From NCBI RefSeq assembly GCF_002113885.1, contig NW_018408896.1:2464858-2528857 (forward strand): a DNA stretch of 64,000 nt. Reading direction: 5' to 3'. This stretch comes from Mizuhopecten yessoensis (taxonomy: Eukaryota). The position numbers and the translations under genes were made by a program. Of this stretch, positions 1 through 64,000 are shown piece by piece. Under the pieces are notes generated by a model. The model was not told the DNA's origin and did no database searches. It saw only the letters and a list, made by a program, of their open reading frames with translations. Each line of letters begins with the position of its first letter. Within the stretch, counting starts at the first letter, position 1.

Positions 1-168
1 GTTTTATTTTATAACCGTGCGTTTGGATAGCAACATTGCTCAAGTGCAGAATTGGTAGTTTGAACTTCCTGAGGTCTAACTTTTCTGTTAAACAACCTTT
101 TAAAATGTTTTATTGCGGTAATTCTGTAAAACAGATGAACCAGGTTTCGGACCCAAAAGAAATTCTTA

Positions 169-241
169 TGCCGAAACCCGGGATCGAACCAGGGACCTTT
201 AGATCTTCAGTCTAACGCTCTCCCAACTGAGCTATTTCGGC
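169..241 (-). tRNA. trnF-GAA: tRNA-Phe (GAA), intact
   Basis: Reverse complement is the canonical 73-nt metazoan tRNA-Phe GCCGAAATAGCTCAGTTGGGAGAGCGTTAGACTGAAGATCTAAAGGTCCCTGGTTCGATCCCGGGTTTCGGCA, followed by a TTTT Pol III terminator. Confidence 0.98.
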
Positions 242-686
242 TATGTCTAACATTGGATATACCAATATCGACTTAAAATGTAGATCAGCCGTCCAAGCCT
301 CTCCATCTCTAGCTGAGATATTTCGGAGGTGTAAATAACATTTAAGGTACAAAAACCGAGTTAAGAGAAGAAAAAGGTCAACCGGGAATGACGCAATATC
401 TGAGTTAGGTTGTTTAACCCCACGTTGATATACATGGATACATATTAAGTGTACACAAACTAAGAATTACTTCCCCTTTTACGGAATTCATTTTAGGATT
501 TTACATTTCAAATATTTGGATTGAAATTTCGGTCAAATTCAGTGCCAGTATTGTTTTGGTCCTAGTCCTGTTTTACCCTTTTTTAGTTAGTATTTTTGTA
601 TAAAAAATAACAAATTTTGAATTGCTGTATCTTCTGCTGTAATATGTACGAAATCCAGGTTTCGGAATCCATTAACAAAATACTGA

Positions 687-1043
687 TGCCGAAACCCGGG
701 ATCGAACCAGGGACCTTTAGATCTTCAGTCTAACGCTCCTTTTTTTCTTCTTTTAAAAATGAACTTTTATTAGTCCCAGCAAATAGGACCTCCGGGGTTG
801 GGGCCCCGTCGGCTCCTCACAGTTCACATAAAACACATATTTAAATACTCAAAAATCACAGAAGTACATTTCAACATGAAATAAGCATGGTAATAAAAGG
901 TATGTCAACGCTCATTTACAAATGAGTTGAAAAAAGACAACTTCATCATAATGATAATGCATAAGATAGGTTATTTTCAGTGCCTGATGATAAATCTACA
1001 GCCTTCAATACGTCTAACGCTCTTCCAACTGAGCTATTTCCGC
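687..1043 (-). pseudogene. trnF-GAA: tRNA-Phe (GAA) gene split by an insertion
   Basis: tRNA nt 22-73 at 687-738 and nt 1-32 at 1012-1043 (two substitutions). Nt 22-32 (GTCTAACGCTC on +) are duplicated at 728-738 and 1012-1022. Confidence 0.95.
739..1011 (-). mobile_element. Retroposed insert (5'-truncated non-LTR retrotransposon 3' end or retrosequence), 273 bp
   Basis: Exact 11-bp TSD, A-rich tail on the minus strand (739-754), AATAAA at 766-771, GC-rich hairpin-forming segment at 773-820. Confidence 0.85.
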
Positions 1044-1346
1044 TGCATATTTATATAAGAGATAAATATAACGAGTTCAGATATGAAATAGGCCATCTGA
1101 GCCTCAGGTGACAGACTGGATCAGATAGTAAACAAGCCGAAGAACCTTTACACATTGACTTGTACAGGTATAGTACATTGACGACATAATCAGTGTACAC
1201 TGACTATTGTGCCGGAGGCAAAACAATGTATGCACGTCCTTGTTTAAGTATATTCAAACTTATTTATTTCATAATTATAGCAGTTGGTATTAAATATCGA
1301 ATAGTTGACACAAAGTTTCTTTATCCAATAAAGATCATAAAGTATT

Positions 1347-2318
1347 GTTACAGTTGTGGTACCGCACAACGCACCAAAAATAGCATGCGCACACCGTGCA
1401 TACATCGTTCACACCCCGTCCGCACACCGTCCACACATGGTGCGCACAACTGTGCGATTTAGCAATCGTTCGCCCCGTTGTGCGCTTCTCTCCGCACAAC
1501 TGTGCGATTTGGTCTAATTTGTAGATCAAAATTACGGAATGACAAAAATACGGAAGGCTTGTGTGCGATATTGCACACTGTGTATATATCTGTAATTTCT
1601 CATCACAATAATCAAGATTATACAATTTCACCAGAGGTATAATACATTATTATACGTCTCTGTACAGCGACCGTTAGGCTGTCAAGAATGGGTTTGGCTC
1701 CAAGGTAACAGAACAGGTAAATAACAATTTGATGAGTGTCCGGAGTTTTACCTGACCAGTGCCTGACACACAGAGTTGATAAGTTTGACCGTAATGAATA
1801 GTATTTGTTATTTGCATTCGTTTGCCTATAGCTCCCATTCACCTGGATTTTCACACCCCGGCCTTACCCGACGAGTTACGTAAGTGCCCCAGGCGGGGGA
1901 AAATTACGGTCCAGGTACATGTACAAAGTGGTTATGTTTACCTGTATACGGGATTGTGTTGTAATTTTACATGTGTCGATTAAGTGTGTTTAAAAACACA
2001 GAAAATACATTTTGTAAATATAAGAATGTATAGACAGAAAGATAAGTTTATAGATATTGCTAGAATATAGAAACAGACGGAAACATCAAGGTTATATGTT
2101 TAAACATGAAACCGTATATATTGGTGAGGCATTCCTCAATTTACACCAACCACGATTGTTATCGCACAACGTCCGTCCATGGTGCGCACATATGTGCGCA
2201 AGCAATGATCGTCCAGCTTTTTATCGTTCGCCCATCGTGCACACACCGTTCACACACCGTGCACACATCGTGCGCACACCGCACATCGTGTAACGTTGTG
2301 CGATCCCACAACTGTAAC
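1347..2318. mobile_element. Non-autonomous DNA transposon (MITE-like), about 970 bp
   Basis: 25-bp imperfect TIRs GTTACAGTTGTGGTACCGCACAACG (1347-1371) and CGTTGTGCGATCCCACAACTGTAAC (2294-2318). Arrays of ~11-bp CGT..CACAC subterminal repeats at both ends. No clear TSD. Confidence 0.65.
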
Positions 2319-2734
2319 TTAAGTCTGTAAATTCATGTAAGGGGTTGTAAATTAAAGAAAATCTGACACTCGCTGATATATAATAGATTGATTTTGGTAA
2401 ACACATCCTGCTGTCAAGGGCAAAATTCACATTTTTTTTGTCTAAATAATCACTTTTAGAAGGCAAGATATTAGCTGAGTTTGTTGTATGAACGGTTATT
2501 ACGACAGAATTATGTCCAGTTTCTATTTTTGAAACTTTATGAAGCTGAATACATACATGGCCTTTCACGCAAACCATATGCATACTCCTATGCGGATGTG
2601 TTGATGTTTCGTCAATTTATAATAAAATCATTAAGATTTATTCTCAGATATCCTTTATTAAAAGGAGCTCTATACAACTTCCCTTCCTTAAGTAAGACTT
2701 ATACGGTTCATCGTGAATAATGTAGGTAATATTA

Positions 2735-3253
2735 GACTTGAAACATATCTGTGTATCCGAACTGCCTGATGATCAACGCAAAAAGATATTACGGCGGCAG
2801 GCGTTCTGAAGTAAGCGCTATATATATCTGTGAATTGTTGTTTTACAAAACCTGTCATGATTTAAAATGACGAAGATGAACCTAGGAGTACAAGAGCTGT
2901 TGACCTGTATTAGTATTGTATTTTTTGTTACCTCTGTATACAAAAGTTGTCAACTTCTATGAATTGTTATATTTGCCTATAACGTATATATATCGCGCCA
3001 TGATCGCATCATAAAACCAAACCTCGGATTTGTTTTAGCAGTCATTGCGAGCTTATACCTTCCTGTGATCAATAAGTGTACATGCTTTTAAAGCTAATTG
3101 GCCAAGAGAGATAGGAGTATGTAAAGTGGAGTTTCGTTTATACAGACGCATATATTTTCAGAAAAAGTTACCGGATTCTGAAACGACTTGATTATTGGAA
3201 CCATTTTGAATAGAAAATGCGATTTTCTCTCTTTTTCGCGAGGAACACTGATT
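2735..3253. repeat. Inverted copy of 7814-8348
   Basis: About 520 bp aligns in reverse complement to the 3' flank of TRIM copy 1 (e.g. GCGTTCTGAAGTAAGCGCTA vs TAGCGCTTACTTCAGAACGC). Confidence 0.9.
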
Positions 3254-6200
3254 GGAGGTTATGGGGAAAAACTCGACATTGACATTATGAATAAGGTACA
3301 ATTGTAACAAAACGATATTTTAAATTAGTTTAATAATTATAGTATACCAAATGTATACATAAACTCATTATTGAAATCTGCAAATCTTTACGGTAAACTT
3401 GTTTGATCCCCCCACCCAAGCAGTGTCAGTTGTATTCTGCTAATCAAAGCGACTATATAGTGACACCAACTGTAACTTTTTATTATGTCAGCCGTCGAAA
3501 CACTAAACATTTTTAACTCAATAGGTTTATTTTAATCACTGATTAACGAGTATTTAGACAAATATAGACGAAACCGACTGTCGATGAGTGTAGTTACCCT
3601 ACATCGGTGTTCCGTGTGGGATACATATAAGGAGGTATAGGAGAAACTAATGTTAACCTCACGACCAAACTCTGTCACATGTGTGACGACCTTAATTCAC
3701 ACATTTACTTTTCTTCCGCCAGGACAAATGTCGACGTCTGACAGACAAAGTTACAACACAATGTTTTCGAGATGCACCTGTTGATCGAAACTATGGGAAA
3801 GTTTTTCGGTGGCCACTGTGATCTAATTGAGTACTATGCTATTTTCATGTATGATATGGTCAATGTTTTCGATTATGCTATTTAATGTGCCTCGGTGTAA
3901 CTACCAGGAGTATAACTTGGAGTTGATCTAGAATTACAGGACAGTGTGGCTCATAAAGTAAAGTCGTTTAAACCTGCGTAAAGATTCTCTTTGTACTTTT
4001 TAATGATCTCAATGCATTTTTGCTATCCTGGTTCATCGATTTTCAGCTTGAATGTAGCGTTGTTCTTAATTCGGTATTAACTGAATTGAATCTTCAACGG
4101 CTTACGTCTATTCCAGATGCAGTAAAACATTCAACAATTAAGTAAAAAGGTACATATTTATAACACATCCTATGACAGAGGTTACGTTAAGAAAATATTT
4201 CTTTTTAAATTTTACCTTTTTTAAATTCATTATTCCGTTTTAAAGGAAGCTATATGTTTGTAAAAAAAATACTGTAGTACAAAATATTAATACAAATAAT
4301 GAAGCATGTATTGTAATGTATGGATTGTAGTAATATCCTGTACCTATAAGTTGTAAACTTTTGGAAAATAAACTCTAACGACTTTTTGTTTCAGTTATGC
4401 TCTGCATGTAAAACAAATACTTTGTTCTTTCAGTTTTACCAAATAAAATTTTGTTTTTTAATTTGGTGATATTTGGAGTGTTCAAGGCTTAAGCATTGTT
4501 ATATACTTTTGCTGGTTATTATCTTTACTTCGCCTATATACGGATTAACCTTTCTTTCTATTACCATTATCAATCAACGGTATTTCGTTATACAAATCTT
4601 TGACTAAGTGCTACAGTGAAACCAGGTAAATATGGGCAATTTCATTTCAGTTAAACGGAAAAATGTAATAACATCATTATTTAAGATAATTGCAGTTTTC
4701 TTTCTTAATTGCGACCGTTTAAAAAAGTGTCCAAATACGGGTTTGAACGTAACCTTAGCAAGCGTCGAAACAATGGGTCCATTAACTAGGGTCATGTTTA
4801 CGTTAGTCTAACCAGTAAGCGACCAAAAACTGACCCGTTCACGCAAATCTAATCAATGAGTTCGTTAACTCGCGTCTAAATAAAGAGTCTGTTTTCGAAT
4901 TTTTAGAATGATATAGTAGGATGATATTGTTGACAAGAATCTACCGTTTTTTTAGTTTGAAATATAGTTGAAGTGAAGATATAATGATTGTCCAAGCAGT
5001 AATCATAAGTGAATGTAATAATTTAAATAACCTGAGAAAGAAATGAATCTACTAGTAGTGGATTTGCACAGTGTTGAAGTCAAAAAAATAAAATAATTCA
5101 ATTGAATCATGCTTAGAGATGAATATAATAAATAACATTACATGTGTTCGAAATAAATATAACAATTCAATTTACCTGAGTGAGATATCCCATTACGGAG
5201 GTGACGTAAGCACTAAGGTATTATATCCGAGTCGGTCCAGGCTCCTATTCCACTGAACTGCGATATGTGACGGATCGCGGCAGCACCGAGCCTTTAGATA
5301 CTGGAGCCAGCGCTGCTGTCATCAGCACTTCATGCCATTTCAACTGTGATAATGCGTTTTGCGAAATTGATTCGTAATGTGGAATATAACTTAATAACTA
5401 ATCAATGCTATTTCAGATACAATGATTTTGTGATTATATAGTTAAAGTCTAACAACATAGCGTGGCTGTTCTCCATTTACCCAGGTAGAGCCACTTTGAC
5501 ATGTTATTGTATAAGCTGCTGTTGTACCACCCGCTGCTGAGCTGCACTAGAATCCAGGACTCGGTATAACGCATGATAAGCTTTATATCACATGGGAGCA
5601 AATACGTTTGTAGCTAATTTAATAACTCTAGCTATCCGCTACTTCGGCAATTAATATTCCAAATCACCAGCAAGCCGCGCCGAACTCAGAACGCAAAGAC
5701 ACCAGTCGTTAGAATAAAAATATATATGTGATATAGAATTTCGAAAGTAACATTTTCAAACAATGAAATGAGTTAATGTGAAGCTATCGAGGAAACCAGA
5801 ACAGTCTGGCTCTGCCAGCTCTTGTTTAAAATAGTGATAGCTTTGCGAAATTTATAATGAAATTTTAATGTTTGCTTTTTTGAGGCAACATTATGAGGTT
5901 TATGAAAAAAAACAGTGATTACATTAAAGTACATAGAACCCTTTTGATCGTTTTCGATTTTTTCTTTTTTTTCTTTATTTTAATGTCACCGATAGGAAAC
6001 GTAAACATGCCGTAGTCAGCCTTTGATTTCAAGATTGGCGATAAAGATATTGTATAGCTAGGCCTAGATACACTGATCAAAGACGGCAACTTAATAGCAA
6101 AGTATCATCTGAAATATTGTTTATACAAGTTTAGTTAGATATGAAGCCTTCCATTATTTAATTAATTCATTTTTAGTTCTGGTATTGGCGTATTAAAAAA

Positions 6201-6759
6201 GCTTTTATAAATATTATTCAGAGGTCTTCCTTTTGCAGATGAATTCAGCTTCTTTGTACAAACCATTCTTTCCTATATTGTAAGATGATAAATACCACCA
6301 TATTCCTAAAAAAGCCATAATCTGTATAATCCCCCCTTAATATCCGCCAACTTATTTTCCATATTTTGTAAGGTAATTTTTTACTTTAAGCAAAACTTTA
6401 TTATTTCATTTTCAGTAAAAAGTTAATAGATGCCCGTTCTAAACACTGTAAAATCTATTACAGATTGTTCAAAAAATATATCGACTTCCTGTATATCATG
6501 CAGGAGATCTAGGAAATTCTATCTATACCACGATAAGCTATATATACACGTATCGAATACTGAAAATTGTGTTTCAATATTAAAACAAAAATAATATTTC
6601 TGAATTATTTTCAAACCCGAGAAGAAACACCATCTACATAATGGTCTACAATCTTGTTTTGATGAATTAATCAATTTTCAATTAAAATTCCTATAGGACT
6701 GAAACATCTTACCGAGGTTCAGAAAGCATACATGCACAGCGATGAAACAAGGAAATCAG

Positions 6760-7130
6760 TAAAACCTTCAATCTTTAGGGAGTCAGAAGTTATGGCCCAG
6801 ACAATGACTGCAATATGACCTTGACCTTTTGTGTACAAACCCAGCGGTACAGGACTCACAGCCTTTCCACCCTAAATATATCCCTTAATTTCCATTGAGA
6901 CTTTTTCAGGGAATCTGACACTATGTTCAGACGATGAATTTTAACTTTTACTTTCATGTGACATTGACCTGGCATACGGACCAGGCCAGAAGTCAGAAGA
7001 TATCTTTCAGACAATGAACTCGACCTCTATACTCATTTTGACATTGACCTTGGACGTGCGAACCCAATAGTGATGCATGATCCCCTCCCCTCCCTAACAC
7101 ACACACACATTTGTTCGAGGAGCATGACAA
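6760..7130. mobile_element. Degenerate Helentron/HINE-like repeat (second copy at ~21970-22330)
   Basis: Recurrent TGAC(C/A)TTGACCT motifs and a terminal CCCC..TTCG..G hairpin-like segment resembling common bivalve HINE repeats. Boundaries approximate. Confidence 0.4.
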
Positions 7131-8398
7131 AATAACACATTGACAGTCACTAAAATTTTATTTCACTTTTCGTTTAAAGACAATGAATGTCCTGTCGTAT
7201 ATTTGTGACAAAATTGTAAACTTTAAACTGACTTCATCAGTATTACAACTTTGACCATATATACAGGTACTTACAAATATATAATGAAGGGGTTGATTAG
7301 ATTTATTAACAGTTGATTTTCAACTCTTCAATGTTGATATAATGTACTTGATTAATTTGTTCATCATCTTGTTAATCCTACCTAAAGGAATTATCAACTA
7401 ATTAAATGCAAGTCAACTATAACTAATGCTTTTGCAGAAAGTTCATAATTCCTTGCAATCTATTATGGTGTAATATTAATGTAAATACGGATCATTCATT
7501 TATCATCCATGCATGATATACTACACAGTGCACCGGCTTATGACTCGATAGAAACGCACGCTACCGGATCCAGCCTGTCGACAATGACATAATGAGTGAT
7601 GATGTCCCATTTCCTGTATATCTAAATATTCAGATCCCAAATCATAACAAACGAGATAAAAAAAAAAAAAGCTGGATTAAACTGAGCAAGTCTGACATCA
7701 CGCTTTGCGATTCTGGCCAATTGGTTTTCATTCAGTAATGATTCAGAAAATAAGCTCCTTGTATAGCACCAGATACGTGTATAGCCACCACTCATCTGGA
7801 TAGCCTTTACGTCAATCAGTGTTCCTCGCGAAAAAGAGAGAAAATTTGCATTTTCTGTTCAAAATGGTTCCAGTCATCAAGTCGTTTCAGTATCCGGCTT
7901 CTTTTTCTGGACATAAATGCGTCTGCATTAACTTTACATACTCCTATCTCTCTTGGTCATTAAGCTTTAAAAACTATATTACTAAGAGCCTGCTTCAATG
8001 TTAATGTTTTGACCACAGGAAGGTATAAGCTCGCAATGACTGCTAAAACAAATCCGGGGTTTGGTTTTCAGATGCGATCATGGCGCGATATATATACGTT
8101 ATAGGCAAATATAACAATTCATAGAAGTTGACGACAACTATTGTATACAGAGGTAATGAATAATACAATGTAAGTACAGGTCAACAGCTCTTGGTCTCTT
8201 AGGTTCATCTTCGTCATTTTAAATTAAGATGGTTTTGTAAAACAACACCTCACAGATATATGTAGCGCTTACTTCAGAACGCCTGCCGTCGTAATATCTC
8301 TATGCGTTGATCATCAGGCAGATCGGATACGTATATATGTTTCAAGTCAATAGACCGTTTTCAGTGTTAATAATTTCCATCCTTATAAACAACTTTTA

Positions 8399-8400
<2 letters not shown>

Positions 8401-8434
<34 letters not shown>
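8401..8434. repeat. (AT)17 microsatellite
   Basis: Perfect AT run; the paralogous position (~23266) has only about 6 units. Confidence 0.95.
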
Positions 8435-8437
<3 letters not shown>

Positions 8438-8594
8438 TGTTATTTGGGTATTTGATATATCGCAATAATATTACTAACATTATCATACTAAATTATATCG
8501 ATAAAGGACATAATGTTGTCACTCAAAATCATTCTACAAGCAGGAAAATGTCGATGTCGAATTCATCAGTACATACAAAGTTAAATTTCACAGA

Positions 8595-10583
8595 TTAGGA
8601 AAGTTGAAACACGTGTACATTATTTTGATTCCCTATTGATTGGTTTGTGACTACAAATTTGTTCCCACAGACAGACATTGCCCTCGGGCTGACTACACCG
8701 TCTGATGACGTCAGCAGCTCTCTGACGTGGGCCCCTTCCTCCGACATTTGTACCACGTTGTTAGACTCCCGCCCACACACGTACACATTGCCTTCGCCGT
8801 CGACGTCTACTCCAAACGCTTCCTTCAGGACACCAACTGTCGCCATGTCTGTACGAGTGCCGTCTGAAAGTCTGAATACCGCTACTCTGCCACTCGTGGA
8901 TGTGGGCTGGCTGCCATACAAGTGTCGAGTTCTTGGATCGGACACAAGATGGTAGCATTGAGAAGAGCAAGTTTGTATATGTTGCGTATTTCCATTCTGT
9001 TGGACATTGTACAAGTCCCCCTTAGAACTCACAGTGAACCCGTCACCTGTAGTAGTGATACCCCAGGGAGTGATATTCTGTGAGAGTTTTATTTCTGACA
9101 TAAGACTTAATTTTGAGGACTCGACTTTGATGACGTATATGACAGACGCATCATAGTTAGCGACCGCTACGGTGTTATCATCCAAAAGACACATGTCGTG
9201 CGGTTTTCCTGAAACCTTCATCACATCTTCACATTTCCCTGAAACTGTAAACAATTTGATCTTTTTGTTGTTATAGTCTCCTACAACAATATGATCATCC
9301 GGTAAGTAAACGACACCAGGTGCATGACAATTTAAGACATCTGATGGACACTTGATGCAGAACTTGCTCACCTCGGTTACGCCACATTTCGACAATGGAG
9401 ACTTAGGACCAGAAAGACTATTTAAATTCTTCTCTATTTTGATTTTGCCCATAGACAATGGAATGTCCTTATCTAACGTTAGGAGATTCGGGTCGACGCT
9501 GTGTTTGATTCTGACTGTGGTGAACTTCTTCCTCATTTCTGTGATAAGGTCCTCGTAAGACTTTACCTCCGCCTGACCTCTCTGAAACAACAAGATCGTG
9601 TCCACGGTGTCATTTTTCTGAATCGCCGTTCCAGAGGATTCTATTGTGTTTTGAATCGAAAACATCAGTCGTTCACATTTCTGCATAGACATCTCCAGAT
9701 TATCTTTTTCCTCTTTGTACGTTGCTATCAGCTCATCTGTGCTATTTTTCTGCATGGCGTCAAGACGTGTGTCGATTCTTTGACGTAGATCTGCTAAACT
9801 TTTCAATCCGGTGTCTTGGTCTTCTAAAAGTGTCTGAAGTTGCTCACCAAACTCTTTGATCAATAACTCAATGGCTTCTGTTGTTTTCTTCAGTGATGTC
9901 TTCAAGTCATCCAGTCGTGATTCCTTCTTCAGTTTATCACAATATTCCTGTGTCGTTGTCACTACTTCACATCGTCTGTGGTCTATCGTGATACATCTAC
10001 TACAGCCAAGTATCTGGTGATCTTCACAATAGTAATCCATCTTCTCTGTATGTTTCTCACATCTGACCTGTTTTGTTACTTGTCGTTGTACCATACCACC
10101 TTTCCCAGTTACATCTACTGTTTCACATCCTTCATGAATCAAATCGTGATATTCAAGTTTACAGGTGTCACAGAACAGGACATTACATGTTTTACACCAG
10201 ATTGTTGCAGGTGTCTTCGTGTTTCCTTTTTTTTCACAAGGCTTACAGAACGTCAGCTCACGTGCTGTGACGTCCTTTACTTGGTCTTTAACCAACTTAT
10301 TTGTTGGAAACTGTTGAGCCCATTTATCTTTGTTCTCAGCCGCATTGACCGGATGGGTCATCTTCCTACAAACTGGACATGGAAAGGCAGTCGCCGACGC
10401 CATATTTCCCGACAGGTCCTTGGTGATGAAGGTGGACAGACATTCCTGGCAGAAGGAATGGAGACAAGGGAGCGACTTGGGTTGGTGTAGCTGTTCCAGA
10501 CAGATTGGGCAATCCAACAAGTAGGAATCAAACTCAGGTCTGGAGGTGTCAGAAACTTCATGAGAAGATCCTCCTTCAGCCAT
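8595..10583 (-). CDS. TRIM-NHL-like E3 ubiquitin ligase copy 1 (662 aa)
   Basis: C3HC4 RING (CPICLEQ..LPCLHSFCQEC..CPVCR), B-box1 (CKPC..WCKTC..FCDTC..H), B-box2 (CEKH..YYCEDH..CSRC..DHRRC), coiled coil, NHL-like repeats (AFGVDVDGEGNVYVCG). The likely ATG is MAEGG at 10583, preceded by a polypyrimidine/CAG acceptor at 10606-10608. Confidence 0.95.
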   Translation of the reverse strand: MAEGGSSHEVSDTSRPEFDSYLLDCPICLEQLHQPKSLPCLHSFCQECLSTFITKDLSGNMASATAFPCPVCRKMTHPVNAAENKDKWAQQFPTNKLVKDQVKDVTARELTFCKPCEKKGNTKTPATIWCKTCNVLFCDTCKLEYHDLIHEGCETVDVTGKGGMVQRQVTKQVRCEKHTEKMDYYCEDHQILGCSRCITIDHRRCEVVTTTQEYCDKLKKESRLDDLKTSLKKTTEAIELLIKEFGEQLQTLLEDQDTGLKSLADLRQRIDTRLDAMQKNSTDELIATYKEEKDNLEMSMQKCERLMFSIQNTIESSGTAIQKNDTVDTILLFQRGQAEVKSYEDLITEMRKKFTTVRIKHSVDPNLLTLDKDIPLSMGKIKIEKNLNSLSGPKSPLSKCGVTEVSKFCIKCPSDVLNCHAPGVVYLPDDHIVVGDYNNKKIKLFTVSGKCEDVMKVSGKPHDMCLLDDNTVAVANYDASVIYVIKVESSKLSLMSEIKLSQNITPWGITTTGDGFTVSSKGDLYNVQQNGNTQHIQTCSSQCYHLVSDPRTRHLYGSQPTSTSGRVAVFRLSDGTRTDMATVGVLKEAFGVDVDGEGNVYVCGRESNNVVQMSEEGAHVRELLTSSDGVVSPRAMSVCGNKFVVTNQSIGNQNNVHVFQLS

Positions 10584-11419
10584 CACGTTTGAAGGGTTAT
10601 GGTGTCTGTGAATGTAGAACAAAATGGAAAAATGTATGTAACAGGGGAATCATTTTTATGTTAATATATGACTTGACATTGATTTTAAAATTATGAAAGG
10701 TCTTGTTGTGAGGAACCTTATGGGGTTGTGTGATAGTATTCATTCACTTCATTTCAGTGACATAGATCTGTTTTCCTACTTCTCTGTGCACACCCGAAAG
10801 GTATGCAGGGTAAGGTAAAACTATATTCTTATATATTCTAGATGCATGTTTCATATTGGTAATGAAATTCAATATCAAATGTATATTGATTTGTAGATTC
10901 GATAGTATCGATAAGTATATTGTGAAAATATTGTGAAAATATGAAGTTCATTATATCCAATACAAAAGATATAATACGATGTGTCTATCAGTATCAGATA
11001 TCTCATGTTCTATTAAGCGTGGTATCGTATATGTAAGGTTTATGTACCTTGATGTAAATAGACTATAATGAGATGTCTGAGTAAATGTGTAATTTGGACT
11101 TACATGTTTCTTTTTTAAACACAAACATGTGTAAGAATAAGACTCAAGAATAAACCCGACAATTTCTGTGTATTTTTATCACACATCAATGATAACACTG
11201 TAACATTAATATCTGATCTGTTTGTGACAGACTCACATAAGTGTTTCTTTTGTACGAATACAGACTGATCCCACTCGAAATATAGTGTAACCATGGCAAT
11301 AAAATGTATCTATGCTGGAAAACATCTTACCAATTACGAAAGTAAACAGATTTATTAGTATCGAGTATGTTTTATGCACGTGAGTGCACATGGGTATAAC
11401 TGTATGGTACTTATTATAA

Positions 11420-11640
11420 TATACTTGTATACACGTAGATATTGACATTGTGTGAGATTTGTGATACACGTTTGTACATGTAGATATTGACATTGTGTGA
11501 GATTTGTAATACACGTGTGTACACGTAGATATTAGATTATATTACACGTAGATAATTATATCGAGTGGGATTTTTAACACACTGTTTTACGTGTATTAGT
11601 ATCGGCTAAGATTTGTAATACACGTGTGCACATGTCAGTA
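11420..11640. repeat. Intronic ACACGTAGATAT-based minisatellite (45-bp and ~109-bp units), short version
   Basis: Same monomers as the expanded arrays at ~26280-27010 and ~45715-46650. Confidence 0.8.
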
Positions 11641-13007
11641 TTTGTTTCCAGTTAGATTTAAACTACACGTTATACGTGAAAATCAAGCAAGATTTGTAAT
11701 GCAGCTGTGTATACCTTGATTTTAGAATCGGTTAAAATGAAGCATTGAAATTATAAAAAAAACACCTGAGAAATTCCGAGTAATTTCAAATAAATAATCA
11801 AGTTAGTGTTTATTATGAACCGTGCCACTATTCAACAGAGAAAACTGTGGCCGTCATGGTCACGTCAACCCTCGGGGACTGAGACATCCGTTTGTTTTAT
11901 CTTTTAGGATGAGGTAAGCCTCACACAAGTTTAAAACTATAAAAATTCAGTTATAGATAAAGTGTGCCAAACAGAACTACACTGCACGATACAGCTGTTT
12001 CGTGTTTCTTAGTCCCATCGGTGATGCTGAGGTCAAAAATATGAAAATCCGAATGTTTTAAACTACTGTTGTAACAGAAAGGGGTGCTTAAATAGATACA
12101 TCAACTAATGGGTGATAATCTAGGAGTCAGGGAAGGTTGAATTGATTAGACCTACTTTCGATTACCGTACAATTATAAATAAACACCATCAAAGGATTTA
12201 ACCGAAACCATATACCTTAGTGGTGGATCAGGAGAGGTTTCGAGACAAATATTTTCCTAGTCTGCCTTCTCCCTCCAAATAGTTATTTTCTCAATTCTAT
12301 ATTAATTTTACGACTAAACTCACACTACTTTTCATAAATTTGAAAATCTTCACCAGTTTTGTTTCTGAATCCACCACTGCCACTGTTATTGCAAGAAGTA
12401 ATATGGCATACTCAGCGAATAATATCTAATATCCAGCGACAGGAAATCAACGTAAAACCAATGGGGTCAGAATATAGCGCATATGTTCGCTGTGGACGTG
12501 TACAGACCATATGATGACTGTAGGTACTATACTCGACCACATTGATAGAGCTTCGATCTCCTGTAGCCCAACCTAATCTAACACGACATTCATCATGAAT
12601 ACAACCGACAATGATATCTGTATAACTAAGCTTTGTGTATGTAGCATAACCAAAAGCTATGTAAATAGCCACCAGTAGGCCAAAATTGGCACACATCCTT
12701 AACTTATACGTGGTGACATTGAATCTAATAAATGGCAAGCTGCTAATTATATAGATAGATATATTCATATCTAGATCTAATTATAACGTCACAATCTTTC
12801 ATTTGCCAGCTCGGGCTAGGGATTTGACGTCGGCGTTTCGTGTTAACACCATGTAGTTTCGATTTCTATATACGTAACAGGTGCAACTATTTATCTAACA
12901 ACTGCTCATTTTCCGTATCTTTTATGCAAACTTTACACAAGGAAATACGAGTAAATTTCAATAGATATGTTGTCCTCCAATTACTCTGGATTCTAACTTA
13001 ACAAGAT

Positions 13008-13160
13008 ACTAACCGTGTAGGCCATATAAAGCCGACAATGATGTGTATTCAGCCAAATGTCGTAGGGAGTAATTAACAGCGACGTGTACAGTCTTGTGAT
13101 CGTTATATCACACTGAATATAAAACCGATACGACGGGACACAAACTTCCGGATATAGAGT
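13008..13160 (-). promoter_or_regulatory. Putative non-coding first exon and promoter of TRIM copy 1
   Basis: Splice-donor motif conserved in all four intact units (G|GTTAGT at 13013, 28350, 48294; AG|GTGAGC at 62444). Adjacent conserved ACGACGGGACACAAA block with an ETS-type CCGGAAGT (13144-13151). Confidence 0.55.
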
Positions 13161-14281
13161 CATTTCTTTTTCGGAGAAAATATGTTAAGTTAAACCAGTA
13201 TATATACAAATATAAAGAATAATTAATTTCATTCTGAAATAATGCATATATTATTTTGAATTAAATAAATCATTCACTGATGACATCTCACGTATTACTT
13301 CGTTTGGTTTGCATGGGATCACATAGATATATATGTTTTTCTAAACAAAGACAATATACTTTTACATAAGATCATTAGTTGAGCATATTAATTTAACGAA
13401 TGAGCAATGAAGATTTTGTCGGAGAAGAAATTGTGAGATTTTCCGGATACTTTAACGTCACTTTCAGATACATGTATATTGAATATGTTTCGACCTCTAC
13501 TAACGAGAATTCTGGTAACTACTGACATCTCCTTTATACTTTTACTTGATATCAGGGTCCGCTGTTATCGTGACTTACGTACCTTAGACCAATCATAGTC
13601 ACTTCATTACAAAACTATGGTCAAACATCTCGAGTTTAGTTCCCTGATTATTTGCACTCTTCACACCAGTATGAGACTCCCACTCTCCCGTGTATACCGC
13701 TATTACTGACTATTGCCGAATACATTTGAGACGAGAAATGGTGGTGTTAAAGGCTTAGGGCAAGTGTTTGGTTTTCATCAGGATCTCATTGGGAAACATC
13801 CTACGGTATTTCAGTTAATCAGTTATTTAATATGCAGGTCGATATTTTTTTTTAATTATGTTCCTTAGTATAAATTGCGGTTTATTGTCACTTTCCAAGT
13901 TCTCACTTTGAAAATGTGAAATTACGTTTATTTAATACAGACTTGCATACCGAGTGTTATCGATGAGACAAAAAAGCTTACCATTCCGAAACATTGGTCA
14001 TTTTCTGTTTGTATACTTTTCAATAATATTCATGTACATCTTTCCTTGTTCATAGTGCCCTTTGAGCAATCTATTTCGAGATCTTACAATGGTTCTGTTG
14101 TCACCTTGATATCCACTTGTCTCTGTTTTTCAGTATCAGGATTATATAGATAGATATGTATTGTAAACAAACTGAAACTACGTAATAATTTCATTTACCT
14201 TAGAGACTCCAAGGAAACATTATGGAAGTGACACGTCTAGATTAAATATGTACGATAAATGTCTATGTAGATTAAAGCGAT

Positions 14282-15631
14282 CAGGCGCGTAGCTACCACG
14301 TAAGCATATATGCAGTTGCATGCACATCAAAAACTCAAATATACTATTATATTTTTATTTATTTATTTTGTAGTTCGGAAAAGTGATTAAATGATATGTG
14401 GTTCATTTGAAAAATAAATTTAATTTAACTGTATAACCGACAGCCGCCAGACAATCAGTACGTATCCGAAAGTTCCAACCTATAGGGACCTGGTGCCGAT
14501 TTTATTATTAGTATTTTTGTCAACATGAAACATGACTGCAAAGCCAACGAAAAACTCGCATCATCTTCAAAGAACGAGTTGATACATGACTTCTTCCAAG
14601 CAGCTGTAGGTTCAGATGAAACAACATCCTCTTGCGACATTAACTTAGGCATCGACGAGTCTAAAACGGCTATCAGTATTAGGGCCTAGTAATGTCGGAC
14701 CTACCGAACACAGTTCTGATCAGTCTGACTGTTGTTACCCCTGATATCGGGAATACAAGCGAGGCCGAGATATCGATATCCTGTCAAAAAGATGGGAAAA
14801 AGCTCACGAGTTCAAATTCCATACACGGCAACATTTTTACAAGCGATTGTAATGAAATACAACTAAGTTAACGGAGGCAGGTTGTTTTTCCGGAATGGAT
14901 GTATTTTTGTGTAATTTTTTCACCAATTAAATGTCTTCCGAATAACAATTGTAGATTGATTTGTTACTAGCATTGTTTTTATAGGTTTTAGGGCGGATAT
15001 ATGCGCGTATAGGATCCATCTGGGTTTTACATTCACTTCGCCTGCAAATGTAATATGAAAAAGGCAAAGCCCCAAAGTCAGAAAAAAGCCACGTACATGT
15101 AGCTTTTGCTAATCTGTGACATTATATAGGCCTTCATTTGTCCCTGTCATGAACTGATAAAGTATTTTTTAAGACTAGTCCTAGGCCTATCTTCAGTAGG
15201 GCTACTGGATATATATGTACACATGTATCTTAACATCGATATAGGAGCTACCGTCATCTTATGTTCTGAGAAATGTTGATGAAATAAAAAGGATTTGTGG
15301 AACACAACAGCAAAAAATCTGAAATTAATCTGTTCATATTGGCTCCGACATTTTAAATATCTAGTTATTTTAGATTCATCTGGAAAGAGATATGACGCAG
15401 CAGATATTTTCGGGTAATTCCAACAATCGACACATTTTTGTCGGAGAGAAAAAGGAGAAAAATGTGCTGTCTTTCGCATTTGAAATACATTTGAATTTTT
15501 GCGATGCTTTCCAATAATAAAGTGAATGAATCAACCCAAAAATGTTGTCTGTAAATTATATTTAAACACTCAAATATGTATCTAAAAAGCCACCAGATGG
15601 CACGATAGTGCTTCTAGATCTAAAAAAAAAT
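14282..15631 (+). mobile_element. hAT-like non-autonomous element, right end deleted
   Basis: Starts CAGGCGCGTAGCT after GCGAT. Collinear with the complete copy at 29624-31116 until the poly-A at ~15630. Confidence 0.8.
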
Positions 15632-15875
15632 GGGAATTGTAGTCAACCCACGAGGTGGAACCATCATATGTTGCAGCCTTCATATGTCTGACCTTCATTG
15701 GAGTGTTGCGTGGTTTTCTGGTATACTCTTGTTCTTCATCATCCTCACTACCGCTGTCCTGCTCATATACTGGCCTCCTGCGACGTCTCTGAGAATTCCT
15801 TTGGGTCACCCAATCATGACCACCTCCATCAATGTCACCAACATAGTCAGGGAGCTGCTCTGTTCTTAAACGGTA
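15631..15875 (-). mobile_element. Gypsy-type LTR retrotransposon gag fragment
   Basis: Translation MKAATYDGSTSWVDYNSHF resembles the K-P/A-x-T-Y/F-D-G-x-x-S-W-x-D-Y motif at the start of invertebrate Gypsy gag capsids. A possible LTR start (TGTAACAG) lies at 16065 on the minus strand. Confidence 0.65.
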
Positions 15876-16761
15876 TAATCTCAACCATTTATGGTATTGA
15901 ACATATAAAAAGGGAATCACAGATTCTTCAGAATTTCAATAGAACTTTAAAGAGTAAATTTTCTTTTATGTAGCTATTGTATGTATATTAAGGAATACCT
16001 TATTTATATTGCGATTTACCTCTAGTATTAAAATAAAGATAAGATCACTTCCAAGTTCTGTTACAAACATATCAGTGATCCTTAACTTTCCTTCTCATAG
16101 CAGTAACATACCAGGCTCCTTTAATATTCCTGATTACATACCATAATTAGGTCGCTACTACAGAGTAACATACCAGGCTCCTTTAATAATCCTGATGACA
16201 TACCATAATTAGGTCGCTACTACAGATCCTTCAGTACCTATGAGGATTAACTAGGTGTATACAATCTGTTCATGATCACTGTTAAACTAATTCGACAAAG
16301 TTTTCTTACCGGGATGATTTAAGAGATGAACTTTACGGTGGTGATCACGACCTGTTGTCGACTTATGGTAATTCAGTGTCCACTATAATGAAAGATTAAA
16401 ATATTTACTTGAATTGTTACCTTCCTTATTCTTCATCTGTATTTACAAAAGAACAATTCTGTTGTAATTTGTACACATGACATGACAAGAAACTGGTTTC
16501 AAATACAGATTTTCGTCAGATAAAATATAATAACATCTTCTTTTGATCATATTTCAGTCAGTATGGCATTCCTACTTTGTTTTACCCTTCATTTAATAAA
16601 CTGTAAATTTGCTGGTTCATATGGAGATGTGCGCTTACGTTCGTTATGTACACATAATAGGCCCACTACCAAAGTAACTTGATATGCTGATAACGTCAGA
16701 AAACTAGATATTTATTTATTTTTCTCGTGTATCAATAAACACACGTTTTAACTCTAACTGG

Positions 16762-16951
16762 TACTGAAAACCGAAAATTAATCGCTGCAGTTTAATTTTC
16801 GCCCTTTTCGCTCTCCGTAATGAGGGCGAATTTTTCATTTCAGCAACTATTTGTAAACCACATTATATACATAGTATTTAAATTATAAGGGAGAACTCAT
16901 ATTCGAAAATGCCCTACCGTCGAATGGTCCAAACTTTCCCGCTATACAGTA
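16762..16951. mobile_element. Small degenerate TA-flanked MITE (copy at 52090-52279)
   Basis: TACTG...CAGTA ends with weak subterminal inverted similarity, inside a block absent from the paralogous flank at ~37850. Confidence 0.4.
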
Positions 16952-17914
16952 TACCTAAGTTAAGTTGTAATGGTATGCTATAATTGTCGTTAATTTACAC
17001 GGACACAACCTCAGGATTGTTATGAAAACTGTTTTGTTTTATTTTTACAACTCGCTATAGGAACCAGAAATGTACAAAGTAGAGTAAGAGTACTTCATTT
17101 ACCAAGCCGTATCAAAGATATTCCATGTAAACACAGTTATATAGAAGTTCCCCAGCGAGCGACGGTTTGTTATCATGTTTATCTGATTGTATAGTTAATT
17201 TTCAAAAGACATGAGGTTGAACGAGTGTGTTTTACAATTTGAAAACTAACCAACGGAGATAGCAAAGAATCCTGATGATTAACCATCACGGGTTTGAGGT
17301 CATTTTTCTCCAACAATATCTAGATATTATATCTAGAAAACTTTTTTTTTTTTTTTTGAGAATGCATAATTCCTGTTTCCAGTACGGGACACAATTGCTA
17401 TGAGCTATGACGTCACAATAGAAGATGACGTCGCAAATATATTACCATCTGACGTCATAAGTAGAAAATTGTCCAGGGTGTTACCCAAAAATTATTCACC
17501 AACTCCAAGCAGGTTTGTCCAAAGAGGCGGGAGTGAGGAAAACTATCGTGGTTGATGGAGAAATGTGAAACTTAAATTATTACTTATAGTTCACAAATAT
17601 GACGATTAATAAATCACCACATAAACCTTTATTCCGACATTGATTTCAATATATAGCAAGCATGTACAAATACAAAAACTACATAAAGTATGTCTTTACT
17701 TTTTTTCAATATTTTCATCAAATTACATCACATATTTATTCGTTTGACACAGCCCGACACATCTTTTCACCAGCACGTTAGTAAGTAGATAGTCATTTCA
17801 ATGGTAAGGTGTAGATAATGAATACAAAAACAAAAGTATCTGTATTACAAGTTAGGTAATTACATGTGATATCAAACAATAGTGTGGGTTTAGATGGTCC
17901 TCTGAACAATACAT

Positions 17915-19160
17915 TCATATTTCACACAAAGATATAGTACAATCAATAAAAATTGCATACAAACGTATAGTACAATCAATAAAAATTGCATACAAACGTA
18001 TAGTACAATCAATTAGCATTTCATGCAAACCTATGGTACAATCAATAATTTTTTCATACAAACCTATAGTATAGTCAATCAACATTTCATACAAACGTAT
18101 AGTGCAATCAATCAACATTTCATACAAACGTATAGTGCAATCAAGCAACATTTCATACAAACGTATAGTGCAATCAATCAACATTTTATACAAACGTATG
18201 GTACAATCAAACAACATTTCATACAAACATATAGTGTAATCAATCAACATTTCATACAAACCTATAGTACAATCAATCAACATTTCATACAAACCTATAG
18301 TACAATCAATCAACATTTCATACAAACGTATAGTACAATCAATCAACATTTCATACAAACGCACAGAACAATCAATCAATATCTCATACAAACCTTTGGT
18401 ACAATCAATCAACATTTTTATACAAACCTATGGTACAATCAATCAACATTTCATACAAACCTATAGTACAATCAATCAACATTTCATACAAACCTATAGT
18501 ATAATCAGTTAACGTTTCATACACAAGTATAGTACACTCAGTAAACATTTCTTACAAAAGTATAGCACAATCAGTTAACGTTTCATACAAACACATCGTA
18601 CAATCAGCTAACATTTCATACAAACCTATAATATAATCAGTTAACGTTTCATACAAATGTATAGTACAATCAATCAACATTTCATACAAATGTATAGTTT
18701 AATCAGTTAACGTTTCATACAAAAGTATAGTACAATCAGTTAATATTACATACAAATGTATAGTACAATCAATCAACATTTCATACAAACGTACAGTAGA
18801 ATCAATCAACATTTCATACAAACCTATAGCATAATCAGTTAACGTTTCATACAAAAGTATAGTACAATCAATTAACATTTCATACAAACACATCGTACAA
18901 TCAAATAAGATTTCATACAAACCTATAATATAATCAGTTAGCGTTTCATACAAATGTATAGTACAATCAATCAACATTTCATACAAATGTATAGTATAAT
19001 CAGTTAACGTTTCATACAAAAGTATAGTACAATCAGTTAATATTACATACAAATTTATAGTACAATCAATCAACATTTCATACAAACGTACAGTAGAATC
19101 AATCAACATTTCATACAAACCTATAGCATAATCAGTTAACATATCATACAACCATAGACA
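17915..19160. repeat. 33-bp minisatellite, about 37 copies
   Basis: Consensus ACAAACGTATAGTACAATCAATCAACATTTCAT in tandem. Confidence 0.97.
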
Positions 19161-19721
19161 GTTTAACTCTGTACTTTATCACAGCACAAACATATTATAT
19201 CCCACACTTCATGGACACACTTTGTAACAAGTCATGCACGAACACTTCGGACGCATACATACCATAATACACTTCAACTTCATTAAAACACATATTTACC
19301 ACATTTCATAAAAATGTAAACAGATGATACATCCATATTTCTCACTGGTACTTCGACCAATAATATAAACTATTATTAACACAAACTTATCCCAAAATCA
19401 CATCCTGAATGTGTTTTTCTTGTCAATATATAAATGTTAAGATAGGTAATGACGTAACAATCCATTTGAGCATTACTTTGACAGTCCTTAACTTAGCGGC
19501 GTATCGTAATGTTTGAGATAAACAGTGTTTATGAGAATATGATTTTCATAACTTGAGACTTTATAGGAGTAAAACTATACATATATTGTAATACAAACAA
19601 AGACTAGTACCTCTTTAGCAACGTTGTTTGACGAAGATATTGGTATTCCTCATGCAGTGATATCCCTTACACGACCATGATCTAATTATTGTATAGGTTA
19701 TACTTATATCGTTGTTACTAA

Positions 19722-20451
19722 TCATATAAGTTGAAAGATATGTACGTAGTTCCTATTCTGTGATGATTCGTTTGTCACAACAAACCTGTCCCTACAGACA
19801 GATATCGCCCTCGGACTGTCTACACCGTCTGATGACGTCAGCAGTTCTCTGACGTGGGCCCCCTCCTCCGACATTTGTACCACGTTGTTAGACTCCCGCC
19901 CGCATACGTACACATTGCCTTCGCCGTCGACGTCTACTCCAAACGCTTCCTTCAGGACACCAACTGTCGCCACGTCTGTACGAGTACTGTCTGACAGTCT
20001 GTATACCGCTACTATGCCACTCGTGGATGTGAACTGGCTGCCATACAAGTGTAGCGTTCTTGGATCAGACACAATATGATAGCAATGAGAAGGGCAAGTT
20101 TGTATATGTTGCGTATTCCCATTATGTTGGACAGTGTACAAGTCCCCCCTAGAGCTCACAGTTAACCCGTCACATGTAGAAGTGATACCCCACGGAATGA
20201 TACTCTTTGAGAGTTTTATTTCTGACATAAGAGTTAATTTTGAGGACACGACTTTGATGACGTATATAACAGGTGTATGGTAGTTACCGACCGCTACAGT
20301 GTGATCATCCACACGACACACATGTCATACGGAATTCCTTAAAGTTTCATCTTATCTTCACATTCCCCAAAAGCTGTAAACAGCTTGATATTTTCGTTGT
20401 TGAAATCTCCAACACGATTTGATCATCCGGTAAGTAAACGATTCCAGGTGC
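19722..20451 (-). pseudogene. Truncated TRIM-NHL pseudogene (propeller region only)
   Basis: Homologous to the C-terminal part of copies 3 and 4 (..ESSQNRNYVHIFQLI). Frameshifts at ~20320-20420. Homology stops at 20451; RING, B-boxes and coiled coil are absent. Confidence 0.92.
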
Positions 20452-20931
20452 CTGTGGTAAAAACTGAAATAAAAAAGTCATGAAGCACCGACAAAGAGAT
20501 AAATGTAACGGACATCAGTTCCAAGATTTTCCGGTTATTTTTCATCCTTCCGGAAATAATCGATGAAGGCCGATGGAATGTGACGTGCTTGTGACGTCAT
20601 AGTATGATAATCTCTGGAACGACGTTTCATGCCTGCTAGTATCAAAATGTATCTGATAGATTTTTTTCACTCAGAATTTATGTTAGTTTTTACCTAAATA
20701 AATAAGTAATAAAACATGGGTATTGTTTTCACTATATGAAAATGTTCATGTATGGGTTGAAACACAATTGTCTTTGCTTCAAAGATACACTTCCTGTTTC
20801 CCCGCTGGACGTCTACCTCCGGACGAATTTTTTTAAAGGCAAGGTGTAGAAAGGGGAAGCTACTCTGTTTACGCACGCATATGTTACCATTAAAAAGCTT
20901 CGCTCGGGCGCCTTCGACGTCCGAAAGCTAC
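20452..20931. mobile_element. Repeat-like filler at the pseudogene deletion junction
   Basis: Absent from the paralogous units. Ends in AAGGGGAAGCTACTCT and a hairpin TCGGGCG-CCTTCGA-CGTCCGA, reminiscent of a Helitron/Helentron terminus. Confidence 0.45.
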
Positions 20932-21165
20932 GCCGACAAAGATGTGTATTTAGACTGTTGTCGAAGGGGGTATACCGTGACATGTACAGTCATGTGATCG
21001 TTGTGTCAAACTGATACAACACCGGCACGACGGGACACAAAATTACGGAAATGCAGTGTTTTGTCTTAAGTCTGAAAAAAAGGGTGTTATTTGGGAAATA
21101 AGTTATTTCATAATAACATTAAAGGATAGCGAGGTTTGGTTCGCATGGTATAACATAAACATCAA
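20932..21165 (-). promoter_or_regulatory. Retained first-exon/promoter block of the pseudogene
   Basis: GCCGACAAAGATGTGTATTT..ACGACGGGACACAAAATT..GGATAGCGAGGTTTGG matches 62462-62640 and 63460-63495 upstream of copy 4. Confidence 0.6.
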
Positions 21166-23445
21166 CTTCAAATTGTTTCATTTATAAACAAAAATATATA
21201 TATACATACTTTTACAGAGGATTATACAGTGAACATATATATTTTATGACAGAACAACCAAATATATATATAATAGGAATCGAATGTGATCTTCTGGGAC
21301 GTTATCTTCACTTGTAGATAAATTGACGATGTGTTGTTCTTTTATAACAAAACTTTACTTGTTCTTAATTGCAGATGAGATCAGCTTCTTTGTACATTGT
21401 ACATTCTTATCGAACTGCATTAACCATTCTTTCCTTTATTACAAGATGAGTAATATCTCCATTTTCCTAAAAAAAAATTACACCATAATCTGTATAATCC
21501 CCCCTTTATATCCACCATCCAATTATCCTTTGTTTGTAGCATATCTTTATAACAAACTTGTAAAATACATATATTCGTCTTTTTTACTTTTAAGCAAAAC
21601 TTTTTTTTCTTAAGATAGTTAATTGGTTCCCGTTCTAAATACTGTATACACTATTACATATTACTACAATCGTCCAAAAAAGATATCGACTCCCTGTACA
21701 TCATGCACGAGATCTAGGAACTTCCCAAAATCTCTATCTATACCACGATACGCTATATATATACGTATCGAATACTGAAAATTATGTTTCAATATTAAAA
21801 CAAAAAAATCTTTCTGAATTATTTTCAAACCTGAGAAGAAATAGCATCAACATTATGGTCTACAATCTTGTTTTGATTTATTATTCAATTTTCAATTAAA
21901 ATTCATATAGGATTAAAACATTTTACCGAGGTTCAGAAAGCATACATGCACAGCGATGAAACAGGCAAATCAGTAAAACCTTCAATCTTTAGGGAGTCAG
22001 AAGTTATGGCCCAGACAATGACTGCAATATGACCTTGACCTTTTGTGTACAAACCCAGCGGTACAGGACTCACAGCCTTTCCACCCTAAATATATCCCTT
22101 AAATCCCATTGAGACTCTTCAGAGAATCTGACACTATGTTCAGACGATGAATTTTAACTTTTACTTCCATGTGACCTTGACCTGGCATACGGACCAGAAG
22201 TCAGACGATATCTTTCAGACAATGAACTCGACCTTTATACTCAATGTGATCTTGACCTTGGACGTGCGAACCCAATAGTGATGCATGACCCCCCTCCCCT
22301 CCCTAACACACTTGTTCGGGGAGCATGAAAAAATAACACATTGACAGTCATTAAAATCACATTCAGAATTTATTTCTTTTTGTTTATTTGTAACAAAAAT
22401 GTAAACTTTTAACTGACTTCATCAGTATTACAACTTTGACCATATATACAGGTACTTACAAAAATATAATGAAGGGGTTGAATAGTTGTATAAACAGTTG
22501 ATTTACAACAGTACAATGTTGATAAAATGTACTTGATTAATTTGTTCATCGTCTTGTTAATCCTATCTAAAGGAATTATCAACTAATTAAACACAAGTCA
22601 ACTATAACTAATGCTTTTGCAGCAAGTTCATAATTCCTTGCAATATTTTATGGTGTAATATTAAATGTAAATACGGGTCATTTATTTATCACTCATGCAT
22701 GATATACAATGTACTACACAGTGCACCGGCTTCTGACTCGATAGAAACGCACGCTACCGGATCCAGCCTGTCGACAATGACATAATGAGTGATGATGTCC
22801 CAAATCATAACATCCGAGATTAAAAAAAAGCTGGATTAAACTGAGCAAGTCTGACATCACGCTTTGCGATTCTGGCTGATTGGTTTTCATTCAGTAATGA
22901 TTCAGAAAATAAGCTCCTTGTATAGCACCAGGTACGTGTATAGCCACCACTCATCTGGATAGCCTGTACCTCAGTCAGTGTTCCTCGCGAAAAAGAGAGA
23001 AAATCGCATTTTCTATTCAAAATGGTTCCAGTCATCAAGTCGTTTCAGTATCCGGCTTCTTTTTCTGGACATGAATGCGTCTGCATTAACTTTACATACT
23101 CCTATCTCTCTTGGTCATTTAGCTTTAAAAACTATATTACTAAGAGCCTGATTCAATGAAAATGTTTTGATCACAGGAAGGTATAAGCTCGCAATGACTG
23201 CTGAAACAAATCCGGGGTCTTTTTATAAGTGTTAATGATTTCCATCCTTATAAACAGCTTTTAGAATATATATATATACTAGTATGAGGGTTATTTGGGT
23301 ATTTAATATATCACAATAATATTACTGATATTATCATGCTAAATTATATCGATAAAGGACATAATTTTGTCACTCAAAATCATTTTACTAGCAGGACAAT
23401 GTCGATGTCTAATTCATCAGTATGTACAAAGTTAAATTTCACAGA

Positions 23446-25434
23446 TTAGGAAAGTTGAAACACGTGTACATTATTTTGATTCCCTATTGATTGGTTTGTG
23501 ACTACAAATTTGTTCCCACAGACAGATATTGCCCTCGGGCTGACTACACCGTCTGATGACGTCAGCAGTTCTCTGACGTGGTCCCCATCCTCCGACATTT
23601 GTACCACGTTGTTAGACACTCGCCCACATACGTACACATTGCCTTCGCCGTCGACGTCTACTCCAAACGCTTCCTTCAGGATACCAACTGTCGCCACGTC
23701 TGTACGAGTACCGTCTGAAAGTCTGAATACCGCTACTCTGCCACTCGTGGATGTGGGCTGGCTGCCATACAAGTGTAGAGTTCTTGGATCGGACACAAGA
23801 TGGTAGCATTGAGAAGAGCAGGTTTGTATATGTTGCGTATTTCCATTCTGTTGGACATTGTACAAGACCCCCCTAGAACTCACAGTGAACCCGTCACCTG
23901 TAGTAGTGATACCCCAGGGAGTGATATTCTGTGAGAGTTTTATTTCTGACATAAGACTTAATTTTGAGGACTCGACTTTGATGACGTATATGACAGGCGC
24001 ATCAAAGTTAGCGACCGCTACGGTGTTATCATCCAAAAGACACATGTCGTGCGGTTTTCCTGAAACCTTCATCACATCTTCACATTTCCCTGAAACTGTA
24101 AACAATTTGATCTTTTTGTTGTTATAGTCTCCTACAACAATATGATCATCCGGTAAGTAAACGACACCAGGTGCATGACAATATAAGACATCTGATGGAC
24201 ACTTGATGCAGAACTTGCTCACCTCGGTTACGCCACATTTCAACAATGGAGATTTAGGACCAGAAAGACTATTTAAATTCTTCTCTATTTTGATTTTGCC
24301 CATAGACAATGGAATGTCCTTATCTAACGTTAGGAGATTCGGGTCGACGCTGTGTTTGATTCTGACTGTGGTGAACTTCTTCCTCATTTCTGTGATAAGG
24401 TCCTCGTAAGACTTTACCTCCGCCTGACCTCTCTGAAACAACAAGATCGTGTCCACACTGTCATTTTTCTGAATCGCCGTTCCAGAGGATTCTATTGTGT
24501 TTTGAATCGAAAACATCAGTCGTTCACATTTCTGCATAGACATCTCCAGATTATCTTTTTCCTCTTTGTACGTTGCTATCAGCTCATCTGTGCTATTTTT
24601 CTGCATGGCGTCAAGACGTGTGTCGATTCTTTGACGTAGATCTGCTAAACTTTTCAATCCGGTGTCTTGGTCTTCTAAAAGTGTCTGAAGTTGCTCACCA
24701 AACTCTTTGATCAATAACTCAATGGCTTCTGTTGTTTTCTTTAGTGATGTCTTCAAGTCATCCAGTCGTGATTCCTTCTTCAGTTTATCACAATATTCCT
24801 GTGTCGTTGTCACTACTTCACATCGTCTGTGGTCTATGGTGATACATCTACTACAGCCAAGTATCTGGTGATCTTCACAATAGTAATCCATCTTCTCTGT
24901 ATGTTTCTCACATCTGACCTGTTTTGTTACTTGTCGTTGTACCATACCACCTTTCCCAGTTACATCTACTGTTTCACATCCTTCATGAATCAAATCGTGA
25001 TATTCAAGTTTACAGGTGTCACAGAACAGGACATTACATGTTTTACACCAGATTGTTGCAGGTGTCTTTGTGTTTCCTTTTTTTTCACAAGGCTTACAGA
25101 ACATCAGCTCATGTGCTGTGACGTCCTTTACTTGGTCTTTAACCAACTCATTTGTTGGAAATTGTTGAGCCCATTTATTTTTGTCCTCAGCCGCATTGAC
25201 CGGATGGGTCATCTTCCTACAAACTGGACATGGAAAGGCAGTCGCCGACGCCATATTTCCCGACAGGTCCTTGGTGATGAACGTGGACAGACATTCCTGG
25301 CAGAAGGAATGGAGACAAGGGAGCGACTTGGGTTGGTGTAGCTGTTCCAGACAGATTGGGCAATCCAACAAGTAGGAATCAAACTCAGGTCTGGAGGTGT
25401 CAGAAACTTTATGAGAAGATCCTCCTTCAGCCAT
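23446..25434 (-). CDS. TRIM-NHL-like E3 ubiquitin ligase copy 2 (662 aa)
   Basis: Same domain architecture as copy 1 with about 20 amino-acid differences. ATG (MAEGG) at 25434 follows the same splice acceptor. Confidence 0.95.
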   Translation of the reverse strand: MAEGGSSHKVSDTSRPEFDSYLLDCPICLEQLHQPKSLPCLHSFCQECLSTFITKDLSGNMASATAFPCPVCRKMTHPVNAAEDKNKWAQQFPTNELVKDQVKDVTAHELMFCKPCEKKGNTKTPATIWCKTCNVLFCDTCKLEYHDLIHEGCETVDVTGKGGMVQRQVTKQVRCEKHTEKMDYYCEDHQILGCSRCITIDHRRCEVVTTTQEYCDKLKKESRLDDLKTSLKKTTEAIELLIKEFGEQLQTLLEDQDTGLKSLADLRQRIDTRLDAMQKNSTDELIATYKEEKDNLEMSMQKCERLMFSIQNTIESSGTAIQKNDSVDTILLFQRGQAEVKSYEDLITEMRKKFTTVRIKHSVDPNLLTLDKDIPLSMGKIKIEKNLNSLSGPKSPLLKCGVTEVSKFCIKCPSDVLYCHAPGVVYLPDDHIVVGDYNNKKIKLFTVSGKCEDVMKVSGKPHDMCLLDDNTVAVANFDAPVIYVIKVESSKLSLMSEIKLSQNITPWGITTTGDGFTVSSRGVLYNVQQNGNTQHIQTCSSQCYHLVSDPRTLHLYGSQPTSTSGRVAVFRLSDGTRTDVATVGILKEAFGVDVDGEGNVYVCGRVSNNVVQMSEDGDHVRELLTSSDGVVSPRAISVCGNKFVVTNQSIGNQNNVHVFQLS

Positions 25435-26279
25435 CACGTTTGAAGAGTTATGGTGTCTGTGAATGTAGAACAAAATGGAAAAATGTATGTAACAGGGGAA
25501 TCATTTTTATGTTAATATATGACTTGACACTGATTTTAAAATTATGAAAGGTCTTGTTGTGAGGAACCTTATGGGGTTGTGTGATAGTGTTCATTCACTT
25601 CATTTCAGTGACATAGATCTGTTTTCCTACTTCTCTGTGCACACCCGAAAGGTATGCAGGGTAAGGTAAAACTATATTCTTATATATTCTAGATGCATGT
25701 TTCATATTGGTAATGAAATTCAATATCAAATGTATATTGATTTGTAGATTCGATAGTATCGATAAGTATATTGTGAAACTATTGTGAAAATATGAAGTTC
25801 ATTATATCCAATACAAAAGATATAATACGATGTGTCTATCAGTATCAGATATCTCATGTTCTATTAAGCGTGGTATCGTATATGTAAGGTTTATGTACCT
25901 TGATGTAAATAGACTATAATGAGATGTCTGAGTAAATGTGTAATTTGGACTTACATGTTTCTTTTTTAAACACAAACATGTGTAAGAATAAGACTCAAGA
26001 ATAAACCCGACAATTTCTGTGTATTTTTATCACACATCAATGATAACACTGTAACATTAATATCTGATCTGTTTGTGACAGACTCACATAAGTGTTTCTT
26101 TTGTACGAATACAGACTGATCCCACTCGAAATATAGTGTAACCATGGCAATAAAATGTATCTATGCTGGAAAACATCTTACCAACTACGAAAGTAAACAG
26201 ATTTATTAGTATCGAGTATGTTTTATGCACGTGAGTGCACATGGGTATAACTGTATGGTACTTATTATAATATACTTGT

Positions 26280-27010
26280 ATACACGTAGATATTGACATT
26301 GTGTGAGATTTGTGATACACGTTTGTACACGTAGATATTGACATCGTGTGAGATTTGTGATACACGTGTGTACACGTAGATATTGACATCGTGTGAGATT
26401 TGTGATACACGTTTGTACACGTAGATATTGACATCGTGTGAGATTTGTGATACACGTTTGTACACGTAGATATTAGATTATATCACACGTAGATAATGAT
26501 ATCGAGTAGGATTTTTAACACACTGTTTTACACGTATAAGTATCGGCTAAGATTTGTGATACACGTTTGTACACGTAGATATTAGATTATATCACACGTA
26601 GATAATGATATCGAGTAGGATTTTTAACACACTGTTTTACACGTATAAGTATCGGCTAAGATTTGTGATACACGTTTGTACACGTAGATATTAGATTATA
26701 TCACACGTAGATAATGATATCGAGTAGGATTTTTAACACACTGTTTTACACGTATAAGTATCGGCTAAGATTTGTAATACACGTGTGTACACGTAGATAT
26801 TAGATTATATCACACGTAGATAATGATATCGAGTAGGATTTTTAACACACTGTTTTACACGTATTAGTATCGGCTAAGATTTGTAATACACGTGTGTACA
26901 CGTAGATATTAGATTATATCACACGTAGATAATTATATCGAGTGGGATTTTTAAGACGTTTTACATGTATTAGTATCGGCTAAGATTTGTAATACACGTG
27001 TGTACATGTC
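26280..27010. repeat. Intronic minisatellite: four 45-bp units then about five 109-bp units
   Basis: Tandem ACACGTAGATATTGACATCGTGTGAGATTTGTGATACACGTTTGT, followed by 109-bp periodicity (26462, 26571, ...). Confidence 0.9.
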
Positions 27011-29623
27011 AGTATGTGTTTCCAGTTAGATTTAAACTACACGTTTGTATACGTGAAAATCAAGTTAGATTTGTAATGCAGCTGTGTATACCTTGATTTT
27101 AGAATCGGTTAAAATGAAGTATTGAAATTATAAAAAAAAAACTGAGAAGTTCAGAGTAATTTCAAATAAATAATCAATCAAGTGAGTGTTTATTATGAAC
27201 CGTGCCACTATCCAACAGAGAAAACCGTGGCCGTCATGGTCACGTCAAACCTCGGGGACTGGGACATCCATTTTTTTTTTAACTTTTAAGATGAGGTAAG
27301 CCTCACACAAGTTTAAAACTATAAAAATACAGTTATAGATAAAGTGTGCCAAAAAGAACTACACTGCCAATACAGCTGTTTCGTGTTTCTTAGTCCCATC
27401 GTTGATGTTGAGGACAAAAATATGAAAATCCGAATGTTTTAAACTACTGTTGTAACAGAAAGGGGTTCTTAAATAGATACATCAACTAATGGGTGATAAT
27501 CTAGGAGTCAGGGAAGGTTGAATTGATCAGACCTACTTTATTTTTATACAATATATAAATAAACACCTCAAAGGATTTTACCGAAACCATATATTCCTAA
27601 GTGGTGGATCAGGAGAGGTTTCGAGACATATATTTTCCTAGTCTGCCTTCTCCCTCCAAATAGTTATTTTCTCATTTTTTTAAATTAATTTTACGACTAA
27701 ACTCACACTTTTTTTTATAAATTTGAAAATCTTCCACCAGTTTTGTTTCTGAATCCATCACTGTCACTGTTATTGCAAGAAGTAATATGGCATACTCAGC
27801 GAATAATATCTAAAAACCAATGGGGTCAGAATATAACGCATATGTTCGCTGTGGACGTGTACAGGCCATATGCTGCCTGTACGTACTATACTCGACCACA
27901 TTGATAGACCTTCGATCTCCTGTAGCCCAACCTTATCTAACACGACATTCACCATGAATACAACCGACAATGATATCTGTATTCAACTAAGCTGTGTGTA
28001 TATAGCCACCATCAGGCCAAAATTGGCACCCATCCTTAACTTAAACGTGATGACATTGAATCTAATAAATGGCAAGCTATTAATTATATAGATAGATATA
28101 TTTATATCTAGATCTAATTATAACGTCACAATCTTTCATTTGCCAGCTCGGGCTAGGGATTTGACGTCGGCGTTTCGTGTAAACACCAATTACTTTCGAT
28201 TTCTATATACGTAACAGGGGCAACTATTTATATAACAACTGCTCATTTTCCGTATCTTTTATACAAACTTTACACAAGGAAATACGAGTAAATTTCAATA
28301 AATATGTTGTCCTCCAATTACTCTGGATTCTAAGTTAACAAGATACTAACCTTGTAGCCCATATAAAGCCGACAATGATGTGTATTCAGCCAAATGGCGT
28401 AGAGGGTAATTAACAGCGACGTGTACAGTCTTGTGATCGTTATATCACACTAAATATAAAACCGATACGACGGGACACAAACTTCCGGATATAGAGTCAT
28501 TTCTTTTTCGGAGAAAATATGTTTAGTTAAACTAGTATATATACAAATATAAAGAATAATTAATTTCATTCTGAAATAATGCATATATTATTTTGAATTA
28601 AAGAAATCATTCACTGATGACATCTCACGTATTACTTCGTTTGGTTTGCATGGGATCACATAGATATATATGTTTTTCTAAACAAAAACAATATACTTTT
28701 ACATAAGATCATTAGGTGAGCATATTAATTTAACGAATGAGCAATGAAGATTTTGTCGGAGAAGAATTTGTGAGATTGTCCGGATACTTTAACGTCACTT
28801 TCAGATACATATGTATATTGAATATGTTTCGACCTCTACTAACGAGAATTCTGGTAACTACTGACATCTCCTTTATACTTCTACTTGATATCAGGGTCCG
28901 CTGTTATCGTGACTTTTACGTACCTTAGACCAATCATAGTCACTTCATTACAAAACTGTGGTCAAACATCTCGAGTTAAGTTCCCTGATTATTTGCATTC
29001 TTCAAACCAGCATTAGACTCCCACTCTCCCGTGTATACCGATATTACTGACTATTGCCGAATACATTTGAGACGAGAAATGGTGGTGTTAAAGGCTTAGG
29101 GCAAGTGTTTGGTTTTCATCAGGATCTCATTGGGAAACATCCTACGGTATTTCAGTTAATCAGTTATCTAATATGCAGGTCGATATTTTTTTTAAATTAT
29201 GTTTCTTAGTATACATTGCGGTTTATTGTCACTTTCCTAGTTCTCACTTTCAAAATGTGAAATTACGTTTGTTTAATACAGACTTGCATACCGAGTGTTA
29301 TCGATGAGACAAAAAAGCTTACCATTCCGAAACATCTGGTCATATTCTGTTTGTATATTTTTCAATAGTATTCATGTACATCTTTCCTTGTTCATAGTGC
29401 CATTTGAGCAATCTATTTCGAGATCCTACAATGGTTCTGTTGTCACCTTGATATCCACTTGTCTCTGTTTTTCAGTATCAGGATTATATAGATAGATACG
29501 TATTTTAAACAAACTGAAACTACGTAATAATTTCATTTACCTTAGAGACTCCAAGGAAACATTATGGAAGTGACACGTCTAGATTAAATATGTACGATAA
29601 ATGTCTATGTAGATTAAAGCGAT

Positions 29624-31116
29624 CAGGCGCGTAGCTACCACGTAAGCATATATGCAGTTGCATGCACATCAAAAATTCAAATATGCTATTATATTTTTAT
29701 TTATTTATTTATTTATTTTGTAGTTCGGAAAAGTGATTAAATGATATGTGGTTCATTTGAAAAATAAATTTAATTTAATTGTATAACCGACAGCCGCCCG
29801 ACAATCAGTACGTATCCGAAAGTTCCAACCTATAGGGACCTGGTGCCGATTTTATTATTAGTATTTTTAAAGTTGTCAACATCGGAAACATGACTGCAAA
29901 GCCAACGAAAAACTCGCATCATCTTCGAAGAACGAGTTGATACATGACTTCTTCCAAGCAGCTGTAGGTTCAGATGAAACAACATCCTCTTGCGACATTA
30001 ACTTAGGCATCGACGAGTCTAAAACGGCTATTAGTATTAGGGCCTAGTAATGCCGGACCTACCGAACACAGTTCTGATCAGTCTGACTGTTGTTACCCCT
30101 GATATCGGGAATACAAGCGAGGCCGAGATATCGATATCCTGTCAAAAAGATGGGAAAAAGCTCACGAGTTCAAATTCCATACACGGCAACGTTTTAACAA
30201 GCGATTGTAATGAAATACAACAAAGTTAACGGAGGCAGGTTGTTTTTCCGGAATGGATGTATTTTTGTGTAATTTTTTCACCAATAAAAGGTCTTCCGAA
30301 TAACAATTGTAGATTGATTTGTTACTAGCATTGTTTTTATAGGTTTTAGGGCGGATATATGCGCGTATAGGATCCATCTGGGTTTTACATTCACTTCGCC
30401 TGCAAATGTAATATGAAAAAGGCAAAGCCTCAAAGTCAGAAAAAAAGCCACGTACATGTAGCTTTTGCTAATCTGTGACATTATATAGGCCTTCATTTGT
30501 CCCTGTCATGAACTGATAAAGTATTTTTTAAGAGTAGTCCTAGGCCTATCTTCAGTAGGGCTACTGGATATATATGTATACATGTATCTAAACATCGATA
30601 TAGGAGCTACTGTCATCTTATGTTCTGAGAAATGTTGATGATATAAAAAGGATTTGTGGGACACAACAGCAAAAAATCTGAAATTAATCTGTTCATATTG
30701 GCTCCGACATTTTAAATATCTAGTTAATTTAGATTCATATGGAAAGAGATATGACGCAACAGATATTTTCGGGTAATTCCAACAATCGACACATTTTTGT
30801 CGGAGAGAAAAAGGAGAAAAATGTGCTGTCTTTCGCATTTAAAATACATTTGAATTTTTGCGATGCTTTCGAATAATAAAATGAATGAATCAACCCAAAA
30901 ATGTTGTCTGTAAATTATATTAAAACACTCAAATATGTATCTAAAAAGCCACCAGATGGCACGGTAGTGCTTCTAGATCTAAAAAAAATCGGGGGGGGGG
31001 GGGGGGGGGCATGCCCCCGTACCCCCCTAGAATGGTTTCGCGACTTCGGCGCTCGCATTCGCACCTTCGGTGCGATTTTCTGCATGCACATACAAAACAG
31101 CCCAGCTAAGCGCCTG
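29624..31116 (+). mobile_element. Complete hAT-like non-autonomous DNA transposon, 1493 bp
   Basis: 13-bp TIRs CAGGCGCGTAGCT / AGCTAAGCGCCTG, direct repeat GCGAT at 29619-29623 and 31117-31121, subterminal GGGGGGCATGCCCCC hairpin. Confidence 0.85.
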
Positions 31117-32446
31117 GCGATATTCACGTCCACTGAAATTGTTAGATGTCTGTTTTTCCTGGATTTGACAGAAGACGTCAAGGCTGACTTTTCACATGGT
31201 GCAGGAGCCACTTACCATTCCCGGTATGTCTTCGTTTCTCTGGTATTGGATCTAATACTTTGAGTCTCATTGGCTCCTGTTGTTGCCTCTTTGAATTCAG
31301 CTTTTGTCCTTTTATCTATGCACACTTTTAACTGTAAGCAAGTATGTTCAACATTTGTCTGGCTCATTTTTGCTGGTTGTTTATGAACAGGGGGCTTTTC
31401 CAAAATGGCCCCTCCTTAGTAATTTATCTAATGCCTAATCAGTTGTCAGATTCCTTGACAACTTTCTTGCCATACCAATGGAATTCAGAGATCGTGTGTT
31501 AGTTTGTTACTTTGCTTTTATATATATTTTAGAGTTAGACGCCCTATTTACAGCTGATGACATTTACAGATAAAGTTTTGTAAGCTGCAAGACTAATCAA
31601 CAAACTGTACTGATCCGGACCAAAAACGGAAAATACTATTCATGTTTGGAAGATTTCCGGCCCGCCTCTTGTTTTGGATTAGTCACTCCCATGACCTACA
31701 AAACGGCATTCGCTCAGGTGGGAAATTTTGAACGATTGAAAACCGAGGACTCTACTGACCGAATTTACCAGCTGTTGTTGATACTTGAGAGGCTTTGGGT
31801 CAATATATAATCCATTTATCGATATATGTGGGATATGTGTTGTGTCATAGTTGATTTTTTTCGTTTGCACCCCAAAACGCTCCGATACCAAACGGTGTCG
31901 GAGAATTCCACGTTTACATATAGTAGTGCGCTCTGGCCCCACATTAAACATGTACCTGTCAAAATGTCTAAGTATGGTGTCAGGGAAAGAGGAAACTCGG
32001 TCTAGTATGGAATGTGTTTGAATGGCAGACTTGGAAAAGGGAAGGAAGAAACAAATGATGCCAGGCTTTGAGCTTGTTCTCAAACTGATGATTCTTTATT
32101 CACAAGAAAACAACTTATCAAGCTTTGATATTCCTGGTTGAATTTATTTATCTCTTAACTCCGTGTTTATAACTTAAACTTTGTGTTTACCTTGTACTAT
32201 ATTTGGTCCTTGTTTATTGACGCTGTCACAGAGCTATCTCTTGTCCTTGTATTCATTCTTGATATATTTTGTCAGTTAGTATAAATGCTGTTGTTTGTTT
32301 TCGTGTTTTTGAGTTGACACCATTGGATTGTTTTTATCGTTTGTTTTCTGCGGAAAAAACCCTGTGTACAATTGATATGTAGTTATTAATGTGATGTATA
32401 TGTGAAAGAAAATGTACATTTTAAGTCGATATTGGTATCTCCAATA

Positions 32447-32519
32447 GCCGAAATAGTTCAGTTGGGAGAGCGTTAGACTGAAGATCTAAAGGTCCCTGGT
32501 TCGATCCCGGGTTTCGGCA
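32447..32519 (+). tRNA. trnF-GAA: tRNA-Phe (GAA), C11T variant
   Basis: 73-nt canonical sequence with one D-stem substitution giving a U-G pair; T-run terminator downstream. Confidence 0.95.
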
Positions 32520-32969
32520 TTGGGATTTATTTTGGTTCCGAAGACTGAATTTCATTCGTTTTACAGAATTACTGCAATGGCAATTTTTAAGGTTTTTTAA
32601 CAGAAAAGTCAAAAAGAACTCGGGACCTTCAAACTACCAATCCTGCACTTGAGCAATGTTGCTATCCAAACGCACGGTATCGAATATATATTTTCCTTAA
32701 CACTGTGGTCACTCCTCCTGTCCTTGTATTAATGCTTTGATATATCAGTTTGTATAAATAAGTATATTAAGTTCTTATAAAAGGGCTGTAGTTCATTTTG
32801 TGTTGTTGACACTGTTGTATATTTTTCCTGTATTTTCCGTTATGTGAACACCTATTCCGTATGTAAACGGGATGTAATAAGATTTACACTTTGATTCAGA
32901 GATTTCATCAGGCTTGGGCGGCTGATTAACATTTAAGTCGATATTGGTATCTCCAATGTTAGACATACA

Positions 32970-33042
32970 GCCTAAATAGCTCAGTTGGGAAAGCGTTAGA
33001 CTGAAGATCTAAAGGTCCCTGGTTCGATCCCGGGTTTCGGCA
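32970..33042 (+). tRNA. trnF-GAA: tRNA-Phe (GAA), G4T and G22A variant (possibly non-functional)
   Basis: 73-nt tRNA-Phe with mismatches in the acceptor stem and D stem, 523 bp from the previous copy. Confidence 0.85.
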
Positions 33043-33353
33043 TTGGGATGTCTTTTAGTTCCCACATATGGATTTTATTAGTTATTCGATTTGAACATTC
33101 TGTGAAAAAAATATAAATGTACAAGCCAACCAATATTGCAATGATGCATAGTATAAAAATGATTTCCTCAAGTGGAAAAGTATTTGTAAGCTAATAAAAC
33201 TCACATTATGTTAATCTATCTTATTTTAAAATCACATTTAAATGGGTTTTTCATTTTTTACGTTGTTTTATATCTTTTGGCCTTGTTGTGATCAATTTCA
33301 GCATCAATATTTGCTGTCTTGTATGTTGATGCTTTTAAGGTGTTTTTTTATTA

Positions 33354-36168
33354 CGGTATGTATTCACTGTGGTATCTCCTGTCCCTGTGTATTGATACTT
33401 TTGTATTAATGTCACCGTATGTATTCACTGTGGTATCTCCTGTCCCATATACTGTGGTATTTCCTGTCACTGTGTATTGATACTTTTGTATTAATGTCAC
33501 CGTATGTATTCACTGTGGTATCTCCTGTCCCTTATACTGTGGTATTTCCTGTCACTGTGTATTGATACTTTTGTATTAATGTCACCGTATGTATTCACTG
33601 TGGTATCTCCTGTCCCTGTGTATTGATACTTTTGTATTAATGTCACCGTATGTATTCACTGTGGTATCTCCTGTCCCTGTGTATTGATACTTTTGTATTA
33701 ATGTCACCGTATGTATTCACTGTGGTATCTCCTGTCCCTGTGTATTGATACTTTTGTATTAATGTCACCGTATGTATTCACTGTGGTATCTCCTGTCCCT
33801 GTGTATTGATACTTTTGTATTAATGTCACCGTATGTATTCACTGTGGTATCTCCTGTCCCTGTGTATTGATACTTTTGTATTAATGTCACCGTATGTATT
33901 CACTGTGGTATCTCCTGTCCCTGTGTATTGATACTTTTGTATTAATGTCACCGTATGTATTCACTGTGGTATCTCCTGTCCCTGTGTATTGATACTTTTG
34001 TATTAATGTCACCGTATGTATTCACTGTGGTATCTCCTGTCCCTGTGTATTGATACTTTTGTATTAATGTCACCGTATGTATTCACTGTGGTATCTCCTG
34101 TCCCTGTGTATTGATACTTTTGTATTAATGTCACCGTATGTATTCACTGTGGTATCTCCTGTCCCTGTGTATTGATACTTTTGTATTTATGTCACGTATG
34201 TATTCACTGTGGTATCTCCTGTCCCTGTGTATTAATACTTTTGTACTTATATTGTTGCCGTATATATTCACTGTGGTATCTCCTGTCCCTGTGTATTGAT
34301 ACTTTTGTATTATTATCACCGTATTCATTCACTGTGGTATCTCCTGTCCCTGTGTATTGATACTTTTGTATTATTATCACCGTATTCATTCACTGTGGTA
34401 TCTCCAGTCCCTGTGTATTGATACTTTTGTATTAATGTCACCTTATGTATTCACTGTGGTATCTCCTGTCCCTGTGCATTAATACTTTTGTACTTATATT
34501 GTTGCCGTATATATTCACTGTGGTATCTCCTGTCCCTGTGCATTAATACTTTTGTACTTATATTGTTGCCGTATATATTCACTGTGGTATCTCCTGTCCC
34601 TGTGTATTAATACTGTTGTACTTATATTGTTGCCGTATATATTCACTGTGGTATCTCCTGTCCCTGTGTATTAATACTTTTGTACTTATATTGTTGCCGT
34701 ATGTATTCACTGTGGTATCTCCTGTCCCTGTGCATTAATACTTTTGTACTTATATTGTTGCCGTATATATTCACTGTGGTATCTCCTGTCCCTGTGTATT
34801 AAAATGCTTTTGTATTAATGTCACCGTATGTATTCACTGGGGTATCTCTTGCCCTGTGTATTGACACTTTTGTATTAATGTCACCGTATGTATTCACTGG
34901 GGTATCTCTTGCCCTGTGTATTGACACTTTTGTATTAATGTCACCGTATGTATTCACTGGGGTATCTCTTGCCCTGTGTATTGACACTTTTGTATTAATG
35001 TCACCGTATGTATTCACTGTGGTATCTCCTGTCCCTGTGTATTGATACTTTTGTATTAATGTCACCGTATGTATACACTGTGGTATCTCCTGTCCCTGTG
35101 TATTGATACTTTTGTAGTAATGTCACCGTATGTATTCACTGTGGTATCTCCTGTCCCTGTGTATTGATACTTTTGTATTAATGTCACCGTATGTATTCAC
35201 TGTGGTATCTCTTGCCCTGTGTATTGACACTTTTGTATTAATGTCACCGTATGTATTCACTGTGGTATCTCTTGCCCTGTGTATTGACACTTTTGTATTA
35301 ATGTCACCGTATGTATTCACTGTGGTATCTCCTGTCCCTGTGTATTGATACTTTTATATTAATGTCACCGTATGTTTTTATTCACTGTGGTATTTCCTGT
35401 CACTGTGTATTGATACTTTTATATTAATGTCACCGTGTGTATTCACTGTGGTATCTCCTGTCCCTGTGTATTAATACTTTTGTATTAATGTCACCGTATG
35501 TATTCACTGTGGTATCTTTTGTCCCTGTGTATTGATACTTTTGTATTAATGTCACTGTATATATTCACTGTGGCATCTTGTGTCCCTGTGTATTGATACT
35601 TTTGTATTAATGTTACCGTATGTATTCACTGTGCCATCTTTTGTCTCTGTGTATTGATACTTTTGTAGTATTGTCACCGTATTTATTCACTTTGGTATCT
35701 ATTGTCCCTGTGGATTGATACTTTTGTATTAATGTAATACTTTTGTACTTATATTGTTGCCGTATGTATTCACTGTGGCATCTTGTATCCCTGTGTATTG
35801 ATACTTTCGTATTAATGTCACTGTATATATTCACTGTTGCATCTTGTGTCCCTGTGTATCGATACTTTTGTATTAATGTTACCGTATGTATTCACTGTGC
35901 CATCTTTTGTCTCTGTGTATTGATACTTTTGTATTGATGTCGCCGTATGTATTCACTGTGGCATCTTGTGTCCCTGTGTATTGATACTTTTGTAGTATTG
36001 TCACCGTATTTATTCACTGTGGTATCTATTGTCTCTGTGTATTGATACTTTTGTATTAATGTCACCGTATTTATTCACTGTGGTATCTATTGTCCCTGTG
36101 TATTGATACTTTTGTATTAATGTCACCGTATGTATTCACTGTGGTATCTCCTGTCCCTGTGTATTGAT
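33354..36168. repeat. 61-bp satellite array, about 46 copies
   Basis: Consensus TATTCACTGTGGTATCTCCTGTCCCTGTGTATTGATACTTTTGTATTAATGTCACCGTATG, with clustered 60-bp and 64-bp subvariants. Confidence 0.97.
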
Positions 36169-36483
36169 TAAATTGTCATTTGTGTTTATTTGTTGACACT
36201 GTTGGATTTCTTTCTTGTTTGTTTCGTTCGGAAAATAATCGAGCGTGTACAGTTAATTTGATGTTATTAACGTGATTTATAAATAAATAGATGTACAATT
36301 TAAGGTATTTCATCATGACCACATGTTGAAAACAGATCTAGAGTTCTATCGGCGTGCGATAACTGCACAAATGAGCAACATTTTCACGAGAGTTATGTTT
36401 CACCATCATGAATAATATAAAATGTCAAGTGTGACATTAAAAAAAGTAAAAACAATATTTATATGCTGAAAACAACAACTTAA

Positions 36484-37497
36484 GGATGTACACCTCTGAG
36501 AAGTCAAAAATTTCCTGTATTAAACTTTTTTTCTTAATTGGATTTTTGGAAAAAGGAGTAAATGGCATAGTAGAAAATGCAAAAAAAAATATATGTCCGT
36601 GTGTTCGTTTTTGTGCTATGATCGGTCAAAGATACCAATTTACCACAACATGTGATTTTAGGTGATTTTTGGGGTTTTGACCATTTGCAGAACAAATTCA
36701 TACAATTTCTTCCAAGTGTGTTATCAGATATGTATAAATGTTTGTAGAATTGTTGAAAATATTATTTTCTTTTAAAATATGGAAGTAAAATTTCTTAATT
36801 TTATTGTTTTAACTCAAAAAGCCGATTTTAGTTACCCCTACCCCCAATTTTTTAATGAAAAAATACTCATTTTTTACCGTTTTTTTACAGATTAAACGCT
36901 TGTTATAAAAAGTTCTGGTATTTAACTTTTTTTAATATTTAATGAATTAAATGAAAACGTGTTTCTCTTTCTAAAACATCTACAAAAATGGGGGGTTAGT
37001 GTGCTTCTTTTTTTTGTCCCATTATCATTTGTGTTACTTTTTACTTTTTTCGGGGTCAAAAATCAAAAGTGCTTCAGTTACACTAAATACGTAAAAAAAT
37101 ATCAATAATGTATAATTTTCCAGTTTGTTGCATATTATTTTTATCATATTGAACATTATAAAGTTGTACAGCAAAAATGAACCTGCTACAATTAAAAATG
37201 GCGACACAATGACAATTTAAGTGATCAATCTAGTGCCAAAAAAGGTGAAATTTTGGCCCTTTTTGAAGCACAAGAAATACACATTAATACACATTTTCAA
37301 AATGGCCGCCAAATTGGTATTTTTTTAAATTCTTGTAAAAAAAGTTCTACAAACAACAGGCATCTAGTTTTTTGACATATTTTTCAGATGCTTGTTTGCT
37401 AATAAACTTGATCATAAGTTGTTAAATATTACAAAAACCCATTACACCAGATCAAAACGAGACTTGAACGTGATTGAAACCTCAGAAGAGTACATCC
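36484..37497. mobile_element. Kolobok-type non-autonomous DNA transposon, 1014 bp
   Basis: TTAA at 36480-36483 and 37498-37501. 17-bp TIRs GGATGTACACCTCTGAG / CTCAGAAGAGTACATCC (15/17). Purine (GG) termini favour Kolobok over piggyBac. Confidence 0.8.
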
Positions 37498-38392
37498 TTA
37501 AGTCACATTTTCTGCCTTGCACAAATTGAAGTGAATGCTGTGTTTTCAAGTAAAATTTCATGGTCACAGTATTCACTTGTATCCATTAGAAACAATTTCA
37601 AGAATTATTAATCTCCACAAAAGCTACTTTATACCCACACTTAAGCCCACCATTTGCATTCCCTTCACACAACCTGAAAGTAGTGCCATAGTCGCAGTGT
37701 TCATTGTTAAACTAATTAGGCAAAGATTTTTAACAAAGATGATTCAAGAGAGGAATTTACGGTGGTCATCAATTCAGTGTCCACTATAATGAAAGATTAA
37801 AATACTTACTTGAATTTTTACCTTTCTCATTCTTCACCTTTATTTACCAAAGAAACCTAACCAACGAAGATAGCAAAGAAACCTGATGATCAATCATCAT
37901 GAGTTTGGGGACATATTTCTCCCACAACATTAAGACATAATATCTAGAAAGCCATATGTTGTTTTCTTGGGAAAGCGTAATTCCTGTTTCCAGTCCGGGA
38001 AACATTTGCTATGAACCATGCCATCACAATTGAAGATGACGTCGCAAAGTATTGCTACCTGACGTCATAATAAGTTTGTCCAGGGTGTAACCCCAAAAAC
38101 TCCAAGCAGGTTTATCTAATAAGGAGTGAAGATACAGTACGTATCATGATTGTTGGAGAAATGTGGAATATCAATAAACTAAACCCTAATAATTCAAAAA
38201 TTTGGCGATTGATAAATTACAAAAACATATATTCCGACATTGATTTTATTATAAAGGAAGTTCAAAAAAACATAAAATATGCCTATTTATTTACAATACT
38301 TTCTTCAAATCATGTAACATATTTTAATTGTTTGAGTCAGCCAAAACACAAATTCAAATCCTCACCAGCATGTCAAAAATGCGATTGTCATC

Positions 38393-38530
38393 TAACGTTC
38401 AGTACAATCAATCAACATTTCATACAAACGTTCAGTACAATCAATCAACATTTCATACAAACACAAAGGACAATCAATCAACATTTCATACAAACACATA
38501 GGACAATCAATCAACATTTCGTACAAACAT
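38393..38530. repeat. 33-bp minisatellite, about 4 copies
   Basis: Same monomer and same flanks as the arrays at 17915 and 53232. Confidence 0.9.
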
Positions 38531-38648
38531 AGACAGTATAAATCTGTACTTTATCAAAGCACGAACAAATTATATCCCACCCTTCATAGACACACTTGGC
38601 AACAGATCATCAATGAATACTTCATACAGATGCATACATATCATACAC

Positions 38649-41600
38649 GATGTCGTCTCACATAGTATACATTTGGTAGTTTTCCTTTATACAGGTAAGG
38701 TGTTGGGTGTATGCTAGGTGAGATTTGGTGTCAGCTAGAGAACAATAGGATTTAATAACGGTAAACTATAGTATGTACAAGTGTCTTATCATATAAATAT
38801 GAACATACATAGAAATATGCTTTACACTTCATCATAATATTATTACCTGGGTATTCCTTTTTTACTTTAAATTATACACTTTATCTCTTTTCTGAGTCAG
38901 GTGTAAACAATATTTGTATTATTTTCAAACTTTCAATTAAATATTAAAACTTTGCTCAACATTTTCGATACCTATGTAGGTAGCATACATTTTTATGAAG
39001 TGAAATATGAGGTGCATGTAGCGCACTTGAAATAAAAAAGGGTTCATTTGAACTTTTGCAAGAAATAACTAACAAAAAAAAAAGTCGTCAAATAATAATA
39101 TGATATACTGTGAACTATGTCGCTTCCATTAATTGGGGTAATTTTATATATAATCAGGAGGTTTAGAAGGATAAAATATTGGTTTAGACTTTTATATATT
39201 GAAAACTGTGTTGTATCATAATTTCTTTACATTTTTTTTGTTTAAGAAATGCTTTTATCTGAGGTAACACTGTAATGGTTGATTTTAAACAATTTAGGAT
39301 TCGGAGATATATGGTTAAATCATTACAGTGTTAGTAACCAAAAGTTAATCATGATATAGAGATGAAACAATTTTTGATCATGGTGATTCTTACAGAGCTT
39401 CGATAGATAGTTCACCAAAATGTTTTTATGTAAACATCTTTTGGTACAAATGCTTTCTCTTCAATTTTATCTTACTAAGTATAATCCAGTAAAGTATAGA
39501 ATATATTTTACCGGATAAAATACCTCTTCACATTTATTGAGACTGGCAGATATATAAATATTCCTAGAGAACTAAGTCATTGTAAGGAATGTAACTCCAC
39601 AGACATGAAAGATATATCCATTTCTATTGATGTGTAGTAAATTGCAAAATATTACAGTACGGTTTATTAAAAATATGATTGTAAAAGGTCTCTGCCTTTA
39701 CTGTCGGCGAACAGTAAGTGTGGACTATGGACGATTTTATTTGATGATTTGATTGTTGAGTTGCGTCAGTAACGTTGTTCATCACTTTGATGATGTATCG
39801 ACGGATCTCATTGGCTGCATTGAAAATAGGCGGTACTTTCTAGTTGCATAGTGCGTGATGTGTCATTATGAAGGTAACGTGCACAGAATCAACATGGACG
39901 ACTCAAAATCGGCAGATGACTTTGTCAAAAGTTTGGACCCAGGTCTACTAACATACAAGTATGAACTGTACATGAGGTCGGTAACAAGCGAACGTTACAA
40001 TTCCTGAGACCTAGAGAGGTCCAACTTATGCAAATCCCGGACGTATATAAACGTGTTCTAATTGACCAGATAATTAACCTGCAGTCTCCAGACACGAAGA
40101 ATGCACTAAAGAGACACAGGAGCCCGTTTAATGCTACAATCAGTACTAATCCAAAAGCCGAATCGCTTCGCCCAAAACAACTGAAATATGATTCCGCCTC
40201 ATCAAGTGTGTGTAATGCTGACGACGAAGTTGCAACTATAACCCTAAATCCCCCGGCAAAGAAAACTGATATGGAGAAATGTACTACGCCGCCTCTGGTC
40301 AAGTCCGCTGGGTACGTATACCTTGAAAACGAACTGTAACGTCTTACAGGCAAACAAAGCACAACTATTTACCTGTTTCAGAATAAAAAAGGAGGAGGTG
40401 AAATTAAAGCAAATGACGCCTGTGTCACCAACACCAACCGCAATTCCTGGATGCACAATCACTAAATTGACGTGCGACAACTGCCCTCATGAAGGACATC
40501 GTGCCCATGGCAATAAAAATAACAGATCCTGTCCATTTCTGAAGTGTGCGAAAATTGTTCAACAAGTGTGGTTATGTGTAGACAAAATATGTAATCATGT
40601 GTATACCTTCCGTTGCCAATCAACGCGTTTTCGTTCTTTAAGTCCAGATATTTTTAAACCCGTGTTTGATAGCACAGGTCCTTGTTTTACGAGTAAAAAG
40701 ACAATTTACACATGTCCTATAATAACATGAGGATGTGTTATCTTTTTCTCGTGTCAGTCTTTTTTTTACTAGTTACTGGTTGTCAGCACAGGGGATAGGT
40801 TTTGGAATTTTGAGTAATAAATTACGTAAATTGTAATAATTTTGGTTAAATATCCCGAAATCGAGCCCCTGTGGGTGTCGGTAATCGGCACATGCCTGTT
40901 GTGAGAAGCCCTGTCGTCTCACCTGCTGTGCGACTATAATTACACTGAGTGGCTACTAATTGGATGTCAATCACACTGAAGAGAACGCTTGCTGAAACAG
41001 AGTGAACCAATCAAAGATAGCGTTACATGTCCACCGAGGACATTGTACAATGACACGAGGTATTTGTTCGGGCAACTTGTCAAGTCATCAAAGGAGCTCG
41101 CGGTAGTTAAAAATCAAATGACCAAATATAATCATCCACATTTGCTGTTCGCCGACAGTAAGGCTATTCGGTTATCAAGTGTGCATATAATGTACATTAT
41201 CTCTGTAAATTGTATTTTGTATATCATGTATTGATTGGTCCATGGCCCAAGGTTTGAATAAATCTTGACATTCGTGAAGTTATGAAAAGTGAAAACGATA
41301 AAAACAATTTTCTTTTCTTTCTACTGTGTATGTCCGAACGATATCAGTTTAAGAACTCAATTCTGCATACACAACCATGAAAATAAGAAATATTCAGTTA
41401 ACTGTGATTGCATCAATTGAAATTATAGACAATGCACTACAGAATGTTTAAATGGTCTTTGATATTTAATAAGGTTAGGTAATGAGGCTTTTCTTCCGAC
41501 CAACAATAATTCAAGATTGGAATATCATGCAGGCGGCTAGTATCTTGCAGCTATAATGTTATAATAACTGAGAATTGTGAAAGCACATTTTTTTTGACTT

Positions 41601-41942
41601 CTGATAGAAAATACACACATTTCTTTTACTTTCGTAATAAACATATACCATCTACTGCAAAGTACCACATGTCATAAAAATATTTTTTTACAAAGATAAT
41701 GGAATATTTATTTGATTAAAATAGACATAATTTCTTAATAATGATATTTATTATAACATATCCACCACCACCATTTTGAAACAGACTATTACCAAATTGT
41801 TATTTGATGTGAAAATAGACATGTATGCTGGGTGAGACTACCGTCACCGTACCCAAATCGGGAGTGTACCCAAAACGGGACACTTGATTTGGGTACATCG
41901 ATGTTAGGTATTTTAGCAATGTATACTAGGCAAGAATAAACC
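38649..41942. mobile_element. 3294-bp DNA-transposon-like insertion with 8-bp TSD
   Basis: TCATACAC at 38641-38648 and 41943-41950. Empty-site homologues at ~19255-19290 and ~57450-57490. Imperfect in-register TIRs GATGTCGTCTCACATAGTATACATT vs GGTTTATTCTTGCCTAGTATACATT. Confidence 0.8.
39894..40560 (+). pseudogene. Frameshifted ORF with an N-terminal SAM-like domain and a Cys/His zinc-binding motif
   Basis: Joining frames gives MDDSKSADDFVKSLDPGLLTYKYELYMRSVTSE/TLQFLRPREVQLMQIPDVYKRVLIDQIINLQSP (SAM-like pattern) and later CDNCPHEGHRAHGNKNNRSCPFLKC. Start is in an AACATGG context. Confidence 0.6.
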
Positions 41943-42431
41943 TCATACACCTCTACTTTATAAAACATATACACATCTCTACAACATTTCATAAAATCAC
42001 AAACAGGTGATACTTCTATATTTCATACAGGTACATCCATAAATAATATATACTTTCATTAAACACACACAAATCACATCATAACATTCTGAATGTGTTT
42101 TTCTCGTCATTATATGAATGTAAAGATAGGCAATGACGTACCGATCTGTTTAAGCATGACTCTGGCAATCCTTAACTTAAAAATGTATCGTAATGTTGAA
42201 GATAAACAGTGACCATGAGAATACGATTTTCCCAATAGAAAACTTGACACGTTATAGGAGTAAAACTATACATTATCACATAAAGACTCGCATGTCTACA
42301 GCAACGTTGTTTGGCGAAGATATTGATATTCCTCAGTGAGTACATGTAGGTTATACTTTCATACTAAGTAAATAGTATACTGTCAGCATACTACTGTCGG
42401 TTTCTGGTTCGTCTGTATAATTAGATCGTTG

Positions 42432-44426
42432 TTACTGATCATTAAGTTTAAAGACATGTACGTAGTTCCTATTCTGTGATGACTCGTTTGTCACAACAAA
42501 CATGTCCCCACAGACAGATATCGCTCTCGGACTGTATACACCGTCTGATGACGTCAGCAGTTCTCTGACGTGGGCCCCATCCTCCGACATTTGTACCACG
42601 TTGTTAGACTCCCGCCCACACACGTACACATTGCCTTCTACGTCGACGTCTACTCCAAACGCGTTCTTCAGGACACCAACTGTCACAATGTCTGCACCAG
42701 TACCGTCTGACAGTCTGTATACCGCTACGCCCCCACTCATGGATATCCACTGACTGCCATATACATGAAGGGTTCTTGGATCGGACACAAGATGATAGCA
42801 TTGGAAAGGGTAAGTTTGTATATGTTGCGTATTTCCATTTTGTTGGACATTGTACAAGACCTCCCTACAACTCACAGTAAACTCGTCACCTGTAGTAGTG
42901 ATACCCCAGGGAGTTATACTATTTGAGAGTTTTATTTCTGACAGAAGAGTTAATTTTGAGGACTCGACTTTAACGACGTTTATAATAGGCGCATTATAGT
43001 TAGCGACTGCTACAGTGTGATCATCCACACGACACATGTCATACGGTTTTCCTTGAAGTTTCATCTCATCTTCATATTTCCCTGAAGCTGTAAACAATTT
43101 GATCTTTTTGTTGTGATAATCTCCAACAACAATATGATCATTCGGTAAGTAAACGATCCCAGGTGCATGGCAATCTGCGTCATCTGATGGACACTTGATG
43201 CAGAACTTGCTTACCTCCGTTACTCCACATTGTGATAAGGGAGACGACATAGGACCAGGAAGACGACTAGGAGTCTTTTCCATTTTGATGTTGCCCATAG
43301 ATAGTGGACTGTCCTTATCCAACGTTAGGAGATTTGGGTCGACGATGTGTTTTATTCTGACTGTGGTGAAATTCTTCCTCATTTCTGTGACCAGGTCCTC
43401 GTAAGACTTGACCTCCGCCTGACCTCTCTGATACAACAAGATCGTGTCCACACTGTCATTCCTCTGAATCGCTTTCCCCGAAGATTCTATTGTGCTTTGA
43501 ATCGAAAACATCAGTCGTTCACATTTCTGCATAGACATCTCCAGATCATATTTCTCTTCTTTGTAATTTGCTATCAGCTCATCTGTGATATTTTTCTGCA
43601 TAACGTCAAGACGTGTGTCGATCTGTTGCCGTAGATCTGCTAAACTCTTCAATCCAGTGTCTTGGTCTTCTAACAAGGTCTGAAGTTGCTCACCAAACTC
43701 TGTGATAAGTAACTCAATGGCTTCCGTTGTTTTCTTCAGTGATGTGTTCAAGTCATCAAGGCGTAAGTCCCTCTTCAGTTTATCACAATACTCCTGTGTC
43801 GTTGTTACTTCGTCACATCGTCTGTGGTCTATGGCGATACATCTACTACAGCCAAGTATCTGGTGATCTTCACAGTAGTAATCCATCTTCTCTGTATGTT
43901 TGCCACATCTGACTTGTTTTGTTAATTGTCGTTGTACCATACCAGCTTTTCCTGTTACATCTACTGTTTCACATTCGTCAAGAAACAAATCGTGATATTC
44001 GAGTTTACAGGTCTCACAAAACAAGACGTTACAAGTTTTACACCAGATTGTTGCAGGTGTCCGTGTGTTTCCTTTTTTCCGACAAGGCTTACAATACATC
44101 GGCTCACGTTCTGCTACTTTTACCAGGCCTTTAATCAAATTATTCGCTGGGAACTGTTGAGCCCATTTATCTTTGTCCTCAGCCGCATTGACCGGATTGG
44201 TCATCTTCCTACAAACTGGACATGGGAAGGCAGTGGCGGACGCCATATTTCCCGATATATCATTGGTGATGAAGGTGGACAGACATTCCTGGCAGAAGGA
44301 ATGAAGACACGGGAGCGACTTGGGTTGGTGCAACTTTTCCAGACAGATCGGACAATCTAACAGGTGGGAATCCATCTCAGGTCTGGAGATCTCAGAGACT
44401 TCATGAGAAGATCCTCCTTCTGCCAT
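42432..44426 (-). CDS. TRIM-NHL-like E3 ubiquitin ligase copy 3 (664 aa)
   Basis: RING, two B-boxes, coiled coil, NHL-like repeats. ATG (MAEGG) at 44426 follows a polypyrimidine/TAG acceptor. Confidence 0.95.
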   Translation of the reverse strand: MAEGGSSHEVSEISRPEMDSHLLDCPICLEKLHQPKSLPCLHSFCQECLSTFITNDISGNMASATAFPCPVCRKMTNPVNAAEDKDKWAQQFPANNLIKGLVKVAEREPMYCKPCRKKGNTRTPATIWCKTCNVLFCETCKLEYHDLFLDECETVDVTGKAGMVQRQLTKQVRCGKHTEKMDYYCEDHQILGCSRCIAIDHRRCDEVTTTQEYCDKLKRDLRLDDLNTSLKKTTEAIELLITEFGEQLQTLLEDQDTGLKSLADLRQQIDTRLDVMQKNITDELIANYKEEKYDLEMSMQKCERLMFSIQSTIESSGKAIQRNDSVDTILLYQRGQAEVKSYEDLVTEMRKNFTTVRIKHIVDPNLLTLDKDSPLSMGNIKMEKTPSRLPGPMSSPLSQCGVTEVSKFCIKCPSDDADCHAPGIVYLPNDHIVVGDYHNKKIKLFTASGKYEDEMKLQGKPYDMCRVDDHTVAVANYNAPIINVVKVESSKLTLLSEIKLSNSITPWGITTTGDEFTVSCREVLYNVQQNGNTQHIQTYPFQCYHLVSDPRTLHVYGSQWISMSGGVAVYRLSDGTGADIVTVGVLKNAFGVDVDVEGNVYVCGRESNNVVQMSEDGAHVRELLTSSDGVYSPRAISVCGDMFVVTNESSQNRNYVHVFKLNDQ

Positions 44427-45714
44427 CACGTTTGAAGAGTAATGGTGTCTATCAATGTAGAAAAAATGGAAAATTTAATGTAACAGGGGATTATTTTTTA
44501 TGTTAATATATGACTTTGAATGGATTTTAAAATGAGGAAAGGTCTTGTTGTGAGGAACTTTATGGGGTTGTGTGATAGTATAGTTATTTTATGAAATAAT
44601 TTGGTGTGAGGAACTTGAGTACTTGTAGTCGCCTGACATCACCGGACATTTTATTGGTCAGAGCTAACAACTGAATAATTTTTAACTTGACAATCGTCAC
44701 TCAGCACTTAGGCGTTGGAAAGTATAAGACGACCAATTTTAGAAGTTTTGGACGTTTATTTTGAAGAAAAATTAGAGGACCGGGCGAGTTTTTAAAAATA
44801 TATGTTTCTATATTATTTATATGTATTCTGTACTTAGTTATCAGAATACTGCTCTTAAGTTATGTTTAAATTATGAATGAAGTATTTAATCATAATATTC
44901 TGATTAAAGGTAAAGAAATAATGTAGTGTAAGTTTCTAAATTGTTTTATAATTTCTACTTTCAAATTATAAAGTAAAGTTAATAGTCTTGGTTTTTATAA
45001 GGTTCATTCCCTTCATTTCAGTGACATAGATCTGTTTTCCTACTTCAGTAGCATAACAAAAGAGCCGAATTTCTGTGCTCATTCGAAAGGTTTGTAGGGT
45101 TAGTTGAATATATATTCTCATATATTCTAGATGTATGTTTTATATTGGTAATGTAATTCAATAATAAATTTGAATTGATTTGTAGATTCGATAGTATTGA
45201 TATGTATATTGTGAAAATATTGTGAAAATATGAAGTTCATTGTAACCAATACAATTGATATAATACGATGTGTCTATCAGATATCTAATGTTCTATTTAG
45301 CGTGGTATCGTATATGTAAGGTTTATGTACCTTGATGTAAATAGACTATAATGAGAGGTCTGAGTGAATGTGTAATTTGTACTTACATGTTTCTTTTTTA
45401 AACACAAACATGTGTAAGAATAAAACTCAAGAATGAACCCGACAGTGTCTGTAAAATTATATTACACATCAATAATAACACTGTGACATTATTAATATCT
45501 GATCTGTTTGTGACAGACTCACATATGTGTTTCTTTTGTACAAATAAAGACTGATCTCACACGAAATATAGTGTAACCATGGCAATAAAATGCAGCTATG
45601 CTGGAAAACATCTTTCCAACTACGAAAGTAAACAGATTTATTAGTATCGAGTAAGTTTTATGCACGTGAGAGCACTTGGTATAACTGTATGGTACTTATT
45701 ATATTATACTTGTA

Positions 45715-46650
45715 TACACGTAGATATTGACATTGTGTGAGATTTGTGATACACGTATGTACATTTAGTTGTTAGTTTATATTACACGTAGATAATGATA
45801 TCGAGTAGGATTTTAACACACTGTTTTACATGTATTAGTATCGGGTAAGATTTGTGATTCACATGTGTACACGTAGATATTAGTTTATATCATACGTAGA
45901 TAATGATATCGAGTAAGAATTGAACACACTATTTAACACGTATTAGTATCGGCTAAGATTTGTAATACACGTGTGTACACGTAGATATTAGATTATATTA
46001 CACGTAGATAATGATATCGAGTAGGAGTTTAACACACTGTTTTACATGTATTAGTATCGGGTAAGATTTGTGATACACATGTGTACACGTAGATATTAGT
46101 TTATATCATACGTAGATAATGATATCGAGTAAGAATTGAACACACTATTTAACACGTATTAGTATCGGCTAAGATTTGTAATACACGTGTGTACACGTAG
46201 ATATTAGATTATATTACACGTAGATAATGATATCGAGTAGGAGTTTAACACACTGTTTTACATGTATTAGTATCGGGTAAGATTTGTGATACACATGTGT
46301 ACACGTAGATATTAGTTTATATCATACGTAGATAATGATATCGAGTAAGAACTGAACACACTATTTAACACGTATTAGTATCGGCTAAGATTTGTAATAC
46401 ACGTGTGTACACGTAGATATTATATTATATCACACGTAGAAAATGATATCGAGTGGGATTTTTAACACACTGTTTTACATGTATTAGTATCGGCTAAGAT
46501 TTGTAAAACACGTGTGTACATGTCAGTATCGGCTAAGATTTGTAATACACGTGTGTACATGTATTAGTATCGGCTAAGATTTGTAATACACGTGTGTACA
46601 TGTCAGTATCGGCTAAGATTTGTAATACACGTGTGTACATGTCAGTATTT
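45715..46650. repeat. Intronic ~108-bp minisatellite with alternating variants, plus short ~40-bp units
   Basis: Tandem ACACGTAGATAATGATATCGAGT..TATCGG(C/G)TAAGATTTGT units, paralogous to the 11420 and 26280 arrays. Confidence 0.88.
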
Positions 46651-46805
46651 GTTTCCAGTTAGATTTAAACTACACGTTTGTATACGTGAAAACCAAGTAA
46701 GATTTGTAATGCAGCTGTGTATACCTGGATTTTAGAATCGGTTAAAATGAAGTATTGAAATTAACAAAACAACACCTAGAGAAGTACTGAGTAATTTCAA
46801 AATAA

Positions 46806-47163
46806 ACAAGAGGCCCAGAGGGCATGTATCGTTGAAATCCAAGGCAATATGTAGCATATCTGTATTAGATTTTTCATGTCCAGCAAGTTTATGTATGGTT
46901 ATGGGATGGGGATCTCAACTGTATCCAAGCTAGCTGTGACTCAGATACTAGGTCCGTAGGAGTTCAGTCAGACCCCAGGGTCTATTATAATATCATGGCT
47001 GCATTTGTCTCTTTATGCCCAGCATTTGTATTTATAGTTTTGGGGTGGGGATCTCAACCGTTTCGAAGTTATGACCCAGGGGTTAAGTCTGCAAGGGTGG
47101 GGCAGACTCCAAGTCCATTCTGGAAGCATAAGCGCACTTTGGTCCTTCGGACCAGGTGAACTA
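46806..47163 (-). mobile_element. Helentron-associated non-autonomous element (HINE)
   Basis: Present only in unit 3, inserted in an A/T run without TSD. Minus strand begins TAGTTCACCTGGTCCGAAGGACC (hairpin) and ends GCCCTCTGGGCCTCTTGT (palindrome), with two internal repeat units. Confidence 0.8.
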
Positions 47164-49623
47164 ATAATCAATAGAGTGAGTGTTTATTATGAAACGTGCC
47201 ACTATTCAAAAGAGAAAACTATGGCCATCATGGTCATGTCAAACCTCGGGGACTGATACATTCATTTCGCCTCACACAAGATTAAAACTATAACAATTCA
47301 GTTATAGATAAAGAGTGCCAAAAAGAACTACACTGCACGATACAGTCGTTTCGTGTTTCTTAGTCCCATCGGTGATGCTGAGGTCAAAAATATGGAAATC
47401 CGAATGTTTTAAACTACTGTTGTAACAGAAAGGGGTGCTTAAATAGGTACATCAACTAATGGGTGATAATCTAGGAGTCAGGGAAGGTTGAATTGATCAG
47501 ACCTACTAACACCATCAAAGGATTTAGCCGAAACCATATACCTAAGTGGTGGATCAGGAGAGGTTTCGAGTCATAAATTTTCCTAGTCTGCCTTCTCCCT
47601 CCAAATAGTTATTTTCTCAATTTTTTAAAATTAATTTTACGACTAAACTCACACTACTTTTCATTAATTTTAAAATCTTCACCAGTTTTGTTTCTGAATC
47701 CACCACTGTCACTGTTATTGCAAGAAGTAATATGGCATACTCAGCGAATAATATCTAATATCCAGCGACAGGAAATCAACGTAAAACCAATGGGGTAAGA
47801 ATATAACGCACATATGCTGACTGTAGGTACTATACTCGACCACATTGATAGACCTTCGATCTCCTGTAGCCCAACCTAATCTAACACGACATTCATCATG
47901 AATACAACCGACAATGATATCTGTATTCAACTAAGCTGTGTGTATATAGCCACCATCAGGCCAAAATTGGCACCCATCCTTAACTTATACGTGGTGACAT
48001 TGAATCTAATAAATGGCAAGCTATTAATTATATAGATAGATATATTTATATCTAGATCTAATTATAACGTCACAATATTTCATTTGCCAGCTCGGGCTAG
48101 GGATTTGACGTCGGCGTTTCGTGTTAACACCAAGTACTTTCGATTTCTATATACGTAACAGGGGCAACTATTTATATAACAACTGCTCATTTTCCGTATC
48201 TTTTATGCAAACTTTACACAAGGAAATACGAGTAAATTTCAATAAATATGTTGTCCTCCAATTACTCTGGATTCTAACTTAACAAGATACTAACCTTGTA
48301 GCCCTTATAAAGCCGACAATGATGTGTATTCAGCCAAATGCCGTAGGGAGTAATTAACAGCGACGTGTACAGTCTTGTGATCGTTATATCACACTAAATA
48401 TAAAACCGATACGACGGGACACAAACTCCCGGATATAGAGTCATTTCTTTTTCGGAGAAAATATGTTTAGTGAAACCAGTATATATACAAATATAAAGAA
48501 TAAATAATTTCATTCTGAAATTATGCATATATTATTTTGAATTAAATAAATCATTCACTGATGACATCTCACGTATTACTTCGTTTGGTTTGCATGGGAT
48601 CAAATATATATAGATATTTTTCTAAACAAAGACAATATACTTTTACATAAGATCATTAGTTGAGCATATTAATTTAACGAATGAGCAATGAAGATTTTGT
48701 CGGAGAAGAATTTGTGAGATTTTCCGGATACTTTAACGTCACTTTCAGATACATGTTTATTGAATATGTTTCGACCTCTACTAACGAGAATTCTGGTAAC
48801 TACTGACATCTCCTTTATACTTCTACTTGATATCAGGGTCTGCTGTTATCGTGACTTACGTACCTTAGACAAATCATATTCACTTCATTATAAAACTATG
48901 GTCAAACATCTCGAGTTTAGTTCCCTGATTATTTGCACTCTTCACACCAGTATGAGACTCCCACTCTCCCATGTATACCGATATTACTGACTATTGCCGA
49001 ATACATTTGAGACGAGAAATGGTGGTGTTAAAGGCTTAGGGCAAGTGTTTGGTTTTCATCAGGATCTCATTGGGAAACATCCTACGGTATTTCAGTTAAT
49101 CAGTTATTTAATATGCAGGTCGATATTTTTTTTTTAATTATGTTTCTTAGTATACATTGCGGTTTATTGTCACTTTCCAAGTTCTCACTTTGAAAATGTG
49201 AAATTACGTTTATTTAATACAGACTTGCATACCGAGTGTTATCAATGAGACAAAAAAGCTTACCATTCCGAAACATCTGGTCATATTCTGTTTGTATATT
49301 TTTCAATAGTATTCATGTAAATCTTTCCTTGTTCATAGTGCCCTTTGAGCAATCTATTTCGAGATCTTACAATGGTTCTTTTGTCACCTTGATATCCACT
49401 TGTCTCTGTTTTTCATTTTCAGGATTATATAGATAGATATGTATTTTTAACAAACTGAAACTACGTAATAATTTCATTTACCTTAGAGACTCCGAGAAAA
49501 CATTATGGAAGTGACACGTCTAGATGAGGTCAAGAGACAGACAGCACATGAATTTTTAAGATCGTCAGCACAATATTTAGGTTTTGCAGTAAAAGCAAAA
49601 ATGTCTATGCAGATTAAAGCGAT

Positions 49624-50958
49624 CAGGCGCGTAGCTGCCACGTAAGCAAATATGCAGTTGCATGCACATCAAAAATTCAAATATACTATTATATTTTTAT
49701 TTATTTATTTATTGATTTTGTAGTTCGGAAAAGTGATTAAATGATATGTGGTTCATTTGAAAAATAAATTTAATTTAACTATAACCGACAGCCGCCCGAC
49801 AATCAGTACGTATCCGAAAGTTCCAACCTATATGTATCTGGTGCCGATTTTATTATTAGTATTTTTAAAGTTGTCAACATGAAACATGACTGCAAAGCCA
49901 ACGAAAAACTCGCATCATCTTCGAAGAACGAGTTGATACATGACTTCTTCCAAGCAGCTGTAGGTTCAGATGAAACAACATCCTCTTGCGACATTAACTT
50001 ATTAGTATTAGGGCCTAGTAATGCCGGACCTACCGAACACAGTTCTGATCAGTCTGACTGTTGTTACCCCTGATATCGGGAATACAAGTGAGGCCGAGAT
50101 ATCGATATCCTGTCAAAAAGATGGGAAAAAGCTCACGAGTTCAAATTCCATACACGGCAACATTTTAACAAGCGATTGTAATGAAATACAACTAAGTCAA
50201 CGGAGGCAGGTTGTTTTTCCGGAATGGATGTATTTTTGTGTAATTTTTTCACCAATAAAAGGTCTTCCGAATAACAATTATAGATTGATTTGTTACTAGC
50301 ATTGTTTTTATAGGTTTTAGGGCGGATATATGCGCGTATAGGATCCATCTGGGTTTTACATTCACTTCGCCTGCAAATGTAATATGAAAAAGGCAAAGCC
50401 CCAAAGTCAGAAAAAAGCCACGTACATGTAGCTTTTGCTAATCTGTGACATTATATAGGCCTTCATTTGTCCCTGTCATGAACTGATAAAGTATTTTTTA
50501 AGAGTAGTCCTAGGCCTATCTTCAGTAGGGCTACTGGATATATATGTATACATGTATCTAAACATCGATATAGGAGCTACTGTCATCTTAGTTCTGAGAA
50601 ATGTTGATGATATGAAAAGGATTTGTGGGACACAACAGCAAAAAATCTGAAATTAATCTGTTCATATTGGCTCCGACATTTTAAATATCTAGTTAATTTA
50701 GATTCATCTGGAAAGAGATATGACGCAACAGATATTTTCGGTTAATTCCAACAATCGACACATTTTTGTCGGAGAGAAAAAGGAGAAAAATGTGCTGTCT
50801 TTCGCATTTGAAATACATTTGAATTTTTGCGATGCTTTCGAATAATAAAATGAATGAATCAACCCAAAAATGTTGTCTGTAAATTATATTTAAACACTCA
50901 AATATGTATCTAAAAAGCCACCAGATGGCACGATAGTGCTTCTAGATCTAAAAAAAAT
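49624..50958 (+). mobile_element. hAT-like element, right end deleted (same junction as unit 1)
   Basis: GCGAT|CAGGCGCGTAGCT start; fused at the poly-A to a gag fragment. Confidence 0.8.
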
Positions 50959-51200
50959 GGGAATTGTAGTCAACCCACGAGGTGGAACCATCATATGTTG
51001 CAGCCTTCATATGTCTGACCTTCATTGGAGTGTTGCGTGGTTTTCTGGTATACTCTTGTTCTTCATCATCCTCACTACCGCTGTCCTGCTCATATACTGG
51101 CCTCCTGCGACGTCTCTGAGAATTCCTTTGGGTCACCCAATCATGACTACCTCCATCAATGTCACCAACATAGTCAGGGAGCTGCTCTGTTCTTGAACGG
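50958..51200 (-). mobile_element. Gypsy-type gag fragment (copy of 15631-15875)
   Basis: MKAATYDGSTSWVDYNSHF motif; nearly identical to the first copy. Confidence 0.65.
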
Positions 51201-53231
51201 TATATTCTCAACCATTTATGGTATTGAACATATAAAAAGGGAATCACAGATTCTTCAGAATTTCAATAGAACTTTAAAGAGTAAGTTTTCTTTTATGTAG
51301 CAATTGTATGTATATTAAGGAATACCTTATTTATATTGCGATTTACCTCTAGTATTAAGATAAAGATAAGATCACTTCCAAGTTCTGTTACAAACATATC
51401 AGTGATCCTTAACTTTCCTTCTCATAGCAGTAACAAACCAGGCTCCTTTAATAACGCTGATTACATACCATAATTAGGTCGCTACTACAGAGTAACATAC
51501 CAGGTTCCTTTTATATTCCTGATTACATACCATAATTAGGTCGCTACTACAGAGCCTTCAGTACCTATCAGGATTAACTAGGTGTATACAATCTGTTCAT
51601 GATCACTGTTAAACTAATTCGACAAAGTTTTCTTACCGGGATGATTTAAGAGATGAACTTTACGGTGGTGATCACGACCTGTTGTCGACTTATGGTAATT
51701 CAGTGTCCACTATAATGAAAGATTAAAATATTTACTTGAATTGTTACCTTCCTTATTCTTCATCTGTATTTACAAAAGAACACTTCTGTTGTAATTTGTA
51801 CACATGACATGACAAGAAACTGGTTTCAAATACAGATTTTCGTCAGATAAAATATAATTACATCTTCTTTTGATCATATTTCAGTCAGTATGGCATTCCT
51901 ACTTTGTTTAACCCTTCATTTAGTAAACTGTAATTTTGCTGGTTCATATGGAGATGTGCGCTTACGTTCGTTATGTACACATAATAGGCCCACTACAAAA
52001 GTAACTTGATATGCTGATAACGTCAGAAAACTAGATGGTTTTTTTATTTTTCTCGTGTATCAATAAACACACGTTTTAACTCTAACTGGTACTGAATACC
52101 GAAAAATAATCGCTGCAGTTTAATTTTCGCCCTTTTCGCTCTCCGTAATGAGGGCGAATTTTTCATTTCAGCAACTATTTGTAAACCACATTATATACAT
52201 AGTATTTAAATTTTAAGGGAGAACTAATATTCGAAAATGACCTACCGTCGAATGGTCCAAACTTTCCCGGTATACAGTATACCTAAGTTAAGTTGTAATG
52301 GTATGCTATAATTGTCGTTAATTTACACGGACACAACCTCAGGATTGTTATGAAAGCTGTTTTGTTTTATTTTTACAACTCGCTATAGGAACCAGAAATG
52401 TACAAAGTAGAGTAAGAGTACTTCATTTACCAAGCCGTATCAAAGATATTCCATGTAAACACAGTTATATAGAAGTTCCCCAGCGAGCGACGGTTTGTTA
52501 TCATGTTTATCTAATTGTATAGTTAATTTTCAAAAGACATGAGGTTGAACGAGTGTGTTTTACAATTTGAAAACTAACCAACGGAGATAGCAAAGAATCC
52601 TGATGATCAACCATCACGGGTTTGGGGTCATTTTTCTCCAACAATATCTAGATATTATATCTAGAAATCTTTTTTTTTTTTTTTGAGAATGCATAATTCC
52701 TGTTTCCAGTACGGGACACAATTGCTATGAGCTATGACGTCACAATAGAAGATGACGTCGCAAAGTATTACCATCTGACGTCATAAGTAGAAGATTGTCC
52801 AGGGTGTTACCAAAAAATTATTCACCAACTCCAAGCAGGTTTGTCCAAAGAGGCGGGAGTGAGGAAAACTATCGTGGTTGATGGGGAAATGTGAAACTTA
52901 AATTATTGCTTATAGTTCACAAATATGACGATTAATAAATCAGCACATAAACCTTTATTCCGACATTGATTTCAATATTTAGCAAGTATGTACAAATACA
53001 AAAACTACATAAAGTATGCCTATTCGTTTTTTCAATATTTTCATCAAATTACATAACATATTTCAATCGTTTGACACAGCCCGACACACCAGCACGTTAG
53101 TTTAGGGATTGTCATTTCAATGGTAAGGTGTAGATCATGAATACAAAAACAAAATTATCTGTATGACAAGTTAGGTAATTACATATGATATCAAAAAGAG
53201 TGTGTGTTTAGATGGTACTCCGGCTAATACA

Positions 53232-56200
53232 TTCATATTTCACACATAGATATAGTACAATCAACTAACATTTCATACAAACGTATTGTACAATCAATCA
53301 ACATTTCATACAAACGCATAGTACAATCAGTTAACATATCATACAAACGTTTAATATATTCAATCATCATCTCATACAAACGTGTAGTACAATCAAATAA
53401 CATTGCATACAAACCTATGGTTCAATCAATCACTTTTTCATACAAACCTATAGAATAATCAATCAAAAGTTCAAACAAACCTATAGTAAAATCAATCAAT
53501 ATTTCATACAAACGCACAGTATAATCAATCAACATTTCAAACAAACAGATTGTATAATCAATCAACATTTCATACACACGTATGATATAATCAATCAGCA
53601 TTTCATACAAACGTATAATATAATCAATCAACATTTCATACAAACGCACAGTATAATCAATCAATATTTCAACAAATGTATAGTACAATCAAACACTTTT
53701 TCATACAAACCTATAGTTTAATGAATCAACAGTTAAAACAAACCTATAGTATAATCAATCAACATTTCAAACAAACGTAAGGTATAATCAATCAACATTT
53801 TATACAAACGTTTAGTACAATCAGTTAATATTTCATACAAACGTATAATATGATCAATAAACATCTCATACAAACGTGTAGTACAATCAAATAACATTTC
53901 ATACAAACCTATGGTACAATCAATCACTTTCATATAAACCTATAGTATTATCAATTAAAAGTTCAGAAAAACCTAAAGTATAATTAATCAACATTTCAAA
54001 CAAACGAATAGTTTAATCAATCAACATTTCATACAAACGTTTAGTACAATCAATTAACCTTTCATACAAACGTATAATATAATCAATCAACATTTCATAC
54101 AATCGTACAGTATAATCACTCAACATTTCAAACAAACGTATAGTACAATCAATCAACATTTCAAACAAACGTAAAGTACAATCAATAAACATTTCATACA
54201 AACGTGTAGTACAATCAATAAACATTTCATACAAATATATGGTACAATCAATTAACGTTTCATACTAACGTATAGTAAAATCAATTAACATTTTATACCA
54301 ACGTATAGTACAATCAATCAAAATTTCATACAAATGCGTAGTTCAATCAATTAACATTTAATACAAACGCATAGTACAATCAATTAACATTTCATACAAA
54401 CGTATAATATAATCAATCAACGTCTCATACAAACGTGTAGTACAATCAATCACTTTTTCATACAAACCTATAGTATGATCATTCAACATTTCATACAACC
54501 GTACAGTATAATCACTCAACATTTCAAACAAACGTATAGTACAATCAATCAACATTTCAAACAAACGTTTAGTACAATTAATTAACATTTCATACAAGCG
54601 TTTAATATAATCAATCAACATTTCATACAATCGTACAGTATAATCAATCAACATTTCAAACAAGCGTATAGTACAATCAATTAATGTTTCATACTAACGT
54701 ATAGTACAATCAATCACTTTTTCATACAAACCTATAGTATAATCAATCAAAATTTCATACATACGTTTAGTACAATTAATTAACATTTCATACAAGCGTT
54801 TAATATAATCAATCAACATTTCATACAAACGTATAGTACAATTAAATAACATTTCATACAAACGTATTGTACAATCAATAAACATTTCATACAAATATAT
54901 GGTATAATCAATCAAAATTTCATACATACGTTTAGTACAATTAATTAACATTTCATACAAGCGTTTAATATAATCAATCAACATTTCATACAATCGTACA
55001 GTATAATCAATCAACATTTCAAACAAACGTATAGTACAATCAATCAACATTTCAAACAAACGTATAGCACAATCAATCAACATTTCATACAACCGTGTAG
55101 TATAATCAATCAACATTTCACACAACCGTACAGTATAATCACTCAACATTTCAAACAAACGTAAAGTACAATCAATAAACATTTCATACAAACGTGTAGT
55201 AAAATCAATAAAAATTTAATACAAAGATATGGTACAATCAATTAACGTCTCATACTAACGTATAGTAAAATCAATTAACATTTTATACCAACGTATAGGA
55301 CAATCAATCAAAATTTCATACAAATGCGTAGTTCAATCAATTAACATTTCATACAAACGCATTGTACAATCAATTAACATTTCATACAAACGTATAGTAC
55401 AATCAATCAAAATTTCATACATACGTTTAGTACAATTAATTAACATTTCATACAAGCGTTTAATATAATCAATCAACATTTCATACAAACGTATAGTACA
55501 ATCAATCAAAATTTCATACAAATGCGTAGTTCAATCAATTAACATTTCATACAAACGCATAGTACAATCAATTAACATTTCATACAAACGTATAATATAA
55601 TCAATCAACGTCTCATACAAACGTGTAGTACAATCAATCACTTTATCATACAAACCTATAGTATGATCATTCAACATTTCATACAACCGTACAGTATAAT
55701 CACTCAACATTTCAAACAAACGTATAGTACAATCAATCAACATTTCAAACAAACGTTTAGTACAATTAATTAACATTTCATACAAGCGTTTAATATAATC
55801 AATCAACATTTCATACAAACGTACAGTATAATCAATCATATTTCATACAAACGTATTGTACAATCAATCAACATTTCATACAACCGTGTAGTATAATCAA
55901 TCAACATTTCATACAAACGTATAGTACAATTAAATAACATTTCATACAAACGTATAGTACAATCAATAAACATTTCATACAAACGTGTAGTACAATCAAT
56001 AAACATTTCATACAAATATATGGTATAATCAATCAAAATTTCATACATACGTTTTGTACAATTAATTAACATTTCATACAAGCGTTTTATATAATCAATC
56101 AACATTTCATACAAACGTACAGTATAATCAATCAACATTTCAAACAAACGTTTAGTACAATTAATTAACATGTCATACAAACGTATAATATAATCAACCA

Positions 56201-57350
56201 ACATATCATTCAAACGTATACTGCTATCAATCAATCACTTTTTCATACAAACCTATAGTATAATCAATCAAAATTTCATACATACGTTTTGTACAATTAA
56301 TCAACATTTCATACAAGCGTTTTATATAATCAATCAACATTTCATACAAAAGTATAGTGCAATCAATCAACATTTCATACAACCGTGTAGTATAATCAAT
56401 CAACATTTCATACAAAAGTATAGTGCAATCAATCAACATTTCATACAACCGTGTAGTATAATCAATCAACATTTCATACAAACGTTTAGTACAATTAATT
56501 AACATGTCATACAAACGTATAATATAATCAATCAACATCTCATACAAACGTATAGTGCTATCAATCAATCACTTTTTCATACAAACCTATAGTATAATCA
56601 GTTAACGTTTCATACAAACGTATAGTCAATCAGTTAACATTTCATACAAAAGTATAGTACAATCAGTTAACATTTCATACAAAAGTATAGCACAATCAGT
56701 TAACATTTCATACAAACGTATAGTACAATCAGCTAACATTTCATACAAACCTATAATATAAAATCAGTTAACGTTTCATACAAAAGCATAGTACAATCAA
56801 TCAACATTTCATACAAATGTATAGTACAATCAATTAACATTTCATATAAACCTCAAGTATAATCAGTTAACGTTTCATACAATATTATAGTACAATCAAT
56901 CAACATTTCATACAAACGTATAGTGCTATCAATCAATCACTTTTTCTTACAAACCTATAGTATAATCAGTTAACGTTTCATACAAACGTATAGTCAATCA
57001 GTTAACATTTCATACAAAAGTATAGTACAATCAGTTAACATTTCATACAAAAGTATAGCACAATCAGTTAACATTTCATACAAACGTATAGTACAATCAG
57101 CTAACATTTCATATAAACCTAAAGTATAATCAGTTAACGTTTCATACAATAGTATAGTACAATCAATCAACATTTCATACAAACGTACAGTACAATCAAT
57201 CACTATTTCATACAAACGTATAGTACAATCAATCAACATTTCATACAAACGTATAGTACAATCAATCAACATTTCATACAGACGTACAGTACAATCAATC
57301 ACTATTTCATACAAACGTATAGTACAAACAGTTAACGTTTCATAAACCAT
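53232..57350. repeat. 33-bp minisatellite, about 125 copies with higher-order blocks
   Basis: Same monomer as the 17915 array. A multi-unit block at ~54331 recurs at ~55519 (offset 1188 = 36 x 33). Confidence 0.97.
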
Positions 57351-57972
57351 AGACAGTTTAACTCTGCACTTTATCACAGCATGAACAAATTATATCCCAC
57401 ACTTTCATGGACACACTTTGTAACAAGTCATGCACGAACACTTCGGACGCATACATACCATAATACACTTCAACTTCATTAAAACACATATTTACCACAT
57501 TTCATTAAAACATAAACAGATGATACATCCATATTTCTCACTGGTACTTTGACCAATAATATAAACTGTTATTAACACAAACATATCACAAAATCACATC
57601 CTGATTGTGTTTTTCTTGTCAATATATAAATGTTAAGATAAGTAATGACGAAACAATCCATTTAAGCATTACTTTGTCAGTCCTTAACTTAGCGATGTAT
57701 CGTAATGTTTGAGATAAACAGTGTTTATGAGAATATGATTTTCCTAATAGAAAACTTGAGACTTTATAGGAGTAAAACTATACATCTATTGTAATACAAA
57801 CAAAGACTAGTACGTCTTTAGCATCGTTGTTTGACGAGTATATTGGTATTGGTATTCCTGACACGACCATGCTCTAATTATAGGTTATACTTTCATATCA
57901 ACTAAATCGCACACTACCAGCATACTACTGTCGGTTTATGGTTCGTCTGTTTACTTAGATCGTTGTTACTGA

Positions 57973-59961
57973 TCATACAAGTTTAAAGATCTGTACGTAG
58001 TTCCTATTCTGTGATGATTCGTTTGTCACAACAAACCTGTCCCCACAGACAGATATCGCCCTCGGCCTGTCTACACCGTCTGATGACGTCAGTAGTTCTC
58101 TGACGTGGGCCCCTTCCTCCGACATTTGTACCACGTTGTTAGACTCCCGCCCACACACGTACACATTGCCTTCTACGTCGACGTCTACTCCAAACGCGCC
58201 CTTCAGGACACCAACTGTCGCCACGTCTGTACGAGTACCGTGTGACAGTCTGTATACCGCTACTCTGCCACTGGTGGATGTCACCTGACTGACATATAAA
58301 TGAAGGGTTCTTGGATCGGACACAAGATGATGGCATTGAGAAGGGCAAGTTTGTATATGTTGCGTATTCCCATTCTGTTGGACATTGTACAAGTCCTGCC
58401 TGGAACTCACAGTGAACCCGTCAACTGTAGCAGTGATACCCCACGGAATGATACTGTTTGAGAGTTTTATTTCTAACATCAGAGTTAATTTAGAGGACCC
58501 CACTGTGATGACGTATATAACAGGCGCAGCTATGTTAGCGACTGCTACAGTGTGATCATTCACACGACACATGTCATGCGGTGTTCCTTGAAGCTTCATC
58601 TCATCTTCACATTCCCCAGAAGCTGTAAACAACTTGATCTTTTTGTTGTGATAATCTCCTATAACAATATGATCGTCCGGTAAGTAAACGACCCCAGATG
58701 CATGACAGTATAAGTCATCTGATGGACACTTGATGCAGAACTTGCTTACCTCCCTCACTCCACATTCCGACAAGTGAGACGACAAAAGACCAGGAAGACG
58801 ATAAGGAGTCTTCTCCATTTTGATTTTCCCCATAGACAATGGAATGTCCTTATCCAGCGTTTGAAGATTCAGGTCGACGCTGTGTTTGATTCTGACTGTG
58901 GTGAACTTCTTCCTCATTTCTGTGACCAGGTCCTCGTAAGACTTGACCTCCGCCTGACCTCTCTGATACAACAAGATCGTGTCCACACTGTCATTCCTCT
59001 GAATCGCTTTCCCAGAAGATTCTACTGTATTTTGAATCGAAGACATCAGCCGTTCACATTTCTGCATAGACATCTCCAGACTATCTTTCTCCTCTTTGTA
59101 AGTTGCTATCAGCTCATCTGTGATATTTTTCTGCATGGTATCAAGACGTGTGTCGATCCTTTGTCGTAGATCTGCTAAACTTTTCAATCCGGTGTCTTGA
59201 TCTTCTAACAGGGTCTGAAGTTGCTCACCAAACTCTTTGATCAGTAGCTCAATGGCTTCTGTAGTTTTCTTCAGTGATGTCTTCAAGTCATCCAGCCGTG
59301 ATTCCCTCTTCAGTTTATCACAATACTCCAGTGTCGTTGTCACTTCGTCACATCGTCTGTGGTCTATGGTGATACATCTACTACAGCCAAGTATCTGGTG
59401 ATCTTCACAGTAGTAATCCATCTTCTTTGTATGTTTTCCACATCTGACCTGTTTTGTTACTTGTCGTTGTACCATACCGGCTTTCCCAGTTACATCTACT
59501 GTTTCACATCCTTCCAGAAACAAATCATGATGTTCAAGTTTACAGGTATCACAGAACAGGACATCACATGTTTTACACAATATTGTAGCAGGTGTCTCCG
59601 TGTTTCCTTTTTTCCCGCAAGGCTTACAGAACATCAGCTCACGTGCTGTGACCTTTACCTGGTCTTTAACCAACTCATTCGTTGGGAATTGTTGAGCCCA
59701 TTTATCTTTGTCCTCAGCCGCATTGACCGGATGGGTCATCTTCCTACAAACTGGACATGGGAAGGCAGTCGCCGCCGCCATCTTCCCTGACAGGTCCTTG
59801 ATGATGAAAGTGGACAGACATTCCTGACAGAAGGAATGAAGACAGGGGAGCGACTTGGGTTGGTGTAGCTGTTCCAGACAGATCGGACAATCTAACAAGT
59901 GGGAATCCATCTCAGGTTTGGAGATCTCAGAGACTTCATGAGAACATCCTCCTTTAGCCAT
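57973..59961 (-). CDS. TRIM-NHL-like E3 ubiquitin ligase copy 4 (662 aa)
   Basis: RING, two B-boxes, coiled coil, NHL-like repeats. ATG (MAKGG) at 59961 follows a CAG acceptor. Confidence 0.95.
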   Translation of the reverse strand: MAKGGCSHEVSEISKPEMDSHLLDCPICLEQLHQPKSLPCLHSFCQECLSTFIIKDLSGKMAAATAFPCPVCRKMTHPVNAAEDKDKWAQQFPTNELVKDQVKVTARELMFCKPCGKKGNTETPATILCKTCDVLFCDTCKLEHHDLFLEGCETVDVTGKAGMVQRQVTKQVRCGKHTKKMDYYCEDHQILGCSRCITIDHRRCDEVTTTLEYCDKLKRESRLDDLKTSLKKTTEAIELLIKEFGEQLQTLLEDQDTGLKSLADLRQRIDTRLDTMQKNITDELIATYKEEKDSLEMSMQKCERLMSSIQNTVESSGKAIQRNDSVDTILLYQRGQAEVKSYEDLVTEMRKKFTTVRIKHSVDLNLQTLDKDIPLSMGKIKMEKTPYRLPGLLSSHLSECGVREVSKFCIKCPSDDLYCHASGVVYLPDDHIVIGDYHNKKIKLFTASGECEDEMKLQGTPHDMCRVNDHTVAVANIAAPVIYVITVGSSKLTLMLEIKLSNSIIPWGITATVDGFTVSSRQDLYNVQQNGNTQHIQTCPSQCHHLVSDPRTLHLYVSQVTSTSGRVAVYRLSHGTRTDVATVGVLKGAFGVDVDVEGNVYVCGRESNNVVQMSEEGAHVRELLTSSDGVDRPRAISVCGDRFVVTNESSQNRNYVQIFKLV

Positions 59962-60202
59962 CACGTTTGAAGAGTAATGGTGTCTGTCAATGTAGAACTA
60001 AATGGAAAATTTAATGTTATTATTGATGTTAATGTATGACTTGGCATGGATTTCAAAATTATGAAAGGTCTTGGTGCGAGGAACTTTAAAGGGTTGTGTG
60101 ATAGTATAGTTATGTTATGAAAGAATGTGGTGCGAGGACCCTTACTGTTTGTGTGTTACCTATATATAAGAATGTGAGTAATGGGAGTAGTTTTAGTCAC
60201 CA

Positions 60203-60272
60203 GACATCATCGGACATTTCATTGAACATCACCGGACATTTCATTGGACATCACCGGACATTACATTGGACA
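60203..60272. repeat. Three ~21-bp tandem repeats (ACATCACCGGACATTTCATTG)
   Basis: Single copy at the paralogous site (~44637). Confidence 0.8.
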
Positions 60273-60974
60273 GAGCTATCAACTGCATAATTTTTTAACT
60301 TGACTAACATCACTCAGCACTTAGGCATTGGAAAGTATAAGACCTTTTTTGAAGTTTTGGAAGTGTATTTTGAAGAAAATTAGAGGAGCGGGTGAGTTTT
60401 TATATTATTTATATGTATTCTGTTCTTAACTATCAAAATATTCAGAAATATTGATAAAGTATAAGTTTAATAATTGTTCTTTATAATTTCTTCATTCAAA
60501 CTTTAAGTAATCAGTATTGATTTTATAAGATGTTATTTACTTATTTCAGTGATATACGTTTCAAGTATCATTGTGGTATCGTATATGTAAGATTTATGTC
60601 CCTTGATGATACTAGACTATAATGAGAGGTTTGATTGAGCAGATACGTATATTTATAATATATACGTCTCTGGAGGTAGTGTGTATTAATGTGCCGTATT
60701 TATGTACTTACAGGGTTAATTTTTTAAAACACATCAGAATAAAACTCAAGAACGAACCCGACAGTGTCTGTGGATTTTTATCACACCTCAATCATAACAC
60801 TGTAACACTAATATCTGATATGTTTGTGACAGATACACAAATGTGTTTCTTTTGTACGAATACAGACTGATCTCACACGAAATGTATTGTAACTTTGGCA
60901 ATAAAATGTGGCTATGCTGGAAAAATCTTAACAACTACGACAATTAACAAATTTATGTGTATCTAATATGTTTT

Positions 60975-61420
60975 TATACACGTGAGTACACGTGGATATA
61001 ACTGTAGGGTAAGATTTATAATAAACTTGTATACACGTGGATATTAGTATTGTGTGAGATATATAATATACTTGTATACAAGTAGATATTTGTATCGTGT
61101 GAGATATAAAATACACTTGTTATACACGTGGATATTAGTATTGTGTGAGATATATAATATACTTGTATACACGTAGAAATACATATCGTGTAAGATATAT
61201 TATACACTTGTATACACGTAAGTATTTGTATTGTGTGAGATTTGTACACGTAGATATTAGTTTATATTACACGTAGATAATGATATCGAGTGGGATTTTT
61301 AACACTCTGTTTTACATGTATTAGTATCGGGTAAGATTTGTAATACACGTCTGTACATGCCGATATTTGTTTTAAGTAAGATTTGAAATACACGTTTTTA
61401 CACGTGAAAATTAATATCAA
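60975..61420. repeat. Diverged intronic 45-bp minisatellite of copy 4
   Basis: ACACGT(A/G)GATAT..GTGTGAGAT units at the same intronic position as in the other units. Confidence 0.75.
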
Positions 61421-62650
61421 GTACGATTTGTAATGCAGATGTATATACTTGGATTTTAGTATGAAATGAATTGAAATAGTGAAATAATGAAACAATCTAG
61501 AGTAGTATTGGTTAATTTCAAATAAAGAATCAATAAAGTGTGTTTATATAATGAACTGTGACACTCCTCAAAAAATATCGTTGTGGCTATCGTGGTTTCA
61601 ACAAACCTCTGGGACTAAGAAATCAACCATCAGAGTCTATCACTTTGTGTCTTTAAAGATGAAGTAATACTCACACGTGATTACACATATATATTTTAGT
61701 AAAAGGTAATGTATCCCAAACATTAATTACACTGCACGATACAGCTAACTCGTCTTTCTAGGTCCTATTTGTGATGCTGAGGACCAAAGATGTGAAAATC
61801 CGAATTGTTCTAAACTACTGTTGTAACAGAAAAGGATGTACTTAAATAGATACATCTAATAACGAAAATAATGGGTGATAATCTAGATGTCGGGGAAAGT
61901 TGAATTGATCAGATCTACTTTCGATCTCCGTACAATACATAAATAAACAACATCAAAGAATTTGTCCTAGACCACAAGTGTATTTGAGATTTGATGAATA
62001 CATGCTAAAGAAAAACTCAGGTTCAGCGGTCAACATAAACATTTAATTATTTTCAAGTATATGTGTGATAAGAAGGGACGGAGACAGAAGACATGGATGA
62101 TATATTGGGCTACATTTTATGTTTTCCAGTAAAACCAACTTAAAGATAGTGATATTTTATATAATAAATGGCAAATCACAATAAATATATATAGATATAT
62201 ATATATCTTGATTCCATGTCACAATCTCTAATTCGCTAGCTAGACAGTAGTATTACAAACTGACTTCCGAATTTCTTTTAACTCCAAGTACTTTCGATAT
62301 CTATATACGTAACAAAGGCAACTATATATGCACTGCCCATTTCCCGTATCTTGTATACACACTTTACGACAAGAAATACAAGTAAATATAAAAAGATAAG
62401 TTGTTCTCCAATTTCTATAGACTCCATTTTAACACAATGCTCACCTTGTAGTCCATATTAAGCCGACAAAGATGTGTATTTCGACAGTTGTCGTAGGGAA
62501 TCTAGATCTCTGAGCAGTCCTGTGATCGCTATGTCAAACTAATACAAAACCGGAACGACGGGACACAAAATTCCGGAAATACAGTATTTCGTCGTTAAAC
62601 TGAAAAATGGTTAGTAAAACAAGTATGCGTACAAATATAAAGAGTATTTG

Positions 62651-63376
62651 TATGGTGGCATATTTCTGCCATCCACTTGCGACTTACGAGTTACGTATGT
62701 CGACATAATTATTGAAAGATGTCGACATAATCTGAGAAGATGTCGACATAACTTTTAAATTATGTCGACATATTATCACATTTGCCGAGATAATTTTGCC
62801 GAGATAATTATCTCGTAAGTGGGTAACTCGGCTTTTTATCGTGTTAATGCTCGGGTGTGACATCGACTTACGACTTGCCACTTACGACTTATTTATGTAA
62901 AATCCCTCTTTGATTGATAAACTCTGTACATCATAGTAACCTACTGTAATATCCATATCTTTGATTTCCCATATTTACATTGATTTTACCAAGTTACTCA
63001 CCAGTATAGTCACCACTGTTCAGTCACCATCAGCCCACCTTCGCGGTCCTCGTGCACAAGCCTCGTTTTGGTAAGTCGGCAATAATCTACTAGGATGTCG
63101 ACATAAATAAGTCGTAAGTGGCAAGTCGTAAGTGGCAAGTCGATGTCACACCCGAGCATTAACACGATAAAAAGCCGAGTTACCCACTTACGAGATAATT
63201 ATCTCGGCAAAATTATCTCGGCAAATGTGATAATATGTCGACATAATTTAACAGTTATGTCGACATCTTCTCAGATTATGTCGACATATTCTCAGATTAT
63301 GTCGACATCTTTCAATAATTATGTCGACATACGTAACTCGTAAGTCGCAAGTGGATGGCAGAAATATGCCACCATA
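62651..63376. mobile_element. IS3EU-type non-autonomous foldback DNA transposon, 726 bp
   Basis: Near-perfect long TIRs (62651-62898 and 63101-63376) with ATGTCGACAT subrepeats. Termini TATGG..CCATA, 6-bp TSD TATTTG (62645-62650, 63377-63382). Empty site visible at ~13210-13240. Confidence 0.85.
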
Positions 63377-63549
63377 TATTTGTCATTCTGAAATAATGCA
63401 TGTCATTTGGGTGATGTGATAATAACATTAAAGTATGGCGAGGTTTGAACCATTGGGCATTGGATAGCGAGGTTTGGGCTTTGTATAACATAACAAGTGG
63501 CCCAAGGGTACGGAAACGTAAATGGACCTCTACTTGTTGTAATAAATGT

Positions 63550-63865
63550 CACTTTATCGACATAAGGTATGTCGACTTAACGACATTTTACACAAGATCT
63601 CGTTATATAAATGTCGATATTTCATGTTATATCATAACTTGTCAAAATAATTTACACGTGGAAAAATAATGTCGAAATGTGGAAACTCGTCTTAAATTGT
63701 ACGTCGATAACTAAAAGTCGATGTATTGTGTTCTATTATAATTTATCGTAATGATTAAGTTAATTATGCCGATAAGATAAATCGAATTTTAATTAACTCG
63801 ACATAAATATGTTTGCATGTTATGATCAATTATATATAGCAAGATAATTATGTTGACATAACGTT
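63550..63865. repeat. Degenerate ATGTCGACAT-type subrepeat tract
   Basis: Decayed TGTCGA/CGACAT motifs similar to the TIR subrepeats of the adjacent element; probably an older relative. Confidence 0.45.
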
Positions 63866-64000
63866 ATAATAAAGCAGCCAAGGTTGTATGTCACAGTATA
63901 ACCATTAACGACGACGGCAAAGGAACAAGGTACATGTACCTGCGCGTCGGGCAGATATACATGCAGAAGGAAATATGCATCTGGTAAGTTTACAGTTACA

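What the first reader, a model, noticed from the sequence alone, without database searches (positions are those of the whole stretch)
687..1043. tRNA-Phe gene split by a poly(A)-tailed retro-insertion with an exact 11-bp TSD: candidate tRNA-Phe-targeting retroelement
Seen: a 273-bp insert in the same orientation as the tRNA, flanked by a perfect duplication of tRNA nt 22-32 (GAGCGTTAGAC). It ends in AATAAA plus an A-rich tail and has a GC-rich hairpin just upstream of the tail. Known: these are hallmarks of target-primed reverse transcription. Several Tx1-clade and R2-superfamily elements target multicopy small-RNA loci (Keno and Utopia at U2, Mutsu at 5S, Dewa at tRNA-array spacers). Inference: hitting a 73-bp GC-rich gene in AT-rich DNA suggests a site-specific family that uses tRNA-Phe, seen here as a 5'-truncated copy. 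One insertion cannot prove specificity.
Basis: partly seen in the sequence, partly recalled or inferred. Interest (0 to 1): 0.72.

Follow-up and report, generated by a model that had tools for sequence, protein, structure and literature searches.

The report
LINE that splits many tRNA genes
A LINE-type jumping gene has pasted itself into nearly the same spot inside the genes for nine kinds of tRNA, just behind their internal promoter, and likely finds that spot with the help of the host's tRNA-transcription factors, a targeting rule I did not find in the papers searched.

Summary
In detail: a 273-bp A-tailed insert splits a tRNA-Phe gene, with an exact 11-bp duplication. It is the 5'-truncated end of a ~5.4-kb Tx1-type LINE. 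It is not Phe-specific. Of 36 genome matches, 32 have a readable 3' flank: 23 in tRNA genes of nine isotypes (only 1 Phe), 4 in a tRNA-like unit, 1 in a SINE-like head, 1 in 5S, 3 unassigned. The 28 A/B-box targets are all hit in sense, mostly at A21 just behind the A box. A sister family, and a relative from another host (tRNA-Tyr/Lys flanks), do likewise. The site follows the A box, not the B box or the cloverleaf, and the short nick motif alone is far too common. Best reading (about 0.55): the TFIIIC-bound promoter positions a weakly specific endonuclease; untested. Known tRNA targeters either take one isotype or land outside the gene; Repbase could not be checked. The scan noted Tx1 elements in SINE tRNA heads in other genomes, not this pan-isotype rule.

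The parts
1012..1043 (-). tRNA-Phe(GAA) gene, nt 1-32 (A box at about 1036-1025; 2 substitutions against the intact neighbour)
1012..1022 (-). upstream copy of the 11-bp target-site duplication (tRNA nt 22-32)
739..1011 (-). 273-bp 5'-truncated copy of a Tx1-type LINE (family A); 91% identical to nt 5070-5343 of the near-full copy L034, 97% to its closest copies
946..1010 (-). last codons and stop of ORF2
785..817 (-). 3'-UTR GC-rich stem-loop, shared in sequence with sister family B; likely RNA recognition signal (inferred)
766..771 (-). AATAAA signal
740..754 (-). A-rich tail
728..738 (-). downstream copy of the target-site duplication (tRNA nt 22-32)
687..738 (-). tRNA-Phe gene, nt 22-73 with B box; identical to the intact neighbour; genomic trailer follows
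169..241 (-). intact tRNA-Phe(GAA), empty-site reference
32447..32519 (+). uninterrupted tRNA-Phe paralogue
32970..33042 (+). uninterrupted tRNA-Phe paralogue

Best explanation
The insert is the truncated 3' end of a two-ORF Tx1-type LINE whose copies sit in sense orientation just behind the A box of tRNA genes of many isotypes, and the site is likely set by the TFIIIC/TFIIIB-bound promoter together with a weak sequence preference of the endonuclease. SHOWN: element anatomy; target classes; a 3' junction mostly at A21; duplications of 0-20 bp that share this left edge; the same rule in a sister family and in a relative from another host. INFERRED from LINE biology: the endonuclease nicks the template strand at A21; the poly(A) tail pairs with the exposed T and primes reverse transcription; a variable top-strand nick 5-20 nt downstream gives the duplication; early stop gives the 273-bp copy; separating A and B box by 273 bp silences the gene. 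INFERRED and untested: TFIIIC, held by the B box, covers DNA up to about nt 20 and so tethers the element or exposes the first free bond. Identity and target rule about 0.95; positioning mechanism about 0.55.
For: Anatomy: ORF1 zinc knuckle, ORF2 APE-RT-zf-RVT. Targets: 28 of 32 readable 3' flanks are A/B-box units, all sense. B-box score >=8 downstream in 20 of 31 family-A and 26 of 36 family-B junctions, against 3.9% of 5000 random positions and 0 of 32 scorable tails of distant Tx1-like loci. Of 19 family-A junctions with an intact reference tRNA, the first non-A base lies 4 nt after G19 in 14, at 0, 2, 2 and 6 nt in four, and one has a deletion. The B box lies 27-46 nt downstream in family A, yet the site stays at the A box, also in long-arm Leu and intron-bearing Tyr. 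Four copies hit a unit with A box, B box and T-run but no D-stem. The 5-nt nick motif has about 2,800 sites per Mb, only 22 of 411 with a B box. The eight recent Ile copies have eight different 5' ends, so they are separate events. In yeast, TFIIIC protects -10 to +20, where +20 is the base before A21; TFIIIB makes +27 to +37 of the top strand DNase-hypersensitive (PMC11724288, passages). That overlaps the duplication ends seen here (nt 25-40).
Against: No binding or cleavage was tested; the footprint is from yeast, in vitro. A full A-box pattern is rare enough (10 sites in 147 kb, 3 with a B box) that direct reading of the whole box is not excluded. Isotype use is uneven: about 22 of 28 targets read GGTYA, and no family-A copy was seen in Cys, Lys or Thr genes present in the fetched loci. 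Tx1L endonuclease alone is sequence-specific in vitro (PMC1950540). Many family-B targets and one family-A SINE head are decayed and may not bind TFIIIC. Three of 32 flanks are unassigned, one is 5S (type 1 promoter), and two near-full 5' ends (L052, L167) have non-tRNA flanks. The reverse-strand control for the B-box score is not clean (17 of 31 and 16 of 36 also score >=8), because the box is near-palindromic. The two flanks of L169 belong to different tRNAs, so it may be an assembly merge or a recombinant.
Confidence: 0.55

Rival explanations
1. Direct DNA readout: ORF2p (endonuclease loop plus another domain) reads the conserved A box and the GGTY-A junction on naked DNA, as other Tx1 elements read their targets; no host factor is needed.
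For: An 11-residue basic endonuclease loop like Tx1L's is conserved across the clade; GGTYA bias among targets; decayed targets are hit; Tx1L-EN is specific alone (PMC1950540); Dada targets are read as primary sequence (PMC8869645).
Against: Short motifs are millions-fold too common. A full A-box pattern extrapolates to about 67,000 sites, 3 of 10 sampled with a B box, while most insertions have one. Bases around the nick differ strongly among isotypes and family-B targets.
Confidence: 0.33
2. Structure readout: the endonuclease nicks the D-arm hairpin or an R-loop that forms in single-stranded DNA during transcription.
For: A21 is the last D-loop base, so the nick is at a loop-stem border in true tRNAs; LINE endonucleases sense DNA structure (PMC1950540).
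Against: The tRNA-like unit hit four times at the same register cannot form a D-stem (read by eye); family-B targets are poor cloverleaves.
Confidence: 0.08
3. tRNA-Phe-specific element.
For: The window's copy is in tRNA-Phe.
Against: 1 of 23 tRNA insertions is Phe; nine isotypes are hit.
Confidence: 0.01
4. No targeting: random insertion followed by duplication of clusters, or LINE-tRNA chimeric retrocopies made by template switching.
For: Ile copies cluster on two contigs; three family-B copies (L142, L145, L148) look like duplicates of one event.
Against: Distinct 5' ends and duplication lengths per copy; both tRNA halves and the genomic trailer are in place.
Confidence: 0.03

Closest known systems
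Tx1-clade small-RNA-gene targeters: Keno (U2), Mutsu (5S), Dewa (spacer of tRNA-Leu) (PMC3706591, PMC4494074, PMC5340908; passages)
   Same: Two ORFs, APE-RT, poly(A) tail, about 5.5 kb, fixed 3' junction at a multicopy small-RNA locus. The clade groups with loci found here at the U2 Keno site, in U1 and in 5S (SH-aLRT 96).
   Different: Each has one conserved target sequence, and Dewa lies in the spacer. Here one family enters the coding part of nine tRNA isotypes and tRNA-like units of divergent sequence. No Dewa, Keno or Mutsu reference sequence was in my tree.
RLE elements NeSL-1_TV (tRNA-Pro), LIN15_SM (tRNA-Arg), LIN25_SM (tRNA-Glu) (PMC4640811, passages)
   Same: Non-LTR retrotransposons specific for tRNA genes.
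   Different: Restriction-like endonuclease, one isotype each; their positions are in a supplementary figure I did not see.
Dada DNA transposons (PMC3706591, PMC8869645; passages)
   Same: Insert at fixed sites inside tRNA genes, often at the A box.
   Different: DDE transposase, 6-7 bp duplication, nt 8-13 or anticodon region, each family with its own tRNA.
Dictyostelium TRE5/TRE3, DGLT-A, yeast Ty3 (PMC5006619, passages)
   Same: Target tRNA genes in general; TRE5-A needs an intact B box and its ORF1p binds TFIIIB. This is what the element likely works like.
   Different: They land outside the gene and spare it. This element lands inside at near-nucleotide precision and breaks it.

Membership tests
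APE-type non-LTR retrotransposon (L1 group) | ORF2 with APE endonuclease then RT and C-terminal zinc motif | tested here: met
   PF03372, PF00078, PF13966 in L034 and L169; PDB matches are L1 ORF2/EN
APE-type non-LTR retrotransposon (L1 group) | poly(A) tail, 5' truncations, variable target duplication | tested here: met
Tx1 clade | ORF1 with zinc knuckle | tested here: met
   zf-CCHC in L034 ORF1, E 6e-6, just under the curated cut-off; no Pfam knuckle hit in L169 ORF1
Tx1 clade | Tx1L-type 11-residue endonuclease hairpin loop | tested here: met
   best PDB hit is 2v0r, L1-EN carrying the Tx1L loop; 11-residue loop in L034, L169 and most homologues; loop length from PMC1950540
Tx1 clade | RT phylogeny with named Tx1 references | tested here: inconclusive
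   groups with unnamed loci at the U2 Keno site, U1 and 5S (quick tree, midpoint root); no Repbase reference available
Dewa | insertion in the spacer of tRNA-Leu arrays | tested here: not met
   junctions are inside the genes; Dewa target from PMC3706591
Keno / Mutsu | specific for U2 / 5S genes | tested here: not met
   0 U2 and 1 5S among 32 flanks
TRE-like Pol III-tethered elements | insertion in flanks, outside the tRNA gene | tested here: not met
   intragenic
TRE-like Pol III-tethered elements | dependence on B box and contact with TFIIIB/TFIIIC | not testable with these tools
   only indirect: B-box enrichment and A-box anchoring
R2-superfamily (RLE) tRNA targeters | C-terminal restriction-like endonuclease, no APE | tested here: not met
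   N-terminal APE present

The most novel reading that the evidence does not exclude
An old lineage of animal (likely molluscan) Tx1 LINEs targets the type 2 Pol III promoter itself, whatever the tRNA: it uses bound TFIIIC/TFIIIB as a ruler to insert at the first exposed base behind the A box. It would be a LINE that joins host-factor tethering with near-nucleotide precision inside the gene, and its copies would record which tRNA-like units are occupied in the germ line.
Probability: 0.4. Interest if true: 0.85.

Novelty: new variant of a known kind. Interest (0 to 1): 0.7.

Why it matters
Target-specific transposons are usually split into precise sequence readers and host-tethered elements that land near, not in, their targets (PMC3706591). 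This family is precise, intragenic and indifferent to isotype, so it makes that split directly testable with one endonuclease and a few promoter mutants. An intact relative exists (L169: ORF1 and a 1,300-aa ORF2). It disrupts about a quarter of one tRNA gene family (8 of 31 Ile-AAT loci), so it may shape tRNA gene number. Because the A/B-box layout is shared across eukaryotes, it is also a candidate tool for inserting DNA into redundant tRNA genes (speculative).

Tried and rejected
Rfam found no family for the insert or for the tRNA-like unit. A genome-wide tRNA count was not obtained (only 63 of 79,926 candidates scored), so no per-gene rate over all tRNAs is given. A motif search gave 14 matches, all among the 36 already known. 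Family C (7 matches) had only 2 informative junctions, both in a tRNA-like unit; L280 showed none. Scans of viral and prokaryotic collections added no clade member with a 3' junction. One search's position table was spoiled by intron-mode tRNA calls and redone. The B-box matrix rests on only 18 sequences, and two family-A junctions (L028, L150) were mis-parsed. The duplication lengths allow a leading mismatch and were corrected by eye. The careful tree did not finish; the quick one is used. The stretch is held by ten DNA-type runs of one coded organism at shares of 0.72-0.82, but whether the insertion is polymorphic stays untested. A fixed offset from the transcription start was considered because of the 5S copy (about nt 22-28); one old copy cannot carry it. 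Restoration of a promoter by the element's 3' end: no A box seen there by eye. No structure or complex was predicted, since the host partner is unknown.

Full report
OBSERVATION. On the minus strand a tRNA-Phe(GAA) gene is split: nt 1-32 at 1043-1012, a 273-bp insert at 1011-739, nt 22-73 at 738-687, with nt 22-32 duplicated exactly. The rebuilt gene differs from the intact neighbour (169-241) at two bases, both in the 5' part. AATAAA, A-rich tail and hairpin are present. The hairpin is not unusually stable (z -1.2) but is shared with a sister family.

WHAT THE INSERT IS. It has 36 matches in the own genome, a lower bound. Longer copies run into a ~5.4-kb element (L034) with a zinc-knuckle ORF1 and an APE-RT-zf-RVT ORF2; in this copy both frames are broken, and no intact family-A copy was seen. 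The insert holds the last 21 codons of ORF2 and the 3' UTR. Three further copies show the 5' end. Homologues at 41-48% ORF2 identity include proteins named as Mytilus, so the host is likely a mollusc (inference). The endonuclease of the intact relative L169 best matches L1-EN carrying the Tx1L loop (2v0r), and the 11-residue loop is general in the clade. In RT trees the families studied here fall in one branch (FastTree 0.984; SH-aLRT 93 within a branch of 99) inside a group (96) with loci at U2, U1 and 5S genes. One search used 137 rows (44 of 120 homologues), one search used 66; no named Tx1 reference was available.

TARGETS. Four of the 36 matches have no readable 3' flank (three gaps, one interrupted); two of these have tRNA-Val 5' halves upstream. 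Of the other 32, read by eye and against intact tRNAs: 23 are tRNA genes (Ile 10, two of them decayed; Val 3; Gly 3; Gln 2; Phe, Arg, Asp, Pro, Leu 1 each), 4 a tRNA-like unit, 1 a SINE-like tRNA head, 1 5S rRNA, 3 unassigned (L026, L027, L150, all older copies). All 28 A/B-box targets are hit in sense. Of 19 junctions with an intact reference, 14 have the first non-A base 4 nt after G19 (A21/22), four at 0, 2, 2 and 6 nt, and one has a deletion. In the 12 family-A copies examined at both ends, duplications are 0-20 bp and share this left edge. The eight recent Ile copies have eight different 5' ends. Occupancy: Phe 1 of 15 loci, Ile-AAT 8 of 31 (partial matches not counted).

RELATIVES AND CONTROLS. 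Family B (RT 48-68% identical; 44 matches) is mostly in tRNA-like units and SINE heads, some in true tRNAs, at about the same register; three flanks are unrelated and three copies look like duplicates. A B-box score >=8 lies 15-75 nt downstream in 20 of 31 family-A and 26 of 36 family-B junctions, against 3.9% of random positions; the reverse strand also scores often because the box is near-palindromic. Family C gave 2 informative junctions of 7 matches, both in a tRNA-like unit. L169, from another host, has intact frames, a 3' junction at A21 of an intron-bearing tRNA-Tyr and a tRNA-Lys 5' half upstream; it may merge two copies, but shows two more isotypes. Among 68 of 80 metagenome loci examined, 32 distant ones had a scorable tail and none reached the B-box threshold. 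Distant own-genome families (L101-L103, L105-L107) have non-tRNA flanks. Two near-full family-A 5' ends have non-tRNA flanks.

HOW IT LIKELY WORKS. By established LINE biology, the fixed left edge is the first nick, on the template strand opposite A21; the tail primes there; a variable top-strand nick gives the duplication. What fixes the site? Not the B-box distance (27-46 nt in family A). Not the cloverleaf, since a unit with no D-stem is hit four times. Not the short nick motif, with about 2,800 sites per Mb and 22 of 411 next to a B box. What targets share is the type 2 promoter. In yeast, TFIIIC protects -10 to +20, the base before A21, is held mainly by the B box, and with TFIIIB exposes +27 to +37 on the top strand (PMC11724288), overlapping the duplication ends here (nt 25-40). 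I therefore favour positioning by the bound promoter plus a weak GGTY-A preference (0.55). Direct reading of the whole A box stays open (0.33): the pattern is rare (10 sites in 147 kb, 3 with a B box), isotype use is uneven, decayed targets are hit, and Tx1L-EN is specific alone (PMC1950540). Nothing here tests binding.

COMPARISON. Dewa is in the spacer of tRNA-Leu (PMC3706591). Mutsu is about 20 nt into 5S (PMC5340908). NeSL-1_TV, LIN15_SM and LIN25_SM are RLE elements with one isotype each (PMC4640811). Dada families each take their own tRNA (PMC3706591, PMC8869645). TRE and Ty3 use Pol III factors and land outside the gene (PMC5006619). So it is filed as a Tx1-type LINE, not as Dewa, Keno, Mutsu or TRE, and likely works like a TRE with an intragenic site.

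NOVELTY. Ten literature searches (two were for mechanism) showed no pan-isotype intragenic LINE. I saw passages of the eight papers cited and section 15 of PMC4494074 whole, no supplements. Kojima and Fujiwara 2004 was not held, and Repbase was not available; mollusc Tx1 families with tRNA targets may be entered there, and the supplementary figure of PMC4640811 may bear on this. Earlier scan notes report Tx1 elements in the tRNA head of a SINE in other genomes (e1-8663537, e1-8672730) and a site downstream of a B box (e1-7592706); I did not test them. Look-ups by sequence, place and words found no note of this family.

VERDICT. Real feature; first reading partly right; new variant of a known kind; interest 0.7.

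Noticed in passing
G000 C1829, C76533 and others (L108-L119): A tandem tRNA-like unit with A box, B box and T-run but no cloverleaf and no Rfam match (20 matches); four copies carry family-A insertions.
   Followed up: partly
L172, L176, L193, L289, L292 (other hosts): Tx1-like LINEs whose tails abut U1 snRNA sequence at up to three different sites (L193, L289 and L292 read by eye). PMC4640811 lists only Dada-U1 for U1.
   Followed up: partly
L183, L187, L289, L294; L173: Elements at the U2 Keno/Utopia site and one in 5S rRNA sequence (L173, L289 and L294 by eye).
   Followed up: partly
family B junctions, e.g. L124, L125, L128, L131: Extra C runs between the A tail and the target, likely untemplated additions.
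   Followed up: no
L106, L107: A distant Tx1-like family whose two 3' flanks lie next to a shared short GC-containing repeat; may be target-specific.
   Followed up: no
L105:3800-4990: A distant family with a similar 3' stem-loop ahead of its tail but a non-tRNA flank.
   Followed up: no
G000 C3142 start and C459 end: A dense tRNA-Ile(AAT) cluster holding all 8 split copies; possible local hot spot.
   Followed up: partly
window 17919-19151, 33356-36168, 53237-57344: Long 33-bp and 61-bp minisatellite arrays.
   Followed up: no
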